Shown here: positions 1 through 64,000 of the stretch, in pieces | Layout: every line of letters starts with the position of its first letter | How positions within the stretch are numbered: the first letter of the stretch is position 1 | Assembly (NCBI GenBank): GCA_963737655.1 | Contig: CAVTTN010000002.1 | Location: 5,632,001 to 5,696,000 of the forward strand | Direction of reading: 5' to 3' | Source of the DNA: an uncultured Planctomycetota bacterium | GTDB lineage: Bacteria; Planctomycetota; Planctomycetia; Isosphaerales; Isosphaeraceae | Length of the DNA stretch: 64,000 nt | Program-made: the position numbers and the translations under genes | Notes under the pieces: model-generated | Seen by the model: the letters and a program-made list of their open reading frames with translations, nothing else | Told to the model about the DNA's origin: nothing | The model's database searches: none

Positions 1-1304
1 CCGATCGGGAGGCGCTTGAGGTAGGGGCCGACGAGGTCCGCGTCCTTCGCCGGATACCGGCCGCGCTCTCGGAGATGGAGTTGCTCGGCGAGGGTCATGA
101 TCAGGAGGGCGCGGCCCTTGCGCTCGGCCTCGACGTCGGGCTCGAAGTAGCGAGTCGAGGGCAGGATCCGCCAGATCATGCTCGAATCGAGCCTCCGGAA
201 GAGGGCGCCCGGCTCGATCGCGCGGGCGGCCTCGGGGGCCGACGGGTCGGCGACGTACATCGTCCAGTTCGGCCATCGCGGGTCGTTGCCGACCTCCGCC
301 GGCCTCGCCGCCTTCGGCCGGTCGATCTGCGCCAGGCGATTGGCGAAGAAGAGGCGGGCCACGCGGAGGCTCCTCTCGGGTTCTCTCTTGTAGAACCACG
401 AGATTCGATGCCAGGCCCAGAATTGGTCATACGAATACGGGTTGTTGTCGGCCGTCTCGGTCCACTTCTGGAACCGGACGGGGTCGCCCAGGGCCCCTCT
501 CAGGGCGAGGTATTCGGCCTTCAGGTTGTCGGAGGCCGGCGGTTCGGACTCGTCGAGCGCGAGGACGTCGCGGAGGACTTCCCGGTGTGCCTCGATCGAG
601 AGCTTCGCACCCTTCGCCCAGGGCGAGAGGCGGGCGAGGGCCTGGCCTTCGAGGGCCACGCCGGACGCCCTCATCGGATAGCGGCTTCGCGTCTTCATGT
701 GACGGGAACACCGGAGGACGGCCCGATACCACCCCCACGCCCCGGCGAAGTCCCCATGTTCTTCGAGCCGCGAGCCTTCGAGGAGGGCCATCTGGCCGAG
801 CCTCAGGAGCTGCGCCGGGTAGGTCGCGTCGGCGACCAGCGGGATCGCCCCCGGCGGCTCGGGCATGGCGTCGGGCCGTCCCGTCCCCTCTCGCCAGAGG
901 GCCAGGATCGCCCGGTTCTGGACGACCCACGACTTGAGCGCCGGCGTCGAGGCCCCCCAGCCCGCTCTGACGGCCCCGAACATCCCGTTCCAGTCTCGCG
1001 ATTCGGGCGTGTCGACCAGGCGGTCGGCGGCCTCTCGGTAGAGGACGAACGCATCGTCCGCCTCGGGCACCGAACCGGCCTCCCTGGCGAACGCCGCCAC
1101 GTCGAATGGGTCGCCGACGTCGGGCAAATCGCGGAGGCTGGCCTGCCTCCAGACGAGGCTGCCGACGAATGTTCCCACGATCAAATAAGCGACGATCAGG
1201 AGCCGCCTCCGCCAGCCCCGGCTCCGTTCGAGGAGGTGCATCGGGGCGAGGATCACGCCCAGGGCGCGGGCCGCCGGCCGCTTCAGCGAGGTCATCGAGG
1301 TCAT
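1..1304 (-). CDS. Membrane-anchored hypothetical protein, paralog of 1301..2541; 3' end runs off the window
   Basis: Manual minus-strand translation: MTSMTSLKRPAARALGVILAP...LPDVGDPFD...REPERSLRVARLFFANRLA...RGRYPAKDADLVGPYLKRLP. Its ATG overlaps the upstream TGA (ATGA at 1301-1304). Absent from the ORF track because there is no stop in the window. Confidence 0.7.
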   Translation of the reverse strand, partial: MTSMTSLKRPAARALGVILAPMHLLERSRGWRRRLLIVAYLIVGTFVGSLVWRQASLRDLPDVGDPFDVAAFAREAGSVPEADDAFVLYREAADRLVDTPESRDWNGMFGAVRAGWGASTPALKSWVVQNRAILALWREGTGRPDAMPEPPGAIPLVADATYPAQLLRLGQMALLEGSRLEEHGDFAGAWGWYRAVLRCSRHMKTRSRYPMRASGVALEGQALARLSPWAKGAKLSIEAHREVLRDVLALDESEPPASDNLKAEYLALRGALGDPVRFQKWTETADNNPYSYDQFWAWHRISWFYKREPERSLRVARLFFANRLAQIDRPKAARPAEVGNDPRWPNWTMYVADPSAPEAARAIEPGALFRRLDSSMIWRILPSTRYFEPDVEAERKGRALLIMTLAEQLHLRERGRYPAKDADLVGPYLKRLPI

Positions 1305-2541
1305 CGCGGGGCCTCCGCTTTCGTCTTCTTCGCGAGTTCTCCCTCCAGGTCGGCGATCAGCGAAGGTCTCAGACTCGCGTCGCGATCGACCCAGCGGTGG
1401 GGGCCGTACCAGCGCTGGGGGCCATTGCCCGCGCGGAGGAACCAGGCGCCCCGACCCTCGTCCAGGCCCCGGACGATCTCGGCCGGGGAGGCGATCCCGG
1501 CGGGCAGGCCGGGCGGGGGGGTTTCGTAGAACGGGAGGCCCTCCCGAGCGGAAACGAGCTTCGGCCGGGACGCGGGCGGGTTGTCCACATAGGCCAGCCA
1601 GTTGGCGAACATGATCTTGTGGATGCGCCGGCGCGCTCGGGCTCGTTCTGGAGGAAGGCGAGGAGGCGGAGGTAGCCCGGGAGGTGGGACGGCCAGTCCT
1701 CGTCGGCGGCCTGGCTGCCGAGGTACTCCGACATGAGTCCGGGGCGGGACCACTCCTTCTGCTCGGCGAGGTAATCGATCTGGAGGCATTCGACGGGCGA
1801 CGGGCCGAGAGCATCGAGGCTTCGGACGTCGCCCAGGGCCTTGCGGATCAACTCCGGGCCGACGAGCGGATTCGCGGCCCATTTCGTCGCGCGCTCGGCC
1901 GCGATGGCGAAGGTCTCGACGCCGGAATACGCCTCGAATGACGACGCATGCCGCCCCACCAGCCGGGAGCCTCGCAGGGCGGCCCGATACCACGTCCAGG
2001 CGCCGGACGGGTCGCCGCCGGCCAGGAGCCGATCGCCTTGGAGCAGCGCGAGCGAGGCCATCCGGTGATGCGAGCTCCCCCTCTGGTATGGCGCGATGTT
2101 TTCCTCGGTCCCGGGCCGGGCCGGCATCGCGTCGGGGCGGTCGGTCCCCTGCCTCCAGAGGTCCAGGGCCTCGGCATTCTGGTCGAGATAGGCGAGCAGT
2201 GGGGGTGAGGCCATCGGTCCTCGGCCCCGGACGAGTATCCGATCGATCTCGTCGGACCGTTTCAGCCGCTTCTCCGCCTCGCGCCACAAGCTCCAGGCGT
2301 TGCGGTCGGGCGGGACGTCGATCGCCCGGATCGGCGCGGGGTCGAACGGGTCGCCGATGTCGGGATAGCCGGCCAGCCGGCTGGCCCGGTACCCGAACAT
2401 GGCGAGGACGGCCAGGATCAACCCATAAAGGGCCAGAAGCGCCAGCCTCCTTCGACCCTTCGCCCGCTCGACCCAGACCAGGGGGGCCGTGAGCACCCCG
2501 ACGACCGTCGGCCGCCTGGTCGCCTTCGCGTTCGTCTCCAT
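1301..2541 (-). CDS. Membrane-anchored hypothetical protein (frameshift near 1630)
   Basis: N-terminal TM then YPDIGDPFD. The sensible reading switches from ORF 1369..2541 to ORF 1301..2287 (…QNEPERA/RRIHKIMFANWLAY…). Colinear with the downstream paralog. Confidence 0.65.
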
Positions 2542-2683
2542 CGCCGTCGCCTCGGGAGGGCGGAACGTCCTCTTTCGAGGAAGATTATCAGGGCGATGGC
2601 CTCATGCCAACTCCCGAGTCCGAAATCTTTCGGATTCAGGGCGGGGGAGCCGACCCGGCGCGGGGTGGGGCGCTCCGGTCGGA

Positions 2684-3304
2684 TCAGATCTTGCGGTCTC
2701 GATGGCGTTGGCGGCGGCGGGCCATGGGGGGTTGGAGGATCTCGTTGAGGAGGAAGGCCTCGCGGATTCGGGCGGTGGTGCTCAGGGCCAGGCGGAGGTC
2801 GGCGATGCTCGTGGCGGCGACGTAGCCGACGGCCGGGGCGGTGGACGTGGCGGCGGCCTCCAGCTCATTGGCGGCGGAGACCGATTCGGTGAGCGGGCGG
2901 ATCTCCAGGGGTCGGGTGATCGTCTGGTTGACCTCGGCGGAGATCCGGCCGCCGAGGATCTCCTTGGGCCGGGACGGCGGCGGCTCAGGGCGCCTTGGCG
3001 AGGAGGAGGCCGGTCGCGTCCGGCCCTGGTTGCGCCGGGCCGGAGAGGTGGATCGCGCCCCGGGACGGGTCGTCTCGGAGCGGAGGATGATGATCCCGTC
3101 ATCCTTCGCGGTCGGGCGGTTCGCGGACGTCATGGAGGAGCCGCCCGGCCTCTCGCCGGGCCGGGGCGGGAAGCCGGGCCGAGGGCCCAGGCCCATCGCC
3201 CGGTCCTTGGCCGCGGCGTTCTCGCGATTGAACAGGTTGCTCAGGGCCCAGACGATCAGCATGACCACCGGGATGATGATCCGCCACAGATCCTGATTCA
3301 TCAT
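2684..3304 (-). CDS. Hypothetical membrane-anchored protein downstream of floA (YqfB-like position)
   Basis: MMNQDLWRIIIPVVMLIVWALS TM, a disordered linker, and C-terminal IREAFLLNEILQPP; directly follows floA. Confidence 0.65.
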   Translation of the reverse strand: MMNQDLWRIIIPVVMLIVWALSNLFNRENAAAKDRAMGLGPRPGFPPRPGERPGGSSMTSANRPTAKDDGIIILRSETTRPGARSTSPARRNQGRTRPASSSPRRPEPPPSRPKEILGGRISAEVNQTITRPLEIRPLTESVSAANELEAAATSTAPAVGYVAATSIADLRLALSTTARIREAFLLNEILQPPMARRRQRHRDRKI

Positions 3305-3357
3305 GGCCCTCCGGCCTGCTGGCGAGACGACGATGGGGACCGATCCGATGGGGAGTC

Positions 3358-4422
3358 TCAGGAGTTCGACGGTTCTCGGCGGGCGTTGCCGCTGCCGGCG
3401 ATGGCCGACCTCATCTCGGTATCGGCCTGGATGTTGCGGAGGTTGTAGTAATCGTTGATCCCCAGGTTCCCCTTGCGGAACGCCTCGGCGATCGCCATCG
3501 GGATCTCGGCCTCGGCCAGGACGACCTTGGCGCGGTTGGACTGGACCGTCGCGATGTGCTCCTGCTCCATCGCCACGGCGAACGCCCGGCGCTCCTCGGC
3601 CTTGGCGCGGGCCACGCGCGTGTCGGCCTCGGCCTGGGCGGCCTGGAGGTTGGCGCCGATGTTCTCGCCCACGTCGATGTCGGCGATGTCGATCGAGAGG
3701 ATCTCGAAGGCGGTGCCGGCGTCCAGGCCCTTCTCCAGCACCCGCTTGGAGATGGTGTCCGGGTTCTCGAGCACCTGGCTGTGCGACTCGGCCGAGCCGA
3801 TGGTGGTGACGATGCCCTCGCCCACCCGGGCGATGATCGTTTCCTCGGTCGCCCCGCCGACCAGGCGGTCGATGTTCGTGCGGACCGTCACGCGGGCCTT
3901 GACCTTGAGCTGAATCCCGTTCTTGGCGACGGCGTCGATCGTCTGGCGGCCCTTGGCCGGGTCGGGGCAGTCGATGACCTTGGGATTCACGCTCGTCTGG
4001 ACGGCATCGAGGACGTTCCGGCCGGCGAGGTCGATGGCGGCGGCCCTCTTGTACGAGAGGGGGATGTCCGCGCGATTGGCGGCGATCAGGGCGCGGACGA
4101 CGTTGGGGACGTTCCCCCCGGCGAGGTAGTGGGCCTCGAGGCTGCGGGTCGAGACGCCGTCCTTCTCGGTGAGGCCGGCCTGGATGGCCATGATCTTGGA
4201 GCGGACCATGATGTTCGGGTTGACCTTGCGGAAGGTCATCCCCACGAGGTCCCACAGGCCCACGTTCGCCCCGGTCGTCTTGGACTGGATCCAGAGGTTG
4301 AAGTACTTGGCGAACAGGACGAACAGGACGAGCGAGAACAGGACGATGACGCCGCCACAGATGTACAAGATGATCATCATCTTGTTGGCTTCGGTCAACT
4401 GGGCGAGGATCGCGGGCAGCAT
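3358..4422 (-). CDS. floA: Flotillin-like protein FloA (YqfA/UPF0365 family)
   Basis: [66 protein letters not shown] motifs. Confidence 0.93.
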
Positions 4423-4713
4423 GGGAGCCTCTCGGTTCGCGCGGGCGTCGCGACACAAAAATGCCGAACGGGAGGGCGGCCGGTCGCGGCCCCTGGTCCG
4501 ATTGTAGCGGATCGGCCGGGGCGATGCACCAGAGGCGCCCGGACCCGACGAATCCGGTTGGCTCGATCGGGGAAAACCTGCCCGCGTCGGCGCGGTGACT
4601 CCTGGTTCCGAGGGCCGGATGGACTATAAGATAGGGACATCGCGAGCGGCCCCGGATCGCCCCTCGGGCTCCGGGGCCGCGGGTCGAACCGCGTTCTTGC
4701 CAGGGAGATCGGG

Positions 4714-5700
4714 ATGACGAAGAGGAACTGGACGCCCCGGGCGTCGGCCCTGGGCCTGGGCCTGGCCGCCGTTTTGGGGCTGGGTGTCGCCGGCTGCGGA
4801 GGCTCGAAGGAAGGCGTCGATACGGCGACGGTGACGGTCAACGAGCCGGTGGCCTCGACGACCTCCTCGGCCAATTCGAGCGCCGCCCCGACCGAGACCA
4901 AGGGCGCCGCCCCGACCGAGACCAAGGGCGCCGCCGAGCCCGCCAAGACGACCGAGGCCGCCGGGGCCGTCGAGGGCTGGGGGACGCTCAAGGGCAAGGT
5001 CACCCTCGCCGGAGACCCGCCCGCGCCCAAGGTCCTCGTCGCCAAGGGGGATTTCGGCGTGAAGGACGGCAAGGGCCCCGACGGCCAGCCCCTCTGCGCC
5101 GCCAAGGAGATCGACTCCGAGAGGCTCGTCGTGGACAAGGCCACCAAGGGCGTGAAGTGGGCGATCGTCTACATCCCCAAGCCCACCAAGGTGAACCCCG
5201 AGGCCGAGTCCGCCGCCAAGTCCGCGCCGCTGGTCTTCGACCAGAAGAACTGCTCGTTCGTGCCCCACGTCCTGGTGGGGACCAAGGGCGCGACGGTCAC
5301 GATCACGTCGCAGGACCCGGTGGGCCACAACGCCAACTCTCGCGGCCTGTTGAACACGAAGTTCAACCTGCCGACCCAGCCGAACTCGAAGATCCCTCAG
5401 CTCTTGAAGAACCCCGAGCCCAAGCCGGGCGAGGTCGGCTGCGACGTCCACCCGTGGATGAAGGCGTACTGGTTCGTCCTGAACAACCCGTACTTCGCCG
5501 TCACGGACGCCCAGGGCAACTACGAGATCAAGAACGCCCCGGCCGGCGAGCAGAAGGTGGTGGTCTGGGCCGAATGCCTCGGCCCCGGCCTGCTGACGCC
5601 CTCCTCGGGCGAGGCCGTGACGATCAAGGCCGGCGGCGACACGGCGAAGGATTTCACCATCGACGCCGCGAAGGTCAAGCCCGAAGGCTGCAGCCCACCC
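4714..5700 (+). CDS. Lipoprotein with cupredoxin-like/carboxypeptidase-regulatory-like domains, paralog 1 (true stop probably lost; end approximate)
   Basis: Lipobox-like VAGC. FDQKNCSFVPHV...DPVGHN...CDVHPWMKAY...PYFAVTD motifs. The domain ends AAKVKP, like paralog 2. Confidence 0.7.
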
Positions 5701-5826
5701 ACCGATCGCGCCGGCCCCGTTTCTTCCGAGACGGCGGCCGGCTTCCCTCCCTCGCTCCTGATCGCTCCCCGCCCCCTCGGGGGATCGACGACCATCCTCC
5801 CCCTCCCGACGGAGAACTCTCCTCCC

Positions 5827-6660
5827 ATGCGCGTTGCGAAGCCCCTGCTTGCCTGCGCCGGAACGGCCGGCGCCCTCCTGTTCGGCCTGATGGTGTTCGG
5901 CGGCGCGACCGGCCCGAAGGCGGCCGAGGCGTCGGTCCCGGCCGGTCCGATCGCCTCGGCGACGGTGGCCCAGGGCGGATTCGGCACGATCAAGGGCCGG
6001 GTCGTCTGGGGAGGCGCCACCGCGCCGGCCCCCGTCGAGCTGAACACCTCCAGCACCAATGACGCCTTCTGCAAGATGCAGACGCCCAAGGACAACGGCC
6101 TGAAGGTCGATCCCAAGACCAAGGGCGTGGCCAACGTCTTCGCCTGCCTCCTGACCCCCAAGGGGAAGAACCCCGAGGCCGAGAAGGCCCTGCTGGCCAA
6201 GGAAGCGAAGGTCGAGATCGACAACAAGAATTGCGAATTCGTCCCCTACAGCACCGCCGTGATGAAGGGGCAGACCGTCGTGTTCAAGTCCGACGACCCG
6301 GTGGGCCACAACTCCCACTGGAGCGGCTTCAACAACAACGGCAACGTGAACCTGCCGCCCAAGGGGAAGGTGGAGCAGAAGCTCCAGCCCGAGAAACGGC
6401 TGATCGAGCTGAAGTGCGACATTCACCCCTGGATGAAGGGGTACATCATGGTCTTCGACCACCCGTTCTTCGCCGTCACGGGCGAGGATGGCTCGTTCGA
6501 GATCCAGGGCGTGCCGGCCGGGCCGCAGAACCTGGTCGTCCTCCACGGGCCCGTCGGGTTCGTCACGCCGAATGGGAACAAGGGGATGGCCGTCGAGGTC
6601 AAGGCGGGCGAGACGACCAACGTGGGCGACATCGTCCTCAATCCGGCCAAGGTGAAGTAG
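5827..6660 (+). CDS. Secreted cupredoxin-like/carboxypeptidase-regulatory-like protein, paralog 2
   Basis: Has its own signal peptide (MRVAKPLLACAG...) and GGAGA upstream. IDNKNCEFVPY...DPVGHN...CDIHPWMKGY...HPFFAVT motifs. Confidence 0.75.
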   Translation: MRVAKPLLACAGTAGALLFGLMVFGGATGPKAAEASVPAGPIASATVAQGGFGTIKGRVVWGGATAPAPVELNTSSTNDAFCKMQTPKDNGLKVDPKTKGVANVFACLLTPKGKNPEAEKALLAKEAKVEIDNKNCEFVPYSTAVMKGQTVVFKSDDPVGHNSHWSGFNNNGNVNLPPKGKVEQKLQPEKRLIELKCDIHPWMKGYIMVFDHPFFAVTGEDGSFEIQGVPAGPQNLVVLHGPVGFVTPNGNKGMAVEVKAGETTNVGDIVLNPAKVK

Positions 6661-6799
6661 GGTGCATGAAATGCACCAACCAACGCGGCGGGCCACGCCC
6701 GCCTCCCTTTTCCTCTTCCTCCGTTCGGGAGGTTGAGAAATCGGTAGGCGGGCGTGGCCCGCCGCGTTGTTGGTGCTTGGTGCATTGCATGCACCCTAC
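6657..6799. repeat. GTAG-type REP doublet between convergent genes
   Basis: GTAGGGTGCATGAAATGCACC ... GGTGCATTGCATGCACCCTAC, plus an inner inverted repeat CAACGCGGCGGGCCACGCCCGCCT / AGGCGGGCGTGGCCCGCCGCGTTG. Confidence 0.85.
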
Positions 6800-7476
6800 A
6801 TTTCGCCGAGCATCCCGGCGTGGAAGGTGATGTCCTGGGGCCGGCCGGGCTTCTCGGGCTTCGGGGCCGAGTCGCTCACGGAGGCGGCGTCGGCGGCGTC
6901 GAAGCGGATCAGGGCGCCCTCGGCCGACAGTCCCAAACCGCCTCGCTCCCGGCCCTTGCGGTCGGAGAACGAGAGCTTGGCCGAGCCTCCGGGCGAGACG
7001 TTCAGGGCCGCGCCCCGGCGATCCCGCAGGAGTTCCAGGCCGGTGGTGCCGTCGTCGGCCAGGCTCAGGCCCGCTCGGCTCCGGCCGTCGCGGTCGAACA
7101 GGCTGATCGAGGCGGCCGAGCCGGTCTGCGAGGTCATCGCCACCCGGGGGGCCTGATCCTCGAAATATTCGAGGGCCGAGGAGCCGTCGGGCATGGCCCG
7201 GAGCAGGACCTGATCGCGCCCGGACTCGTCCATCAGGGCGAGCGCAGGCGCCAGGTCGTATTTCAGGGACAACATGGCCCGGGACCGGCCGTGCTCATCC
7301 TTCAGGACGAACCGTTCGGCCGAGACCTCGCGGGGCGCCCGGACGAGGTTCGTCCCGACCACGAGGAGGACCATTGCCCCGCCGACCAGCAACGCGCCGG
7401 CCCGCTTCAGGAGGAGGTTCTCCCTCTCCAGGCGGTCCAGGCGATCGGCCAGCGAGGCCACCGTGGGCGTTTCCAT
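6796..7476 (-). CDS. Hypothetical protein (N-terminal coiled coil and TM, then beta-strand repeats)
   Basis: METPTVASLADRLDRLEREN..., TM segment, repeated LxDxxGRxRAxL units. Confidence 0.7.
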   Translation of the reverse strand: METPTVASLADRLDRLERENLLLKRAGALLVGGAMVLLVVGTNLVRAPREVSAERFVLKDEHGRSRAMLSLKYDLAPALALMDESGRDQVLLRAMPDGSSALEYFEDQAPRVAMTSQTGSAASISLFDRDGRSRAGLSLADDGTTGLELLRDRRGAALNVSPGGSAKLSFSDRKGRERGGLGLSAEGALIRFDAADAASVSDSAPKPEKPGRPQDITFHAGMLGEM

Positions 7477-7784
7477 CCGAGAAGTCTCCGATCGAGTCAG
7501 GGAGAGTCCGTCGATCGACGGGGCCGATCGCCCGGCCCGAGGGCGGCGGGGCCCCATCCTCCGGGCCCATCGCACCCCTCCCCTTAGAACGCTAGAACGC
7601 CCCAGGAGGTTCGCGACGACCCCGAAAATATTCGTCGAAAACGGGCCGGGCGAGGCGACGCGGCAGCACGGCCGGGACGGCTCCGAGGCGGCCGTCGGCC
7701 TCCTCCCCGTCTTCTCCAGAGGTCACGGCCGACGCGGCCTCCGCGCCGCGAATCCCGGTCGACGCTCTCGCCTCGCCGATTCGC

Positions 7785-9212
7785 TTATTTCGGGGCGGAT
7801 TCCGCCGTCTTCTCCGTTTTCTTGGCCAGGAACGCCGATTCCAGGAGCGATTCGGTCGCGGCGCTGTCGAACCCCTCGACGATCGCCACGTCGGCCCCTC
7901 GACGCTCGACGGCGAAGACCGTGCCCTCGCTCGGGCGGCGGGTCGAGTCGGGCAGGGCCTCGGGGTTGGTGGCCTTCGGGCCGAGCTTCTTCGTCTGGAA
8001 TTCGAGGTAGGCGCGGGCGAACTGGCGGGCGTCTTCCTCGGAGTCCCAGGTCGAGAGCCAGACCAGGCCGAGCTGGCCGGCGGGGCTCTCGAAGGCGGCG
8101 AACTGGTCGCCGTCCCAGCCGGCGGCGGCGTCTCGGGCCTTCGTCCTGTTGCCCAGGAGGATGGCCGCCTGCATCTCGCCGACGACGTTGCGGGTCACTT
8201 CCTTCCAGGACGGCCCGGGGTCGAGCTTGCCGAGGTCCACGGCCGTCGGCGCGTCGGGCTTCGCCCGGTACTTCTCGGGGTGGAGCACCTGCTCGGTCGA
8301 GAGCGGAGGGTTCTTGTACGCCTCGTCCAGGGCCTTCCAGCCGCCATCATTGACCAGCCGGGCGCACAGGACCAGGCCGCGAAGATAGGGGAACAACAGC
8401 GACTCGGAGAGGATCGGCGGGGCCTCCTTGAGCGCCTTGCCGCCGGCCATCGTCATGAACGGCATCATCAGCGAGAAGGCGCGGTCGAGGTCGGCGGCGC
8501 GGATCGCGACGATCTTCGAGCCGTCATAGTCCTCCATCTGCGCGGCCATCATCGTCAGGGTCGCCTCGCCCTCGATCAGGGCGGAGAGGGCGAGCGAGCG
8601 GTCGTCGTCGTGCCGGGTCTTCTTCTGCATGGCGTCGAGGTCGTAATTCTGGTCGGCCAGGGCGTGGGTGAGCTCGTGGGCGATCACCGTCTTGTTCTCG
8701 TCCTTGTCGAACCCGCCCTTCTTGCCCATGAGCTTCTCGAAGAAGCCGGCGGGCTTGCCCTTGTTCGGCTCTCCGGGCTCGCGGATCAGGTGCATGGTCT
8801 TGGTCTTCGGGTCGTAGAAGGCGGCGATCTCCTCGGAATAGACCCGGACGGTGATGTCCTTGAAGTTCAGGTCCCTGGGGATGAAGCCCAGGGCCTTCAT
8901 GCCGATCTCGTCGCCCCGGTATTCCTCGGCGGTCTTGTCGTCCTCGAGCTCTTTGAGGAGGAATGTCTTGAGCTCCTCGCGGGCGGTCACGTCGCGCTTG
9001 ACCTCGTGGCGGAAGGCGATCTTGCGCATCCCGGGCAGGAGGTGCTCGAAGGCGGACTTGTAGCGGAGCTGGGCGTCGGTGGTCTCGCCGCGATCGGCGA
9101 GGGAGTCGCCCTCGGCCAGGAGTTTCTTGCCGGAGGCGGGGTCGGCCTTCGGCCCTTCGGCCGAAGCGGAGAGCGGGGCGAGGATCAGCAGGAGGGCGAG
9201 GAGGCGCGGCAT
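7785..9212 (-). CDS. Secreted zincin-like metallopeptidase-domain protein
   Basis: Signal peptide MPRLLALLLILAPLSASA. IAAFYDP, AHELTHALADQ (HExxH), ALIEGEAT, FPYLRG, PPLSTEQVLHP motifs. Confidence 0.75.
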   Translation of the reverse strand: MPRLLALLLILAPLSASAEGPKADPASGKKLLAEGDSLADRGETTDAQLRYKSAFEHLLPGMRKIAFRHEVKRDVTAREELKTFLLKELEDDKTAEEYRGDEIGMKALGFIPRDLNFKDITVRVYSEEIAAFYDPKTKTMHLIREPGEPNKGKPAGFFEKLMGKKGGFDKDENKTVIAHELTHALADQNYDLDAMQKKTRHDDDRSLALSALIEGEATLTMMAAQMEDYDGSKIVAIRAADLDRAFSLMMPFMTMAGGKALKEAPPILSESLLFPYLRGLVLCARLVNDGGWKALDEAYKNPPLSTEQVLHPEKYRAKPDAPTAVDLGKLDPGPSWKEVTRNVVGEMQAAILLGNRTKARDAAAGWDGDQFAAFESPAGQLGLVWLSTWDSEEDARQFARAYLEFQTKKLGPKATNPEALPDSTRRPSEGTVFAVERRGADVAIVEGFDSAATESLLESAFLAKKTEKTAESAPK

Positions 9213-9328
9213 GAAGTCCCTCGGGGAAGGCGTCTCGGGGCGACGAACGGAGGGGCGGACCGACGCGGGCCGCGCCTGGGGAGCGCGGAGCCCGACCGGA
9301 AGGCCGATCGCTCCGAGAATCCCCGCCC

Positions 9329-10341
9329 TCATTTTGGCCGGGCGATCCGGGCGGGGCCAGAGGGCTTCGGCCTGGCGTTCAACGGGACTTCCAGCAGCTG
9401 GACGGCGGCCCGGACGACGGTTTCCTGCCTCGTCTTCGGCCCTTTGCGGGCCGGGTGGTTGCGGTTCTCCAGGCGGACGAGCTCCTGGAGGATTCGGGGC
9501 TCGGGCCAGGATTGGAGCCGGAGCGTCACCACCCGCTCTCGGCGGCCGGAGGAGGTCAGGGGGACGAGATCCTCGGGGGCCATCCAGGACGCCTTGCCGG
9601 GGACGATCCGCACCCCCTGGCGCTCGCAAAGCGCCTCGATCTCCTCCGCCGGGGAGACCGTGGGGTCTTTCAGGACCCGGCGGAGCTCGGCGCGGAAGCC
9701 CGATCGGCTCGTCTCCAGATCCTGGCGGTGCTGGTCCTCCATCTGGAACTCGCGGCGGAGGGCGGACCGCTCGTCGTCCTCGAACTGGCGGACCTTGGTG
9801 GCCTCCATCGCGGCCTCGTTGGCCTTCTTCTGGACGACCTCTCGGCGGATGTCATTCCAGACCTCCGAGGCGTCCACCGGCTCCTCGGGCAAGACCGCCG
9901 CGAGGGTCGGACGCGAGGGCGGGGCGCCAGGGCGGCCCGGATCGGGCCGAGGAAGGCTGGGCAACCGGGGAGGAATGACGAGCCGGGCCTCATGGACCAC
10001 CGCCACCGGCGGCGGGGGCGCCGGCGAGGCTTGCGGGGGAGGCGTCCGAGGGAGGGCCGGCGCCTCGGGCCGTCGGCGGGCGAGGAACCCTTCGAGCCCT
10101 CGCCAGTCCTCGATCCGGACCCGGTACGCCAGGACCATCCCGGCCACCAGGAGGAGGAGGACCGCCGGGGCGAGCCGGCTCAGCAGGCTCCTCCGATACT
10201 GGACGACCACTTTCGGCCGGGGGGCCGCCAGGTCATCGTCGGGGAGGGCATCCATGTGGTCCAGGCCCATTCGGCGAGGCTCCTCGGTCGATCGGGTCGG
10301 GTCGGGTCGGTCGTCAAAGGGGCGACGCCCCCGGGGCTGGC

Positions 10342-10345
<4 letters not shown>
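9329..10345 (-). CDS. Hypothetical membrane-anchored protein
   Basis: ATGA-coupled to the fumC stop. TM LAPAVLLLLVAGMVLAY, Pro-rich linker, helical C-terminal domain. Confidence 0.6.
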
Positions 10346-11886
<1,541 letters not shown>

Positions 11887-11908
11887 GCCAGGTTCCCCCG
11901 AGAAGCCG

Positions 11909-11936
11909 GGTCGGTCGGTCGGTCGGTCGGTCGGTC
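11909..11936. repeat. (GGTC)7 simple sequence repeat in the fumC leader
   Basis: Seven perfect GGTC copies counted directly. Confidence 0.9.
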
Positions 11937-11951
11937 CGCGAGGCGGACGGC

Positions 11952-12728
11952 CTATCGTAAGTTTTCGCCCGTCGGTTCGGCAAGCTCTTCGGCCCGGGGC
12001 GCCGGCAGCGAGAGCGGCCAGAACTCCAGTCGGACTTCGCCCCGCCGGACCGACACGAACGGGCAGGGCGGGTGCTCGATCCAGGTCCCGCTGTTCAGAT
12101 AGGTGATGCCGTCCTTCTCCGCCACGAGGGGCAAGTGGGTGTGGCCGCAGGTGACGAACAGGCACTTCCTCGTCTTGGCGAACTCGATGGCCCTCATCTC
12201 CACGAGCTGGCTGTTCCTCTGCCACCGCTTGGTGACCCGGCGGACCCACCGCGAGGCCCGGTGCGGGGCGTACTTCTGGATGAAGTAGAAGATCCCGCAG
12301 GCGACCTCGGTCAGCCAGACGTAATGGGTGATGAACGTGTCGAATTGATCGCCGTGCAGGATCAGCAGCCGGACCTGGCCGTTGTCGAAGATGTACTCGT
12401 CGAACACGTCCACGCCGACGATGTGGGAGACGATGTCGGCCGGGCCGTCGTGGTTGCCCCGCATCCAGATCAGGCGGAAGTCCTCGCGGTCGGAGTTCCT
12501 CCGGATCGAGCGGAGGCAGGCGAAGTGGTTCTTCTTGAGCCTCTTGAAGTTGAGGTCGTCGAAGATGTCGCCGTTGATGATCAATTGCTTGGCGTGGAAC
12601 GGGGCCCACTCCAGGAATTCCTCGAGGAGGCGGGCCTGGCACATGTCGCTGCCGAGGTGGAGGTCGCTGATGACCAGGCAATCGTACCGGGGGTCGTCGG
12701 CCGGGCCGGCGGGCGGGGTCTGGTCCAT
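11952..12728 (-). CDS. Metallophosphoesterase, UDP-2,3-diacylglucosamine hydrolase (LpxH-like) family
   Basis: ISDLHLG, NGDIFD, RGNHD, LHGDQFD, CGHTH, YLNSGTW motifs. Confidence 0.85.
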   Translation of the reverse strand: MDQTPPAGPADDPRYDCLVISDLHLGSDMCQARLLEEFLEWAPFHAKQLIINGDIFDDLNFKRLKKNHFACLRSIRRNSDREDFRLIWMRGNHDGPADIVSHIVGVDVFDEYIFDNGQVRLLILHGDQFDTFITHYVWLTEVACGIFYFIQKYAPHRASRWVRRVTKRWQRNSQLVEMRAIEFAKTRKCLFVTCGHTHLPLVAEKDGITYLNSGTWIEHPPCPFVSVRRGEVRLEFWPLSLPAPRAEELAEPTGENLR

Positions 12729-12782
12729 GGGCGGGGCGACCTCGGAGCGGTCCGGGGGCGGGGCCGGCGGTCCCGGCGGAGT

Positions 12783-15700
12783 TCACCACCCCGCGTAGTA
12801 TGCCATCCCGGGAGGGTCGCGGACAAACCCCGCCTCGGCCAGCCACGGCTCGGCCGGGCCCGCGAGGGGGGCGGCCGTGTTGTACGACTCGACCTTCAGG
12901 ACCCTCCGAGACGGCCCGGCCAGAGAGGGTAGCAGAGCCAGCGCCGATCGCAATTCCGATTCGCTGGCCGAGGCCAGTCCCGTCAGCTTTTTCCCGTAAT
13001 TTTCACAGATCAGGACCGGCCTGCCCCCCACCATCACCACGAAGTTCCCCGCCGATCGAGGCAGCCGGGCCGTCCCCCCTTCCAGCAACGGGACGTCGAA
13101 CGGGGCCCCCGAGCCGAACAGGTTCGCCGGGTCGAGCGCGTTGATCAGGAGAGGCGTCCGGTCCGAGCCGGCCGTCCCGGCGGACCGCGAGAGCTCCTCG
13201 GCCGTCTCGGGCAACGCATACTGGATTCCCGACAAACCCTCGACGAGATACCCCCGCCGGAGCTCGCCGCGGAGCTCCCCCCGGGCGAGCAAGGGCTGGA
13301 GGTCTCGCCACGGAGGGGCCCACGGATCGACGCCCACCGTCTCCCTCGACAGGACGCCGAACCGATCCAGGAGGGCCGACGCCCAGGCCAGGAGGGAGGC
13401 TTCCGGGTCGTCCGAGCCTCGCCCCGAGGCGGCCGACCATCGCCCCTCGGGCCGGATCGAGGCCGGTCGGCGGAACGAGCCCAGCCGGGGCCGGCCTCGC
13501 GAGGGCCCGCCCGGATCGGACGCCCTGGCCAGCGCCTCGGCCATCGCCTCGCCGCCCGGCCGGAGCGGATCCAGCCGATCGTTGGCCGCCAGCCCTCGGC
13601 CCAGGAGCGTCCGCAGGGCCTGGCGGACCCGAGACGGCTCCATCCCGAGCGCCCGGGCGATCTCGTCGGCGAACGCGGCCCCGCGGCCCCGGATGTGGGT
13701 CAACACGGCGGATTCCCCGTCCCCGATCGCCGCCTCGTCTTCGCTCTCGGGCCACTCGCCCGGGAAATCGCGAGGGACGATCGCCACGCGAGGCTCGCCC
13801 CGCGAGTCGTCGGAGGCCCGCCACCGCCACGAGCCCGAGGCCAGGGCCGAATCGAGCCACGAGGGGCGGAAATCGCCGATCCGTCGCGGGAGGATCTCGC
13901 GCTCCCAGAGGTCGACGGTCGCCGGATGCCCCTGAAGCTGCTCCAGGATCGCGCCGACGGCCGCCTCGCCCCGCATCCTCGCCTCGGGATGGACGTGCTG
14001 GCGGCGGAGGACGAACGCGGAGAAGACCTCGGGCGAGACCGCCACGCTCTCCTTGCGCTTCAGGGCGATCGAGATCCGGGCGACCTCGTCGAGGTTCCTC
14101 TTGTCGGCCCACCGGTCGCGGCCCGACTCATCCACGCCGAGATGGACGAGCCCGCCCTCCTCGGCGATCCGTTCCAGCAAGTCGGAGGCGGTCAGGGCGT
14201 CGATCGGATAGCGGGCGGTCAACTCGTCCAGGCCCACCAGGGCCCGGGTCCTCAAATAGCGCCGGACGATCCCTTGAAGGTCCGACCCGCTCCCCCGAAG
14301 GGGTCGAGCGAGTGTTCTGGTCCCCTCGCCCCCGCCCCGGGGGAGAGGGTTAGGGTGAGGGGGCCGCATGCCCGGTGAGCCCGAGGCGGAGGCCGACGCT
14401 TCCGACGAGGCCGCCCCCTCACCCTGCCCTCTCCCCTGCCCCGGGGGAGAGGGTGGGATCGACGGGATCCGACTTTCGAAGGCCGACGCATACAGGTCCG
14501 CCTCCTCGGCCCCGATCCACCGCTCCGGCTCGGCCGCCCCCTCCAGATTCACCATGACGGCCCGTCCCTGCTTGCGCAGCTCCTCCAGGAAGCCCAGCAT
14601 CGGACCGGCCAATTCCGCCGTCGTCAGGTCGCCGACGTTCCTCAGCCATTCGGCCATCTCGTCGAGAGTTCTCGGCGGGTGCCCCACCCCCCGCAATCGG
14701 CCTTCGACCCGCCCGATCGCCGTCGGGTCGAGCCAGAGCGTCCGCGATTGCGGGTCCAGCAGGGGGTCGAGGTCCGAATCCGCCACGATCGGGCCGGGCT
14801 TGCGGTCGCCGCGGACCGGCTCGTCCCACTCGTACAGGTATTTGAGCGTGAATTTGAACGTAAGCTCCGAGGTGAACGGCGAGGGGACCTCGCCCGAGCG
14901 GGTCGCCACGCGGATCGACCCGGCGTTCAGCTTGTCGAGGAATTCGCGGAGTTTCGGGGCGTCGAGGTCGTCGTCGAGGCATTCGCGATAGGTCTCGACG
15001 ACGATCGGGAAGTCCGGGAACTTGCGGACGGCTTGCAGGAGGTCCTTCGCCCGCAACCTCTGGAGCCACAACGGCGTGCGCTTGCCCGGGTCGGGTCGGG
15101 GCATCAGGAGGGCGCGGCCGGCGTTCTGGCGGAACCGGAGGCCGAAGAGTGCGGAATCGGCGAGCTCGTCGCGCAAGGTCGAGGCCGCCTCGTCGGCGGT
15201 CAGGCCGTCGAACAGGTCCAGCGGCGGGTCGTCCATGGCCGGGAGGCGGAACAGGACGCCGTCGTCGTCGTGGAGCGCCGCGACCTCGATCCCCAGCCTC
15301 GTTCGCAGCCTCGCGCCGATCACCAGCTTCAACGCGTGATGGAGCTTGTGGCCGAACGGCGAGAGCACCGCCAGCCCGAGCTCGCCGGCCGGGTCCTTGA
15401 AGGCTTCGACGAGGACCGTCCGATCGTCGGGGACCGATCCGGCCTGGCGAAGCTGCCTCGAAACGGCGCCGACGAGGGCGTCGGCCCCGTCCGGGTCGAG
15501 CCGGTAATGCTCGCGGAGCCACGGCTTGAGGCCGGGATCGTTCCTCCGTTCGACGACCTCGCGGCAGAGCTCGCCGACGGCCTGGCCCAGCTCGCCGGTC
15601 CGCCCGGCGGCCTCGCCCCTCCAGAACGGCATGAGCGCCGATCGGCCCTCGGCCGGGGCCACGATCACCTTGTGGGGCTCGATGGCCGTGATCCGCCACG

Positions 15701-17356
15701 TCGAGGTGCCCAGGACGAACGTTTCCCCGACCCGCCTCTCCAGGACGAACTCCTCGTCGATCTCGCCGAGCCTCGGGCCGTCCTCGCCGAGGAACAGCGG
15801 GTACTGGCCGGTGTCGGGGATCGTCCCTCCGCCGACCACGGCCAGTTGCCTCGACCCGGGCAGGGGGCGGAGCGTGTTGTGGACGCGGTCCCAGGAGATC
15901 CGGGGCTTGAGGTCTCGCAGGGCCTCCACGGCGAACCGGCCCGAGGCGAGCTGCAACACGCCGTCGAACGCCCCGGCCGTGAGGTCCCGATAGGGATACG
16001 CCTGCCGGACCAGGTCGAAGAGTTCCGGCGCCTTCCACGGCTCGACCGCCACGATCGCCACGACCTGCTGGGCGAGGACGTCCAGGCAGTTCCTCGGCAC
16101 CCGCAACGGCTCGACCTTCCCCTCCATCATCGAGCGGGCCAATGCGGCCGATTCGATCAGGTCGCCGGTCGTCTTGGCGAGCATCCGGCCCTTGCTCGTC
16201 CGGCCGACGACGTGCCCGGCCCGGCCGACCCGTTGCAGCCCCCGGGCCACGCCTCCCGGCGATTCGACCTGGCAGACCAGGTCGACGGCCCCCATGTCGA
16301 TCCCCAGCTCCAGGGACGCCGTGGCGACCACGGCCGGCAAACTCCCCTCCTTGAGCTGCTCCTCGGTCTGGCGGCGGCCCTCAAGGCTCAGGCTGCCGTG
16401 ATGGGTCCGGGCGATCGGCGGAGGCGGCTGGTCTCCGGGTTCGAGGATCGCCTCCGCCGCCGCGAGCTCGTTCAGGTGGGCCGTCAACCGCTCGACGACC
16501 CGGCGGTTGTTGGCGAAGATGATCGTCGATCGGTGGGAACGGATCAATTCGAGCAGCCTGGCCTCGATCGCCGGCCAGACCGAGCCTCCGGACGGGGGGC
16601 CGATCGACCGTCCGGGCCACGAGACCTCCAGATCGAGGTCCTTCCGCCGCCCGGCGTCCACGATCGTGACCGGCCGGGGCTCGAACCGATCGGGCCCGAC
16701 CCGCAATCGCCCTCCGAGGTAGCGGGCGACCTCTTCCAGGGGCCTCTGCGTGGCCGAAAGCCCCACGCGGACGAACCCCGGGGCGATCGCCTCCAGCCGT
16801 TCCAGGAGCAGCGCCAGGAACACGCCTCGCTTGTTCGGGGCCAGCGCGTGGATCTCGTCCACGATCACGTGGGAGACGGTCCGCAACGTCTCGCGGGCCG
16901 CGCTGGTGAGCATCAAATGGAGCGATTCGGGCGTGGTGATGAGGATGTCCGGCGGCCGTCGGACGAGCTTCTGCCGCTCATTGGCCGGGGTGTCGCCGGT
17001 GCGGACGGCCACCGTCAGCGGCCCGAGGGTGCGCCCATCGCCTCGGCGGTCGCGAGGATGCCCTCCAACGGATGCTGCAAGTTCCGGGAGACGTCCTGGT
17101 TGAGCGCCTTCAGGGGCGAGATGTAGAGGATGCGGGCCCCCTTGGCCGTCCGGGGGGTCCTCCAGAGGTGATCGAGGCAGGCGAGGAAGGCGGCGAGGGT
17201 CTTGCCCGATCCGGTGGGCGCGAAGATCAGGGTATGGCGCCCCGAGGCGATCGCCGGCCAGCCCTGCTCCTGGGGCGGGGTGGCGCGGCCGAACGCCTCA
17301 AGGAACCAGGCCGAGACCGGCGGCAAGAACCCTCCGAGCGGGTCATTCGGGGGCAC
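12783..17356 (-). CDS. lhr: Lhr-family ATP-dependent DEAD/H helicase, long form (frameshift near 17015)
   Basis: APTGSGKT and YISPLKAL in one frame; TTPESL, VIVDEIH, LSATQRP, HHGSLS, SLELGID, QRVGRAGH and GTIPDTG in the other; C-terminal RRGYLVEGLSGIQYA. Confidence 0.9.
14322..14453. repeat. Inverted pair of CCCTCACCCTAACCCTCTCCC-type palindromic repeats inside lhr
   Basis: CCCCTCGCCCCCGCCCCGGGGGAGAGGGTTAGGGTGAGGGGG (14322-14363) and CCCCCTCACCCTGCCCTCTCCCCTGCCCCGGGGGAGAGGG (14414-14453). Confidence 0.8.
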
Positions 17357-17462
17357 GAGGGGCTCCGCTCTCGAAGGACGGGGCGATCGGCTCGCTTCGA
17401 TCCCCCATTGTCCCCGAGACGAGGCCGCGTGGCAACCGGGAAATGTGTACGGACGAACGGTA

Positions 17463-17803
17463 TCAGGGCGCGGGGAGAGCGGCCTGCGCCGGGGCGGTCG
17501 GCGCCCGGGCCCGCCCAACCGGAGCAGCCCGGCCGCCGCGGCCGCCCCGACGATCGCGGCGGCCAGGATCAGCAGCCGGGCCGTCTTCTTCTGCTGGTGG
17601 AGGGCCGCCGCCATGCGTCGGCATTCCTTCTTGGTGATCGAGAGCGACCGCTCCAGGGCGGCGAATCGCTCGGCGACCTCATCGATCGGGACCGCGGTCA
17701 GGTCGGGCGAGGGCTCGATGCCGCTCTCCCAGGGTCGGCGGCTGTCGGCCAGGCGGAATTGCTCGAAGCGATCGATGATCCGATTCTCGTCGGCGCGTCT
17801 CAT
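17463..17803 (-). CDS. Small hypothetical protein, coiled coil plus C-terminal TM (end approximate)
   Basis: MRRADENRIIDRFEQF...RLLILAAAIVGAAAAAGLLRLG. The ORF track fuses it with the lhr N-terminus, probably through an indel. Confidence 0.45.
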
Positions 17804-18002
17804 GGACCTTCCCCCTCGTCGGCGGCTCGCCCGCGAGACGCCTCCGGCCAAGCCTAGATCGCGTCCCGGATCGAGGGCGCCACCCTTGCCGAGTTTGCGG
17901 ATCTCGCGCCCCTTCCGACCTTGCGACCGCCGGGGCGACGGATAGAATGAGGGCCGCCCCGATCTTCTCTTCCTCCCGATCGCCCGCCCCCGAGGCCCTC
18001 GC

Positions 18003-19260
18003 GTGCGCCTGGCCTACTTTGATTGCTTCAGCGGCATCTCCGGCGATATGACCCTGGGCGCCCTGGTCGATGCCGGAGTGGACCCGAAGGCCCTGCAATC
18101 GGCGATCGACTCGCTCGGCCTGCCCTGCGAGGCTCGCCTTCGAGACCGTCCGCCGGGGCGGCTTTCGCGCCACCTATGCCCGGGTGATCGCCCAGCCCGA
18201 GCACGCCCACCGCCACCTCCACCACATCGAGGCGATGATCGACAAGGCCAGCGTCTCGCCCCGGCAGGCGGAGCTGGCCAAGCGGATCTTTCGCAAGATC
18301 GGCGAGGTCGAGGCCCTCGCCCACGGGATCGACATCAAGAAGGTCCACTTCCACGAGGTCGGCGCCGTCGATTCGATCGTGGACATCGTGGGGGCGGCCG
18401 TCGGCCTGGATCTGCTGGGCGTCGATCGCGTCGAGGCCAGCCCGGTCCCTCCGGGCCGGGGCTCGGTGAAGGCCGCCCACGGCCGGATGCCCCTGCCCGC
18501 CCCGGCCACGGCGTCCCTGCTGAAAGGGATCCCGCTCGCCGAATCGACGGGCGATTTCGAACAAACGACGCCCACCGGCGCCGCCATCCTCGCCACCGTG
18601 GCCGAGGCGTTCGGGCCGATCCCCCCGATGACGATCGAGAGCATCGGCCTGGGCGCCGGCACGAAAGACCCCGAAGGCGTGGCGAACATCCTCCGCCTGT
18701 TCGTCGGCACGGCCGCCACCCCGGCCGGCTCGGACCGCGTGACGGTCCTCGAAACGAACCTGGACGACCTGCCCGGCGAGGTCGTCGGCTTCACCACCAC
18801 GCAGTTGCTCGCCTCCGGGGCGCTGGACGCCTTCGTCACGCCGATCCTGATGAAGAAGAACCGCCCCGGGGTGACGATCTCCGTCCTCTGCGACGACGCG
18901 AAGGTGCCGGTCATGGAAGAGATCCTCTTCCGGGAGACCACGGCGCTGGGCATCCGCCGCTATCAGGTCAGCCGGCACAAGCTCAACCGCAAGCCGGCGG
19001 AAGTCCTCACGACGTTCGGCCCGGTCAAGGGGAAGCTCGGGTGGCTCGACGGCCGCCCCCCCCAGTTCAGCCCGGAGTACGACGACTGCGCCCGGGTGGC
19101 CCTGGAGCAGAACGTCCCCCTGAGAGAGGTCTACAAGGCGGCCCACGACGCGTATGCGAAGCAAGGCCCGAAGGACGAGCCCCCGCCGTCGCCGACGGCC
19201 GCCGACCCGGGGCACGACCACGGGCATGCTCATCCTCATCCTCACGACCACGAGCATTGA
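18003..19260 (+). CDS. larC: Nickel pincer cofactor biosynthesis protein LarC (frameshift near 18125)
   Basis: YFDCFSGISGDMTLGALVD; VHFHEVGAVDSIVDIVG; PAPAT; TPTGAA; LETNLDD; MKKNRPG; ETTALGIR; PEYDDC; His-rich tail. Confidence 0.92.
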
Positions 19261-19399
19261 CGGAGCGTCGCCGCTCGGTTGGCCTGACCCGGTCCTCGTG
19301 GGCATGTCTTCGACTCGATCCGATTCGACCTCGCACCGAGAGCCAGGCCCACAGAGGACGTGGGCCTGCCACCCGAAGCCATCAGGAGGGCGATGAGCG

Positions 19400-19861
19400 A
19401 TGTCTCCTCTTCTCGAATGGGCGTTGTTCGCGCTGATGGCCGGGATGCTCTGCGTGGTCTCGGCGATCGCCGGGGGCCTGGCCTGGAGGCTCCGCCTCCT
19501 GAACCAGTCGCTCTCCCGGCCGCCGACGGTCGAGCCCGATCGCGAGGCGACCGATCGGCCCGGCCCCGAGCCTCCCGCCGTTCACCAGGCCCGGAAGCCG
19601 CCCCGAACGTTGAGGACCGAGAAGGCCGGCGAGCCCACCCCGCCCGGCCCGACCTTGATCGCCGTGCCCGACCTCGCCCCGCCGACCGCCCCCTCGGCGG
19701 AGGTCGTCGCCGAGATGGCCCGTCGCTTCGGGGGGATCTGGGACCTGGCCGACTCCGGCGCCTCCCCCCTGGCCATCGCCCGGGCCACCGGCCAGCCGAT
19801 CGGCCAGGTCGAACTGATCCTCGGCCTGAGGACGCCGCGAAGGACGCCGCACTCCCTATGA
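19400..19861 (+). CDS. Hypothetical membrane protein with C-terminal HTH-like segment (DUF2802-like)
   Basis: N-terminal TM; LADSGASPLAIARATGQPIGQVELILGL. Confidence 0.6.
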   Translation: MSPLLEWALFALMAGMLCVVSAIAGGLAWRLRLLNQSLSRPPTVEPDREATDRPGPEPPAVHQARKPPRTLRTEKAGEPTPPGPTLIAVPDLAPPTAPSAEVVAEMARRFGGIWDLADSGASPLAIARATGQPIGQVELILGLRTPRRTPHSL

Positions 19862-21060
19862 CGACGACCCATCGCCTGATCCTCGGTTTCCTCGCGTTCG
19901 TCGCCGCGGTCTGGGCCGTCCGCCACCTGGTCCTGACCGTCGTCACGCCCTGGTTCGACTTCCTGACCCGCCGATCCCCCTCGACCGACCCCGCCGACGC
20001 CCCGCTCGTGACCGCCTTCATCCCCGCCCGGGACGAGGAGGCCAACCTCGCCGATTGCCTCGCCCTGGTGGCCCGCCAGGACTATCCGAACCTCGAGATC
20101 CTCGTCGTCGACGACCGCAGCGCCGACAAAACCGCCGAGATCGCCCGCGAGTTCGCCGCGAAGGACGAGCGGTTCCGCCTGATCTCGATCCAGGACCTCC
20201 CGCCCGGCTGGACCGGCAAGACCCACGCGCTCCACGTCGCCTCGGACGAGGCCCGGGGCCAATGGTTCTGGTTCCTCGACGCCGACACCCGCCACGCCCC
20301 CGAGAGCCTCTCGGTGATGCTCCAGTACGCGAGGTCGCGCCGCGCCGCGCTCGCCAGCCTCGTCCCCGAGATGACGTGCCGGACGTTCTGGGAACGGGTC
20401 GTCCAGCCGCTGGCCGGCGTGGTCCTCATGCAGTCGTTCCCGCCGTTCTTCGTCAACGACGATCGACGCAAGCTGGCCTTCGCCAACGGCCAGTACATCC
20501 TGATCCGGAGGGACGCCTACGAGCGAAGCGGGGGTCACGAGGCGGTCCGCGATCGGTTCGTGGAAGACATCTACCTCGCGAAGAACGTCAAGGCGCTGGG
20601 CCTGCCGATCCGGGTGGCGATGAGCACGGACCTCGGCTCCACCCGGATGTACACGGGCCTCCCGCAGCTGATCCGAGGCTGGAGCCGCATCCTCTATGAT
20701 GCCTCGGGACGGCGGGTTTTCCCGCTCGTCGTGAAGATCGTCGATCCCCTGATCTTCAACGTCCCGGCCGACCTCGGCTTGATCGTCGCGCCGGCCTGGA
20801 TCGGCCTGGGAGGCGTCTCGGCGTTCTCGATGCAGCTCCTCGGGTGGGTCCTGCTGATCCAGGTCCTCAAGGCGACGACGCTCTATCGGATGTACCGCTG
20901 GTCGTCGCCGAAGGTGGCGGCGAGCTCGGCCCTGTGGTATCCACTGGGCTGCGCGGTGGCGATGGGGATCTGCGCCAAGTCCATCGGGATGTGCCTGACG
21001 GGCCGGGTCACGTGGCGAGGCACGGCCTACATCGCCCCGGCCTCCCGACCGACCGTCTAG
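19858..21060 (+). CDS. Glycosyltransferase family 2 (HpnB/CrtQ-like, membrane)
   Basis: IPARDEE, VVDDRSAD, PPGWTGKTHA, FLDADT, ANGQ, VEDI, VTWRG motifs. Confidence 0.88.
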   Translation: MTTTHRLILGFLAFVAAVWAVRHLVLTVVTPWFDFLTRRSPSTDPADAPLVTAFIPARDEEANLADCLALVARQDYPNLEILVVDDRSADKTAEIAREFAAKDERFRLISIQDLPPGWTGKTHALHVASDEARGQWFWFLDADTRHAPESLSVMLQYARSRRAALASLVPEMTCRTFWERVVQPLAGVVLMQSFPPFFVNDDRRKLAFANGQYILIRRDAYERSGGHEAVRDRFVEDIYLAKNVKALGLPIRVAMSTDLGSTRMYTGLPQLIRGWSRILYDASGRRVFPLVVKIVDPLIFNVPADLGLIVAPAWIGLGGVSAFSMQLLGWVLLIQVLKATTLYRMYRWSSPKVAASSALWYPLGCAVAMGICAKSIGMCLTGRVTWRGTAYIAPASRPTV

Positions 21061-21187
21061 GGCCTCGCCGTCGCTCCGAGGATCGCGGTGTACCTTCGCC
21101 GCGATCGCCGCTACACTGAGGGCGAATCGGGTGCGGTTCTCGGCTTGAAGGCTCCGTGAGGGCGGCATTGGATCGGACGCGCCTTTG

Positions 21188-21246
21188 GTAGGGCAGGCCT
21201 CGGCCTGCCGTCCCCCCTCGGATCGGCAGGCCGAGGCCTGCCCTAC
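21188..21246. repeat. GTAG-type REP doublet, family GTAGGGCAGGCCTCGGCCTGCC
   Basis: Inverted pair; the same unit recurs at ~43396 and 54926. Confidence 0.85.
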
Positions 21247-21306
21247 AGGTTTGGAGCCGAATGGCTCGCTCGAAAACCGCTCCCAAGGCGAAGGATCGCT
21301 CGCGAA

Positions 21307-22506
21307 ATGTCCAGCCTGCCCCTGTTCCAGACCCGCGACGACCTGGCCTCCGAGAAGGTTTGGACCGTCTCGGAGCTGACCGGCCGCGTCCGGGCGGTGT
21401 TCGAGGACGAATTCGCCTCGGTGGGCGTGATCGGCGAGGTCTCGAACCTCAGCCGGGCGCGGTCCGGGCACGTCTATTTCAGCCTGAAGGACGAATCGGC
21501 GCAGCTCCGGGCCGTGTTGTGGAAGGGCGCGGCGCAGAGGCTCGTCTTCGACCTCGAGAACGGGCTGGCCGTCCGGGCGTGGGGGGCCGTGGAGGTCTAC
21601 GCCCCCCGGGGCGAGTATCAACTGATCGTCCGCAAGATCGAGCCCGAGGGCATCGGCGCCCTGGAGCTCGCGTTCCGCCAGGTCGTCGCCCGGCTCTCGG
21701 CCGAGGGGCTGTTCGACCCCGGCCGCAAGAGGCCGTTGCCGACGTTCCCAAGAAGGATCGTGGTCGTGACCAGCCCGACCGGCGCGGCCGTCCGCGACTT
21801 CGTCCAGACCGCCGCGAGGCGGTGGCCGTCGGCCGAGATCCTGATCGCGCCGACCCGCGTCCAGGGCCCGGGATCGGCCGAGGAAGTCGCCGGGGCGATC
21901 GCGCTGGCCAACCGGATCCGCGACGTCGATTTCCTCGTCCTGGCCCGGGGCGGAGGCAGCCTCGAAGACCTCTGGACGTTCAATGAAGAGGTCGTGGCGC
22001 GGGCGATTTTTGATTCGAAGGTGCCGGTCGTCTCGGCGATCGGCCACGAGGTCGACGTGACGGTCGCGGACCTCGTGGCCGACTTCCGGGCGCTCACGCC
22101 CACCGACGCCGGCTCGCGATGCGTGCCCGACGCCGCCGAGGTCCTCGCCCTGCTCCTCTCCTACCGGGACCGCCTGGCCCGGGGGGTCGCCGAGCCGAGC
22201 CGCCGGGCCCGCCGGGACGTCCAATCGCTGGGCGACCGGTTGAAACGAGGGATGGCGCTGGGCCTCGACCGCCGCCGCCAGTCCCTGGCGAGGCGGGCCG
22301 CGCAGGTCGAGGCGCTCAGCCCCCTGAACGTCCTGGCCCGGGGCTACAGCCTGACCTTGAAGGAGGACGGCTCGACGGTCGTCCGCTCGGCCGACGAGGT
22401 CCAGGACGGCGATTTGATCCGCACCCGGCTGGCCTCGGGGACGATCACCAGCCGGGTCGAATCGGCGAACCCTCCGACCGCGAAGGACACCGCTCATGGC
22501 CCCTGA
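21307..22506 (+). CDS. xseA: Exodeoxyribonuclease VII large subunit
   Basis: GEVSN..SGHVYFSLKD, VTSPTGAAVRD, ARGGGSLEDLW, SAIGHEVD, TPT, LARGYS motifs. Confidence 0.95.
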   Translation: MSSLPLFQTRDDLASEKVWTVSELTGRVRAVFEDEFASVGVIGEVSNLSRARSGHVYFSLKDESAQLRAVLWKGAAQRLVFDLENGLAVRAWGAVEVYAPRGEYQLIVRKIEPEGIGALELAFRQVVARLSAEGLFDPGRKRPLPTFPRRIVVVTSPTGAAVRDFVQTAARRWPSAEILIAPTRVQGPGSAEEVAGAIALANRIRDVDFLVLARGGGSLEDLWTFNEEVVARAIFDSKVPVVSAIGHEVDVTVADLVADFRALTPTDAGSRCVPDAAEVLALLLSYRDRLARGVAEPSRRARRDVQSLGDRLKRGMALGLDRRRQSLARRAAQVEALSPLNVLARGYSLTLKEDGSTVVRSADEVQDGDLIRTRLASGTITSRVESANPPTAKDTAHGP

Positions 22507-22819
22507 AATGGGCTTCGAAACCGGCCTCGACCGGCTCGATTCGGTCGTCACGGCCCTGGAGTCGGGCCACCTCGGGCTCGACGAGGCGCTCGCCCGCTAC
22601 GAGGAGGGCGTCCGGCTCCTGGCGAGGTGCCACGCCCTGCTCGACGACGCCGACCGCAAGGTCGCGCTGCTGACCGGCGTGACCGACGACGGCTCGCCCC
22701 TGGTCGAGCCGTTCGACGCCTCGGCCACGAGCGTCCAGGAGCCCTCCGCCCCCAGGAAGAAGAAGCCGGCGGCCCCGGCCGACGGGGACGGCGAGGGCCT
22801 GGACGACCTGCCGTTCTGA
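22496..22819 (+). CDS. xseB: Exodeoxyribonuclease VII small subunit
   Basis: FETGLDRLDSVVTALESGHLGLDEALARYEEGVRL; overlaps the xseA end. Confidence 0.92.
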   Translation: MAPEMGFETGLDRLDSVVTALESGHLGLDEALARYEEGVRLLARCHALLDDADRKVALLTGVTDDGSPLVEPFDASATSVQEPSAPRKKKPAAPADGDGEGLDDLPF

Positions 22820-22837
22820 TTTCTGGCGAGACCCGGA

Positions 22838-23298
22838 TCAATTCGGGGTCGAGGCGCGGCGAGGGGCTTGGCGGAGGTTGGCCAGGAACCGTTCCAGGGG
22901 CAAGGGCTTGACGCCCTGGAGCCGGGACTCGGCCTGCGCCGGGCGCGGATCAGGTCGTACTGAGCACTTCGGTCTGCCGAGAGACCGGGCCTGGGCCGGT
23001 CGTCGAAGAGCCAGGACGTCGTGGAGGGACCGATCCGGCCGGATTCGAGGCCCTCGGCGGTCAGTTCGTAGTCGATCTGGCCGCCGTTCTGGAGGATCAG
23101 GCGCCTGACCGCCACGAAATCGTCCCAGCCGTCGCGCTCGATGTCCAGAGGGCCGATCAGGGCAAACCGCTGGCCCAAGAGCGACGGCGGCGAGATGGTC
23201 GGCCGATGCGCCCACGACCACGCCAGCCACGAGGCAATCCCCACCAAACCCAGGACGACCCCGGCGAATTCCAGGGCCGTTCGGGTCGATTTCCGCAT
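22838..23298 (-). CDS. Hypothetical membrane-anchored protein (probable frameshift near 22945)
   Basis: MRKSTRTALEFAGVVLGLVGIASWLAW...RFALIGPLDIERDG; the other frame ends QGVKPLPLERFLANL, resembling a BRCT-like tail. Confidence 0.5.
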
Positions 23299-23409
23299 CG
23301 GGAGCCTCCGCGATCTTCGCAACCCGTGGACTGGCTCGTTCCGGCGCGGATGCCGGACGGGGCCTCGTCGGTTCTCCTGGCCCGATCACCCGAGGAGCCG
23401 TTCGGCGGC

Positions 23410-24246
23410 CTACTGCTCCTTCGGGAACCGCTTGACCAGGGTGACCTCGTTGCCCTTGTCGTTGTAGCGGAAATCATCGACGAGGCCCTTGGCGAGCATG
23501 ATCCCGAAGCCTCCTTCGCGGAGGCCCAGCTCATTGCGGATGTCCAGGTGGGCGATCGGGTCCTCGTCGTTGGCGGCGTGGGGGAGCGTGGCCGGGTTGA
23601 AGCCGGGGCCCTGGTCCTTGATGATCAGGACCACCGAATCGGAGGCGATCCGATAGGTGATCCTCAGGGGCAGGTCGGCGTTCTTGCGGTGGCCCCACTC
23701 GATGGCGTTGCCGCCCATCTCCAGGACGGCCTGGCGGAGGTCCTTGACCTGCCTCTCGGTCAGCGGCGTGTGGGCGTAGAGGTCGCTGAGCATGTCGTTG
23801 ACCTGCTGGAGGTACGCCAGCTCGCTCCTCAGGTCGAAGTGGATCTCGCCGGTGGTGCCGTGGGTCTCGTGCTCGGTCCGCCAGCCCAGGGCCGAGTCGA
23901 TCGCCTCAAAAAGCTGCGCCGGCGTGAACGGCTTGGGCAAATAGCCGTTGGCCCCGACGCGGATGCCCCGGACCCGATTCTCCGAGTCGTTCAGCGCGGT
24001 GACCATCAGCACCGGGATCAGGTTCGTCTCGCGGGTCTTCTTCAACTGCTCGCAGACGGCGAAGCCATCGACGTCCGGCATCATGATGTCCAGGAGGACG
24101 AGGTCGGGCGCCTTCTGGCGGACGAGGTCCAGCACGGGCCCTCCGGAGAAGACCTGGACCGGCTCGAAGCCGCGGGCCTGGACGAGCCCCGCCAGGAGGT
24201 CGTTGGTGTCGCGCTCGTCGTCCACGATCATCACGGTGCGCGCCAT
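23410..24246 (-). CDS. Response regulator fused to an RsbW-like HATPase_c (anti-sigma kinase) domain
   Basis: IVDDE, LLDIMMP, VTAL, YLPKPF receiver; EMGGNAIEWG, IKDQGPGF, GGFGIML, GNEV kinase motifs. Confidence 0.85.
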   Translation of the reverse strand: MARTVMIVDDERDTNDLLAGLVQARGFEPVQVFSGGPVLDLVRQKAPDLVLLDIMMPDVDGFAVCEQLKKTRETNLIPVLMVTALNDSENRVRGIRVGANGYLPKPFTPAQLFEAIDSALGWRTEHETHGTTGEIHFDLRSELAYLQQVNDMLSDLYAHTPLTERQVKDLRQAVLEMGGNAIEWGHRKNADLPLRITYRIASDSVVLIIKDQGPGFNPATLPHAANDEDPIAHLDIRNELGLREGGFGIMLAKGLVDDFRYNDKGNEVTLVKRFPKEQ

Positions 24247-24670
24247 CGACAAGGCCCCGGGGGACTGAACCGGCCGCGTCGCTCGCTCGCTCGGTGTCTG
24301 CGCTGGCTGATCCGGGGATTGTCCCGCGCCCGGGCCTGCGAAGCAAGCCACCGGAATCCCGGCGGATCGAAGCCGCTCGATCGGCCTCGCCGGACCTCGG
24401 CGATCGGCGGGTTTCCTCGACGGCCATCGGCCGATCGGCCCCGGATCGCGGGGCGATCGGAGGCCGACGCGCCGGACCGGGGGGAGCCGCCCCGATCGGC
24501 CCGGTCGCCTTCGGGCTTTCGGGAAGCCGGGCCCTTGCGGGCCCATGACTCCATGCGGCAGAATACGGACGGCCGGACGGGTCGCCTCCTCCCGATGAGA
24601 GGGGCCCGTGCGGCCGGCCCTTCCTTTCGATCCGTCCCCGGACCCGCCGCCCCCGCGTGGAACCTCGTCG

Positions 24671-25384
24671 ATGGAAAAGAAACCGCCCAGCGGGATGAAC
24701 ATCCCGAAGATCATTGACACCTTCGGCTACGTCATCTACGGAGCCCTGGCCTTGCTGGCCATCTGGGGTGTGTACAACTCGGTCCTGCTGTACCGGAACC
24801 TGGGGAAGAAGGGTCTCAAGAATGACGAGGCCGCCAGCCTGATCGGCCAGATCCGCGAGCTGACGTCCAAGAACCGCTTCCAGGAGGCCATCGAGGCGTG
24901 CTCGGGCCCGCACTACTGGCACTCCGCCCTGGCCCAATTGATCGCCGTGGCCCTGCGGGTCCGCGACAAGGGGCTGGCGAAGGTCAAGCAGGTCCTCGTG
25001 ATGGAGTTCCACACCGAGGTCATCGCGGCGATGGAGAACCGCCTGGCGTCGATCTCCACGATCGTCCGCATGGGCCCCCTGCTCGGGCTGCTCGGCACGG
25101 TCGCTTCCATGATCGGGGCGTTCGGCCGGATCGGCGGCGGCGAGAAGGTCGACCCCAAGGCCCTCGCCGCCGACATCTCGCTGGCCTTGTGGGCCACCGG
25201 CTCCGGCCTGCTGATCGCCACCCCGATGATGATCGTCGGCAACGACATCCACGCCAAGCTCCGGCACCTCCGAGACATGACCGAACGCCAGCTCGGCGAC
25301 TTCATGGAACTCCTCGAACAGATCGAGGCCCAGGGCGGGCGCGCCTCGGCCCGGCCGGAGAAATCGCGGGCGGTGCTTCGGTGA
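24671..25384 (+). CDS. exbB: MotA/TolQ/ExbB proton channel family protein
   Basis: GPLLGLLGTVASMIGAF and ISLALWATGSGLLIATP TM motifs. Confidence 0.9.
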   Translation: MEKKPPSGMNIPKIIDTFGYVIYGALALLAIWGVYNSVLLYRNLGKKGLKNDEAASLIGQIRELTSKNRFQEAIEACSGPHYWHSALAQLIAVALRVRDKGLAKVKQVLVMEFHTEVIAAMENRLASISTIVRMGPLLGLLGTVASMIGAFGRIGGGEKVDPKALAADISLALWATGSGLLIATPMMIVGNDIHAKLRHLRDMTERQLGDFMELLEQIEAQGGRASARPEKSRAVLR

Positions 25385-25510
25385 GTTGTCAGTTGTCAGT
25401 TGTCAGTTGTCAGTTGTCAGTTGTCAGTTGTCAGTTGTCAGTTGTCAGTTGTCAGTTGTCAGTTGTCAGTTGTCAGTTGTCAGTTGTCAGTTGTCAGTTG
25501 TCAGTTGTCA
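25385..25510 (+). repeat. Tandem heptamer array (GTTGTCA)18
   Basis: 126 bp, 18 perfect units, starting on the base after the exbB TGA. Confidence 0.97.
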
Positions 25511-25544
25511 TGGGGGGCGGTCGGCTTGGTCCTGGCCTGACATT

Positions 25545-25925
25545 ATGCAAGATTTCCGCGATTTGAATGTCTGGCAGAAGGCCCACCGCCTCACCCTTGC
25601 TGTTTATGAGATCACCGGGCGATTCCCTCGCGAGGAACGCTTCGGTCTGGCGAGTCAGATGCGCCGAGCTTCGACTTCGATACCTTCGAACATCGCGGAA
25701 GGTTGCGGGCGTGGCACCGGAGCGGATTTTGGTCGATTCCTTCAGATCGCGATGGGTTCCGCCTGCGAGTTAGAGTACCAGGCACTCCTCGCATTCGACC
25801 TGGGGATGATCGAGAGCGATGCCTATCAAGTCGTTCAGCGGCTTCTCGCGGAAATCAAGCGAATGCTCGTGTCGCTCATCCAAAGGGTGAAGACAGGTTT
25901 CAGAAACAAACATTTGGAATCCTGA
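25545..25925 (+). CDS. Four-helix-bundle protein (23S rRNA intervening-sequence protein / bAvd-like family)
   Basis: FRDLNVWQKAH..L..VY..T..FPREERFGLASQMRRASTSIPSNIAEG.GR....F.RFL.IA.GS..ELEYQ; visibly AT-richer than its flanks. Confidence 0.93.
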   Translation: MQDFRDLNVWQKAHRLTLAVYEITGRFPREERFGLASQMRRASTSIPSNIAEGCGRGTGADFGRFLQIAMGSACELEYQALLAFDLGMIESDAYQVVQRLLAEIKRMLVSLIQRVKTGFRNKHLES

Positions 25926-25977
25926 GACTGAAACGGGCCCTTCGTCGACTCTTGCAAGAGGGAACCGAGAAATTCCT

Positions 25978-26068
25978 AACTGACAACTGACAACTGACAA
26001 CTGACAACTGACAACTGACAACTGACAACTGACAACTGACAACTGACAACTGACAACTGACAACTGAC
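25978..26068 (-). repeat. Tandem heptamer array (AACTGAC)13, reverse complement of the 25385 array
   Basis: 91 bp, 13 units; ends 18 bp before the exbD ATG. Confidence 0.97.
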
Positions 26069-26086
26069 GAGCCCGCGAGGCATCCG

Positions 26087-26515
26087 ATGCTATTCCAACG
26101 CCAGGCCAGCGAAGAACGCGACGAACATATCGACTTGACGCCGATGGTCGATGTCGTGTTCCAGCTCATGACGTTCATGCTCTTCTCGATCCAGTTGACC
26201 GGCAGCGAGCTGAACGTCCCGCCGGCGAAGCATGGGGTGGGCCTGACCGACGAGGGCACTCAGCAGGTCTGGTTGATGCGGCCGACGGTCCCGGGGGGCG
26301 AGTCGCGGTTGATCGTCGGCGACGCCCCGGACGGCCCCAGCATCACCCAGGACCAGTTGAAGAAGGCGATTGCCGCCGGAGTGGCCCAGGGCCTCAAGAA
26401 CGTCGTCCTCCAAGCCGACGGCGACGTCCCCCACGGCGACGTCCTCAAGACGCTCTCGACCATCAAGGAAGTCGAGAACGTCTCGGCCAGCATCGGCGTC
26501 CAGGAGCCGGATTGA
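26087..26515 (+). CDS. exbD: ExbD/TolR family protein
   Basis: IDLTPMVDVVFQLMTFML; VVLQADGDVPHGDV. Confidence 0.88.
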   Translation: MLFQRQASEERDEHIDLTPMVDVVFQLMTFMLFSIQLTGSELNVPPAKHGVGLTDEGTQQVWLMRPTVPGGESRLIVGDAPDGPSITQDQLKKAIAAGVAQGLKNVVLQADGDVPHGDVLKTLSTIKEVENVSASIGVQEPD

Positions 26516-26577
26516 TCCGCGTCATCCGATCCCCAGACCATTGACCACCGATCACCGATAACTTCAGGACCCTCGCC

Positions 26578-27656
26578 GTGGCCAACTGGGACATCTTCCA
26601 CAGCGACCGGCTCGAAGTGGAGCGGAACCTGAGCTCCGAGCAGGTCCGCGACGGCCAGTCCCGGGCGCGATCCGCCCGGACGACCTCGCCCGGCCCGCCG
26701 GGACGCAGGACCCCTGGGTCCGCCTCTCCGAGATCGCCGACCTCGACGCGATGGCCGAGGCCGAGGCGCCGGCCTCGGCCGAGGCGGCGCGGTCGGTCCA
26801 TGACCAGAGCGGCGAGGACGTCGTCGAGATCGACGACCTCAGCGCGTTCCTCATCGACGACGAGCAAGGCGAGGCCGCCCCGCTCGTCCCGCCGAAGAAG
26901 CCCTCGGCCGGCGGCGTCCCCCTGCCCTCCGGCGTCCGCAAGGGCACCACCGAGGACGTCGATCCGACCGGCTTCCCCGACAGCTACGACCGCGACCTCG
27001 ACCTCGACTTCCGATCCGACGCCGCCAAGGTCAACCTCGACGGCGACAACGGCGACGAGGACGAGTACGACCCCGGCGCCGAGGACGAGGAGGCCGCCGA
27101 GTTCACCTTCACCCGAGGCGGGGCCGAGACCGTCGAGGAGTTGGACCTCGCCGCCATGGTCGACGTCGCCTTCCAGCTCGTCCTCTTCTTCCTCGTCACG
27201 GCCTCCACCGTCGTCTTCAAGACCCTGGAGGTCCCCAGGCCCAATCCCGAGGAGAAGGAGAAGGGGACCTCGGTCCAGAGCAGCAACAGCACCAAGACGA
27301 TCGACGACATGGCCAAGGACAACATCCTGGTGGACATCTCCCCCACCGGCGAGGTGAAGGTCAATCGCGAGAACGCCCCGAACGACTTCAACGGCCTGGT
27401 CGCGCGCCTCAAGAAGATCAAGACCGACACCGGGATGACCGGCATGCTCCTGACGGCCGACCCCACCACGGCCCACAAGCACTCCGTCCTCGCGTATGAC
27501 GCCGCCAACGAGCTGGCCCTCCGCATCACCCTCGCCCAGGTCAAGTCCAAGGCCGCCGACAAGTCGGCCGTCCCCCCCGGCGCCGCAGAAGGGGAAGTGA
27601 GCGAAGATCGATCCGCCCCGCCCGCCGACGGCGCGGATCGGATCGTGTTCTCCTGA
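26578..27656 (+). CDS. ExbD/TolR family protein with N-terminal GYF_2-like domain and acidic linker (frameshift near 26665)
   Basis: MANWDIFHSDRLEVERNLSSEQVRD../RGAIRPDDLARPAGTQDPWVRLSEI; LDLAAMVDVAFQLVLFFLVT; LLTADP. Confidence 0.75.
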
Positions 27657-27916
27657 GGATCTGCATTCCTCCGCATCTTTCGAGGATCGATCCTCCGCGG
27701 CCCCGAATCGAGCCCGACCATCGCCGCCGATCTCCCGTAAAGAGAACGGCCCGGCGCGTCCGAGGCGCTTGACTTGCCCACCGGGGCGCGTCAGCCTGGG
27801 ACGTCTCCGGGGACCGTGCGCCGAGGCCCCCACTCACTCGGCCGGGTCGGACCGTCCCTCACGCCTCGCCCTCGCCCTCGTCTCGCCTTGATTCCGAGCA
27901 CCGGGAGCCCGCCTCG

Positions 27917-28970
<1,054 letters not shown>

Positions 28971-29002
28971 CCGCTCCGGCCAGTCGAGGAGGCGGAACGA
29001 CG

Positions 29003-29278
29003 ATGGTCAACCTGGAATCGCTCGACGTCTCCCGGGTCCGCGGCCTCCGCGCGAGGCCGGCTTGCGGGTTGGAGAGCCTCCCCATCGTCCTGGTCATCGG
29101 CCAGGACTGCGAACCCGCGATCCGCCCCCTCTTCGACGCGGATCGGCCCGGCGTGATCCCCGGGCCGGAGATGGTCTTCAGCGACTTCGAAGGGGCCTGG
29201 GACGCCCTCCAGGTGGAGATGGCCGAACTCGACGCTCGCCTCTGGGGCAAGGCGAAGAAGGAGAGGAGGCCCGCATGA
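29003..29278 (+). CDS. Small hypothetical protein
   Basis: GAGGAGG SD upstream; ATGA-coupled to the next gene. Confidence 0.5.
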
Positions 29279-30894
29279 CCCCCGAGACGTCGAGCACCGC
29301 CGGGCTCCCGCCGACGAAGCCCGCATCCCGGCTCCGCCTCCAGGTGAGGCTGCCGATGCTGATGGTCCTCGTCGCCGGCGCGGCGGCGATCCTCGGGGCA
29401 TGGCGGTTCCGCACCGAGAATGGCGACGCATCTCGCTCGTTCGCGACGATCCAGGTCGGTGAGCTCTCGGGGGGGGAGGCCCCGGCCCGGCGATCGGCGG
29501 CGGAAATGCTCTCGGCGGCACCTCCCGAGGCGTTGGAGCAGATCCTCCCTCCTCTCCTGGCGGCCCTCCGCGACCCGGATGAGGGGGTCCGCGCCTCGGC
29601 GGCGAAGTCGGTCGGGGCGCTCCTCGCAGATTGCGGGCAGAAGCGGAACGGTCAGATCGCCCCGGCCATCGAGGCGGCCACTCCGGCCCTGCTCTCGGCC
29701 CTCGGAGATCCTTCGGCCCCGGTCCGGGCGGAGGCGGCGGAGGCCCTGGGCCGCCTGAAAGGGTCGGTGTCGATCCCGAAAGGCACGCCCGTCGAATTCG
29801 GCCCGGACCCCGGGCGCGTGATCCCCGCGCTGGTGAACGCGACGAAGGACCCTGACGCGAAGGTTCGGGCCGGGGCGGTCGCCTCTCTCGGCCGGATCGC
29901 CCCGCTTTCCGGACCCGTTCCCCCGGCGTTGCTCCGGGCGGTCGATGACCCGGATACAACGGTCCGAGTCCTGGCGATCAGAGCTTCGCTCCGGGCCTGG
30001 TCCGACGCGAGGGCCCTGTGGGTCCCGATGGTCCACCGGCTCGCGCGGGCAGGCCCCGAGGAACGCTCGGCGATCGCTTGGGCCCTCCCGAATCTCGGGA
30101 CCCCGCCGGTCGAACTCGTGCCCGAACTCGTCCGAGCCCTGAAGACCGAGGACTTCGCGTCCAGCCAGACGATCCCGATCGTCCTCGGCCGTCTCGGTCG
30201 GCAGTCCGCGCCGGTCCTCCCGGACCTCCTCCCGGTCGCCCTCGGGGAACTCCAGCGGGGAGATCGAATGGACGCCATCGAAGCGATGGTTGCGATCGAT
30301 CCGGATTCGCCCGAAGCCCAGTCGCTCCTCCCCCTCCTCGTGGCCCGGCTGAAGCGGGGCGAGAGACCGAGAGGTCCGGGGGCAGTCGATCGGCCCACTT
30401 ATACCCAGATAGGGATCGCGAAGTGCCTCGCCGCCTATGGGCCGTCCGCGGCGCCGATCGCCTGGGACCTTGCCTCGGTCTATCGTTCGCTGCCTCCTGG
30501 GCATCGAAGGCTCGCGCTACCTCCCCTCGCGAAGATGGGCCGGGCCGCGCGGCCCGCCCTGCCGATCCTCGCCGACGCGGCGCGCGAGGAGCTGAAGACC
30601 GGGACATGGTCCGAGGCCGTCGAGACGATCCTCACCATCAACCCGGCCTCGGACGCCGCGCTCTCCCTGCTCGTCCCGCTGGCGGCGGCGAAGCACCGGC
30701 CCGGTCGTATTGGGGCTTCCGCCGACTGGGCCCTCAATCAGATCGTCCCCCACAGCAAACCAGCCATGCCGGCCCTTCGAACCCTCGAAAAGACCGGCTC
30801 CCCCGAGGAGCGAGCCCTCGCCGCCGAAGTCCTCAAGCGGATCGAGTCCCAGGATGCCCCTCCCGAGGATCTGCCCGACTCGGAGCCCCGCTGA
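29275..30894 (+). CDS. HEAT-repeat protein with N-terminal TM
   Basis: Repeated [21 protein letters not shown] / [18 protein letters not shown] / [18 protein letters not shown] units. Confidence 0.82.
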
Positions 30895-30911
30895 ACCCGA
30901 CGGAACCTTCC

Positions 30912-31826
30912 ATGCCCGCCGAATCCGCCTCCTCGATGCCCCTGGACCCCTCCGCCGTCGCCAAATTCGGGCGGTTGGAGTTGCTGGCTCGTCTGGTCGT
31001 GGAAGGGGTGATGTCGGGCTTGCATAAGAGTCCCTTCAAGGGATTCTCCGTCGAGTTCGCCGAGCATCGCCAGTATGGGCCCGGCGACGAGATCCGCCAC
31101 ATCGACTGGCGGACTTTCGGCAAGACCGATCGCTATTTCGTCAAGGAATATGAGGAAGAGACCAACCTCAAGGCGTACCTCGTGGTCGATACGTCGGGGA
31201 GCATGGCGTATTCGGGGCGGACCGCGTCGAAATTCGAATATGCTCGCCAGCTCGCAGCCTCGCTCGCCTATTTGATGATCCATCAGCGAGACGCCGTGGG
31301 GCTCGTCACGTTCGACACGGCCATCCGGGCGATGCTGCCCGCGAGGTCGTCGCCGGGGCATTTCTCGGTGGTCTGCAAGGCCCTCGAAGAGGCGAAAATC
31401 GGCGGGGAGACGCCGCTTTCGGGCATCCTCCATGCTTTGGCCGAGCGGGTCCGGCGGCGGGGGCTGATCGTGGTCCTCTCCGATGGGTTCGACAAGCTCG
31501 ACGACCTCGCCTCGGCCCTGGGGCACCTGCGGCATCGCCGTCATGAGGTGCTCTTCATGCAGATTCTGGCGCCCGAGGAGGAGGAATTCCCGTTCCGGTC
31601 GCCCACCCGGTTCCGCAACCTCGAAGACGCCTCGAACCTGCTGAGGATCGACCCGGCGGCGCTCCGGGCGACGTACTTGCAACGGTTCTCGGCGCACTGC
31701 GAGGGACTGAAGGAGGCGGCGCTGGGGATGGACGCGGACTATCATCGGGTCAGCACGGCGACGCCCCCCGAGCGGGCCTTGCTCGACTACCTCGCGATGC
31801 GGTCCGGCCGCCGGGGAGGCCGCTGA
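30912..31826 (+). CDS. DUF58 (vWA-like) protein, MoxR partner
   Basis: GLHKSPFKGFSVEFAEHRQYGPGDEIRHIDW, VKEYEEE, VDTSGSM, VLSDG. Confidence 0.9.
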   Translation: MPAESASSMPLDPSAVAKFGRLELLARLVVEGVMSGLHKSPFKGFSVEFAEHRQYGPGDEIRHIDWRTFGKTDRYFVKEYEEETNLKAYLVVDTSGSMAYSGRTASKFEYARQLAASLAYLMIHQRDAVGLVTFDTAIRAMLPARSSPGHFSVVCKALEEAKIGGETPLSGILHALAERVRRRGLIVVLSDGFDKLDDLASALGHLRHRRHEVLFMQILAPEEEEFPFRSPTRFRNLEDASNLLRIDPAALRATYLQRFSAHCEGLKEAALGMDADYHRVSTATPPERALLDYLAMRSGRRGGR

Positions 31827-34057
31827 TGGGCTGGGCGTTCGCCGCTCCGTGGATGCTCTGGGGGCTGCTCGGCGTGAGCATCCCCGTGATCGTTCACTTG
31901 CTCAATCGACGGAGGACCGTGACCGTCGATTGGGGGGCCATGCAGTTCCTCGACGTCGGCCGGAGGGCCCGGCGGAAGCTGCAAATCACCGAATTGCTGC
32001 TGATGGCGGGCCGGATGCTCCTGCTCGCCGTCGTGGCCCTGGCCGTGGCCCGGCCGTTGTGGGAACCGAAGGCGGCCAGGGGGGGCGCGGCGGCGGCCCT
32101 GGTCGTGGGTCGCGAGCCGAGGGATTATGTCTTCATCCTGGACGGCTCGGAGAGCATGGATCGGAACCTCGGCGGGGCGTCGCCGCGATCGCTGGCCCTG
32201 GAGTGGGCGAAGCGGTTCGTCGCCACGCTCGGGCCCGAGGACTCGGTCGGCGTGATCGTGGCGAAGGACCGCGTCCGCCCCCTGTTCGAAGGGGCTCAGC
32301 CACGACCGATCGCGGGTCGAGAAGGCCCTGGACTCGGCCCCCCCGAGCCGGGGGTCGAGCGACCTGCCCGCCGCCCTGGCCGAGGCGTTCCGCCTCCTGA
32401 AATCGGGGACGAATTCCGCCTCGGAAGTGATCGTCATGACCGACGGCCAGAGGGTGCCGTGGAGGGCCGGCGAGCCGTCGCGATGGGGCCTCTTGCGAGA
32501 CCTCCGGGCGGGCCTGAAGGGCCGGGCCCGAGGCTCTGGGCCATCCCGTTCGGCTCGGGCCGGGCGTCCGAGGGGGCCGACGCCTCGGTCGCCCCTCTGG
32601 AGCTGGCCAGGGGCGTTTTCCCCCCGGGCGGGTCGATCGCGGTGACGACCCACGTGGCCAACGCCGGGCCGGGGCCGACGACGCGATCGGCCGAGCTCCT
32701 GGTGGATGGGTCCCCGGTGGCCGGGGCGATCAGGAGCGTCGGGCCGATCCCTCCGGGCGGCAAGGTGCCCCTGGAATTCCGGGCGACGATCGCCGACCCC
32801 GGCTCGCATTTGCTGACGGTCCGGCTCTCGGGCGGCGATGACCCGCTCGCCGCCAACGACCAGGCCGAGAGGCCCGTCGAGGTGGCCGAGGCCCTGCCCG
32901 TCCTGATCGTCGACGGCGAGCCGGGCGTCGAGCCGCTCAGCGGAGAGTCGGACTTCCTCCGCGCCGCGCTCGCGCCGGCCGAGGACGAGGCGCCGGCCGT
33001 CCGCGCCCGGGTGGTCAAGCCGCCCGAATTCTCGGCCGAGTCCCTGAGAAATCAACGGGTTCTCGTCCTGGCGAACGTCGATCGCCTCGACCCGGCGCAG
33101 GATGCCGCGATCCGCGAGTTCCTCGCCTCGGGCGGCGGCGTCCTCGTGGCGCCCGGCGATCGCACGGATGACGATTTCTGGAATCGCACATTCTTCGACG
33201 ACGGCAAGGGCTGGATGCCCGCGAAGCTCGGCGAGGTGAAGGGGGATTTCGCGGCGAGGAAGACCGTGGCGCACCCCTCGCCCCGGACGTTCACCGGCCC
33301 CGCGCTCGGGCCGTTCTCCGGCGGGGACGCCCCCCCTCTGGGCGAGGCGGACCTGTTCGGCTATCGCGCCTTGATCCCCGCCGAGAACCCGGCGGCGGCG
33401 ACCATCGCCCGGCTCGACACCGGCGACCCGTGGGCCGTCGAGAGGCCGTGGCGATCGGGCCGGGTGATCGTTTTGGCGGGGCCCCTCGACGCCGAGGGCG
33501 GCACCCTGCCGGTCAACCCGGACTTCGTCCCGCTGGTTCATGAACTCGTGTATCGACTCGCCGACCCATCCGCCGACGCCCGGCCGTCTCGTCCCGGGGA
33601 GCCGATCCGGTTCGACCTGCCGAGGCCGCCGGGGGCCGAGGTGAACGACATCGCCGTGACCCTGCCGGGGGGCGAGAAATCGCGGGCCGCGATCGTCCGC
33701 ACCGGCGGCAAGGCCCGGGTCGAATTCGCCGACCCGGGGGAGCCGGGGATCTATCGGTTCGCCCTGCCCGGGGGGGGCGCGAAGCTCGCGGCGGTGGCCG
33801 GCGACGACCGCGAGGGCAACCCCGAGCCCCTGGCCGAGGTGGAGGCCCGCGCCCTGTCCGAAGGCTGGCCGCTGACGATCTCCGCCGACCCCGGCGCGGT
33901 CGAGGACCGGCTCTCGTCGTCCGGCCCGGCGGGCCCGCGGCCCCTGTGGAGGGGGCTGGTCCTGGCGGCGCTCGGCGGATTATGTTTGGAGGTCTGGATG
34001 ACGCGGCGGATGGTCGTCCAAAGGGGGGTGGTCGCGCCCCCGGAGGGGGACGTATGA
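31826..34057 (+). CDS. BatA-domain/vWA protein with CARDB-like domain and C-terminal TM (compensating frameshifts ~32290 and ~32525)
   Basis: IPVIVHLLNRRR...WGAMQFL (BatA) and LDGSESM MIDAS. The true middle segment (SDLPAALAEA...IVMTDGQ) lies in another frame. Confidence 0.82.
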   Translation: MGWAFAAPWMLWGLLGVSIPVIVHLLNRRRTVTVDWGAMQFLDVGRRARRKLQITELLLMAGRMLLLAVVALAVARPLWEPKAARGGAAAALVVGREPRDYVFILDGSESMDRNLGGASPRSLALEWAKRFVATLGPEDSVGVIVAKDRVRPLFEGAQPRPIAGREGPGLGPPEPGVERPARRPGRGVPPPEIGDEFRLGSDRHDRRPEGAVEGRRAVAMGPLARPPGGPEGPGPRLWAIPFGSGRASEGADASVAPLELARGVFPPGGSIAVTTHVANAGPGPTTRSAELLVDGSPVAGAIRSVGPIPPGGKVPLEFRATIADPGSHLLTVRLSGGDDPLAANDQAERPVEVAEALPVLIVDGEPGVEPLSGESDFLRAALAPAEDEAPAVRARVVKPPEFSAESLRNQRVLVLANVDRLDPAQDAAIREFLASGGGVLVAPGDRTDDDFWNRTFFDDGKGWMPAKLGEVKGDFAARKTVAHPSPRTFTGPALGPFSGGDAPPLGEADLFGYRALIPAENPAAATIARLDTGDPWAVERPWRSGRVIVLAGPLDAEGGTLPVNPDFVPLVHELVYRLADPSADARPSRPGEPIRFDLPRPPGAEVNDIAVTLPGGEKSRAAIVRTGGKARVEFADPGEPGIYRFALPGGGAKLAAVAGDDREGNPEPLAEVEARALSEGWPLTISADPGAVEDRLSSSGPAGPRPLWRGLVLAALGGLCLEVWMTRRMVVQRGVVAPPEGDV

Positions 34058-34114
34058 TGGTCCCTCCCATCGCTCGCGCGGGAGCGATCGCACCCCCCCC
34101 TCGGGAGCCCGGAG

Positions 34115-34555
34115 ATGGCCCAGGACAACCCGTATCGACCGCCTTCGACCGGCCAGGACCAGGCCCGCCCCGGGCTCGCGACCGACGGCCTGGCGCGGGT
34201 CTGGAAGAGTCGCAAGCGGTACAGCCTCGTGCTGGTGCTCGGGTTCCTCGTGGGATTGCTGATGGTCGTCCCCCTGCCGCCGCTGGGCCTGGCCGTCTGC
34301 GTGATGTGCCTGCTCCTGCCGATCCAGTTGAAGCTCGGGGACGACGGCCGGGTCGGGTTCAAGAGCTTCCTCCGGACGCGCTGGGTCCGGCCCGATCAGA
34401 TCGCCGGCATCGGCTTCCTCAAGAGGAGGAAGCGGGGGACGGTCCACCTCCTCCCCAAGGGCCGGATCGTCTTCTACCGCTATTTCCCCGAGTTCGACGA
34501 CTTCCTCGCCACTCTCAAGAGGCTGAACCCGTCGTTCCAGTACGTCGAGGGCTAG
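34115..34555 (+). CDS. Small membrane protein (NPYxPP N-terminus, 2 TM)
   Basis: MAQDNPYRPP...YSLVLVLGFLVGLLMVVPLPPLGLAVCVMCLLLP; GGAG upstream. Confidence 0.65.
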   Translation: MAQDNPYRPPSTGQDQARPGLATDGLARVWKSRKRYSLVLVLGFLVGLLMVVPLPPLGLAVCVMCLLLPIQLKLGDDGRVGFKSFLRTRWVRPDQIAGIGFLKRRKRGTVHLLPKGRIVFYRYFPEFDDFLATLKRLNPSFQYVEG

Positions 34556-34712
34556 GGCGTCTCGGGCGACCGGCGGGCCTCCTCGGCCGTTCCGCGAGAG
34601 GGCGCGACCTCTCGGGCGTCGGACCCTGGCCGGTGGGCCGGGTCGATGTCGAGCGAATCGGTGGCGGGGTCGTCGTGGGATCGCGTCGTTCGACTCCGCA
34701 GGGGGGCCGCCG

Positions 34713-37106
34713 ATGATCGTCCTGGCGTTGGATCTGCCCGGGGGCCGGCTGGTCCTGGCCGGGCTGGGCCGGTGGGGCGTGTGGCTCGCCGCCGGGGCGG
34801 TGGCGGTCGGGCTGATCCTGCTCCTCTATCGCTACGAGCGGAAGCTCGTCTCGAGGAGGGCCGGGCTCGCCCTGCTGACGCTCCGGCTCGGCGCGGCGGC
34901 GGCCCTGGTCGCCGCGTTGTTCGAGCCGATCGCGGCCCGGACGTTCCGCGAGGCCGTCCGGGGCCGGGTAATCCTGGGCGCGGACCTCTCCGAGAGCATG
35001 GCCACGATCGACCCCGGGCGATCCCCCGAGGCGAAACTGGCCCTGGCCAAGTCGCTCGACCTGAAATCGACCGAGGAGGCCGACGGCCTGTCTCGCCGCG
35101 AGGTCGCCCGGCGGTTGCTCTCGGGCGCCTGGCCGAAGGGGATCGAGGCGGCCCACGAGGTCGAGGCCGTGGGCTTCGCCCGCGACCCCTCGGGCGATGG
35201 CTCCGTCGCCGATCTCGCGAAGCTCCTGAAGCCGCCGGAGACGCCCGACGCCCCCGACCGGCTCGCCACCGACTGGGCCCCCATCCTCGAAAAAGCCCTG
35301 AAGGACGGCCCGGCGCCGGTCGTGGGCGTGATCCTCTTGACCGACGGCCGGCAGAACGGGCCCGACCCCTCCGCCGCCCTGGCCGACAAGCTCGCCGCCC
35401 GCGGGATCCCGGTCTATCCCGTCCTGATCGGCTCGACCCGCCCGCCGATCGACGCCGCGATCGCCGCCGTGAAGGCGCCCGAGCGGGTGTCGAAGGGGGA
35501 CGTGGCCGACGTGGAAGTGACGGTCAAGATCGACGGCCCCCCGGCGGGCGCGGAGGTCGTCGTCACCCTCGATCGCCAGGGCGAATCGCCGATGAAGAAG
35601 GCGGTGCGCGTCCCGGGCGACGGCTCCCGCCCGGTCGTCGCGTTCCGGGTGCCGATGGACTCGGCCGGCTCGCAGAGCCTGGCCGCCGCCGTGGGGCCCA
35701 TCGATGGCGACATCCGCCCCGACAACGACCGCCGGCCGTTCTCCGTCGAGGTCACCGACGACCGCGCCCGCGTCCTGCTGGTCGACGCCGAGCCTCGCTG
35801 GGAATTCCAGTATCTCCGCAACGCCCTGGCGAGAGATCCTCACGTGACGGTGGAGGCGATCGTCCTCCGCCAGCCGGCCATGCCCGGCGGCGAGACCACG
35901 TACAAGACGGCCCTGCCCGCGCGGCCCGACTCCTCATCCAGGGAGCCCGATCCGCTCGGCTCCTATGACGTGATCATCCTTGGCGATCTCGGACCGGACG
36001 ACCTCTCGGCCGACGCCTGGACCCGGCTGGCCGCGTTCGCCGACGTCCGCGGGGGGACCCTGGTGATCGCCTCGGGGCCCCGGTCGCTGGCGACCCTCAC
36101 CGGGCAGGAGACGGTCAGGAAACTCCTGCCGGTGCTCGACCCGAGGCCGGCGACGATCGACCCCAACGCGGTCGATCCGGCCCATCCGACGCTCCCCCCG
36201 GGCGCGGCGATCCTGCCCTCGACGACCGCCTCGGCCGAATCGTGGCCGATGCTCCGGTTCGCGGCCGAGCCCGAGCGGAGCCTGGAAATCTGGAAGGGCC
36301 TGCCCAGGCTCCCGCTCGCCCTGGTGGGCAAGGCGAAGCCGCTGGCGACCCCCCTGGCCATGCTCGCGACCGACGAATCGGCCGTGGCGATCGCCGCCCA
36401 GCCGTTCGGCCTGGGGAAAGTGCTGTGGGTCGGCGGCGAGACGTGGCGATGGCGGTATCGCGTCGGAGATACCTATCATCATCGGTTCTGGGGCCAGGTC
36501 GTCCGGTGGGCGAACGCCGCGAAGCTCGCCGTGGGCAATTCGCTCGTGAGGTTCGGCCCGACCAGGCCGAAGGTGGGCGAGGGCGCGGCCTCGACGATCC
36601 GCGCCCAGTTCGCCGACGACGCGGCGAACGTCGGGCCCGACCTGCTCGTCGCCGCCCGGGTCTTCAAGAAGGGGAAAGACGGCCGGGCCGAGGGCGAGGC
36701 CGTCGCCGTGGTCCCGCTGAGGCCCCGGAGCGACCAGCCCCGGACGTTCGAGGCCGACGCCCCGGGCCTCCCCGCCGGGTCGTACCTCGTCCGCCTGGAA
36801 GTCCCGCAATTCGGCGCGAATTCCCCGAAGGAGGAAGCGGCCCTGGAAATCACGGCGAGGGACACGCCCGAACGGATCGAGCTGGCCGCCGACCGCGACC
36901 CGCTCGACCGCCTGGCCTCGGCCACCGGAGGCCGGGTCTTCACCGAAACCGACCTCGACGCATTGCCCGGCCTGCTCCGGGGGCGTACCCTGGAACGGGT
37001 GCGAACCGAGGAGACCTCCTTATGGGACCGCCCCTGGGCCCTCGGCCTCTTCTTCGCGATCCTGGGCCTGGAATGGGTGCTGAGGAAGAGGGCGGGTTTG
37101 CCGTGA
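34713..37106 (+). CDS. vWA-domain membrane protein with glutamine-amidotransferase-like domain
   Basis: DLSESM, LLTDGRQN, PRWEFQYLRNAL, YDVIILGD, TWRWR...FWGQ, C-terminal EWVLRKRAGL. Confidence 0.85.
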   Translation: MIVLALDLPGGRLVLAGLGRWGVWLAAGAVAVGLILLLYRYERKLVSRRAGLALLTLRLGAAAALVAALFEPIAARTFREAVRGRVILGADLSESMATIDPGRSPEAKLALAKSLDLKSTEEADGLSRREVARRLLSGAWPKGIEAAHEVEAVGFARDPSGDGSVADLAKLLKPPETPDAPDRLATDWAPILEKALKDGPAPVVGVILLTDGRQNGPDPSAALADKLAARGIPVYPVLIGSTRPPIDAAIAAVKAPERVSKGDVADVEVTVKIDGPPAGAEVVVTLDRQGESPMKKAVRVPGDGSRPVVAFRVPMDSAGSQSLAAAVGPIDGDIRPDNDRRPFSVEVTDDRARVLLVDAEPRWEFQYLRNALARDPHVTVEAIVLRQPAMPGGETTYKTALPARPDSSSREPDPLGSYDVIILGDLGPDDLSADAWTRLAAFADVRGGTLVIASGPRSLATLTGQETVRKLLPVLDPRPATIDPNAVDPAHPTLPPGAAILPSTTASAESWPMLRFAAEPERSLEIWKGLPRLPLALVGKAKPLATPLAMLATDESAVAIAAQPFGLGKVLWVGGETWRWRYRVGDTYHHRFWGQVVRWANAAKLAVGNSLVRFGPTRPKVGEGAASTIRAQFADDAANVGPDLLVAARVFKKGKDGRAEGEAVAVVPLRPRSDQPRTFEADAPGLPAGSYLVRLEVPQFGANSPKEEAALEITARDTPERIELAADRDPLDRLASATGGRVFTETDLDALPGLLRGRTLERVRTEETSLWDRPWALGLFFAILGLEWVLRKRAGLP

Positions 37107-37118
37107 GGGGAACGTCCG

Positions 37119-37313
37119 GTGAAAGTGCGCGAGGTCCTCGAGCTCGTGGAGAGGGATGGGTGGATCCTGGTCGCGACTCGGGGCAGCCATCGTCAATACA
37201 AGCATCCGACGAAGCCGGGGCGGGTGACGATCGCCGGCAAGCCCTCCGAGGACCTGGCTCCCGGGACTCTGATCAGCATTTTGAAACAGGCCCAGATCGC
37301 GGGGATTCCCTGA
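37119..37313 (+). CDS. hicA: HicA-family toxin
   Basis: DGW..VATRGSHRQYKHPTKPGRVTIAG...GTLISILKQA. Confidence 0.93.
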   Translation: MKVREVLELVERDGWILVATRGSHRQYKHPTKPGRVTIAGKPSEDLAPGTLISILKQAQIAGIP

Positions 37314-37522
37314 TGCGTTACGCCGTGGTGATCGAAAAGGCCGAAGGGAACTATTCGGCCTATGTGCCGGACCTCCCGGGCTGCGTGGCCACGGGCACGA
37401 CCGTCGAGGAAGTCGAGCGAGAGATCCGCGAGGCGATCGCCTTCCACCTGGATGGCCTCCGCGAAGATGGCGCCCAGATCCCCGAGCCGATGAGCCTCTG
37501 CGAATATGTTGAGATCTTCTGA
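37313..37522 (+). CDS. hicB: HicB-family antitoxin (short, no DNA-binding domain)
   Basis: MRYAVVIEKAEGNYSAYVPDLPGCVATG.T.EE....IREAIAFHL; TGATG coupling to hicA. Confidence 0.93.
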   Translation: MRYAVVIEKAEGNYSAYVPDLPGCVATGTTVEEVEREIREAIAFHLDGLREDGAQIPEPMSLCEYVEIF

Positions 37523-37582
37523 CGCCTCAAGCCCTCCGGTCTTCCCGATCAAGATTTCCTCCCCGGCGACGGAGCACCGCCC

Positions 37583-40500
37583 ATGACGACCGTTCCGATC
37601 GACGCCCGCTCTCTGCCCCGGCCGATCCGCGCCGGCCTGGGGCGGATCGACCGCCGGATTCGCGTCCTGGCCTTCGTCCGGGGGATCGGGGTGACGGCCC
37701 TGGTCCTGGCGTTCGTCGCCGCCCTGGGGATGGCCGTCGATTTCGCGTTCGCGATGCCCCTGGCCGCCCGGTGGGGGATCTGGGGCGCGTGGGTCGGCCT
37801 CGGCTCGCTGACCCTGCTGATTGCGGCCCTGGTGCCCCTGTTCCGGGGGCGGTCGTTCGATGACCTCGCCGCCGTGGCCGAGTCGGGGCATCCCGAGCTG
37901 GGCGAGAGGCTGACCAGCGCGGTCGACCTCCTCGGCCGCCGAGGGGCCTCCCACGGCTCGCCCGCGATGATCGCCGAGCTGGCCGAGCAGGCGTCGGCGA
38001 AGGCAAGGGCGGCGAACCTGGGCGACTCGGTCGAGGCCGGCGGGGCGATCGGCCGATTCCTGGCCGGAGCCTTGCTCGCCGCCCTCGTGATCGCCCCGGC
38101 GTTCGTCCGGCCCGACCCGTTCGAGGCGATCGGCCGGCGGTTCCTGATGCCCTGGGCCGACGTCGCCCGGGTCGGCCGGTTCGTCGTCGAGGTCAGCCCC
38201 GGCGATTCGGTCGTCGCGATCGGCTCCGACGTCGCGTTCTCGGCCACGCTCCGCCCGAGATTCGGGTCGGTCGCCCCGACCGAGCGGGCGGCCCTCGAAT
38301 GGGTCGGCGCGGACGGCCTGACGCATCGCGCCACGATGACCACGGCCGAATCGCCCGACTCGGCGTCCCGGAGCTTCCGCCTGGTCCTGCCGCGTCTCGG
38401 CGAGACGATCCGCTATCGCGTCGTCACCGACTCGGCCGACTCGAACCGCCACCGGATCGAGGCCATCGAGCCGCCGAGCGTGGCGAAGATCGTCGCGAAG
38501 GTCACGCCGCCCCCCTACACGAAGCTGGCCCCGACCGTGGCGAAGAACCCGGCGAGGATCGAGGCGTGGGAAGGATCGAATCTCGACCTGAGCATTTCCA
38601 CGAAACTGCCGATTGCGTCGGCGAAGCTGGTCTGGCCGGCGCCGCCGTCGTCCCGATCGGCCGAGGAGGCGTCGCGATCGGTCGCCCTGAAGACGTCCGA
38701 CGGGGGCAGGACGTGGACGGCGACGGTCCCGGCGGAGGTCTCGGGCCCTTACACGTTCGCTCTCGAAGATCCTCACAAGATCACCAATCGCCCCGAGCCG
38801 CCGCGAAGGCTCGTGGTGAGGCCCGACGCCCCGCCCTCGGTCGCCCTGGGCGGCCCCGACGAGCCGAGGGACGCCCGGCCCGATGACGTGATGGTCCTGG
38901 GCGTCGGGGCCCGCGACGACCTGGCCGTGACCACGTGCGAATTGCTCTATCAAATCGACCGCGCGAAGTCCTCGGGGGCCGATTCGGGGGCCGTGAAGGT
39001 GCCGCTCGACGGCCTCGGGACCAGGAATGCGCGCGGCGATGCGGCGCTGGTGCTGAAGTCCCTGGACGTGGGCCCGGGAGACGTCATCACGTATCGCATC
39101 CGGGTCACGGACAGCCTCCCCCCGCCGAAGGGGCCGAACGAGGCGACCTCGCCGCCGAGAATCCTCAAGATCGCCGAGGGCGCCGAGCCGTTGGCCTCTC
39201 GCGACCGCTCGGCGGAGCGCGAGGGGCTCCAGGAGCAGTTGGACGCGATCAAGAAGCTCGCGGCCGAGAACCGGCAGGGGGCCGAGGCCCTGCGGTACGC
39301 GGCCGACGCCGCCCTCCGGGGCAGCGGGCCGTGGGACGCGGGCCGCAAGGAGGCCCTGGACGCCCGGGAGGCCGCCGCCCGAGAGGTCGTGGACAAGCTC
39401 CACGTCCTCGCCCGCGACCTCGCCGAATCGGACGTGTTCGCCCCCCTGGAACGGCCGGCCCGGCAGGTCGCGGACGTCGAGGCGGAGGGCGGCCGTCAGA
39501 GCCTCGACGGCGCCCGACGGGCCGACGACCCGGCGAAGCGGCTCGGCGAGCTCCGCCAGGCCGACGACCGCCTCACGGCCGTCCAGCGACGCCTGGACGA
39601 GATCCAGAATCGCTTCAATGAGCTCGCGAGGGTCGAGGAGGACCGCCGCCGGCTCAGGCAGCTCGCCGAGAGGCAGGAAGTCCTCGCCGACCAGGCCGAG
39701 AAGCTCGCCGACGCCGGCCATCGCGAGGCCCTCGAACGGCTCCGCCAGGAGCAGGACCGGCTGAGGAACGAGGTGGACGAGATCGCCAGACGGTCGCCCG
39801 CCCTCAAGGCCGAGGCCCTGGCGACCCAGGCGAAGCAGGCCGACGACCTCGCCCGACGGGCCCGCCAGCTCGCCGAGAACCAGCGAGAAGAAGCCCGCCG
39901 GACCGCCGATCCGGCCGCCCGCGTGGACAAGCTCCGCGCCCTGGCCGAACGGCAGAAGCAGCTCGAGGACGACGCCCGGAGGCTGGCCATGAAGGTCGAT
40001 CGCCCCCTCGGCGAGAACGGCCGGGCCGGGCTCGATCCGTCCCCCCTGGCCCGAGCCGTCGAGCCCCTCGAACGCGGGGAGGTCGAGCAGGGCCGGCAGA
40101 GGCTCCTGGAGGCCGAGGACGCGCTCCGCCGGCTCTCGCGAGACCTCGAAGACGTCGCCGACGACCCGAAGGCCCTGGCCCGCCGCCTCGCTCGTCGCCA
40201 GGAAGAGGTGAACAATCAAGCCCATCAGGCGCGAAACGACCGGAACAATCCCGCCCCCCTGGCCGACCGCCTGAAACCCCTCCAGCAGCGTGAGGAGGCG
40301 ATCGCCAGGCTCGTCGCGGCGATCCCCGCGCCCGATCCGGCGAAGAACCAGGCGAACGAGGCCGCGAAGGCCACCGCCCGGGTCGCCGAGGACCTCAAGG
40401 GGGACCGCTCCCCCCAGGCCCAGGAGCGGGGCAACGCGGCCAAAGACGCCCTGAACCGCCTGGCCGACGCCCTGCCCGACCGCAACGCCCAGCTCGCCCA

Positions 40501-43338
40501 GACGGTCAACCGGATGAACGAGGCCAGGGCCCGGACGCAGTCCGTCTCGGCCGAGCTCGAGGACCTCCTCCGCCAGACCGCCCCCCGGCCCGACCCGAAC
40601 TTCGACCCCGAGAAGGCGGCCCGGGAGCTGGCCCAGCGGGTCTCCGCGCTCGCCGACAGGCAGGACGAGGCCGTCCGCATCCTCGCCGACCTCCCGGCCG
40701 ACCGCCGGACCGACGCCCAGAGGGAACGGGCCCTGGCCCGGGGCCGCGACCTGGCCGACGCGCTCGACGACCTCCGCGACGCCGCCCCGGCCGAGTCGAA
40801 GGCCGCCGAAGGGAAGGCCGCCGACGAGTGGCGAGTCCTCGGCGCCTTCGACGGGATGAGGCCCAATCCGCCCTTCGCCGTCGATCGGCCGATCGACCTC
40901 AAGGCCGCCTTCGAGGGTCGCAAGGGCTCGCACCCGACCTGGAGGCCGGTGAAGCCCGAGGCGGGCGGCCTGATCAACCTCGGGCAAATATATTCACGCG
41001 AGGACATGCAGTGCGCCTACGCGGCGGCCGAATTCGTCAGCCCGTCGAAGGGGAAGGGACGCCTGCTGATCGGCTCGGATGACGGGATCACGATCTGGCT
41101 GAACGGGAAGCAGGTCTTCGACCTGAACGCGTCGCGGTCCCACGCGGCGGGGCAGGATCGCGCGGACGTCGAGTTCCGCGAAGGCCCGAATCAGGTGCTC
41201 ATCCGTTGCAGCAATGGCAACGGCGAATGGATGTTCTCGGTCACGGCCGAGACGCCCAGGCCGAGCGAGCTGGCGAGGGCGACGGAGCGGGTCCAGCGGA
41301 TCCGCGAGGCCCTGCCGGCGACGAAGAGGGACGCGGTCGCCTCGATCGAACGGCTCGCGCAGAAGCTCGAGAACCGCGAGCCGGCCGACGACCGCGCGGC
41401 GGAGATCGCCGAGGCCCTGAAGCGGGAGCCGAAGGACGTCCCGCCCGCCGACGCGATGAGGCAGGCCGCGTCGGAGCTCCGCGAGCTCAAGGCCGACGAC
41501 GCCGCGCCCGAGAGGGCCGAGGCGATCCGCCGGGCCGAGCGAGCGGCCCGGCCCGAGGCGACTCCCCGGGACCGCCAGGCCGCCGCCCAGGCCGCCGAGG
41601 CCCTCGCCCGGCGGCTCTCGGGCGAGATCACCCCGGCCCAGGCGGCCCAGGCGCTCGCTCGGGCCGAGGAAGGCCTGAACGCGCCCGAGGCGAACCGCGA
41701 CGCCGAAGCGGCCATGCAGGTCCAGAGGGCCATCGCCGAGCGGGCCGCCGCCCTGCCCGAGAACGCCGAGGAACGGGCCGCCGCCGCGGCCACGAATCAG
41801 GCCGCCGCGATGGCCGAGAACGTCGCGAGGCGGCCGGACCTCGCCCCCTCTCCCGAACGGATGGCCGCCGCCCGGACCAGGGCGGCCGAGGCGCTCGACG
41901 CCCTGGCCCGCCGCCAGGAGCCGGCGTCTCCGGTCGTCGATCTGCCGAAAAATGCCCCGCCCCGGGCCCAGGCCGAGGCCCTCGCCGCCCGTCAGCGAGA
42001 GCTGGCCAACGAGGCGAAGGCCCTGGCCGAGAAGGCCGCGGCGATCCCCAGGGACGACAAGGCCGCCAGGGCCAGGGCCGACGCCGACCTCGCCGCGATC
42101 GCCCCGAGGCAAGAGGCCCTGGCCGACGCCGCCCGGGCCCTCGCCGACACCCACCCGGCCCGGTCCGACGCCCACCGCCAGGCCGAGACGCGTCGAGACG
42201 ACGCGAGGAAGGCCCAGGCGCAGGCCCTCGGCGCCATGACCGGCGCCGCCCCGAGCCGGGCCGCCGATCGAGCCAACGCGGCGGCCGAGGCGCTCGATCG
42301 GCTCGCCCAGGCGCTCCCCGATCACGCCCCGGACCCCGCCCGGGCCCGAGGGGACGCCGCCCCGCCCGACCCCGAGCTCGGCCTCGGCCCGAGACGGCCG
42401 AGGCCGCCCGCGACCTCGCCCGCCGCGAGAGGCAGATCCGCCAGGAGGTCCAGGCCGCCCTGGCCGAGCGGGTCGCCCCCCAGGAGAAGCTCCGCGACGA
42501 GGCCGCCGCCCTGGCCCGGGCCCTGGCCGGGCTCCGCGACGCGACCCGGGAGATCAGCCCCCGGGCCCACGGACCGGCCAACGCCGGGGCCGAGATCATG
42601 AGAGGGCAGGCCGTCCCCGAGATGGCCCGGGCCGGCGAGCAGCTCCACGCCGGCCACATGGAGCAGGGCCGAGACGCCCAGAGGCGATCGGCCGAGACCG
42701 TCGAGCGCGTCGCCCAGCAGGCCGAGGACACCGCCAACGCCCTCCGCGCCGACGCCCCGGCCGACGCCGCGATGGCCCAGGCCGGAGGGGCGCCCCACGA
42801 AGGCCAGGGCCAGGGCGAAGGCGAAGGCCACGCACCGGGCGAGGGCAAGCCCGACCTGACCTCCGCCCGCGAGGCCCAAAGGGCCGCCTCGAAGGGGCTG
42901 GCCGAGGCCCGCGAGGCGGCCGGCTCGCCGTCGCCGTCGGGATCGGCCTCGGCCTCGGCCGACGCGACCAAGGCCGCGTCCTCGGCGATGAGGCAGGCCG
43001 CCCAGGGCTTGCGGGCCGCCTCGGCGACGCCCTCTCGGGGGCGCGGCAAGCCCTCGGCGGAGCGCGGCGAGCCCCACATCGGCCAGGCGGAACCCTCGTC
43101 CAACCCCGACCCCCAGGGGACCGAGGCGGGCCGCGACGATCCCCATCTCGCCGAGCTGAAGGAGCAGATCAAGGCCCGGACCGGCCGCAACTGGGGCGAG
43201 CTCCCGGGCCACCTCCGCTCGGAGATCCTCCAGATGTCCCAGGGCCGTTATCGCGACGACTACGCCCGGCTGATCGGCCTCTACTTCCGCGAGATCGCCG
43301 CCGGGAAGGACGCCCCGGAGACCGGGCGGAAGCCGTGA
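37583..43338 (+). CDS. Very large membrane-anchored Ig-like plus coiled-coil protein (DUF4175-like; frameshift near 42390)
   Basis: N-terminal TMs, PELGERLTSAVDL, PPPYT, D.PP.V, long helical region; C-terminal WGELPGHLRSEILQ...YARLIGLYFREIA in the second frame. Confidence 0.8.
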
Positions 43339-43371
43339 ACCGGCGAGGGCCGACCCACCTTCTGTGGACCG

Positions 43372-43418
43372 AAACCTGTCGGGCGGGCCCGGGACGGCAG
43401 GCCGAGGCCTGCCCTTAC
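43372..43418. repeat. Degenerate GTAG-type REP (GGCAGGCCGAGGCCTGCCC family)
   Basis: GGCAGGCCGAGGCCTGCCCTTAC plus a decayed partner; AAACCTGT flank shared with the 21188 copy. Confidence 0.65.
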
Positions 43419-43442
43419 GTGAATTCTTGCGGATAGGCGATC

Positions 43443-44507
43443 ATGATCCATCCGATCCTCCTTTCGATCTCGCTGATGACGATGCCCGGGGGCGCCCCCG
43501 CCGATCGCCCGAAGGAGGTCTCGGCCGACGTCCCCCCGCCGCCGGGCGACCCTCGGGCCGATGAGGCGGTCCGCCGGGGGCTGGAGTTCCTCCGCTCGAC
43601 CCAGAAGCCCGGCGGGGCGTGGGAGTCGGGCGGGTTCGGCGAGGCCACGTCGGTCACGTCGCTGTCCGTGATGGCGTTCCTCGCCGCCGGCCACACGCCC
43701 GACGCCCCCGGCCCGTATCGCGAGGCGATCGAGCGAGGCGTCCGCTACGTCCTCAGGCAGCAGAAACCCAACGGCCTGCTGGTCTCGAACACCAGTCACG
43801 GGCCGATGTATTGTCACGGGATCAGCACGTTGATGCTGGCGGAGGTCGTCGGCATGGCCCCGGCGTCGGGCCTCTCGGCCGAGGTCCGGCCCGCCCTGAC
43901 CCGGGCGATCGGCCTCATCCTCAAGGCGCAGGCCCGGAAGAAGCCGAGGGAGCACGAGGGGGGCTGGCGATACCAGCCCGACAGCTTCGACAGCGACCTG
44001 AGCGTCACCGGCTGGCAGGTCATGGCGCTCCGGGCCGCCCGAGGGGCCGGCTGCGCCGTCCCGAGCGAGCCGATCGACCGCGCCGTCAATTACATCAAGC
44101 GCTGCGCCCACAAGGACCTGGGCGGGTTCGGCTATCAGCCCGGAGGGGGCCCGAACAACCCGAGGACCGGCACCGGCACGCTCGCCCTGGAGATCTGCGG
44201 GGACCACCTCTCGCCCGAGGCCGTCGCCGGCGCCGAATACCTGCTCAAGCATCCCCCGCAATGGCGATCCGACTACTTCTTCTACGAGGTCTACTACGCG
44301 CCCCAGGCCATGTTCCAGGTCGGCGACAAGTACTTCCAGGGATACTACCCGAAGCTGGTGAAGGTCCTGCTCGACCACCAGGACAAGGACGGGAGCTGGC
44401 TCTCCAACGACGGCCACGACCGCTCCGGAGGCCGCGCCTACTGCACGGCGACGGCCATCCTGGCGCTGGCGGTGGAGTATCGGTATCTGCCGATTTATCA
44501 GCGATAG
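43443..44507 (+). CDS. Secreted prenyltransferase/squalene-oxidase repeat protein
   Basis: Signal peptide; RGLEFLRSTQKPGGAW, MYCHGISTLMLAE, GGWRYQP..DSDLSVTGWQVMALRAA, QDKDGSW, YRYLPIYQR. Confidence 0.88.
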   Translation: MIHPILLSISLMTMPGGAPADRPKEVSADVPPPPGDPRADEAVRRGLEFLRSTQKPGGAWESGGFGEATSVTSLSVMAFLAAGHTPDAPGPYREAIERGVRYVLRQQKPNGLLVSNTSHGPMYCHGISTLMLAEVVGMAPASGLSAEVRPALTRAIGLILKAQARKKPREHEGGWRYQPDSFDSDLSVTGWQVMALRAARGAGCAVPSEPIDRAVNYIKRCAHKDLGGFGYQPGGGPNNPRTGTGTLALEICGDHLSPEAVAGAEYLLKHPPQWRSDYFFYEVYYAPQAMFQVGDKYFQGYYPKLVKVLLDHQDKDGSWLSNDGHDRSGGRAYCTATAILALAVEYRYLPIYQR

Positions 44508-44558
44508 GGGCCGTCACGCCGCGTCCCAGGCCGTCCAGGCCCCACCGTTGCGTTCGCT

Positions 44559-45008
44559 TTATCCGGCGTGGTTCATCAGCTCTTCATGGGACATATCCTT
44601 GATGTGCGTGGCGAAGTGCCAGGAATGGCCGAAGGGGTCGCGGAGCGAGGCCATGCGGTCGCCGTAGGGCTTGTCCTCGGCCGGGCTGGTCAGGGTCGCT
44701 CCGGCCTCGACGGCCCGGCTGGTCAGGGTGTCCACGTCCTCGACGTAGATCAGGAGGCTGACGGGCGAGCCTCCGAAGGCCCGGGGGCTCCGGCACTGGA
44801 TGTCCGGGTACTCGTCGGCCAGCATCAGGACCGCCCGGCCGATGCGGAACTCCGCGTGGCGGACCCGGCCCGAGGCGTCGAGCATCCGGTGGACCTCGGT
44901 CGCGCCGAAGGCGGCCTTGTAGAAGTCCAGGGCCTTCGCCGCCCCATCCACGATCAGGTACGGCACGGCCCCTTCGTATCCGTCGGGAATCGCCTTGACC
45001 TGGCCCAT
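44559..45008 (-). CDS. VOC/glyoxalase (PhnB-like) family protein
   Basis: PYLIVDGAAKALDFYKAAFGA, HAEFRIG, YGDRMASLRDPFGHSW. Confidence 0.9.
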   Translation of the reverse strand: MGQVKAIPDGYEGAVPYLIVDGAAKALDFYKAAFGATEVHRMLDASGRVRHAEFRIGRAVLMLADEYPDIQCRSPRAFGGSPVSLLIYVEDVDTLTSRAVEAGATLTSPAEDKPYGDRMASLRDPFGHSWHFATHIKDMSHEELMNHAG

Positions 45009-45216
45009 GATCGCCCTCCCTCGCCCGGTTTGAGGCCCGGCCGCCCGGCCGAGGGCCCGGGGCCGTATGAATGTTCGTATAGGATTTCGGCCGATCGGGC
45101 GGGGGACTTCAACCGATCTCCCCGGCGGATCTTCGGGGCCGATGGCGCGCCCCTTGCCGCCTCGGTATAGACTGGACGGGGGGCGAGCTGGGTTGGCCCC
45201 GCGGAGAGGGGGGGCG

Positions 45217-46368
45217 ATGTCCGGTCCGAGGCAGGTCGGGGACTGGATCGGCGACCGCTTCGAGGTCTTCGAGGTCCACCTCGGCGGCATGGGGCTGGTC
45301 TACGTCGTCCACGACCACTTCGGCGACCACGGCCCCCCCCTGGTGGCGCTGAAGACCCTCCGCGATGAGTTCCTGGGGGACGACCACCGCCGGGCCCGGT
45401 TCGACGCCGAATGCCGGCTCTGGGCGAGGCTGGGCCACCACCCGAACATCGTCCACGCCCTGGGCGTCGAGGCGATCGACGGCAAGCCCCACGTGCTGAT
45501 GGAGCTGGTCCGGGGCGGCGACCTCCGCCGCTGGATCGGCACGCCCCGGCTGGATTTGCCCCGGGCCCTGGCCTTCGGCGTCCAGTTCTGCCTGGGGCTG
45601 GAGCACGCCGTCGAGCGGGGCCTGCGGTGCCACCGCGACGTCAAGCCCGGCAACCTGTTGATCGCCGCCGACGGCACGCTGAAGCTCACCGATTTCGGCC
45701 TGGCCAGCGTCCGGGACGAGATCCTCGCCGAGGAGATCGACGACCCGGACGCCCCGATCCCCCTGGACGCCGACGAACCGGAACCCCCGCCGCCCCCCGA
45801 GCCGGCCGACCCCGAGATCTCGTTCTCCGAGGCGCCGGTCGGCGGCTCGACGATCGAGGCGAGGCCGGCGGCCGTCGCGCCTCCGCCCGAGCCCGGCTCG
45901 ACGGTGATCGACGTCCCGGGCGAGCCGGCCTCGCCGTTCCAGACGACCTTGCCCCACGACCCCGGGCCGCTCGGGCCTCCCGGCGATTCGATGAGGCTCA
46001 CGCGGACCGGGCTCATGATCGGCACCCTCCCTTACATGGCCCCCGAGCAGTTCGTGGATTCCAAGGCGGCCGACGTCCGGGCGGACATCTATGGATTCGG
46101 CGTGGTCCTCCACGAGATGATCGTCGGCGAGCTGCCGTTCCGGGGGCGGACCCTGGCCATGCTCCGCCGCCAGCACACGAGGTACGAGGCCCCCTCGGTC
46201 CGCCCGGCGATCCCCCGGAAGTTCGCCAAGGCGGCCGGGGAGGTCGAGGAGCTCGTCGCCCGCTGCCTGAGGAAGGAGCCCGACGACCGATTCCCGACGG
46301 TCCTGGCGCTCCGCAAGGCCCTGATCAAGGCCCTGAGGCGGACCGGGCCCTCCTCGAACCGGAAGTGA
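45217..46368 (+). CDS. Hanks-type Ser/Thr protein kinase
   Basis: GGMGLVY, VALK, HRDVKPGN, DFG, GTLPYMAPEQ, DIYGFG. Confidence 0.9.
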   Translation: MSGPRQVGDWIGDRFEVFEVHLGGMGLVYVVHDHFGDHGPPLVALKTLRDEFLGDDHRRARFDAECRLWARLGHHPNIVHALGVEAIDGKPHVLMELVRGGDLRRWIGTPRLDLPRALAFGVQFCLGLEHAVERGLRCHRDVKPGNLLIAADGTLKLTDFGLASVRDEILAEEIDDPDAPIPLDADEPEPPPPPEPADPEISFSEAPVGGSTIEARPAAVAPPPEPGSTVIDVPGEPASPFQTTLPHDPGPLGPPGDSMRLTRTGLMIGTLPYMAPEQFVDSKAADVRADIYGFGVVLHEMIVGELPFRGRTLAMLRRQHTRYEAPSVRPAIPRKFAKAAGEVEELVARCLRKEPDDRFPTVLALRKALIKALRRTGPSSNRK

Positions 46369-46561
46369 CCGGGGCGCGGGATATTACAGATATTCCGGCA
46401 TGCGAATTGCCGAACCTCTCCCCGATGTCCCGGATCTCGGGGCATCCCCCGCCTTCGCGGAATCCGTTCGCGGCCAGGGCCCACCGGGTCGTCGGGCCCG
46501 CGCCTCGCGATCGTCCGGGCCTCGCCCGGAGCGTCCCCGATCCGCACCAGGAGACCGATCC

Positions 46562-48202
46562 ATGAGACTCCGCCCCGCGATCGACGCCCGCCGCCCCACG
46601 CTCGCCCGCCTCCGCCGAGTGACGCTCCGCCCGGCGGTCGAATCGCTGGAAGACCGCACGGTCCTCTCGGTGGCCGTGGCGCCCCACGTCCCCCACGAGG
46701 CGGCCCTCGTCGCCGCCCCGGCGCCGACGCCCTCGCCCGCCCATCACCGGGTCGCCCCGGAGGCCGCCGCCGTCGCCCATCCCCACCGCCAGGCGAAAGC
46801 CCTCCACGCCGAGGCCGCCACGAAGAAGGCCGCCCATAAGGCCAAGACGCCCGCCGCCCACACGGCCAGGACGACCCACCACAAGACGAAGAAGGGCGCG
46901 GCGAGCACCGGCACCACCCCGGGCACCGGCACCTCGACGACGCCCACCTCGACCGCGCCCCCCGCCCCCACCGCGACTTCGACCGCGCCCACCTCGACCT
47001 CGACCGCGCCCACCTCGACCGCGCCCACCTCGACCGCGCCCACCTCGACCCCCTCGGCGACCGATCCGACGGTCCTCCAGGTGCAGCTCAACCCGATCGA
47101 CCTGAACCTCCTGGGCCTGGAGGTCAAGCTCTACGGCCAGGACGTGAACAGCCCGGTCACGGTGACCGTCTCGGCGCAGTCGGGCAGCGGGCAACTGCTG
47201 GGGAACCTGCTCTCGGACGTCTCGAACCTGGTGAACCTCCAGGGCGTGAACTCGGCCTTGAATAACGTCCTGGGCAACGTGATCACCCTGGTGGACCAGA
47301 GCGCGTTGCAAGTCAACGGCGTGACCGGCGCCACCGGATCGCCCACCAGCACCACGCCCGTGCTCGACGCGTTCGTGGCGCCCGTGCACCTGGACCTCCT
47401 CGGCGCCGTGGTGGACACCAGCCCGATCCATCTCCAGATCCTCGCCCACGCCGGCTCGGGCCTGGTCCTGGGCAACATCCTGACCGACGTGGCCAACCTC
47501 CTGAACACCCCGCCGAAGAACGGCAAGCTCACGATCAAATATGTCGAGCAGCAGCTCGGCACCCTCCTGAACGAGCTGAACGCCCAGCTCCCGAACATCC
47601 CCAGCGCCCCGACCACCCCGGTCACCCCTCCGGCCGGGACCGACCGCATCCTCAGCCTGGTCCTCCCGCCGATCAACCTGAACCTGCTCGGCCTGGTCCT
47701 CCAGACCAGCACGATCCAGGTGAACGCCGACGCGCAGTCGGGCAACGGCCAGTTGCTCGGCAACTTGCTGGTGGACGTCCTGAACACGCTGGACGCCTCG
47801 CAGAGCGACCTGGACCAGATCAACTCGGAGCTCAACGGCGTCCTGGCGAAGGTCGTCGGGGTCCTGAACGCGACGACCTTGACGCTGCCGACCGGGGCGG
47901 TCCAGGGCCTGTCGGCCCCCCTCCAGCAGCTCGCCTCGCCCACGCTGATCAACACCTCGGGCAACACCGTCCCGCCCGAGCAGGTCCTGAACCTGATCGT
48001 CGCCTCGAACACCTCCAGCGCCCCTCCGGTGGACGTGAACCTGCTGGGCGTGGTGGTGACGACCAGCAACATCCAGGCGCAGCTCCTGGCCGAGCCCGGC
48101 GACGGCCAGGTCCTGGGCAACCTCGTGTACAACGTCTCCCACCTGCTCGACCCGGGCGGCCTGCTGAGCGTCCTGACCCTGCTGAACTCGCTGAGCCTCT
48201 GA
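46562..48202 (+). CDS. Extracellular repeat protein (planctomycete LEDR motif, Thr/Pro linker, four LNLLG...GQLLGNLL repeats)
   Basis: RPAVESLEDRTVLS; (TSTAP)n linker; four homologous ~50-aa units. Confidence 0.8.
   Translation: MRLRPAIDARRPTLARLRRVTLRPAVESLEDRTVLSVAVAPHVPHEAALVAAPAPTPSPAHHRVAPEAAAVAHPHRQAKALHAEAATKKAAHKAKTPAAHTARTTHHKTKKGAASTGTTPGTGTSTTPTSTAPPAPTATSTAPTSTSTAPTSTAPTSTAPTSTPSATDPTVLQVQLNPIDLNLLGLEVKLYGQDVNSPVTVTVSAQSGSGQLLGNLLSDVSNLVNLQGVNSALNNVLGNVITLVDQSALQVNGVTGATGSPTSTTPVLDAFVAPVHLDLLGAVVDTSPIHLQILAHAGSGLVLGNILTDVANLLNTPPKNGKLTIKYVEQQLGTLLNELNAQLPNIPSAPTTPVTPPAGTDRILSLVLPPINLNLLGLVLQTSTIQVNADAQSGNGQLLGNLLVDVLNTLDASQSDLDQINSELNGVLAKVVGVLNATTLTLPTGAVQGLSAPLQQLASPTLINTSGNTVPPEQVLNLIVASNTSSAPPVDVNLLGVVVTTSNIQAQLLAEPGDGQVLGNLVYNVSHLLDPGGLLSVLTLLNSLSL
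46944..47050 (+). repeat. Coding 15-bp tandem repeat (CCCACCTCGACCGCG; TSTAP)
   Basis: Several near-perfect copies visible in the linker. Confidence 0.75.
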
Positions 48203-48310
48203 GGGCCGCCCCCCTGCCCTTCCCGGGCCGGTCCGTGCGATACTGCGACGAGGCGGCGCCTCGACGAAGGCGCCGCCTCGTCCCGCCCGATCGCCCCGGA
48301 CCCGCCCCGA

Positions 48311-49393
48311 ATGCTCTTCCTCCTCCGCCTGATGCTCGCCCGGACCCTCTTCCACCCGTTGGAAGGCGTGACCTTCGGCCGATGGCTCCGCCTCCTCCGC
48401 CGCGAGCGGTTCCGCGTCTCCCCGTCGTGCGTCCCCAGGGCGCTCTGGGTGACCGCCATGAGCCTGGTCAACTCCCCGGCGGCCCGCGCCGTCGACCGGA
48501 GGTTCGGCCGCGAGATCGACGCTGCTCACGTCGAGGCGCCGATCTTCATCCTCGGCCATTACCGGAGCGGGACGACCTATCTCCATGAGCTGATGGCCAC
48601 CGACCCGAGGTTCGCCTCGCCTTCGCGCTTCCAGACCTACAACCCCAGCACCTTCCTCGCCACCGAGCGATGGCTCGGCCCGATCGTCGAGCCGTTCATG
48701 CTGCCCCGGAGGGTCCAGGAAGACGAGATCGCCCCGTTGAACCTCGGCGGCCTCTCGCCCTACATGGACTGGTGCTTCCCCGATAGCCCCGTTGGTTATG
48801 AACGCTTCCTCACATTCGGCGACGCCTCGCCCGAGGAGCGCGCCGAGTGGTCGGCCGAGTTCTCGCGATTCCTGAAGATGCTCACGATCCGACATCGCAG
48901 GCCGTTGATCCTGAAATCGCCGCCGCACACCGCGAGGGCCGGCCTCCTCCTGGACCTCTTCCCCGACGCCCGGTTCGTCCACATCCGCCGAGACCCGTTC
49001 GCCGTGTTCGTCTCGACGATCGGCCTCCTCAAGGCCCTCCGCCCGGTCTTCCAGCTCCGAAGGTGGCCGAGGGAGATCGACGTGGACGCGGTCCTGAAGA
49101 CGTATCGAGTCATGTACGACTCCTATTTCCAGGATCGCGAGCGCATCCCGCCCCGCCAGCTCGTGGAGATCGCCTACGAGGACCTGGAGCGCGACCCGAT
49201 CGGCCAACTGAGGGTCATCTACGACGGCCTCGCCCTGCCCGACTTCGAGGCCGTCCGCCCGGCGATCGAGGCGTATATCGCCTCGATCGCCGGATACCAG
49301 AAGAACCGGCACCCGAAGATCGACGACGCCACGAGAAGGCGAATCGTCGCCGCCTGGTCCCGCACCTTCGACGAATGGGGCTACCCGCGATGA
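48311..49393 (+). CDS. Sulfotransferase family protein
   Basis: PIFILGHYRSGTT (PAPS-binding loop), LKSPPHTAR, FPDARFVHIRRDP, YEDL. Confidence 0.87.
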   Translation: MLFLLRLMLARTLFHPLEGVTFGRWLRLLRRERFRVSPSCVPRALWVTAMSLVNSPAARAVDRRFGREIDAAHVEAPIFILGHYRSGTTYLHELMATDPRFASPSRFQTYNPSTFLATERWLGPIVEPFMLPRRVQEDEIAPLNLGGLSPYMDWCFPDSPVGYERFLTFGDASPEERAEWSAEFSRFLKMLTIRHRRPLILKSPPHTARAGLLLDLFPDARFVHIRRDPFAVFVSTIGLLKALRPVFQLRRWPREIDVDAVLKTYRVMYDSYFQDRERIPPRQLVEIAYEDLERDPIGQLRVIYDGLALPDFEAVRPAIEAYIASIAGYQKNRHPKIDDATRRRIVAAWSRTFDEWGYPR

Positions 49394-49400
49394 TCGAGGG

Positions 49401-50009
49401 TCAGGCCCGAGGGGTCAGAGCCTCGACCACATCGACAGAGAAGCCCGGGAGCAAGGCCGACTCGATCCGCCCGCCCCGCTCCGCCTCGCCATACGCGCCG
49501 CCTTCGAGCCTCAGGACGCTGATCCCGCCCATCATCGGGTCGATAATCCAGCACTCGGGGATGCCGGCGCGGGCATACTCCGAGCGCTTCACCTCCAAAT
49601 CGTGGCGGCGGTCCTCGCTGACGACCTCGATGACCAGGTCCGCCCCCTCCCAGAACTGCTCGCCCATCCTCTTGGCGTGTTCGGAGAGCATGAAGAAGAC
49701 GTCGGGCTCGCGGTACTTGCCGGGCCAGAGCCGGACCTTCATCCCCGCGATCAACGTGGTGCCCAGGCCCCTCGGGACGGCGAACGCCTTCAGCGACTCA
49801 TAGAGGAATAGCAAGATCATCTGATGAGTCATCATCGGCATGGGGAGGACCTCGACGAAGCCGTCCGAGAACTCGATCAGGCGATTCGTCCGGGCGCTCA
49901 GGGTGAAGTATTCCTCTTCGCTCCAGTGACCCTGGTTCGGGTAGAGCCGCGCGATCTCCCACGCCGGCTCGCCGAGGGTCCGGGTCGTCCGGTCCGGTGC
50001 GATGCTCAT
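49401..50009 (-). CDS. Uma2-family endonuclease-like protein
   Basis: IEFSDG..EVLPMP..HQ, REPDV, ADLVIEVVS, KRSEYARAGIPECWIIDP. Confidence 0.9.
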   Translation of the reverse strand: MSIAPDRTTRTLGEPAWEIARLYPNQGHWSEEEYFTLSARTNRLIEFSDGFVEVLPMPMMTHQMILLFLYESLKAFAVPRGLGTTLIAGMKVRLWPGKYREPDVFFMLSEHAKRMGEQFWEGADLVIEVVSEDRRHDLEVKRSEYARAGIPECWIIDPMMGGISVLRLEGGAYGEAERGGRIESALLPGFSVDVVEALTPRA

Positions 50010-50073
50010 CAGCCTTCCCCCTCGAACGAGGCGGGCCGGGCGGTCGGGCCCGGCCCACTTCGTCGATCGATGT

Positions 50074-51967
<1,894 letters not shown>

Positions 51968-51968
51968 C

Positions 51969-52235
51969 TCATCCCCCTCGCAACTCGTCGGACAGGGACC
52001 GGCCGAGGTAGTCGTCATGCCTCTCCGCCGCGTCGGGGACGTCCGAATCGACCGCGCCGATCCACTTCAGGAGCGGGTCTCGATCCGCCTCCGGGCGACC
52101 GGCCGACCCCTTCGCGACCGAATCTTCCAGGTACTGGGCCGCCAGGGCCTCGGGCGTGGTCCCCTCCCGGCTCGACTCGCGACGGAGGCGCTCGAAGAGG
52201 TCGTCGGGGACCTCGATGGTCAAGGTCGCTGACAT
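51969..52235 (-). CDS. Putative antitoxin (RHH-like), VapB position
   Basis: MSATLTIEVPDDLFERL...DPLLKWIG...AERHDDYL; immediately upstream of the PIN gene. Confidence 0.8.
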   Translation of the reverse strand: MSATLTIEVPDDLFERLRRESSREGTTPEALAAQYLEDSVAKGSAGRPEADRDPLLKWIGAVDSDVPDAAERHDDYLGRSLSDELRGG

Positions 52236-52305
52236 GTCCACGTCCCCGCTCGGGCCATCAATCCCTCGAAGAGCGTACACGGCCCGACCCGAAGCGTCCA
52301 GGCCC

Positions 52306-53052
52306 TCACCCCCCGGCGATCACCTCGCGCCACCGGCGGGGGACGGCCTCCCACGCCGCCGAATACGTCGCTTCCAACGGCGCCGGGACCCACGCGCCGG
52401 GCCGGAGGAACAGGGGCATCGGCGGCAGGACGTCCCCCACCGCGATCGGCTCGACGAACGCCCGGAGCGACGGCCCCGACTCATACGCCGCCACGGTCAA
52501 CGGCTGGTCGATCGGGGCCAGATACGCCTCCCCGGCCACGTCGTCCCAGATCCGCCCGTGAATCCCCTGAGGGTCTCGCGACGACGGCGGCTGCAAGTCC
52601 ACAATCAACAAGTGAACACCGATCGACAGAATCCTCGCCGCCTTCGTGACGAAATCGTCCATCGCCTGACGGCTCGGCTTGTTCCCCCGGGAGACGATCT
52701 CCACCACGGCCACCAGCTCATGCCCCGAGGCATGCCGGACGGCCACCACGTTCTGCTTCCTCCGATAGAATTCCAGGTCGGATTCCGCCCGAATCCGGGC
52801 CTGGGGCTCGGCCAAGCAGAGCGTCCCGCCCGCTACCGGCCGGGGATCGGGGTCCGAAGGGCCGTCCGAGTTCCTCCGAAGGCGAAAGGCTCCGAAATCG
52901 GCGGCGAAGACCGAGCCGAGCCGCTCGGCCATCGCATAGTGATCTGCAGGCAGGAGTCCGCCATTCAGGGCGCGGAGGATCGCCACGGACCACGAGAGGC
53001 GGAAGCCATGGAAGACCCCCGCATCAACTCGCGACCAATCATGGACCGGCAT
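52306..53052 (-). CDS. DUF4058-like protein (PD-(D/E)xK-like, common in planctomycetes)
   Basis: MPVHDWSRVDAGVFH.F, VAVVEIVSRGNK, GVHLLIVDL, LPPMPLFL...PLEATY..AW. Confidence 0.8.
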   Translation of the reverse strand: MPVHDWSRVDAGVFHGFRLSWSVAILRALNGGLLPADHYAMAERLGSVFAADFGAFRLRRNSDGPSDPDPRPVAGGTLCLAEPQARIRAESDLEFYRRKQNVVAVRHASGHELVAVVEIVSRGNKPSRQAMDDFVTKAARILSIGVHLLIVDLQPPSSRDPQGIHGRIWDDVAGEAYLAPIDQPLTVAAYESGPSLRAFVEPIAVGDVLPPMPLFLRPGAWVPAPLEATYSAAWEAVPRRWREVIAGG

Positions 53053-53164
53053 GGAAGACCTCCGAAAACCCCGCCCCCGGGCCGCCCCTCGGCCATTGTA
53101 CCGGACGCCTCGGCGGCGGTCGTCGGGCCGGGCCTCGCGATCCTAGTAATCCGCCCGATTTCGC

Positions 53165-53194
53165 TTGACGGCCCCTTCGACGGCCCCTTAACAT
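53165..53194 (+). promoter_or_regulatory. Possible sigma70 promoter overlapping an 11-bp direct repeat
   Basis: TTGACG-N18-TAACAT; GACGGCCCCTT occurs twice within it. Confidence 0.35.
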
Positions 53195-53280
53195 CCAAAT
53201 CCGTCGATCGCCGTTGCGTCCGGTCGGGGCCTGGCCATCAGGGGCCGCCGACCATGCATGAAGGGGGACCGGGATCGCCC

Positions 53281-53775
53281 ATGAGGACGTGCCTGCGCCT
53301 GGGATCGCTCGGCTTCCTGGCCGTCTCGGTCGCGTGCTTGGTCCTGGGGGTCCGCGCCTCGGCCCGGGGCCGAGACCCGGGCTTGCCTTCGCTCCGGCTC
53401 CGCGAAGGGGTGAGGAACTTCGGCCAGTTGCCCGAGGGCGGCAAGATGCGCCTGGCGTTCCGCCTGATCAACGAGGGGGACGTCCCTCGCCACGTCCTGG
53501 GGGCCGGCGCCTCCTGCGGCAATCTTGGATGCGTCGGGCTGCGCTCGCCTGCCAGCTTCCGATTCGAGGTCCCGCCGCGGAGTCATCGCGACCTCGAGGT
53601 CGAGGTCACCGCCCGCAAGGCTGGCGCGCTGGAGGAATCCATGGCGCTGTTCACCGACGATCCCGGGCAATTCGAGGTCCGGCTGACCGTCCGGGGCCGG
53701 GTGGTCCCCGCCTCGGCCCAGGGCCCCGGCCCCCTGTCTCTCTCCGTCGCCCCGGGAGCGAACCCGTCGGGCTGA
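53281..53775 (+). CDS. DUF1573-like Ig-fold exported protein
   Basis: Signal/TM; NFGQL....RLAFRLINEG....VLGAGASCGNLGC; FTDDP. Confidence 0.7.
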   Translation: MRTCLRLGSLGFLAVSVACLVLGVRASARGRDPGLPSLRLREGVRNFGQLPEGGKMRLAFRLINEGDVPRHVLGAGASCGNLGCVGLRSPASFRFEVPPRSHRDLEVEVTARKAGALEESMALFTDDPGQFEVRLTVRGRVVPASAQGPGPLSLSVAPGANPSG

Positions 53776-53825
53776 CCGGCCGGACCGAATCCGACCCGAC
53801 CTCGAACCGATCCCAGGCCTCATCG

Positions 53826-54902
53826 ATGTCCCACCTCGCCTTGTTGCTGATGATCGCCGCCTCCCCTCAAGACCCGGCCCCCGAGCCTCAGGGCCATCCG
53901 GTGGGCGCCGAGGAGGCGCGCCGGGTCGAGGCCGAGTTCGTCCGGGGGATCGGGCGCGTGGAGGCGTTCTTCTCCCAGGTCGTCGGCTCGGGCACGTTCC
54001 GCGAGTTCAACCGGCCGGTCCAGGGGCCGAGGGGGAACCGGGTGCCCGTCCCGGGCGCCCCGGAGACGCTCCGGACTTCGTTCGTGCTCGACTACTGGTA
54101 CCGAGGCGAGCTGAGGAAGAGGGTGCTGAGGCCCCGGCCGCCGGCCCCGGGCGCCCCGGCGTCGAAGTCGCGGATCTTGATCGAATGCTCCGGCCCCCGC
54201 TACTCCTTCTGGCTCCACAAGAGCCCCGAGGACGGCTCGCTGACGATCCGGGGCGTCGGCCGGGGGGACGACATCACCGAGGTCTTCCGCAGGAGCGTCC
54301 TCGAGAAGACCAACGGCCCGTTCGCCGTCGGCGGGATCGCCTTCTCGGAGGTCATGGCCGACCCCAGCTTCGGCTTCAAGGCGGTCGAGACGCTCGACGG
54401 CGAGCCGGTGCGATACAAGATCTCCTATCGATTCCACCCGGAGGGGAAGCTGGTCTATCGCGACGGCTGGGTCGTCGTCCGGCCGGACCGGAACTGGTCG
54501 ATCCAGTCCTTCGGCCTGGAGGCCGACCGGCCCGCCGACGGCAAGCGCCTCACGGATTACATGCGAGGCGAGACCGAATACGGGCCCGTCCAGGACGGCT
54601 TCGCCCTGCCCACGAAGACGAACATCCTGACCATGGGGATGCTCCGCCGGGAGTTCGTCTTCGACGCGATCCGCCACGAGGTGCTGCCCGATCGCGAGTT
54701 CACCCTGTCGGCCTACGGCCTGCCCGAGCCCGACGCCCCGGCGGCGAGGCCGTCGAGGCGTCCGGGCGCCTCGACCCCGTACTTCGCGGCGGCCACGGCC
54801 TCGCTCGCGGTCGCTTTGCTCCTGGCCTGGCAAGCCCATCGGATCGGGCCCCGCAAGCCCCCGGAACCGATCGCCTCGCTCGCCTCCGGGGCCGGGGCCT
54901 GA
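53826..54902 (+). CDS. Exported hypothetical protein with C-terminal TM
   Basis: MSHLALLLMIAA signal; EFTLSAYGLPEP; C-terminal hydrophobic anchor. Confidence 0.7.
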   Translation: MSHLALLLMIAASPQDPAPEPQGHPVGAEEARRVEAEFVRGIGRVEAFFSQVVGSGTFREFNRPVQGPRGNRVPVPGAPETLRTSFVLDYWYRGELRKRVLRPRPPAPGAPASKSRILIECSGPRYSFWLHKSPEDGSLTIRGVGRGDDITEVFRRSVLEKTNGPFAVGGIAFSEVMADPSFGFKAVETLDGEPVRYKISYRFHPEGKLVYRDGWVVVRPDRNWSIQSFGLEADRPADGKRLTDYMRGETEYGPVQDGFALPTKTNILTMGMLRREFVFDAIRHEVLPDREFTLSAYGLPEPDAPAARPSRRPGASTPYFAAATASLAVALLLAWQAHRIGPRKPPEPIASLASGAGA

Positions 54903-54925
54903 TCACCTGAACGCTTTTTGCCTTC

Positions 54926-54985
54926 GTAGGTCAGGCCTCGGCCTGCCGTCTCGGGGCCAGCTCGGCAGGCCGAGGCCTGCCCTAC
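54926..54985. repeat. GTAG-type REP doublet (GTAGGkCAGGCCTCGGCCTGCC family)
   Basis: Inverted pair flanked by T and A runs; could also act as a terminator. Confidence 0.85.
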
Positions 54986-55016
54986 GAAAAAAAAGCGCTC
55001 GGACTAACCGGCTCGG

Positions 55017-55256
55017 CCGGGTGGCATGCTTACGTCCGTGTCACGCGACACGAAGTTATACCCCCTGAATTGTTCGACAATTTCAAGGGCCTTCGGACGC
55101 AACCGACGATTTTTCAAGCGTTTATACAAAGAAACGCCTGAAAATACAATCGCGGCGCGGGGGTATAACTTCGTGTCGCGTGACATCCGCGTGAGCATGT
55201 CTTCGGCGTCACCGAGGAATCTCGGGCATGCTTACGCGGACGTAAGCATGCCACCC
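55017..55256. repeat. REP-like doublet (GGGTGGCATGCTTACG-TCCG-CGTAAGCATG family), left unit interrupted by a MITE
   Basis: Same units as at 61905-61992. Confidence 0.85.
55039..55185. mobile_element. 147-bp MITE (non-autonomous IS derivative)
   Basis: Perfect 27-bp TIRs TGTCACGCGACACGAAGTTATACCCCC / GGGGGTATAACTTCGTGTCGCGTGACA; 4-bp direct repeat TCCG at 55035-55038 and 55186-55189; AT-rich core. Confidence 0.9.
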
Positions 55257-55325
55257 AAACGGCGCTCCCCTTGCTCGGCCTGGTGGCCGGGGGCTTCATC
55301 TTCCGCCGCCGAGCCGCCCGCGAGG

Positions 55326-55532
55326 TCACGGCCTCGGACGAGACAGGGCGCGGGACTCGTACCGGATGAGCTCTTCTTTCATCTCGTTGATGAGCCTCCG
55401 GAGCGAGCGGAGGGTCAGCCTTCGGGCCTCGGTCATCGGGCCTGGCTTTTCGGCGTTGAGCCGGTATCGCTCTTCGAGGAGCCGGAGCTTCTCGCGGGTG
55501 TTCTCGGCCTGTTGATGGTTTTCCAGGGTCAT
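55326..55532 (-). CDS. Small helical protein, putative antitoxin
   Basis: ATGA-coupled to the upstream nucleotidyltransferase-like gene. Confidence 0.65.
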   Translation of the reverse strand: MTLENHQQAENTREKLRLLEERYRLNAEKPGPMTEARRLTLRSLRRLINEMKEELIRYESRALSRPRP

Positions 55533-55930
55533 AGGATCACCTCGACCACGCCTTTGGGGACGTCCTGGCGGTCGGTGGCGAAGATGCGTTCGATGAGGAA
55601 CATGAAGTCATCTTCCTCCAGTCGTTCGACCTGAAGGAACGGCAAGCCGTCTTCGAATTCTCGCTCAAGGTCGGGATCGGACGCGTAATCCGAGGGGATC
55701 AACAGGGCGCAATCCACGTCGTTGGGCTCGGGCGTCTCGGTGGTGAAGCTGCCGTTGATGACCAGCCTCATCGCTCCGGCCCGCCTGGCCAGGTCCACGA
55801 GCCAATCCAGCGACTCGGACTGGACGCGGCGCAGCTCCGTCTCGCGGCCGAATCGTTCCTTCACCTCAACGAGGGTGGCGCGGTGGATTCCGGGCGGCAG
55901 ATAGCCCCGCTCGTCGAACGGCGGAATCAT
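55529..55930 (-). CDS. DUF6932-like minimal nucleotidyltransferase-fold protein
   Basis: MIPPFDERGYLPPGIH, INGSFTT...PNDVD (GS..DxD), PKGVVEV. Confidence 0.78.
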   Translation of the reverse strand: MIPPFDERGYLPPGIHRATLVEVKERFGRETELRRVQSESLDWLVDLARRAGAMRLVINGSFTTETPEPNDVDCALLIPSDYASDPDLEREFEDGLPFLQVERLEEDDFMFLIERIFATDRQDVPKGVVEVIL

Positions 55931-56474
55931 CGCGACGGGTCCGGCACCACACCGCTCCTTCGGACGACCTCTCGTCTCCCCAGTCTATCGTCATCCGGGC
56001 GAGGTCGCCAGCCTCGGGCCGACGCCTCGAGGGCCCGTCCTCAACGTTCGCGGAGAGGGTGCGTTTGGAGGAGGAGAGGGCGGGCCGCCGTCGCGGGCGG
56101 CCCGCCCCTGACTTGCTGAGGCGAGGGAGGATCAGGGCGGGTGGAGGACGTGCGCCTCGTCAGGGGCGGGACCGCTCGCGGTGCGGACTCTCGGTGCCAG
56201 TTCTCGGGGCTTCTCGCCGCTTGGGATCGCGGCGAGAGGCGCGGGCGGGGACCCCTCGTCCGGGTCGCGGCCCGCGGGCTGATCGTCATTCCCGAGACCG
56301 GTCGTCCCGATCCTCGTCTGGAGGGAGTCGCGACGGTCGGGCCGATCGATTCGGCCTCCCCCTGGCGACGTCCCCGCGGCCCCTCGTCCTGGCCGCGACC
56401 CCTCCGGGCCATTACGTTATCGGCGCGGCCGCGCGCGGGCTTGACCCCGGGCGCCTCCCTTGTTCAGATTGAAA

Positions 56475-57211
56475 TTACTGCGAGAGTAACGGGAGCACAT
56501 ACTTTCGCAAGAACGCCGGGCTGTCCGGCCCCACGTGGCCGCCGAGATAGCCCGTCGAGGCCATCTTCGGGGCCCATTTGACCTGCCTCAACTTGGCGTA
56601 CTGGGCCTCGCCCGAGGCGTCCAGCCCCGGCGGCCGGCGGAACCCCACCAGCCCGGCGCTCACGGCGTTCTTGCGATCGACCGTGCCGAAGATCCGGGTC
56701 CCCACGCCCAGGACGAACACGTCCAGGGGCGACCAGAACAGCACCATCTCGCGGCGGACGGCCTTCAAGGCGGGCGAGAGGTCATAATCGGGCGAGAGGG
56801 CCGAGGAGATCAGCACGGCCGCCTCGATCGACCCTTCGGGCAGGGCCTCCAGGGCCCGGACGACCATGCCGGTCCCTCCGGACTTGCCCACGAGGAAGAT
56901 CGGCGCCCCCGGCTTCTCCCGGCGGAATTCCTCGACCCTGGCGACGATCTCGGCGGCTCGCGTCCGGTGGTTCTCGACGTTGGTGAGGTCCCGGTGCCAC
57001 CGGCCGAAGCCGTGGCCCCAGCGGACGATCTCGATCCGGTGGGCCAGGCCGGTCTTGGCCGCCGCGTGGATCAGGCCGGTCCCGCAGAGGTCCAGGCCCC
57101 CCACGCCGTCGGCCACCAGGACCAGGCCCGACCGGGCGTCCTCGGGCGGGGGGGAGGCGTCCGGCCGTGGATCACCCGGAACGCTCGCTTCAGGAGGGTC
57201 GTGTAGATCAT
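56475..57211 (-). CDS. Alpha/beta-hydrolase-like protein (probable frameshift in the G-run near 57150)
   Basis: LVGKSGGTG nucleophile elbow; ALSPDYDL; the upstream frame starts MIYTTLLKRAFRVIHG. Confidence 0.7.
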
Positions 57212-57242
57212 CCCGCCATTGTACGGCCGGGACACCCGGCCG

Positions 57243-58892
57243 TCACCGATGACGCGCCCCGTCCAGCGCGAGGGTGGCGAGCGGATACCGGCCGATCGGC
57301 ACGACCAGGGCGATCCCCGCGGCGATCATCGACGGACTCGCCGGCAACAGATCGGGCGGGACGGTCAAGACGGTCAGGCCGATCAGGATCGTCGTGACGA
57401 GCGCGAACCCCACGACGGCCCTCGCCGCCGAGCCCGTTTCCAGCAAGTTCCGGCGGGTCGCCCGCCGGAAGGCCCAGGCCGTCACCCCGAGCTTGATCGC
57501 CAGGGTCGCGACGATCCCGCCCGGCAGCATCTTCAGGAAGATCGGCACGTGTTCCGGGTGGGTCTGGAACCAGAACCCCGCCCCCACGGCGGCCATCAGG
57601 AGGAAGAAGAAGCCGAGGACGCTGAGGTCCGCCAGGATCTTCCGCCCGGAGAGGCCCAGGACCAGGCCGTCGGTCATCTGCCGGAACGCCAGGACGATCG
57701 TGCCCAGGCCCCCGAGGACGACGATCCCCACCGCCCGGCCTCCCGGAGCCAGGCGGTTCAGGTCGCGGGCCATCCGGAGGAAATGGCCGCCGTAGCCGTC
57801 CAGCGAGAGGCCCACGAGCAGCCCTCCGACCAGGATCGCGAACCCCACGAGGACGCTCCGCAGGCTCGCCGAGAGCTTCGCCGCCACGAACGCGCCGGTC
57901 GGCACCGGCCGGGTCATCAGGAAGATTTCGCACCGCTCCTTCGGCTGCCAGAACGGCGCGAACTTCGGCAGGGCCGCCCCGGCCGACCCGGCGAGGAAGA
58001 CCAGGCCGCCCACCTGGCCGAGCGCGAACTTCCAGAAGAAATCGTACTCGATCAGACGCCCCACCAGCCCGAGCATGACGACCATCAGGGCCATCGTGAA
58101 CCCCGCGAACCCCGGCAAGAACGCGCCGTGGTTGTGGAACTCGAAGGCCCTTTGGGCCCGGGAGGCCGAGGCGAACGCGGCCCGGCCCCGGCGTCGGCCG
58201 ACGATCGCCGCCCGGAGCGCCTCGAGCCATCGAGGGAGGTCGCGGCCGTCCCCCCGGCGGTCCCTCGCCACCCCGAGAATCGCCACGACCGCCGCCGAGG
58301 CGAGGGACGCGGACCCCAGGCCGACCATCACCCAGGGGCCGGCCCGCCATCGAATGACCAGCCACAAGGCCAGGCCGACCTGCCCGAGCAGGACCACCAT
58401 CGCCACGAACACGTCCACGCCCGGGATCGGCATCGGCGTCCACGCGATCGCCTGGACCCACGCCATCATCACCGCCAGGGCGAGCATCGGCCACCACAAC
58501 GGCACGTCGAACCCGCACCTTCGGAAGACCAGCATCGCCAGGACCGCCCAGACGATCGCCAGGGACGCCCAGCCCGCCCCCATCGGCCAGAGCGCCAGGG
58601 ACGACGAGCGGACCGGCCTCGTCAGCATCCTCCGCGAATAGCCCGAGCTCATGTCGCCGAGAGGGCCGTCGGACATCAAGAAGATGCTCATCAGATAGGC
58701 GATCGCCTGGAACGACGAGAGCGAGACGATCACCGCCAGGTTCGGCCACGACAGCGGCCACCTCGCCACCGCCCAGCCGACGATCGGAGGGCTCGCGACG
58801 GCCAGGACCGCCACGACGATGGCCGTCGTGACCAGCCCCCCGCGATGCCTCCACCACAACAGACGTCCCATCGCCGTCCCGATCGCGATCAT
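57243..58892 (-). CDS. Polytopic membrane protein, putative ABC exporter permease
   Basis: Many TM segments; duplicated TRPV.(S/T) motif; follows the ABC ATPase. Confidence 0.75.
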   Translation of the reverse strand: MIAIGTAMGRLLWWRHRGGLVTTAIVVAVLAVASPPIVGWAVARWPLSWPNLAVIVSLSSFQAIAYLMSIFLMSDGPLGDMSSGYSRRMLTRPVRSSSLALWPMGAGWASLAIVWAVLAMLVFRRCGFDVPLWWPMLALAVMMAWVQAIAWTPMPIPGVDVFVAMVVLLGQVGLALWLVIRWRAGPWVMVGLGSASLASAAVVAILGVARDRRGDGRDLPRWLEALRAAIVGRRRGRAAFASASRAQRAFEFHNHGAFLPGFAGFTMALMVVMLGLVGRLIEYDFFWKFALGQVGGLVFLAGSAGAALPKFAPFWQPKERCEIFLMTRPVPTGAFVAAKLSASLRSVLVGFAILVGGLLVGLSLDGYGGHFLRMARDLNRLAPGGRAVGIVVLGGLGTIVLAFRQMTDGLVLGLSGRKILADLSVLGFFFLLMAAVGAGFWFQTHPEHVPIFLKMLPGGIVATLAIKLGVTAWAFRRATRRNLLETGSAARAVVGFALVTTILIGLTVLTVPPDLLPASPSMIAAGIALVVPIGRYPLATLALDGARHR

Positions 58893-58976
58893 CGCCGATC
58901 CCCGTAAGTTGGGCGAAGCCCACCGTTGTGTAAAGCGGGTGAGGCCCGCCCTCCCCGTTCCAGGCCCGGCCTCGCC

Positions 58977-59900
58977 TCAAGACGCGACGGCGGCCCCCTC
59001 CCTCTTCCTCATCCCGACCCTCGCCACGAAGATCTCGTCGAGCGACGGCGACGCCTCCGCCACGACCTCCGCGCCCAGCCCCTCGATCTCGGCCTCCAGG
59101 ATGTCCAGGTCCCCCCGGCAGAGGGCCGTCCACTCGCGGCCCGAGCCCTCGCACGAGAGCATCGACGCCGACCTCGGCGGCTCGGACCTCGGCTCGTCGA
59201 ACCTCAGGACCATCCGATGATGGCCCGCCTGGACCTCGTCCAGCGGCCCCCTCAAAACGACCCGCCCCCGGTCCAGCATCGCCACGTGGTCGCTGACCCG
59301 CTCCACCTCGTCGAGCAGGTGCGACGAGAACAGCACGGTCCGACCCTCGTCGGCGATCGTCCGCAGGATCGCCCCGAGGATGTCGCGGCGGACGACCGGG
59401 TCCAGGCCCGTCGAGGGCTCGTCCAGCACCAGCAAATCGGGCCGGTACGCCAGGGCCAGCAGCAGGCCCGCCCGGGCCTTCTGGCCCTGCGAGAGCGACT
59501 TGACCCGGGCCTTCGGGTCGAGCTCGAACCGCTCGCGGATCTCCTCGGCGAACGCATCATCCCACGACGGATAGAAGCTCCGGGTGTAGCGGATCAGCTC
59601 GCCCACGGGCATCCAGCCGGGGAGGTCGCGGTCCTCCGACAGGTAACCGACCCGCGACAGGACGCCCACCGGCTCGGCCACCGGGTCCCGCCCGAACACG
59701 CGGACCGTGCCCGACCGCGCCCTCAACAGGCCGAGCAGGTGCTTGATGAACGTGGTCTTGCCCGCGCCGTTCTCGCCCACGAGGCCGAAGACCGACCCCC
59801 GGGGGATGGCCAGGTCGACCGAATCCAGGGCCAGGTTCCGGCCGAACCGGCGGGACAGCCCGGCGACCTCCACCACGTGGACGCTCGCGTCTACCGTCAT
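58977..59900 (-). CDS. ABC transporter ATP-binding protein (YtrB-like)
   Basis: GENGAGKTT, LSQGQ, LVLDEP, SSH motifs. Confidence 0.93.
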   Translation of the reverse strand: MTVDASVHVVEVAGLSRRFGRNLALDSVDLAIPRGSVFGLVGENGAGKTTFIKHLLGLLRARSGTVRVFGRDPVAEPVGVLSRVGYLSEDRDLPGWMPVGELIRYTRSFYPSWDDAFAEEIRERFELDPKARVKSLSQGQKARAGLLLALAYRPDLLVLDEPSTGLDPVVRRDILGAILRTIADEGRTVLFSSHLLDEVERVSDHVAMLDRGRVVLRGPLDEVQAGHHRMVLRFDEPRSEPPRSASMLSCEGSGREWTALCRGDLDILEAEIEGLGAEVVAEASPSLDEIFVARVGMRKREGAAVAS

Positions 59901-59904
59901 GAGT

Positions 59905-60300
59905 TCATCCCTCCTCGCGGCCCTTCCTCATGGCCTCGTCCCTCTTGAGCAACAGCGAGACGACCTCCGGGGTCGCGACGCCCATCTGCCGGGCCTCGGC
60001 CAGGAGGGCGTCGATCCTCTGTCCGAGGATCTTCAGCCGCTCCTTCCTGGCCAGGGGGGACCCGGGCCCGGCGACGAACGTCCCGGCCGTCTTCCTCTTC
60101 TCGACCACGCCGGCCAGCTCCAGCTCGCGATACGCCCGGGCCACCGTGTTCGGGTTGATCGTCAGCCTCTCGGCCAGGACGCGGATCGGCGGCAATTCCT
60201 CGCCCGGCGAGAGCCGGCCCGTCGCCGCCAGGAGCTTCACCTGGCGGACGATCTGCGCGTAGATCGGCGTCCCGTCCCCCGCCGCGATGTGGATCTCCAC
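59905..60300 (-). CDS. GntR-family regulator, YtrA subfamily
   Basis: PIYAQIVRQVK...LPPIRVLA..LTINPNTVARAYRELE..G; short C-terminal domain; precedes ABC genes. Confidence 0.92.
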   Translation of the reverse strand: MEIHIAAGDGTPIYAQIVRQVKLLAATGRLSPGEELPPIRVLAERLTINPNTVARAYRELELAGVVEKRKTAGTFVAGPGSPLARKERLKILGQRIDALLAEARQMGVATPEVVSLLLKRDEAMRKGREEG

Positions 60301-60322
60301 CGAGCTCCCCCCGGCCGTCCGC

Positions 60323-60367
60323 CGTCTTGTACTAGGACAATAATACAAGACGACGCGGGGCCGTCAA
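60323..60367 (-). promoter_or_regulatory. Promoter and palindromic operator for the GntR/ABC operon
   Basis: Minus strand TTGACG-N16-TATTAT; inverted repeat CGTCTTGTA-N12-TACAAGACG (core TGTAcTA..TAaTACA) covering the -10 box. Confidence 0.72.
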
Positions 60368-60378
60368 GGGGTGACCCG

Positions 60379-60485
60379 GATTCACCACGGAGCCACGAAG
60401 AGCACGAAGGGAGACACAAAGAGAACGCTGAATTCCAGTTATCTTTGTGTCTTCCTTCGTGCTCTTCGTGGCTCCGTGGTGAATC
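60379..60485. repeat. Long near-perfect hairpin built from CACGAAG-type subrepeats
   Basis: GATTCACCACGGAGCCACGAAGAGCACGAAGGGAGACACAAAGA ... TCTTTGTGTCTTCCTTCGTGCTCTTCGTGGCTCCGTGGTGAATC. Confidence 0.88.
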
Positions 60486-61159
60486 TCCCGGGGTTCTCGA
60501 CGGACTCCTCTCCACGCGACTCGATCCCGCGCCGATCGAGGGGAGCGGCAATAGATACCCGAAGTATTTCATACCATGACCTGATAATTCATCGATTTTA
60601 GCGAAGTTGACTACACTTTTGCGCCCAAAATCGCGAAAAGGGCATGAATTCTCGGGAATTCCGGCGCAACGAGCGTGACCACGGCACAAGACATCATTTC
60701 TGAACCCGTTTGCATTCACGCCGCAACCCGTTTTCCTTCCACGACCTGGGTCGCGCGTCAATTTTGCCCGAAACCCCCGGAATCCGCCCGGAAGGCGGGC
60801 GCTTCGGGCCCGCCCCGGATCGGCCCGACGGACTGTCACTCGGCGGCCGTCCCGCAAATGGGGCGATCGCCGGGCGGCCCTCCTCGCGATGATGAAGGAC
60901 GTGGCCGGGGCGCGATCCGTTCTCGGCAATCGTCTCCCCATGCCATCTCCCGAGTTCGGGAAACGGAACGTTCATGATCGCCCACGACTTCCAATCCGCC
61001 CGATCGACCCCTGAGGAAAATCCGTCGCGGCCGGCCCTCGCGAAATCCGGCCCGCCGCGAACCCCGGTGCCATAATGACATGACATGATCCGAGGGGCCC
61101 GCCGACGCGCCCCGGAATCGGATCGACCCGACCGGGGCCGCACCGTCTGAGGAATCTCC

Positions 61160-61867
61160 ATGAGGACGAAGACCCTGGCCCTCCGCGCTGCCATCCTCGG
61201 CGCCCTGATCGCCGTTTCGGCCGGGCAGTCCCGGGCCGAGGAGCGGTATTACACGATGATTTTCGGCTCGCAATCGAGCCCGAAGCTCTATCGCTACTCG
61301 CACACGTGGGCCACGTTCATCCGGGTCGTCGGCGAGGGGGACGACCCCCGGGGCTGGCAGGTCTACCAGCATACGATTAGCTGGTATCCGGCCTCTCTCC
61401 AGGTCCGAACCTGGTCGCCGACGCCCGAACCGGGGATCAACCTCGACCTCTACACGACCCTCGACATGGTGGCCAAACACGGCGAGAGCGTGACGATGTG
61501 GGGGCCGTTCGAGATGAAGCGGGAGATCTACGAGCGGTCGTTGCGAGTCAAGGCGGGCCTGGAGAGCGGGGCGGCCCAGTACCGGGCGATCAGCACGGCG
61601 AGGGACATGCTCGTCAGCGACTGCATCCACGCCGTGGCCGCGGTGGACCCCGTCTTCGGCCGCCGCCATTACCCGCTGATCCGGATCGGCAAGCCGGCGT
61701 CTCGCTACATCGCCCGCCAGGTCGTCACGCGGACCGTGTATGACCAGTACCAGGTCGAAGCCTCCTGGCTGGTCCCCCGGCTCGGCCTGGATCGCTACCC
61801 GATCGAGGTGATTGCTCCCCAGCAGATCCCCAAACGCGACTGCACGCTCTGCCGATGCCCGGACTGA
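61160..61867 (+). CDS. Secreted hypothetical protein
   Basis: GAGGA SD; signal peptide; YSHTWATF, HTISW, SDCIHAV. Confidence 0.8.
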   Translation: MRTKTLALRAAILGALIAVSAGQSRAEERYYTMIFGSQSSPKLYRYSHTWATFIRVVGEGDDPRGWQVYQHTISWYPASLQVRTWSPTPEPGINLDLYTTLDMVAKHGESVTMWGPFEMKREIYERSLRVKAGLESGAAQYRAISTARDMLVSDCIHAVAAVDPVFGRRHYPLIRIGKPASRYIARQVVTRTVYDQYQVEASWLVPRLGLDRYPIEVIAPQQIPKRDCTLCRCPD

Positions 61868-61904
61868 TCGCGCGGGCCAGGGCCTGCCGGACCCCACGGA
61901 TCGG

Positions 61905-61992
61905 CCGGGTGGCATGCTTACGTCCGCGTAGGCATGGCTTCGATTGGGACCTGGCCGAAGCCATGCTTACGCGGACGTAAGCATGCCACCCG
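61905..61992. repeat. REP-like doublet (GGGTGGCATGCTTACG family), uninterrupted
   Basis: CCGGGTGGCATGCTTACGTCCGCGTAGGCATG ... CATGCTTACGCGGACGTAAGCATGCCACCCG between convergent genes. Confidence 0.88.
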
Positions 61993-62010
61993 ACATTTTG
62001 TCCGGGATTC

Positions 62011-64000
62011 TTATCGGAGCCTTCGTCCCGCGGGGCCTTCGGTCGCGGCGTTGCCGGTCCGGATCGGTCCGGGGGGGCGCTCGGCGGCGAGGGCGGCGGC
62101 CTCGGCGTCCTCGATCTGCCGGGCCCAGTGGGAGCCGGCGAGCCGGGCGAAGTCGGCGTAGCGCTTCTCCCGGTAGGCGTGGAGCGCGGCCGTGAGGACG
62201 ACCTGGGCCCTGCGGGCCGGCTCGCTCGGCCCGTCCCCGGAGATCCCCACGTCGTCGATCCAGAGCGTGCCGGCGGCGAGCTTCTCGAACCGGAGCCGGG
62301 CGTGGTCGAGTCCTCCGAGAGGCAGCTCGGGGGCCTGGAGCCGGACCTCGGCCCATTCCAGGCCCGCGGAGCCGTCGGCATGCCGGGAGAACGGGGCCCC
62401 GGCGGCGTCGCCTTCGAGCCAGACCCGGATGGCCGAGTCGGGGCGGTCGGCCCGGAACCAGGCGTGGAGGGTCATCGTCCGGCCCCCCGGGGGGGCGAAC
62501 GGCAGGCTCGCGGCTCCGGCGGGCAGGGCCCGGGCGTCCAGCTTCAGGGCGGATCGGCCGGAGTGGGGGTTGTCCGCGTCGATCGCCAGCGAGTTCTGGG
62601 GGTCGCCCTCGGCCAGCCATCCCGGGGGGGCCGACGACGCCGGACGGGCCGGGCGGGTCTCGACCACCGGGACGATCCTCGGCCCCGGGGCGGCCTCGAA
62701 GCCGGGATTCAGGGGGCCGGAGCCCAGGGCCATCCCCCCCTTGGCGAGCCGGCCGAGCCGGGCGGAGAGCCGCTCGTACTGCGCCTCCAGGTCCCGGCCG
62801 GAGGGGAGGAACGGGCCGATCGGCTCGACCTGGGCCGTCGGCGAGCCGATCCTCACGGCCGCCACGCCGAACGGGGGCAATTCCAGGACCAGGGACCTCC
62901 CGCCATTGGGGGAGGCGGCCGGGTTGAGCCTCTGGCGGCGGCCCAGGTCGTCCACCGGGGCGTCGTTGGGGGCGAGGAGCGTGCTCTCCAGGAGGACGGT
63001 ATAGGGCGTGTCGTTGGCCATCGCCACATACGTCTTGCCGTTGCGGACCGCCGAGCGGACGGCCACCCCGGAATCGAGCCTCGGGGCGGGCGGGGCGGCG
63101 GCCGAGGGCAAAGCGCGGAAGACCCGGGCGAACCGGCTCAGGCGGTCTTCCTGGCCGGAGGCGGCCGAGCCGTCCACGACGACGAGGCGGGCGTCCAGGA
63201 CGGCCAGGGCGTGGCCGAAGAGCTCGTCGCCGCTCGGGCCCGAGGCGATCGGCCGGGCCGTCAGGCGGACCGCCCCCGGCGACCCGGGCGACCCGGGGCC
63301 GAGGAACGCCCCCCGGCCGGGCCGGGAGGCGACCGGGGCATCCAGGTCGTCGCTGGTGGCCAGGTCGTGGCCGAGGTCGTCGGTCGAGAGCGAGGCGCCT
63401 CGCAGGACGATCGGCCCCCCGGGCTCGACCGGCCAGCGGTCGAGGTCCAGGCCCACGGCCGTCCAGGCGTGGCGGGGGCTCAGGCCGGCCCGGTCGGCCT
63501 TCCTCGCCTCGATCCCGGCCGGGCCGTCGTCCAGGCCGGGGGTCACCACGCACAGGCTCGCCCCGGGCGAGGCCTGGCGGACGGCCGAGCCGAGATCGGC
63601 ATAGAGCTTGCCCACGGCGTCGGCCCGCCAATCCAGCCAGCCCTGGCGGCCGGGGCCGGTCACGAACCGCCACCGGGCCGCGAACCGCGAGGGGTCGGAG
63701 GCGTCCTGGCCGGGGATCTTCGCCGAATCGCCGGGAGGGAACGCCTCGCGGACGAACCGGGCGAACGTGGCGTCGTCCAGGCCGGCCTCGGGGCCTCCGG
63801 GCAGGGTCGCGCCGGGGCCGAGCCGGACGAGGAGGCCGGAGAGGTTGGGATGGGCACCCCTCGGGCCGATCGCGGCGACGAGCCGGGCCTTGATCGCCTC
63901 GCGGACCTCGCCCCTCAGCGGCTGATAGGCCGGCCCGTCGGCCCGGCCGGAGCGGTCCTGGCGGACGAGCCCCCGGGCCAGCGCCTCGGGCGATTCGGGC
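62011..64000 (-). CDS. Large protein, probably glycoside-hydrolase-like (GHL10/DUF187-type) with a C-terminal CBM-like domain; 5' end outside the window
   Basis: The frame is open to the window end: YQPLRGEVREAI...HPNLSGLLVRL...GLDDATFARF...WLDWRA; LNPGFE...LWIDDV CBM-like module. Confidence 0.6.
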   Translation of the reverse strand, partial: PESPEALARGLVRQDRSGRADGPAYQPLRGEVREAIKARLVAAIGPRGAHPNLSGLLVRLGPGATLPGGPEAGLDDATFARFVREAFPPGDSAKIPGQDASDPSRFAARWRFVTGPGRQGWLDWRADAVGKLYADLGSAVRQASPGASLCVVTPGLDDGPAGIEARKADRAGLSPRHAWTAVGLDLDRWPVEPGGPIVLRGASLSTDDLGHDLATSDDLDAPVASRPGRGAFLGPGSPGSPGAVRLTARPIASGPSGDELFGHALAVLDARLVVVDGSAASGQEDRLSRFARVFRALPSAAAPPAPRLDSGVAVRSAVRNGKTYVAMANDTPYTVLLESTLLAPNDAPVDDLGRRQRLNPAASPNGGRSLVLELPPFGVAAVRIGSPTAQVEPIGPFLPSGRDLEAQYERLSARLGRLAKGGMALGSGPLNPGFEAAPGPRIVPVVETRPARPASSAPPGWLAEGDPQNSLAIDADNPHSGRSALKLDARALPAGAASLPFAPPGGRTMTLHAWFRADRPDSAIRVWLEGDAAGAPFSRHADGSAGLEWAEVRLQAPELPLGGLDHARLRFEKLAAGTLWIDDVGISGDGPSEPARRAQVVLTAALHAYREKRYADFARLAGSHWARQIEDAEAAALAAERPPGPIRTGNAATEGPAGRRLR

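Follow-up and report, generated by a model that had tools for sequence, protein, structure and literature searches.

Four-helix-bundle genes between inverted heptamer arrays at bacterial operon junctions point to a little-described selfish element

Results and discussion

In the genome of an uncultured bacterium of the Isosphaeraceae (Planctomycetota), a four-helix-bundle gene lies between two exact, mutually inverted heptamer arrays at the junction of an ExbB-family and an ExbD-family gene. We analyzed this locus within a window of 64,000 nucleotides (assembly GCA_963737655.1, contig CAVTTN010000002.1, forward-strand positions 5,632,001 to 5,696,000; feature positions below are those of the window) and compared it with related genomes, plasmids and homologous loci. 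The cassette is an optional unit. Such units are found mostly at operon junctions, in the direction of the host genes, and their left arm adjoins the stop codon of the upstream gene. The same junction has been occupied by unrelated members, and a given site can be found with the full cassette, with an ORF-less hairpin, with a half-deleted copy or empty, the ends lying at direct repeats of 0-5 bp. The architecture is real and not an artefact, is unexplained in the literature searched, and points to a little-described selfish element. On balance, and with modest confidence, we favor a selfish, promoterless cassette of ~690 bp whose pentameric protein binds its own arms and aids spread via an enzyme acting in trans.

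The arrangement links three open items, namely the very large S23p/PF05635 protein family, the origin of ORF-bearing intervening sequences (IVSs) in rRNA and the excess of 7-base repeats in bacteria. Cassettes of this kind may also explain the 7-base repeats that are scattered through many bacterial genomes. A literature search that excluded supplements gave no paper linking the S23p gene and heptamer arrays as a class.

Architecture of the cassette locus

The upstream host gene (24671..25384, + strand) belongs to the MotA/TolQ/ExbB family (PF01618, E=3.5e-20), and its TGA overlaps the first, degenerate repeat unit of the left arm. The array proper, (GTTGTCA)18, occupies 25385..25510 (+), beginning on the base after this TGA, and reads as UUGUCAG repeats in the mRNA; TRF sets the start one base earlier, at the A of the stop. 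A leader of 34 bp (25511..25544, +) is followed by the four-helix-bundle gene of 126 aa (25545..25925, +; ATG at 25545), a member of PF05635/TIGR02436 (S23p, IVS protein), and a trailer of 52 bp (25926..25977, +) by the right arm, (AACTGAC)13, at 25978..26068 (+), the reverse complement of the left arm. Both arrays are exact base for base (TRF: 100% matches). Rotating the reverse complement of the left-arm unit yields the right-arm unit, so that the arrays pair perfectly in register, and in the predicted fold the arms close a 91-bp perfect stem (duplex -176 kcal/mol) with the ORF inside. The array copy numbers are those of the assembly, which may hold indel errors, because an ExbD-like gene downstream changes frame.

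Between the right array and the ATG at 26087 of the ExbD/TolR-family gene (26087..26515, +; PF02472, E=5e-13) lies a spacer of 18 bp with a GAGG ribosome-binding-like motif (26069..26086, +). This spacer is probably the host's own; by eye, an 8-base word of it recurs in the spacer of L002, a same-genus relative whose junction is empty. An earlier sequence-only reading had described the layout of arrays and ORF exactly, and its remark that the ORF is AT-richer agrees with a GC content of ~0.57-0.59 over the ORF versus 0.65-0.75 in the flanks. Its term exbB-exbD operon applies at the family level: the flanking genes match the Pfam families MotA_ExbB and ExbD but fall below the NCBIfam exbB/tolQ/tolR equivalog cut-offs, so that 'exbB-exbD' is a family label here and not an equivalog assignment.

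Inside the cassette no second ORF was found, and an Rfam search returned two chance-level microRNA matches only. No sigma-70-like promoter was detected in 24400-26700, so that expression of the cassette would come from the host operon; a sense-strand terminator-like site was not found either. The genome holds candidates for a reverse transcriptase (RT; three matches), a Y1 transposase (six matches) and RNase III (an RNase III-family gene), all of them outside the window.

Elsewhere in the window, the second ExbD-like gene (26578-27656) changes frame near 26660-26750, and a MoxR-like ATPase gene (27917-28970) seems to shift frame too, possibly through long-read indel errors. A perfect tetramer run, (GGTC)7, is present at 11909-11936.

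The protein family and its fold

The ORF matches TIGR02436 (E=5e-39, 133 bits versus a cut-off of 24) and PF05635 (E=1e-39, 135 bits versus 33.8). Besides PF05635/bAvd-like models no family was matched, including no catalytic one, which bears out the earlier statement that this single-ORF unit carries no transposase. An AlphaFold2 model built from 70 sequences shows four helices (pLDDT 93) and is closest to Xcc0516 (2GSC; TM 0.89, rmsd 1.1), with BT_0352 matched too; the family structures 2GSC and 2RLD contain five chains each. Avd is a weaker match to the predicted model (TM 0.70-0.76; 4DWL TM 0.75) at 16-18% identity, and the Avd families remain below cut-off for the protein (37.5 versus 80 bits). 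The fold in common with Avd, which the sequence-only reading had stated for the family, is thus recovered in the predicted model.

The closest homologues of the protein (63% and 61% identical) come from Acidobacteriota records and are followed by homologues from many phyla. A close relative of the exact cassette was not found, the best homologues being 63-65% identical. The ORF is under purifying selection, with dN/dS of 0.05-0.17 in 11/13 pairs and saturation in the other two. Published accounts of the family mention 18 genes inside cas loci (PMC3936711), occurrences in 16S and 23S insertions of CPR bacteria (10.1101/2024.02.27.582315) and strain-specific copies (PMC8700078). In our loci L049 and L069, open frames of ~570 aa begin with the four-helix-bundle domain and continue into the next gene by fusion or readthrough.

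Inverted heptamer arms are a family trait

The survey of the family comprised 184 hits in 226 loci, 154 of which were complete, non-redundant and had flanks. Both arms were periodic at 7 in 99/154 loci, at 8 in four and at 6 in one, while control windows 500 bp away gave 0/138 at period 7. The proposed tie between this protein family and inverted arrays is thus supported. With metagenome and plasmid loci added, 139/240 showed period 7, only 27/69 metagenome loci passing the two-arm threshold. Upstream and downstream units agreed at 6-7 of 7 bases in 75/99 comparisons within loci versus 4.5% across loci, and unit similarity grows with protein identity. The left arm starts a median of 2 nt from the upstream stop (52/88 within -15..+10), and the right arm ends a median of 18 nt ahead of the next start. 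Both neighbours are co-oriented with the cassette at 76/108 armed loci as scored by a crude caller and at 55/68 high-GC loci; counter-oriented cassettes number 13/108 and 5/68, respectively. The hugging of stop codons may reflect the survival of harmless insertions instead of targeting.

Several loci depart from this pattern. In L050, L055, L058 and L051 the arms look to be of period 8 (e.g. GGGGTCGA, GGGGACAA) or period 6, and the 8-mer proteins of L055 and L058 are sisters on the tree; these loci offer a natural comparison of repeat length with protein. In one clade (L040, L041, L042, L133 and L139) both members of the repeat pair seem to be located upstream of the ORF, with no downstream arm, in at least two cases right after tRNA-like sequence. 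Three 99%-identical Nannocystaceae copies (L155, L158 and L198) at different sites of one MAG were considered as 5'-truncated retro-copies, an interpretation that we rejected. Two of them are 5'-truncated, and one ends in short inverted repeats and is bounded by a 9-bp duplication; given these ends and the duplication, the copies are likely passengers in an IS-like element and were excluded from the evidence.

A correspondence between protein residues and repeat bases was sought as well. Mutual information on 88 units gave clade-level signals only. Among 57 independent pairs from 129 units, residues 67 and 109 were associated with unit position 5 (p near 1e-4), but neither association held once the pairs were stratified by their divergence (best family-wise p=0.15), and predictions from these residues in a leave-cluster-out test only equalled the baseline (0.50 vs 0.50); such a code was not supported. 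What hint remains is that Thr at residue 109 is paired with C at unit position 5 in 25/25. The near-invariant G of the unit (125/129) is partly a product of the phasing rule, which favors G; unsupervised phasing gave 0.94 (88 units).

These data bear on a very improbable explanation, in which the arms are a passive by-product. Slippage-prone heptamers would grow at any short inverted repeat, the gene would be an ordinary mobile passenger, and its association with the repeats would be inherited history with no protein-repeat interaction. Such an origin would agree with the private variants common to the two arms within a locus, with arm GC, which tracks host GC (rho 0.40, n=135) and thereby suggests that most unit positions may drift, and with homologues that ride other elements without a left arm, such as the Nannocystaceae copies; slippage has also been proposed for heptamer excess (cited in PMC4692102). 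It is at odds, however, with a period and polarity that are fixed across many phyla, with the change of period to 8 or 6 in particular protein lineages, with the absence of period 7 from all 138 controls, and with the same design in the Coxiella rRNA IVS.

Repeated occupation of the exbB-exbD junction

An ExbB orthologue was found in 108/121 family genomes and PF05635 in 62/121, with 1-8 copies; among the matches listed, three genomes have the PF05635 gene directly behind exbB. The 41 orthologous junctions examined comprised 32 with a plain spacer (18-234 bp, median 69.5 bp), three with a cassette, two with a heptamer remnant, two with another insert and two ambiguous cases. The unit is thus a discrete, optional cassette, as the sequence-only reading had supposed. 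The three junction cassettes (G000, the source genome, G012 and G103) have the units GTTGTCA, GCAATGA and GGATGAC and start 0, 0 and ~8 bases past the stop, and the other two proteins are 40-44% identical to that of the source genome. The three proteins fall into three supported groups, and a single clade was rejected by an AU test (p=3e-5) on a quick LG+G4 tree of 40 of the 184 proteins then available, picked to cover clades; two of the three already stood apart on a 154-protein tree before this test. With three cassettes that are unrelated to one another, the exbB-exbD junction speaks for repeated insertion at preferred sites.

Further junctions are reused, and at one of them a single clade was likewise rejected (p=3e-6). 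For example, six genomes (L032, L048, L060, L141, L142 and L145) have cassettes with proteins of at least two clades at one junction, where the downstream gene starts MIYLDNAATSFP; we take this gene to be cysteine-desulfurase-like.

Two same-genus relatives with an ExbB match have no cassette at the junction, and neither tested array was found in any of three same-genus relatives. Even in the closest empty relative, ExbB identity reaches only 84%. A putative 3-bp TGA duplication at the cassette ends fits the related cassettes. Besides that, unrelated inserts of 697 bp, 351 bp and a REP-like stretch were observed at the exbB-exbD junction in L097, L102 and L095.

Filled and empty alleles on plasmids

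Matches to the gene were found in 24 plasmid records, nearly all cyanobacterial and 13 of them on plasmids predicted to be conjugative, and in none of 50,697 phage records. One cassette of Trichormus/Scytonema is absent from seven records at 98-99% identity. In two empty records examined, the 428-bp unit is cleanly missing between flanks that are 99.1% identical; in the filled state its ends carry the 5-bp direct repeat GTAAT, which contains the upstream TAA. More distant relatives have an ORF-less hairpin (Brasilonema) or a half-deleted copy (Nostoc C052) at this site. Since a single site is seen full, ORF-less, half-deleted and empty, gene-less hairpins and cassettes are states of one thing. 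As the distant relatives carry remnants, the empty alleles at this cleanest site may be precise losses, and the direction of change may be either way.

Similarly, an operon junction of Nostoc plasmids showed five filled, five empty and two otherwise changed alleles among 12. In one filled allele the ORF is 78% identical to those of its neighbours versus 89-96% for the flanking genes, and the next junction in the same operon has an unrelated cassette in 1/10. Exact direct repeats at related cassettes measure 5, 3, 3, 2, 1 and 0 bp (0-3 bp at the Nostoc operon ends), and one insert carries ~35 extra bases; such variable ends are unlike the work of a dedicated transposase. As foreseen from the planctomycete locus, related cassettes on cyanobacterial plasmids do have empty sites, with short direct repeats at the stop codon. 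In Nostoc N6, a gene-less heptamer hairpin of 182 bp sits within a cassette ORF and interrupts it, without a clear duplication. Near-identical filled and empty alleles, e.g. Trichormus variabilis ATCC 29413 plasmid C versus Nostoc PCC 7120 plasmid beta, make the system testable in culturable cyanobacteria. A Pseudanabaena plasmid cassette lies between cas6 and cas4 (L309:1285-1966) and has an extra gene-less hairpin upstream of the ORF.

The sequence-only reading, which is supported in part overall, had also named observations that would speak against it, and in the three parts open to computation the opposite was found: the cassette is not fixed and syntenic across the family, empty sites exist, and homologues are associated with inverted arrays.

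Dispersed arrays and gene-less arm pairs

The source assembly, which is 88% complete, contains two PF05635 genes. The second cassette (L053; contig C2, 1242161-1242837), with its gene at C2:1242288-1242629, has AGTGGGC arms and a protein 48% identical to the first, and its unit makes up most of the dispersed arrays of the genome. On contig C2, 53 AGT/ACT arrays of at least four units have period 7, while periods 5, 6, 8, 9 and 10 yielded no such array, so that the arrays at period 7 are not due to chance. A relaxed arm search of the genome gave 34 left-type and 36 right-type arms, 29 of these being lone arms. Within 700 bp, 20 pairs are in left-right order and none is reversed; two enclose the PF05635 genes and 18 are gene-less. 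As scored with a home-made gene caller, 18/20 pairs lie between co-directional genes versus a background of 1976/3274 gaps of at least 100 bp (60%).

The gene-less loops have purine-rich starts and pyrimidine-rich ends. They do not appear to be recent copies, since 16/18 are single-copy in the genome and their similarity to cassettes is limited to the arms. Variant units are often common to the left and right arms of one locus and private to it. This suggests arm-to-arm copying in DNA by template switching, so that a perfect stem alone is no proof of selection at the RNA level. Of the individual pairs, one with GTTGTCA arms (G000:C2:1225147-1225453) encloses a REP-like inverted doublet (49 genome matches) and lengthens its stem. 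In two further loci (L335:599-1110 and L336:504-909), AGTGGGC arms surround 250-400 bp without a gene, one stretch being AT-rich and the other containing 24-bp tandem repeats.

Searching 121 genomes for two array patterns gave 19 that carry one of them; PF05635 is present in 18/19 of these versus 62/121 overall (Fisher p=2e-5, overstated as kin are not independent). Several array-bearing genomes have an array away from any detected PF05635 gene, and the array-rich genome G105 (77% complete) gave no PF05635 match. One might read the protein as a host-useful regulator: by binding to the heptamer arrays dispersed among mRNA leaders, it would adjust the translation or decay of numerous operons, following the network idea of MacGregor (2015); the arms of its own gene would then be autoregulatory, and passively spread copies would be kept by host selection. 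Purifying selection on the ORF, the arrays hugging stop and start codons of co-directional genes, the concentration of arrays in gene-bearing genomes and the Beggiatoaceae TAACTGA arrays, which end just upstream of start codons (PMC4679880), all agree with this. We nevertheless regard it as quite unlikely in view of the very patchy distribution of the gene, the unrelated clades at one junction, the clean and frequent loss in near-identical plasmids, the unsupported specificity code and the same-genus relatives that have neither the cassette at the junction nor either tested array.

A selfish cassette and its possible route of spread

A conserved ORF in a patchy and easily lost unit suggests a selfish element's own factor. 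In the explanation that we favor, the cassette would be expressed from the host transcript, in which pairing of its arms could give a long hairpin open to RNase III cleavage. Such a cut would split the mRNA between two intact genes and therefore, as with rRNA IVSs, be of little cost to the host. The protein may be an Avd-like pentamer on unpaired 7-mers, with one repeat per subunit crevice; its candidate ligand would thus be written on both sides of its own gene. The lack of a catalytic match, together with a fold relative that is an RNA-binding pentamer beside an RT, suggests a non-catalytic protein that binds the repeats and serves as adaptor for an enzyme, provided in trans, that does the copying and joining. 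The length and perfection of the arms would result from slippage and from template switching between the arms, and loss of the ORF would leave behind the hairpins without a gene and the lone arrays that are scattered over the genome. Several points stand against this explanation: no RT or transposase is linked to the cassettes seen, the direct repeats vary, the gene-less loops are not recent copies, counter-oriented cassettes occur, most metagenome homologues fall short of the two-arm threshold, the residue-to-base code is unsupported, the array-rich genome G105 gave no PF05635 match, and the protein of the Coxiella IVS is probably not made.

As to the route, we tentatively consider that the excised RNA, held by the pentamer, is reverse-transcribed by a resident RT and joined by microhomology at a stop/start junction, which is possible but on the whole doubtful. 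A route through single-stranded DNA hairpins is about as likely. This alternative has the selfish core in common and differs in the intermediate: the cassette would move as single-stranded DNA during lagging-strand synthesis, conjugation or transformation, its arms would fold, and the hairpin would be held by the pentamer and joined at short homologies, either by illegitimate recombination or by a host or HUH-type enzyme acting in trans, RNA folding being a side effect. Counter-oriented copies, the plasmid records with their predicted conjugative members, the ORF-less hairpin inside the Nostoc N6 cassette ORF, and, in the source genome, the arm pair around a REP-like doublet and the six Y1 transposase matches fit well with DNA movement. 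On the other hand, Avd, the characterised fold relative considered, binds RNA beside an RT, co-orientation dominates, no transposase is linked and the ends are not conserved across the family; we rate the DNA route, taken as the full explanation, as rather improbable.

A bolder version of the favored explanation is unlikely. It would make the cassettes a transposase-free class of mobile elements that targets stop codons by a new mobility mechanism, in which an RNase III-excised hairpin is bound by an Avd-like ring on five 7-nt repeats, copied by an RT in trans and joined at another termination site. If true, ORF-bearing rRNA IVSs would be its insertions into rRNA, Avd a domesticated protein and heptamer repeats decay products of one element.

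Comparison with known systems

The closest parallel is the S23p IVS in the 23S rRNA of Coxiella burnetii (PMC4990558, where Leptospira and others are cited). Cassette and IVS have in common the protein family, the sense orientation in the host transcript, the ORF in the loop of a terminal stem, a similar size (428-444 nt) and tandem heptamers on the 5' side; in Coxiella, RNase III cleaves the IVS there, at the first repeat (PMC4990558). The parallel with IVSs drawn by the sequence-only reading is thereby closer than claimed, as tandem heptamers are part of the Coxiella IVS itself. The Coxiella unit GACAGAT also surrounds one of our homologues (L048). Unlike the rRNA IVS, the cassette lies between two protein genes and not in rRNA, its arms are pure arrays of 18 and 13 units, and its predicted stem of 91 bp compares with 28 bp in Coxiella; as in an IVS, terminal inverted repeats close a stem around a sense ORF. 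The excised Coxiella IVS is described as quickly degraded and its protein as probably not made (PMC4990558), whereas the ORF of the cassette is conserved and not decaying; IVS-like cleavage of the cassette is putative.

In the Avd pentamer, five protomers are reported to bind an RNA stem-loop with bases in crevices, next to the RT (10.1101/2023.10.23.563531). The cassette protein has the same fold as the Avd of DGRs (PDB 4DWL, 8UB7/8/B/E) in the predicted model. In contrast to a DGR, the identity to Avd is low, the Avd score is below cut-offs, and neither the cassette, its immediate surroundings nor the rest of the window contains an RT.

As no transposase is encoded, the cassette is not an autonomous insertion sequence. 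RAYT/REPIN and IS/MITE pairs consist of one or two gene-bearing copies with inverted repeats and many gene-less intergenic hairpins. The cassettes resemble them in having few gene-bearing copies and many gene-less hairpins with matching arms. They differ in that the gene is no transposase, the gene-less loops are unique (16/18 single-copy) instead of many near-identical copies, and the target-site duplication among related cassettes is not of fixed length (0-5 bp). The core of integron attC sites is GTTRRRY; the left arm begins with GTT, yet the units of the family are varied.

Dispersed heptamer repeats also include the STRR and LSSR of cyanobacteria. TAACTGA repeats in Beggiatoaceae (PMC4679880) and GGGAATC in Xanthomonas and GGGGA(C/T)T in Nostoc (PMC4692102) are described as dispersed heptamers near start and stop codons with inverted pairs, and the stem of the Nostoc trnL intron contains 7-nt P6b motifs (PMC4476775). 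Like the cassette arms, these repeats are 7-nt, intergenic, near stop or start codons, often in inverted pairs and of variable copy number. The right-arm unit, read as CAACTGA, is one base from the Beggiatoaceae TAACTGA, and the P6b class II motif NNTGAGT matches GCTGAGT arrays of the source genome. The main texts of PMC4679880 and PMC4692102, as far as covered here, mention no four-helix-bundle gene with the repeats, and their supplements could hold gene lists. Altogether, the cassette is no IS, MITE or DGR by these tests and no IVS by location, and it may work like an ORF-bearing IVS in an mRNA.
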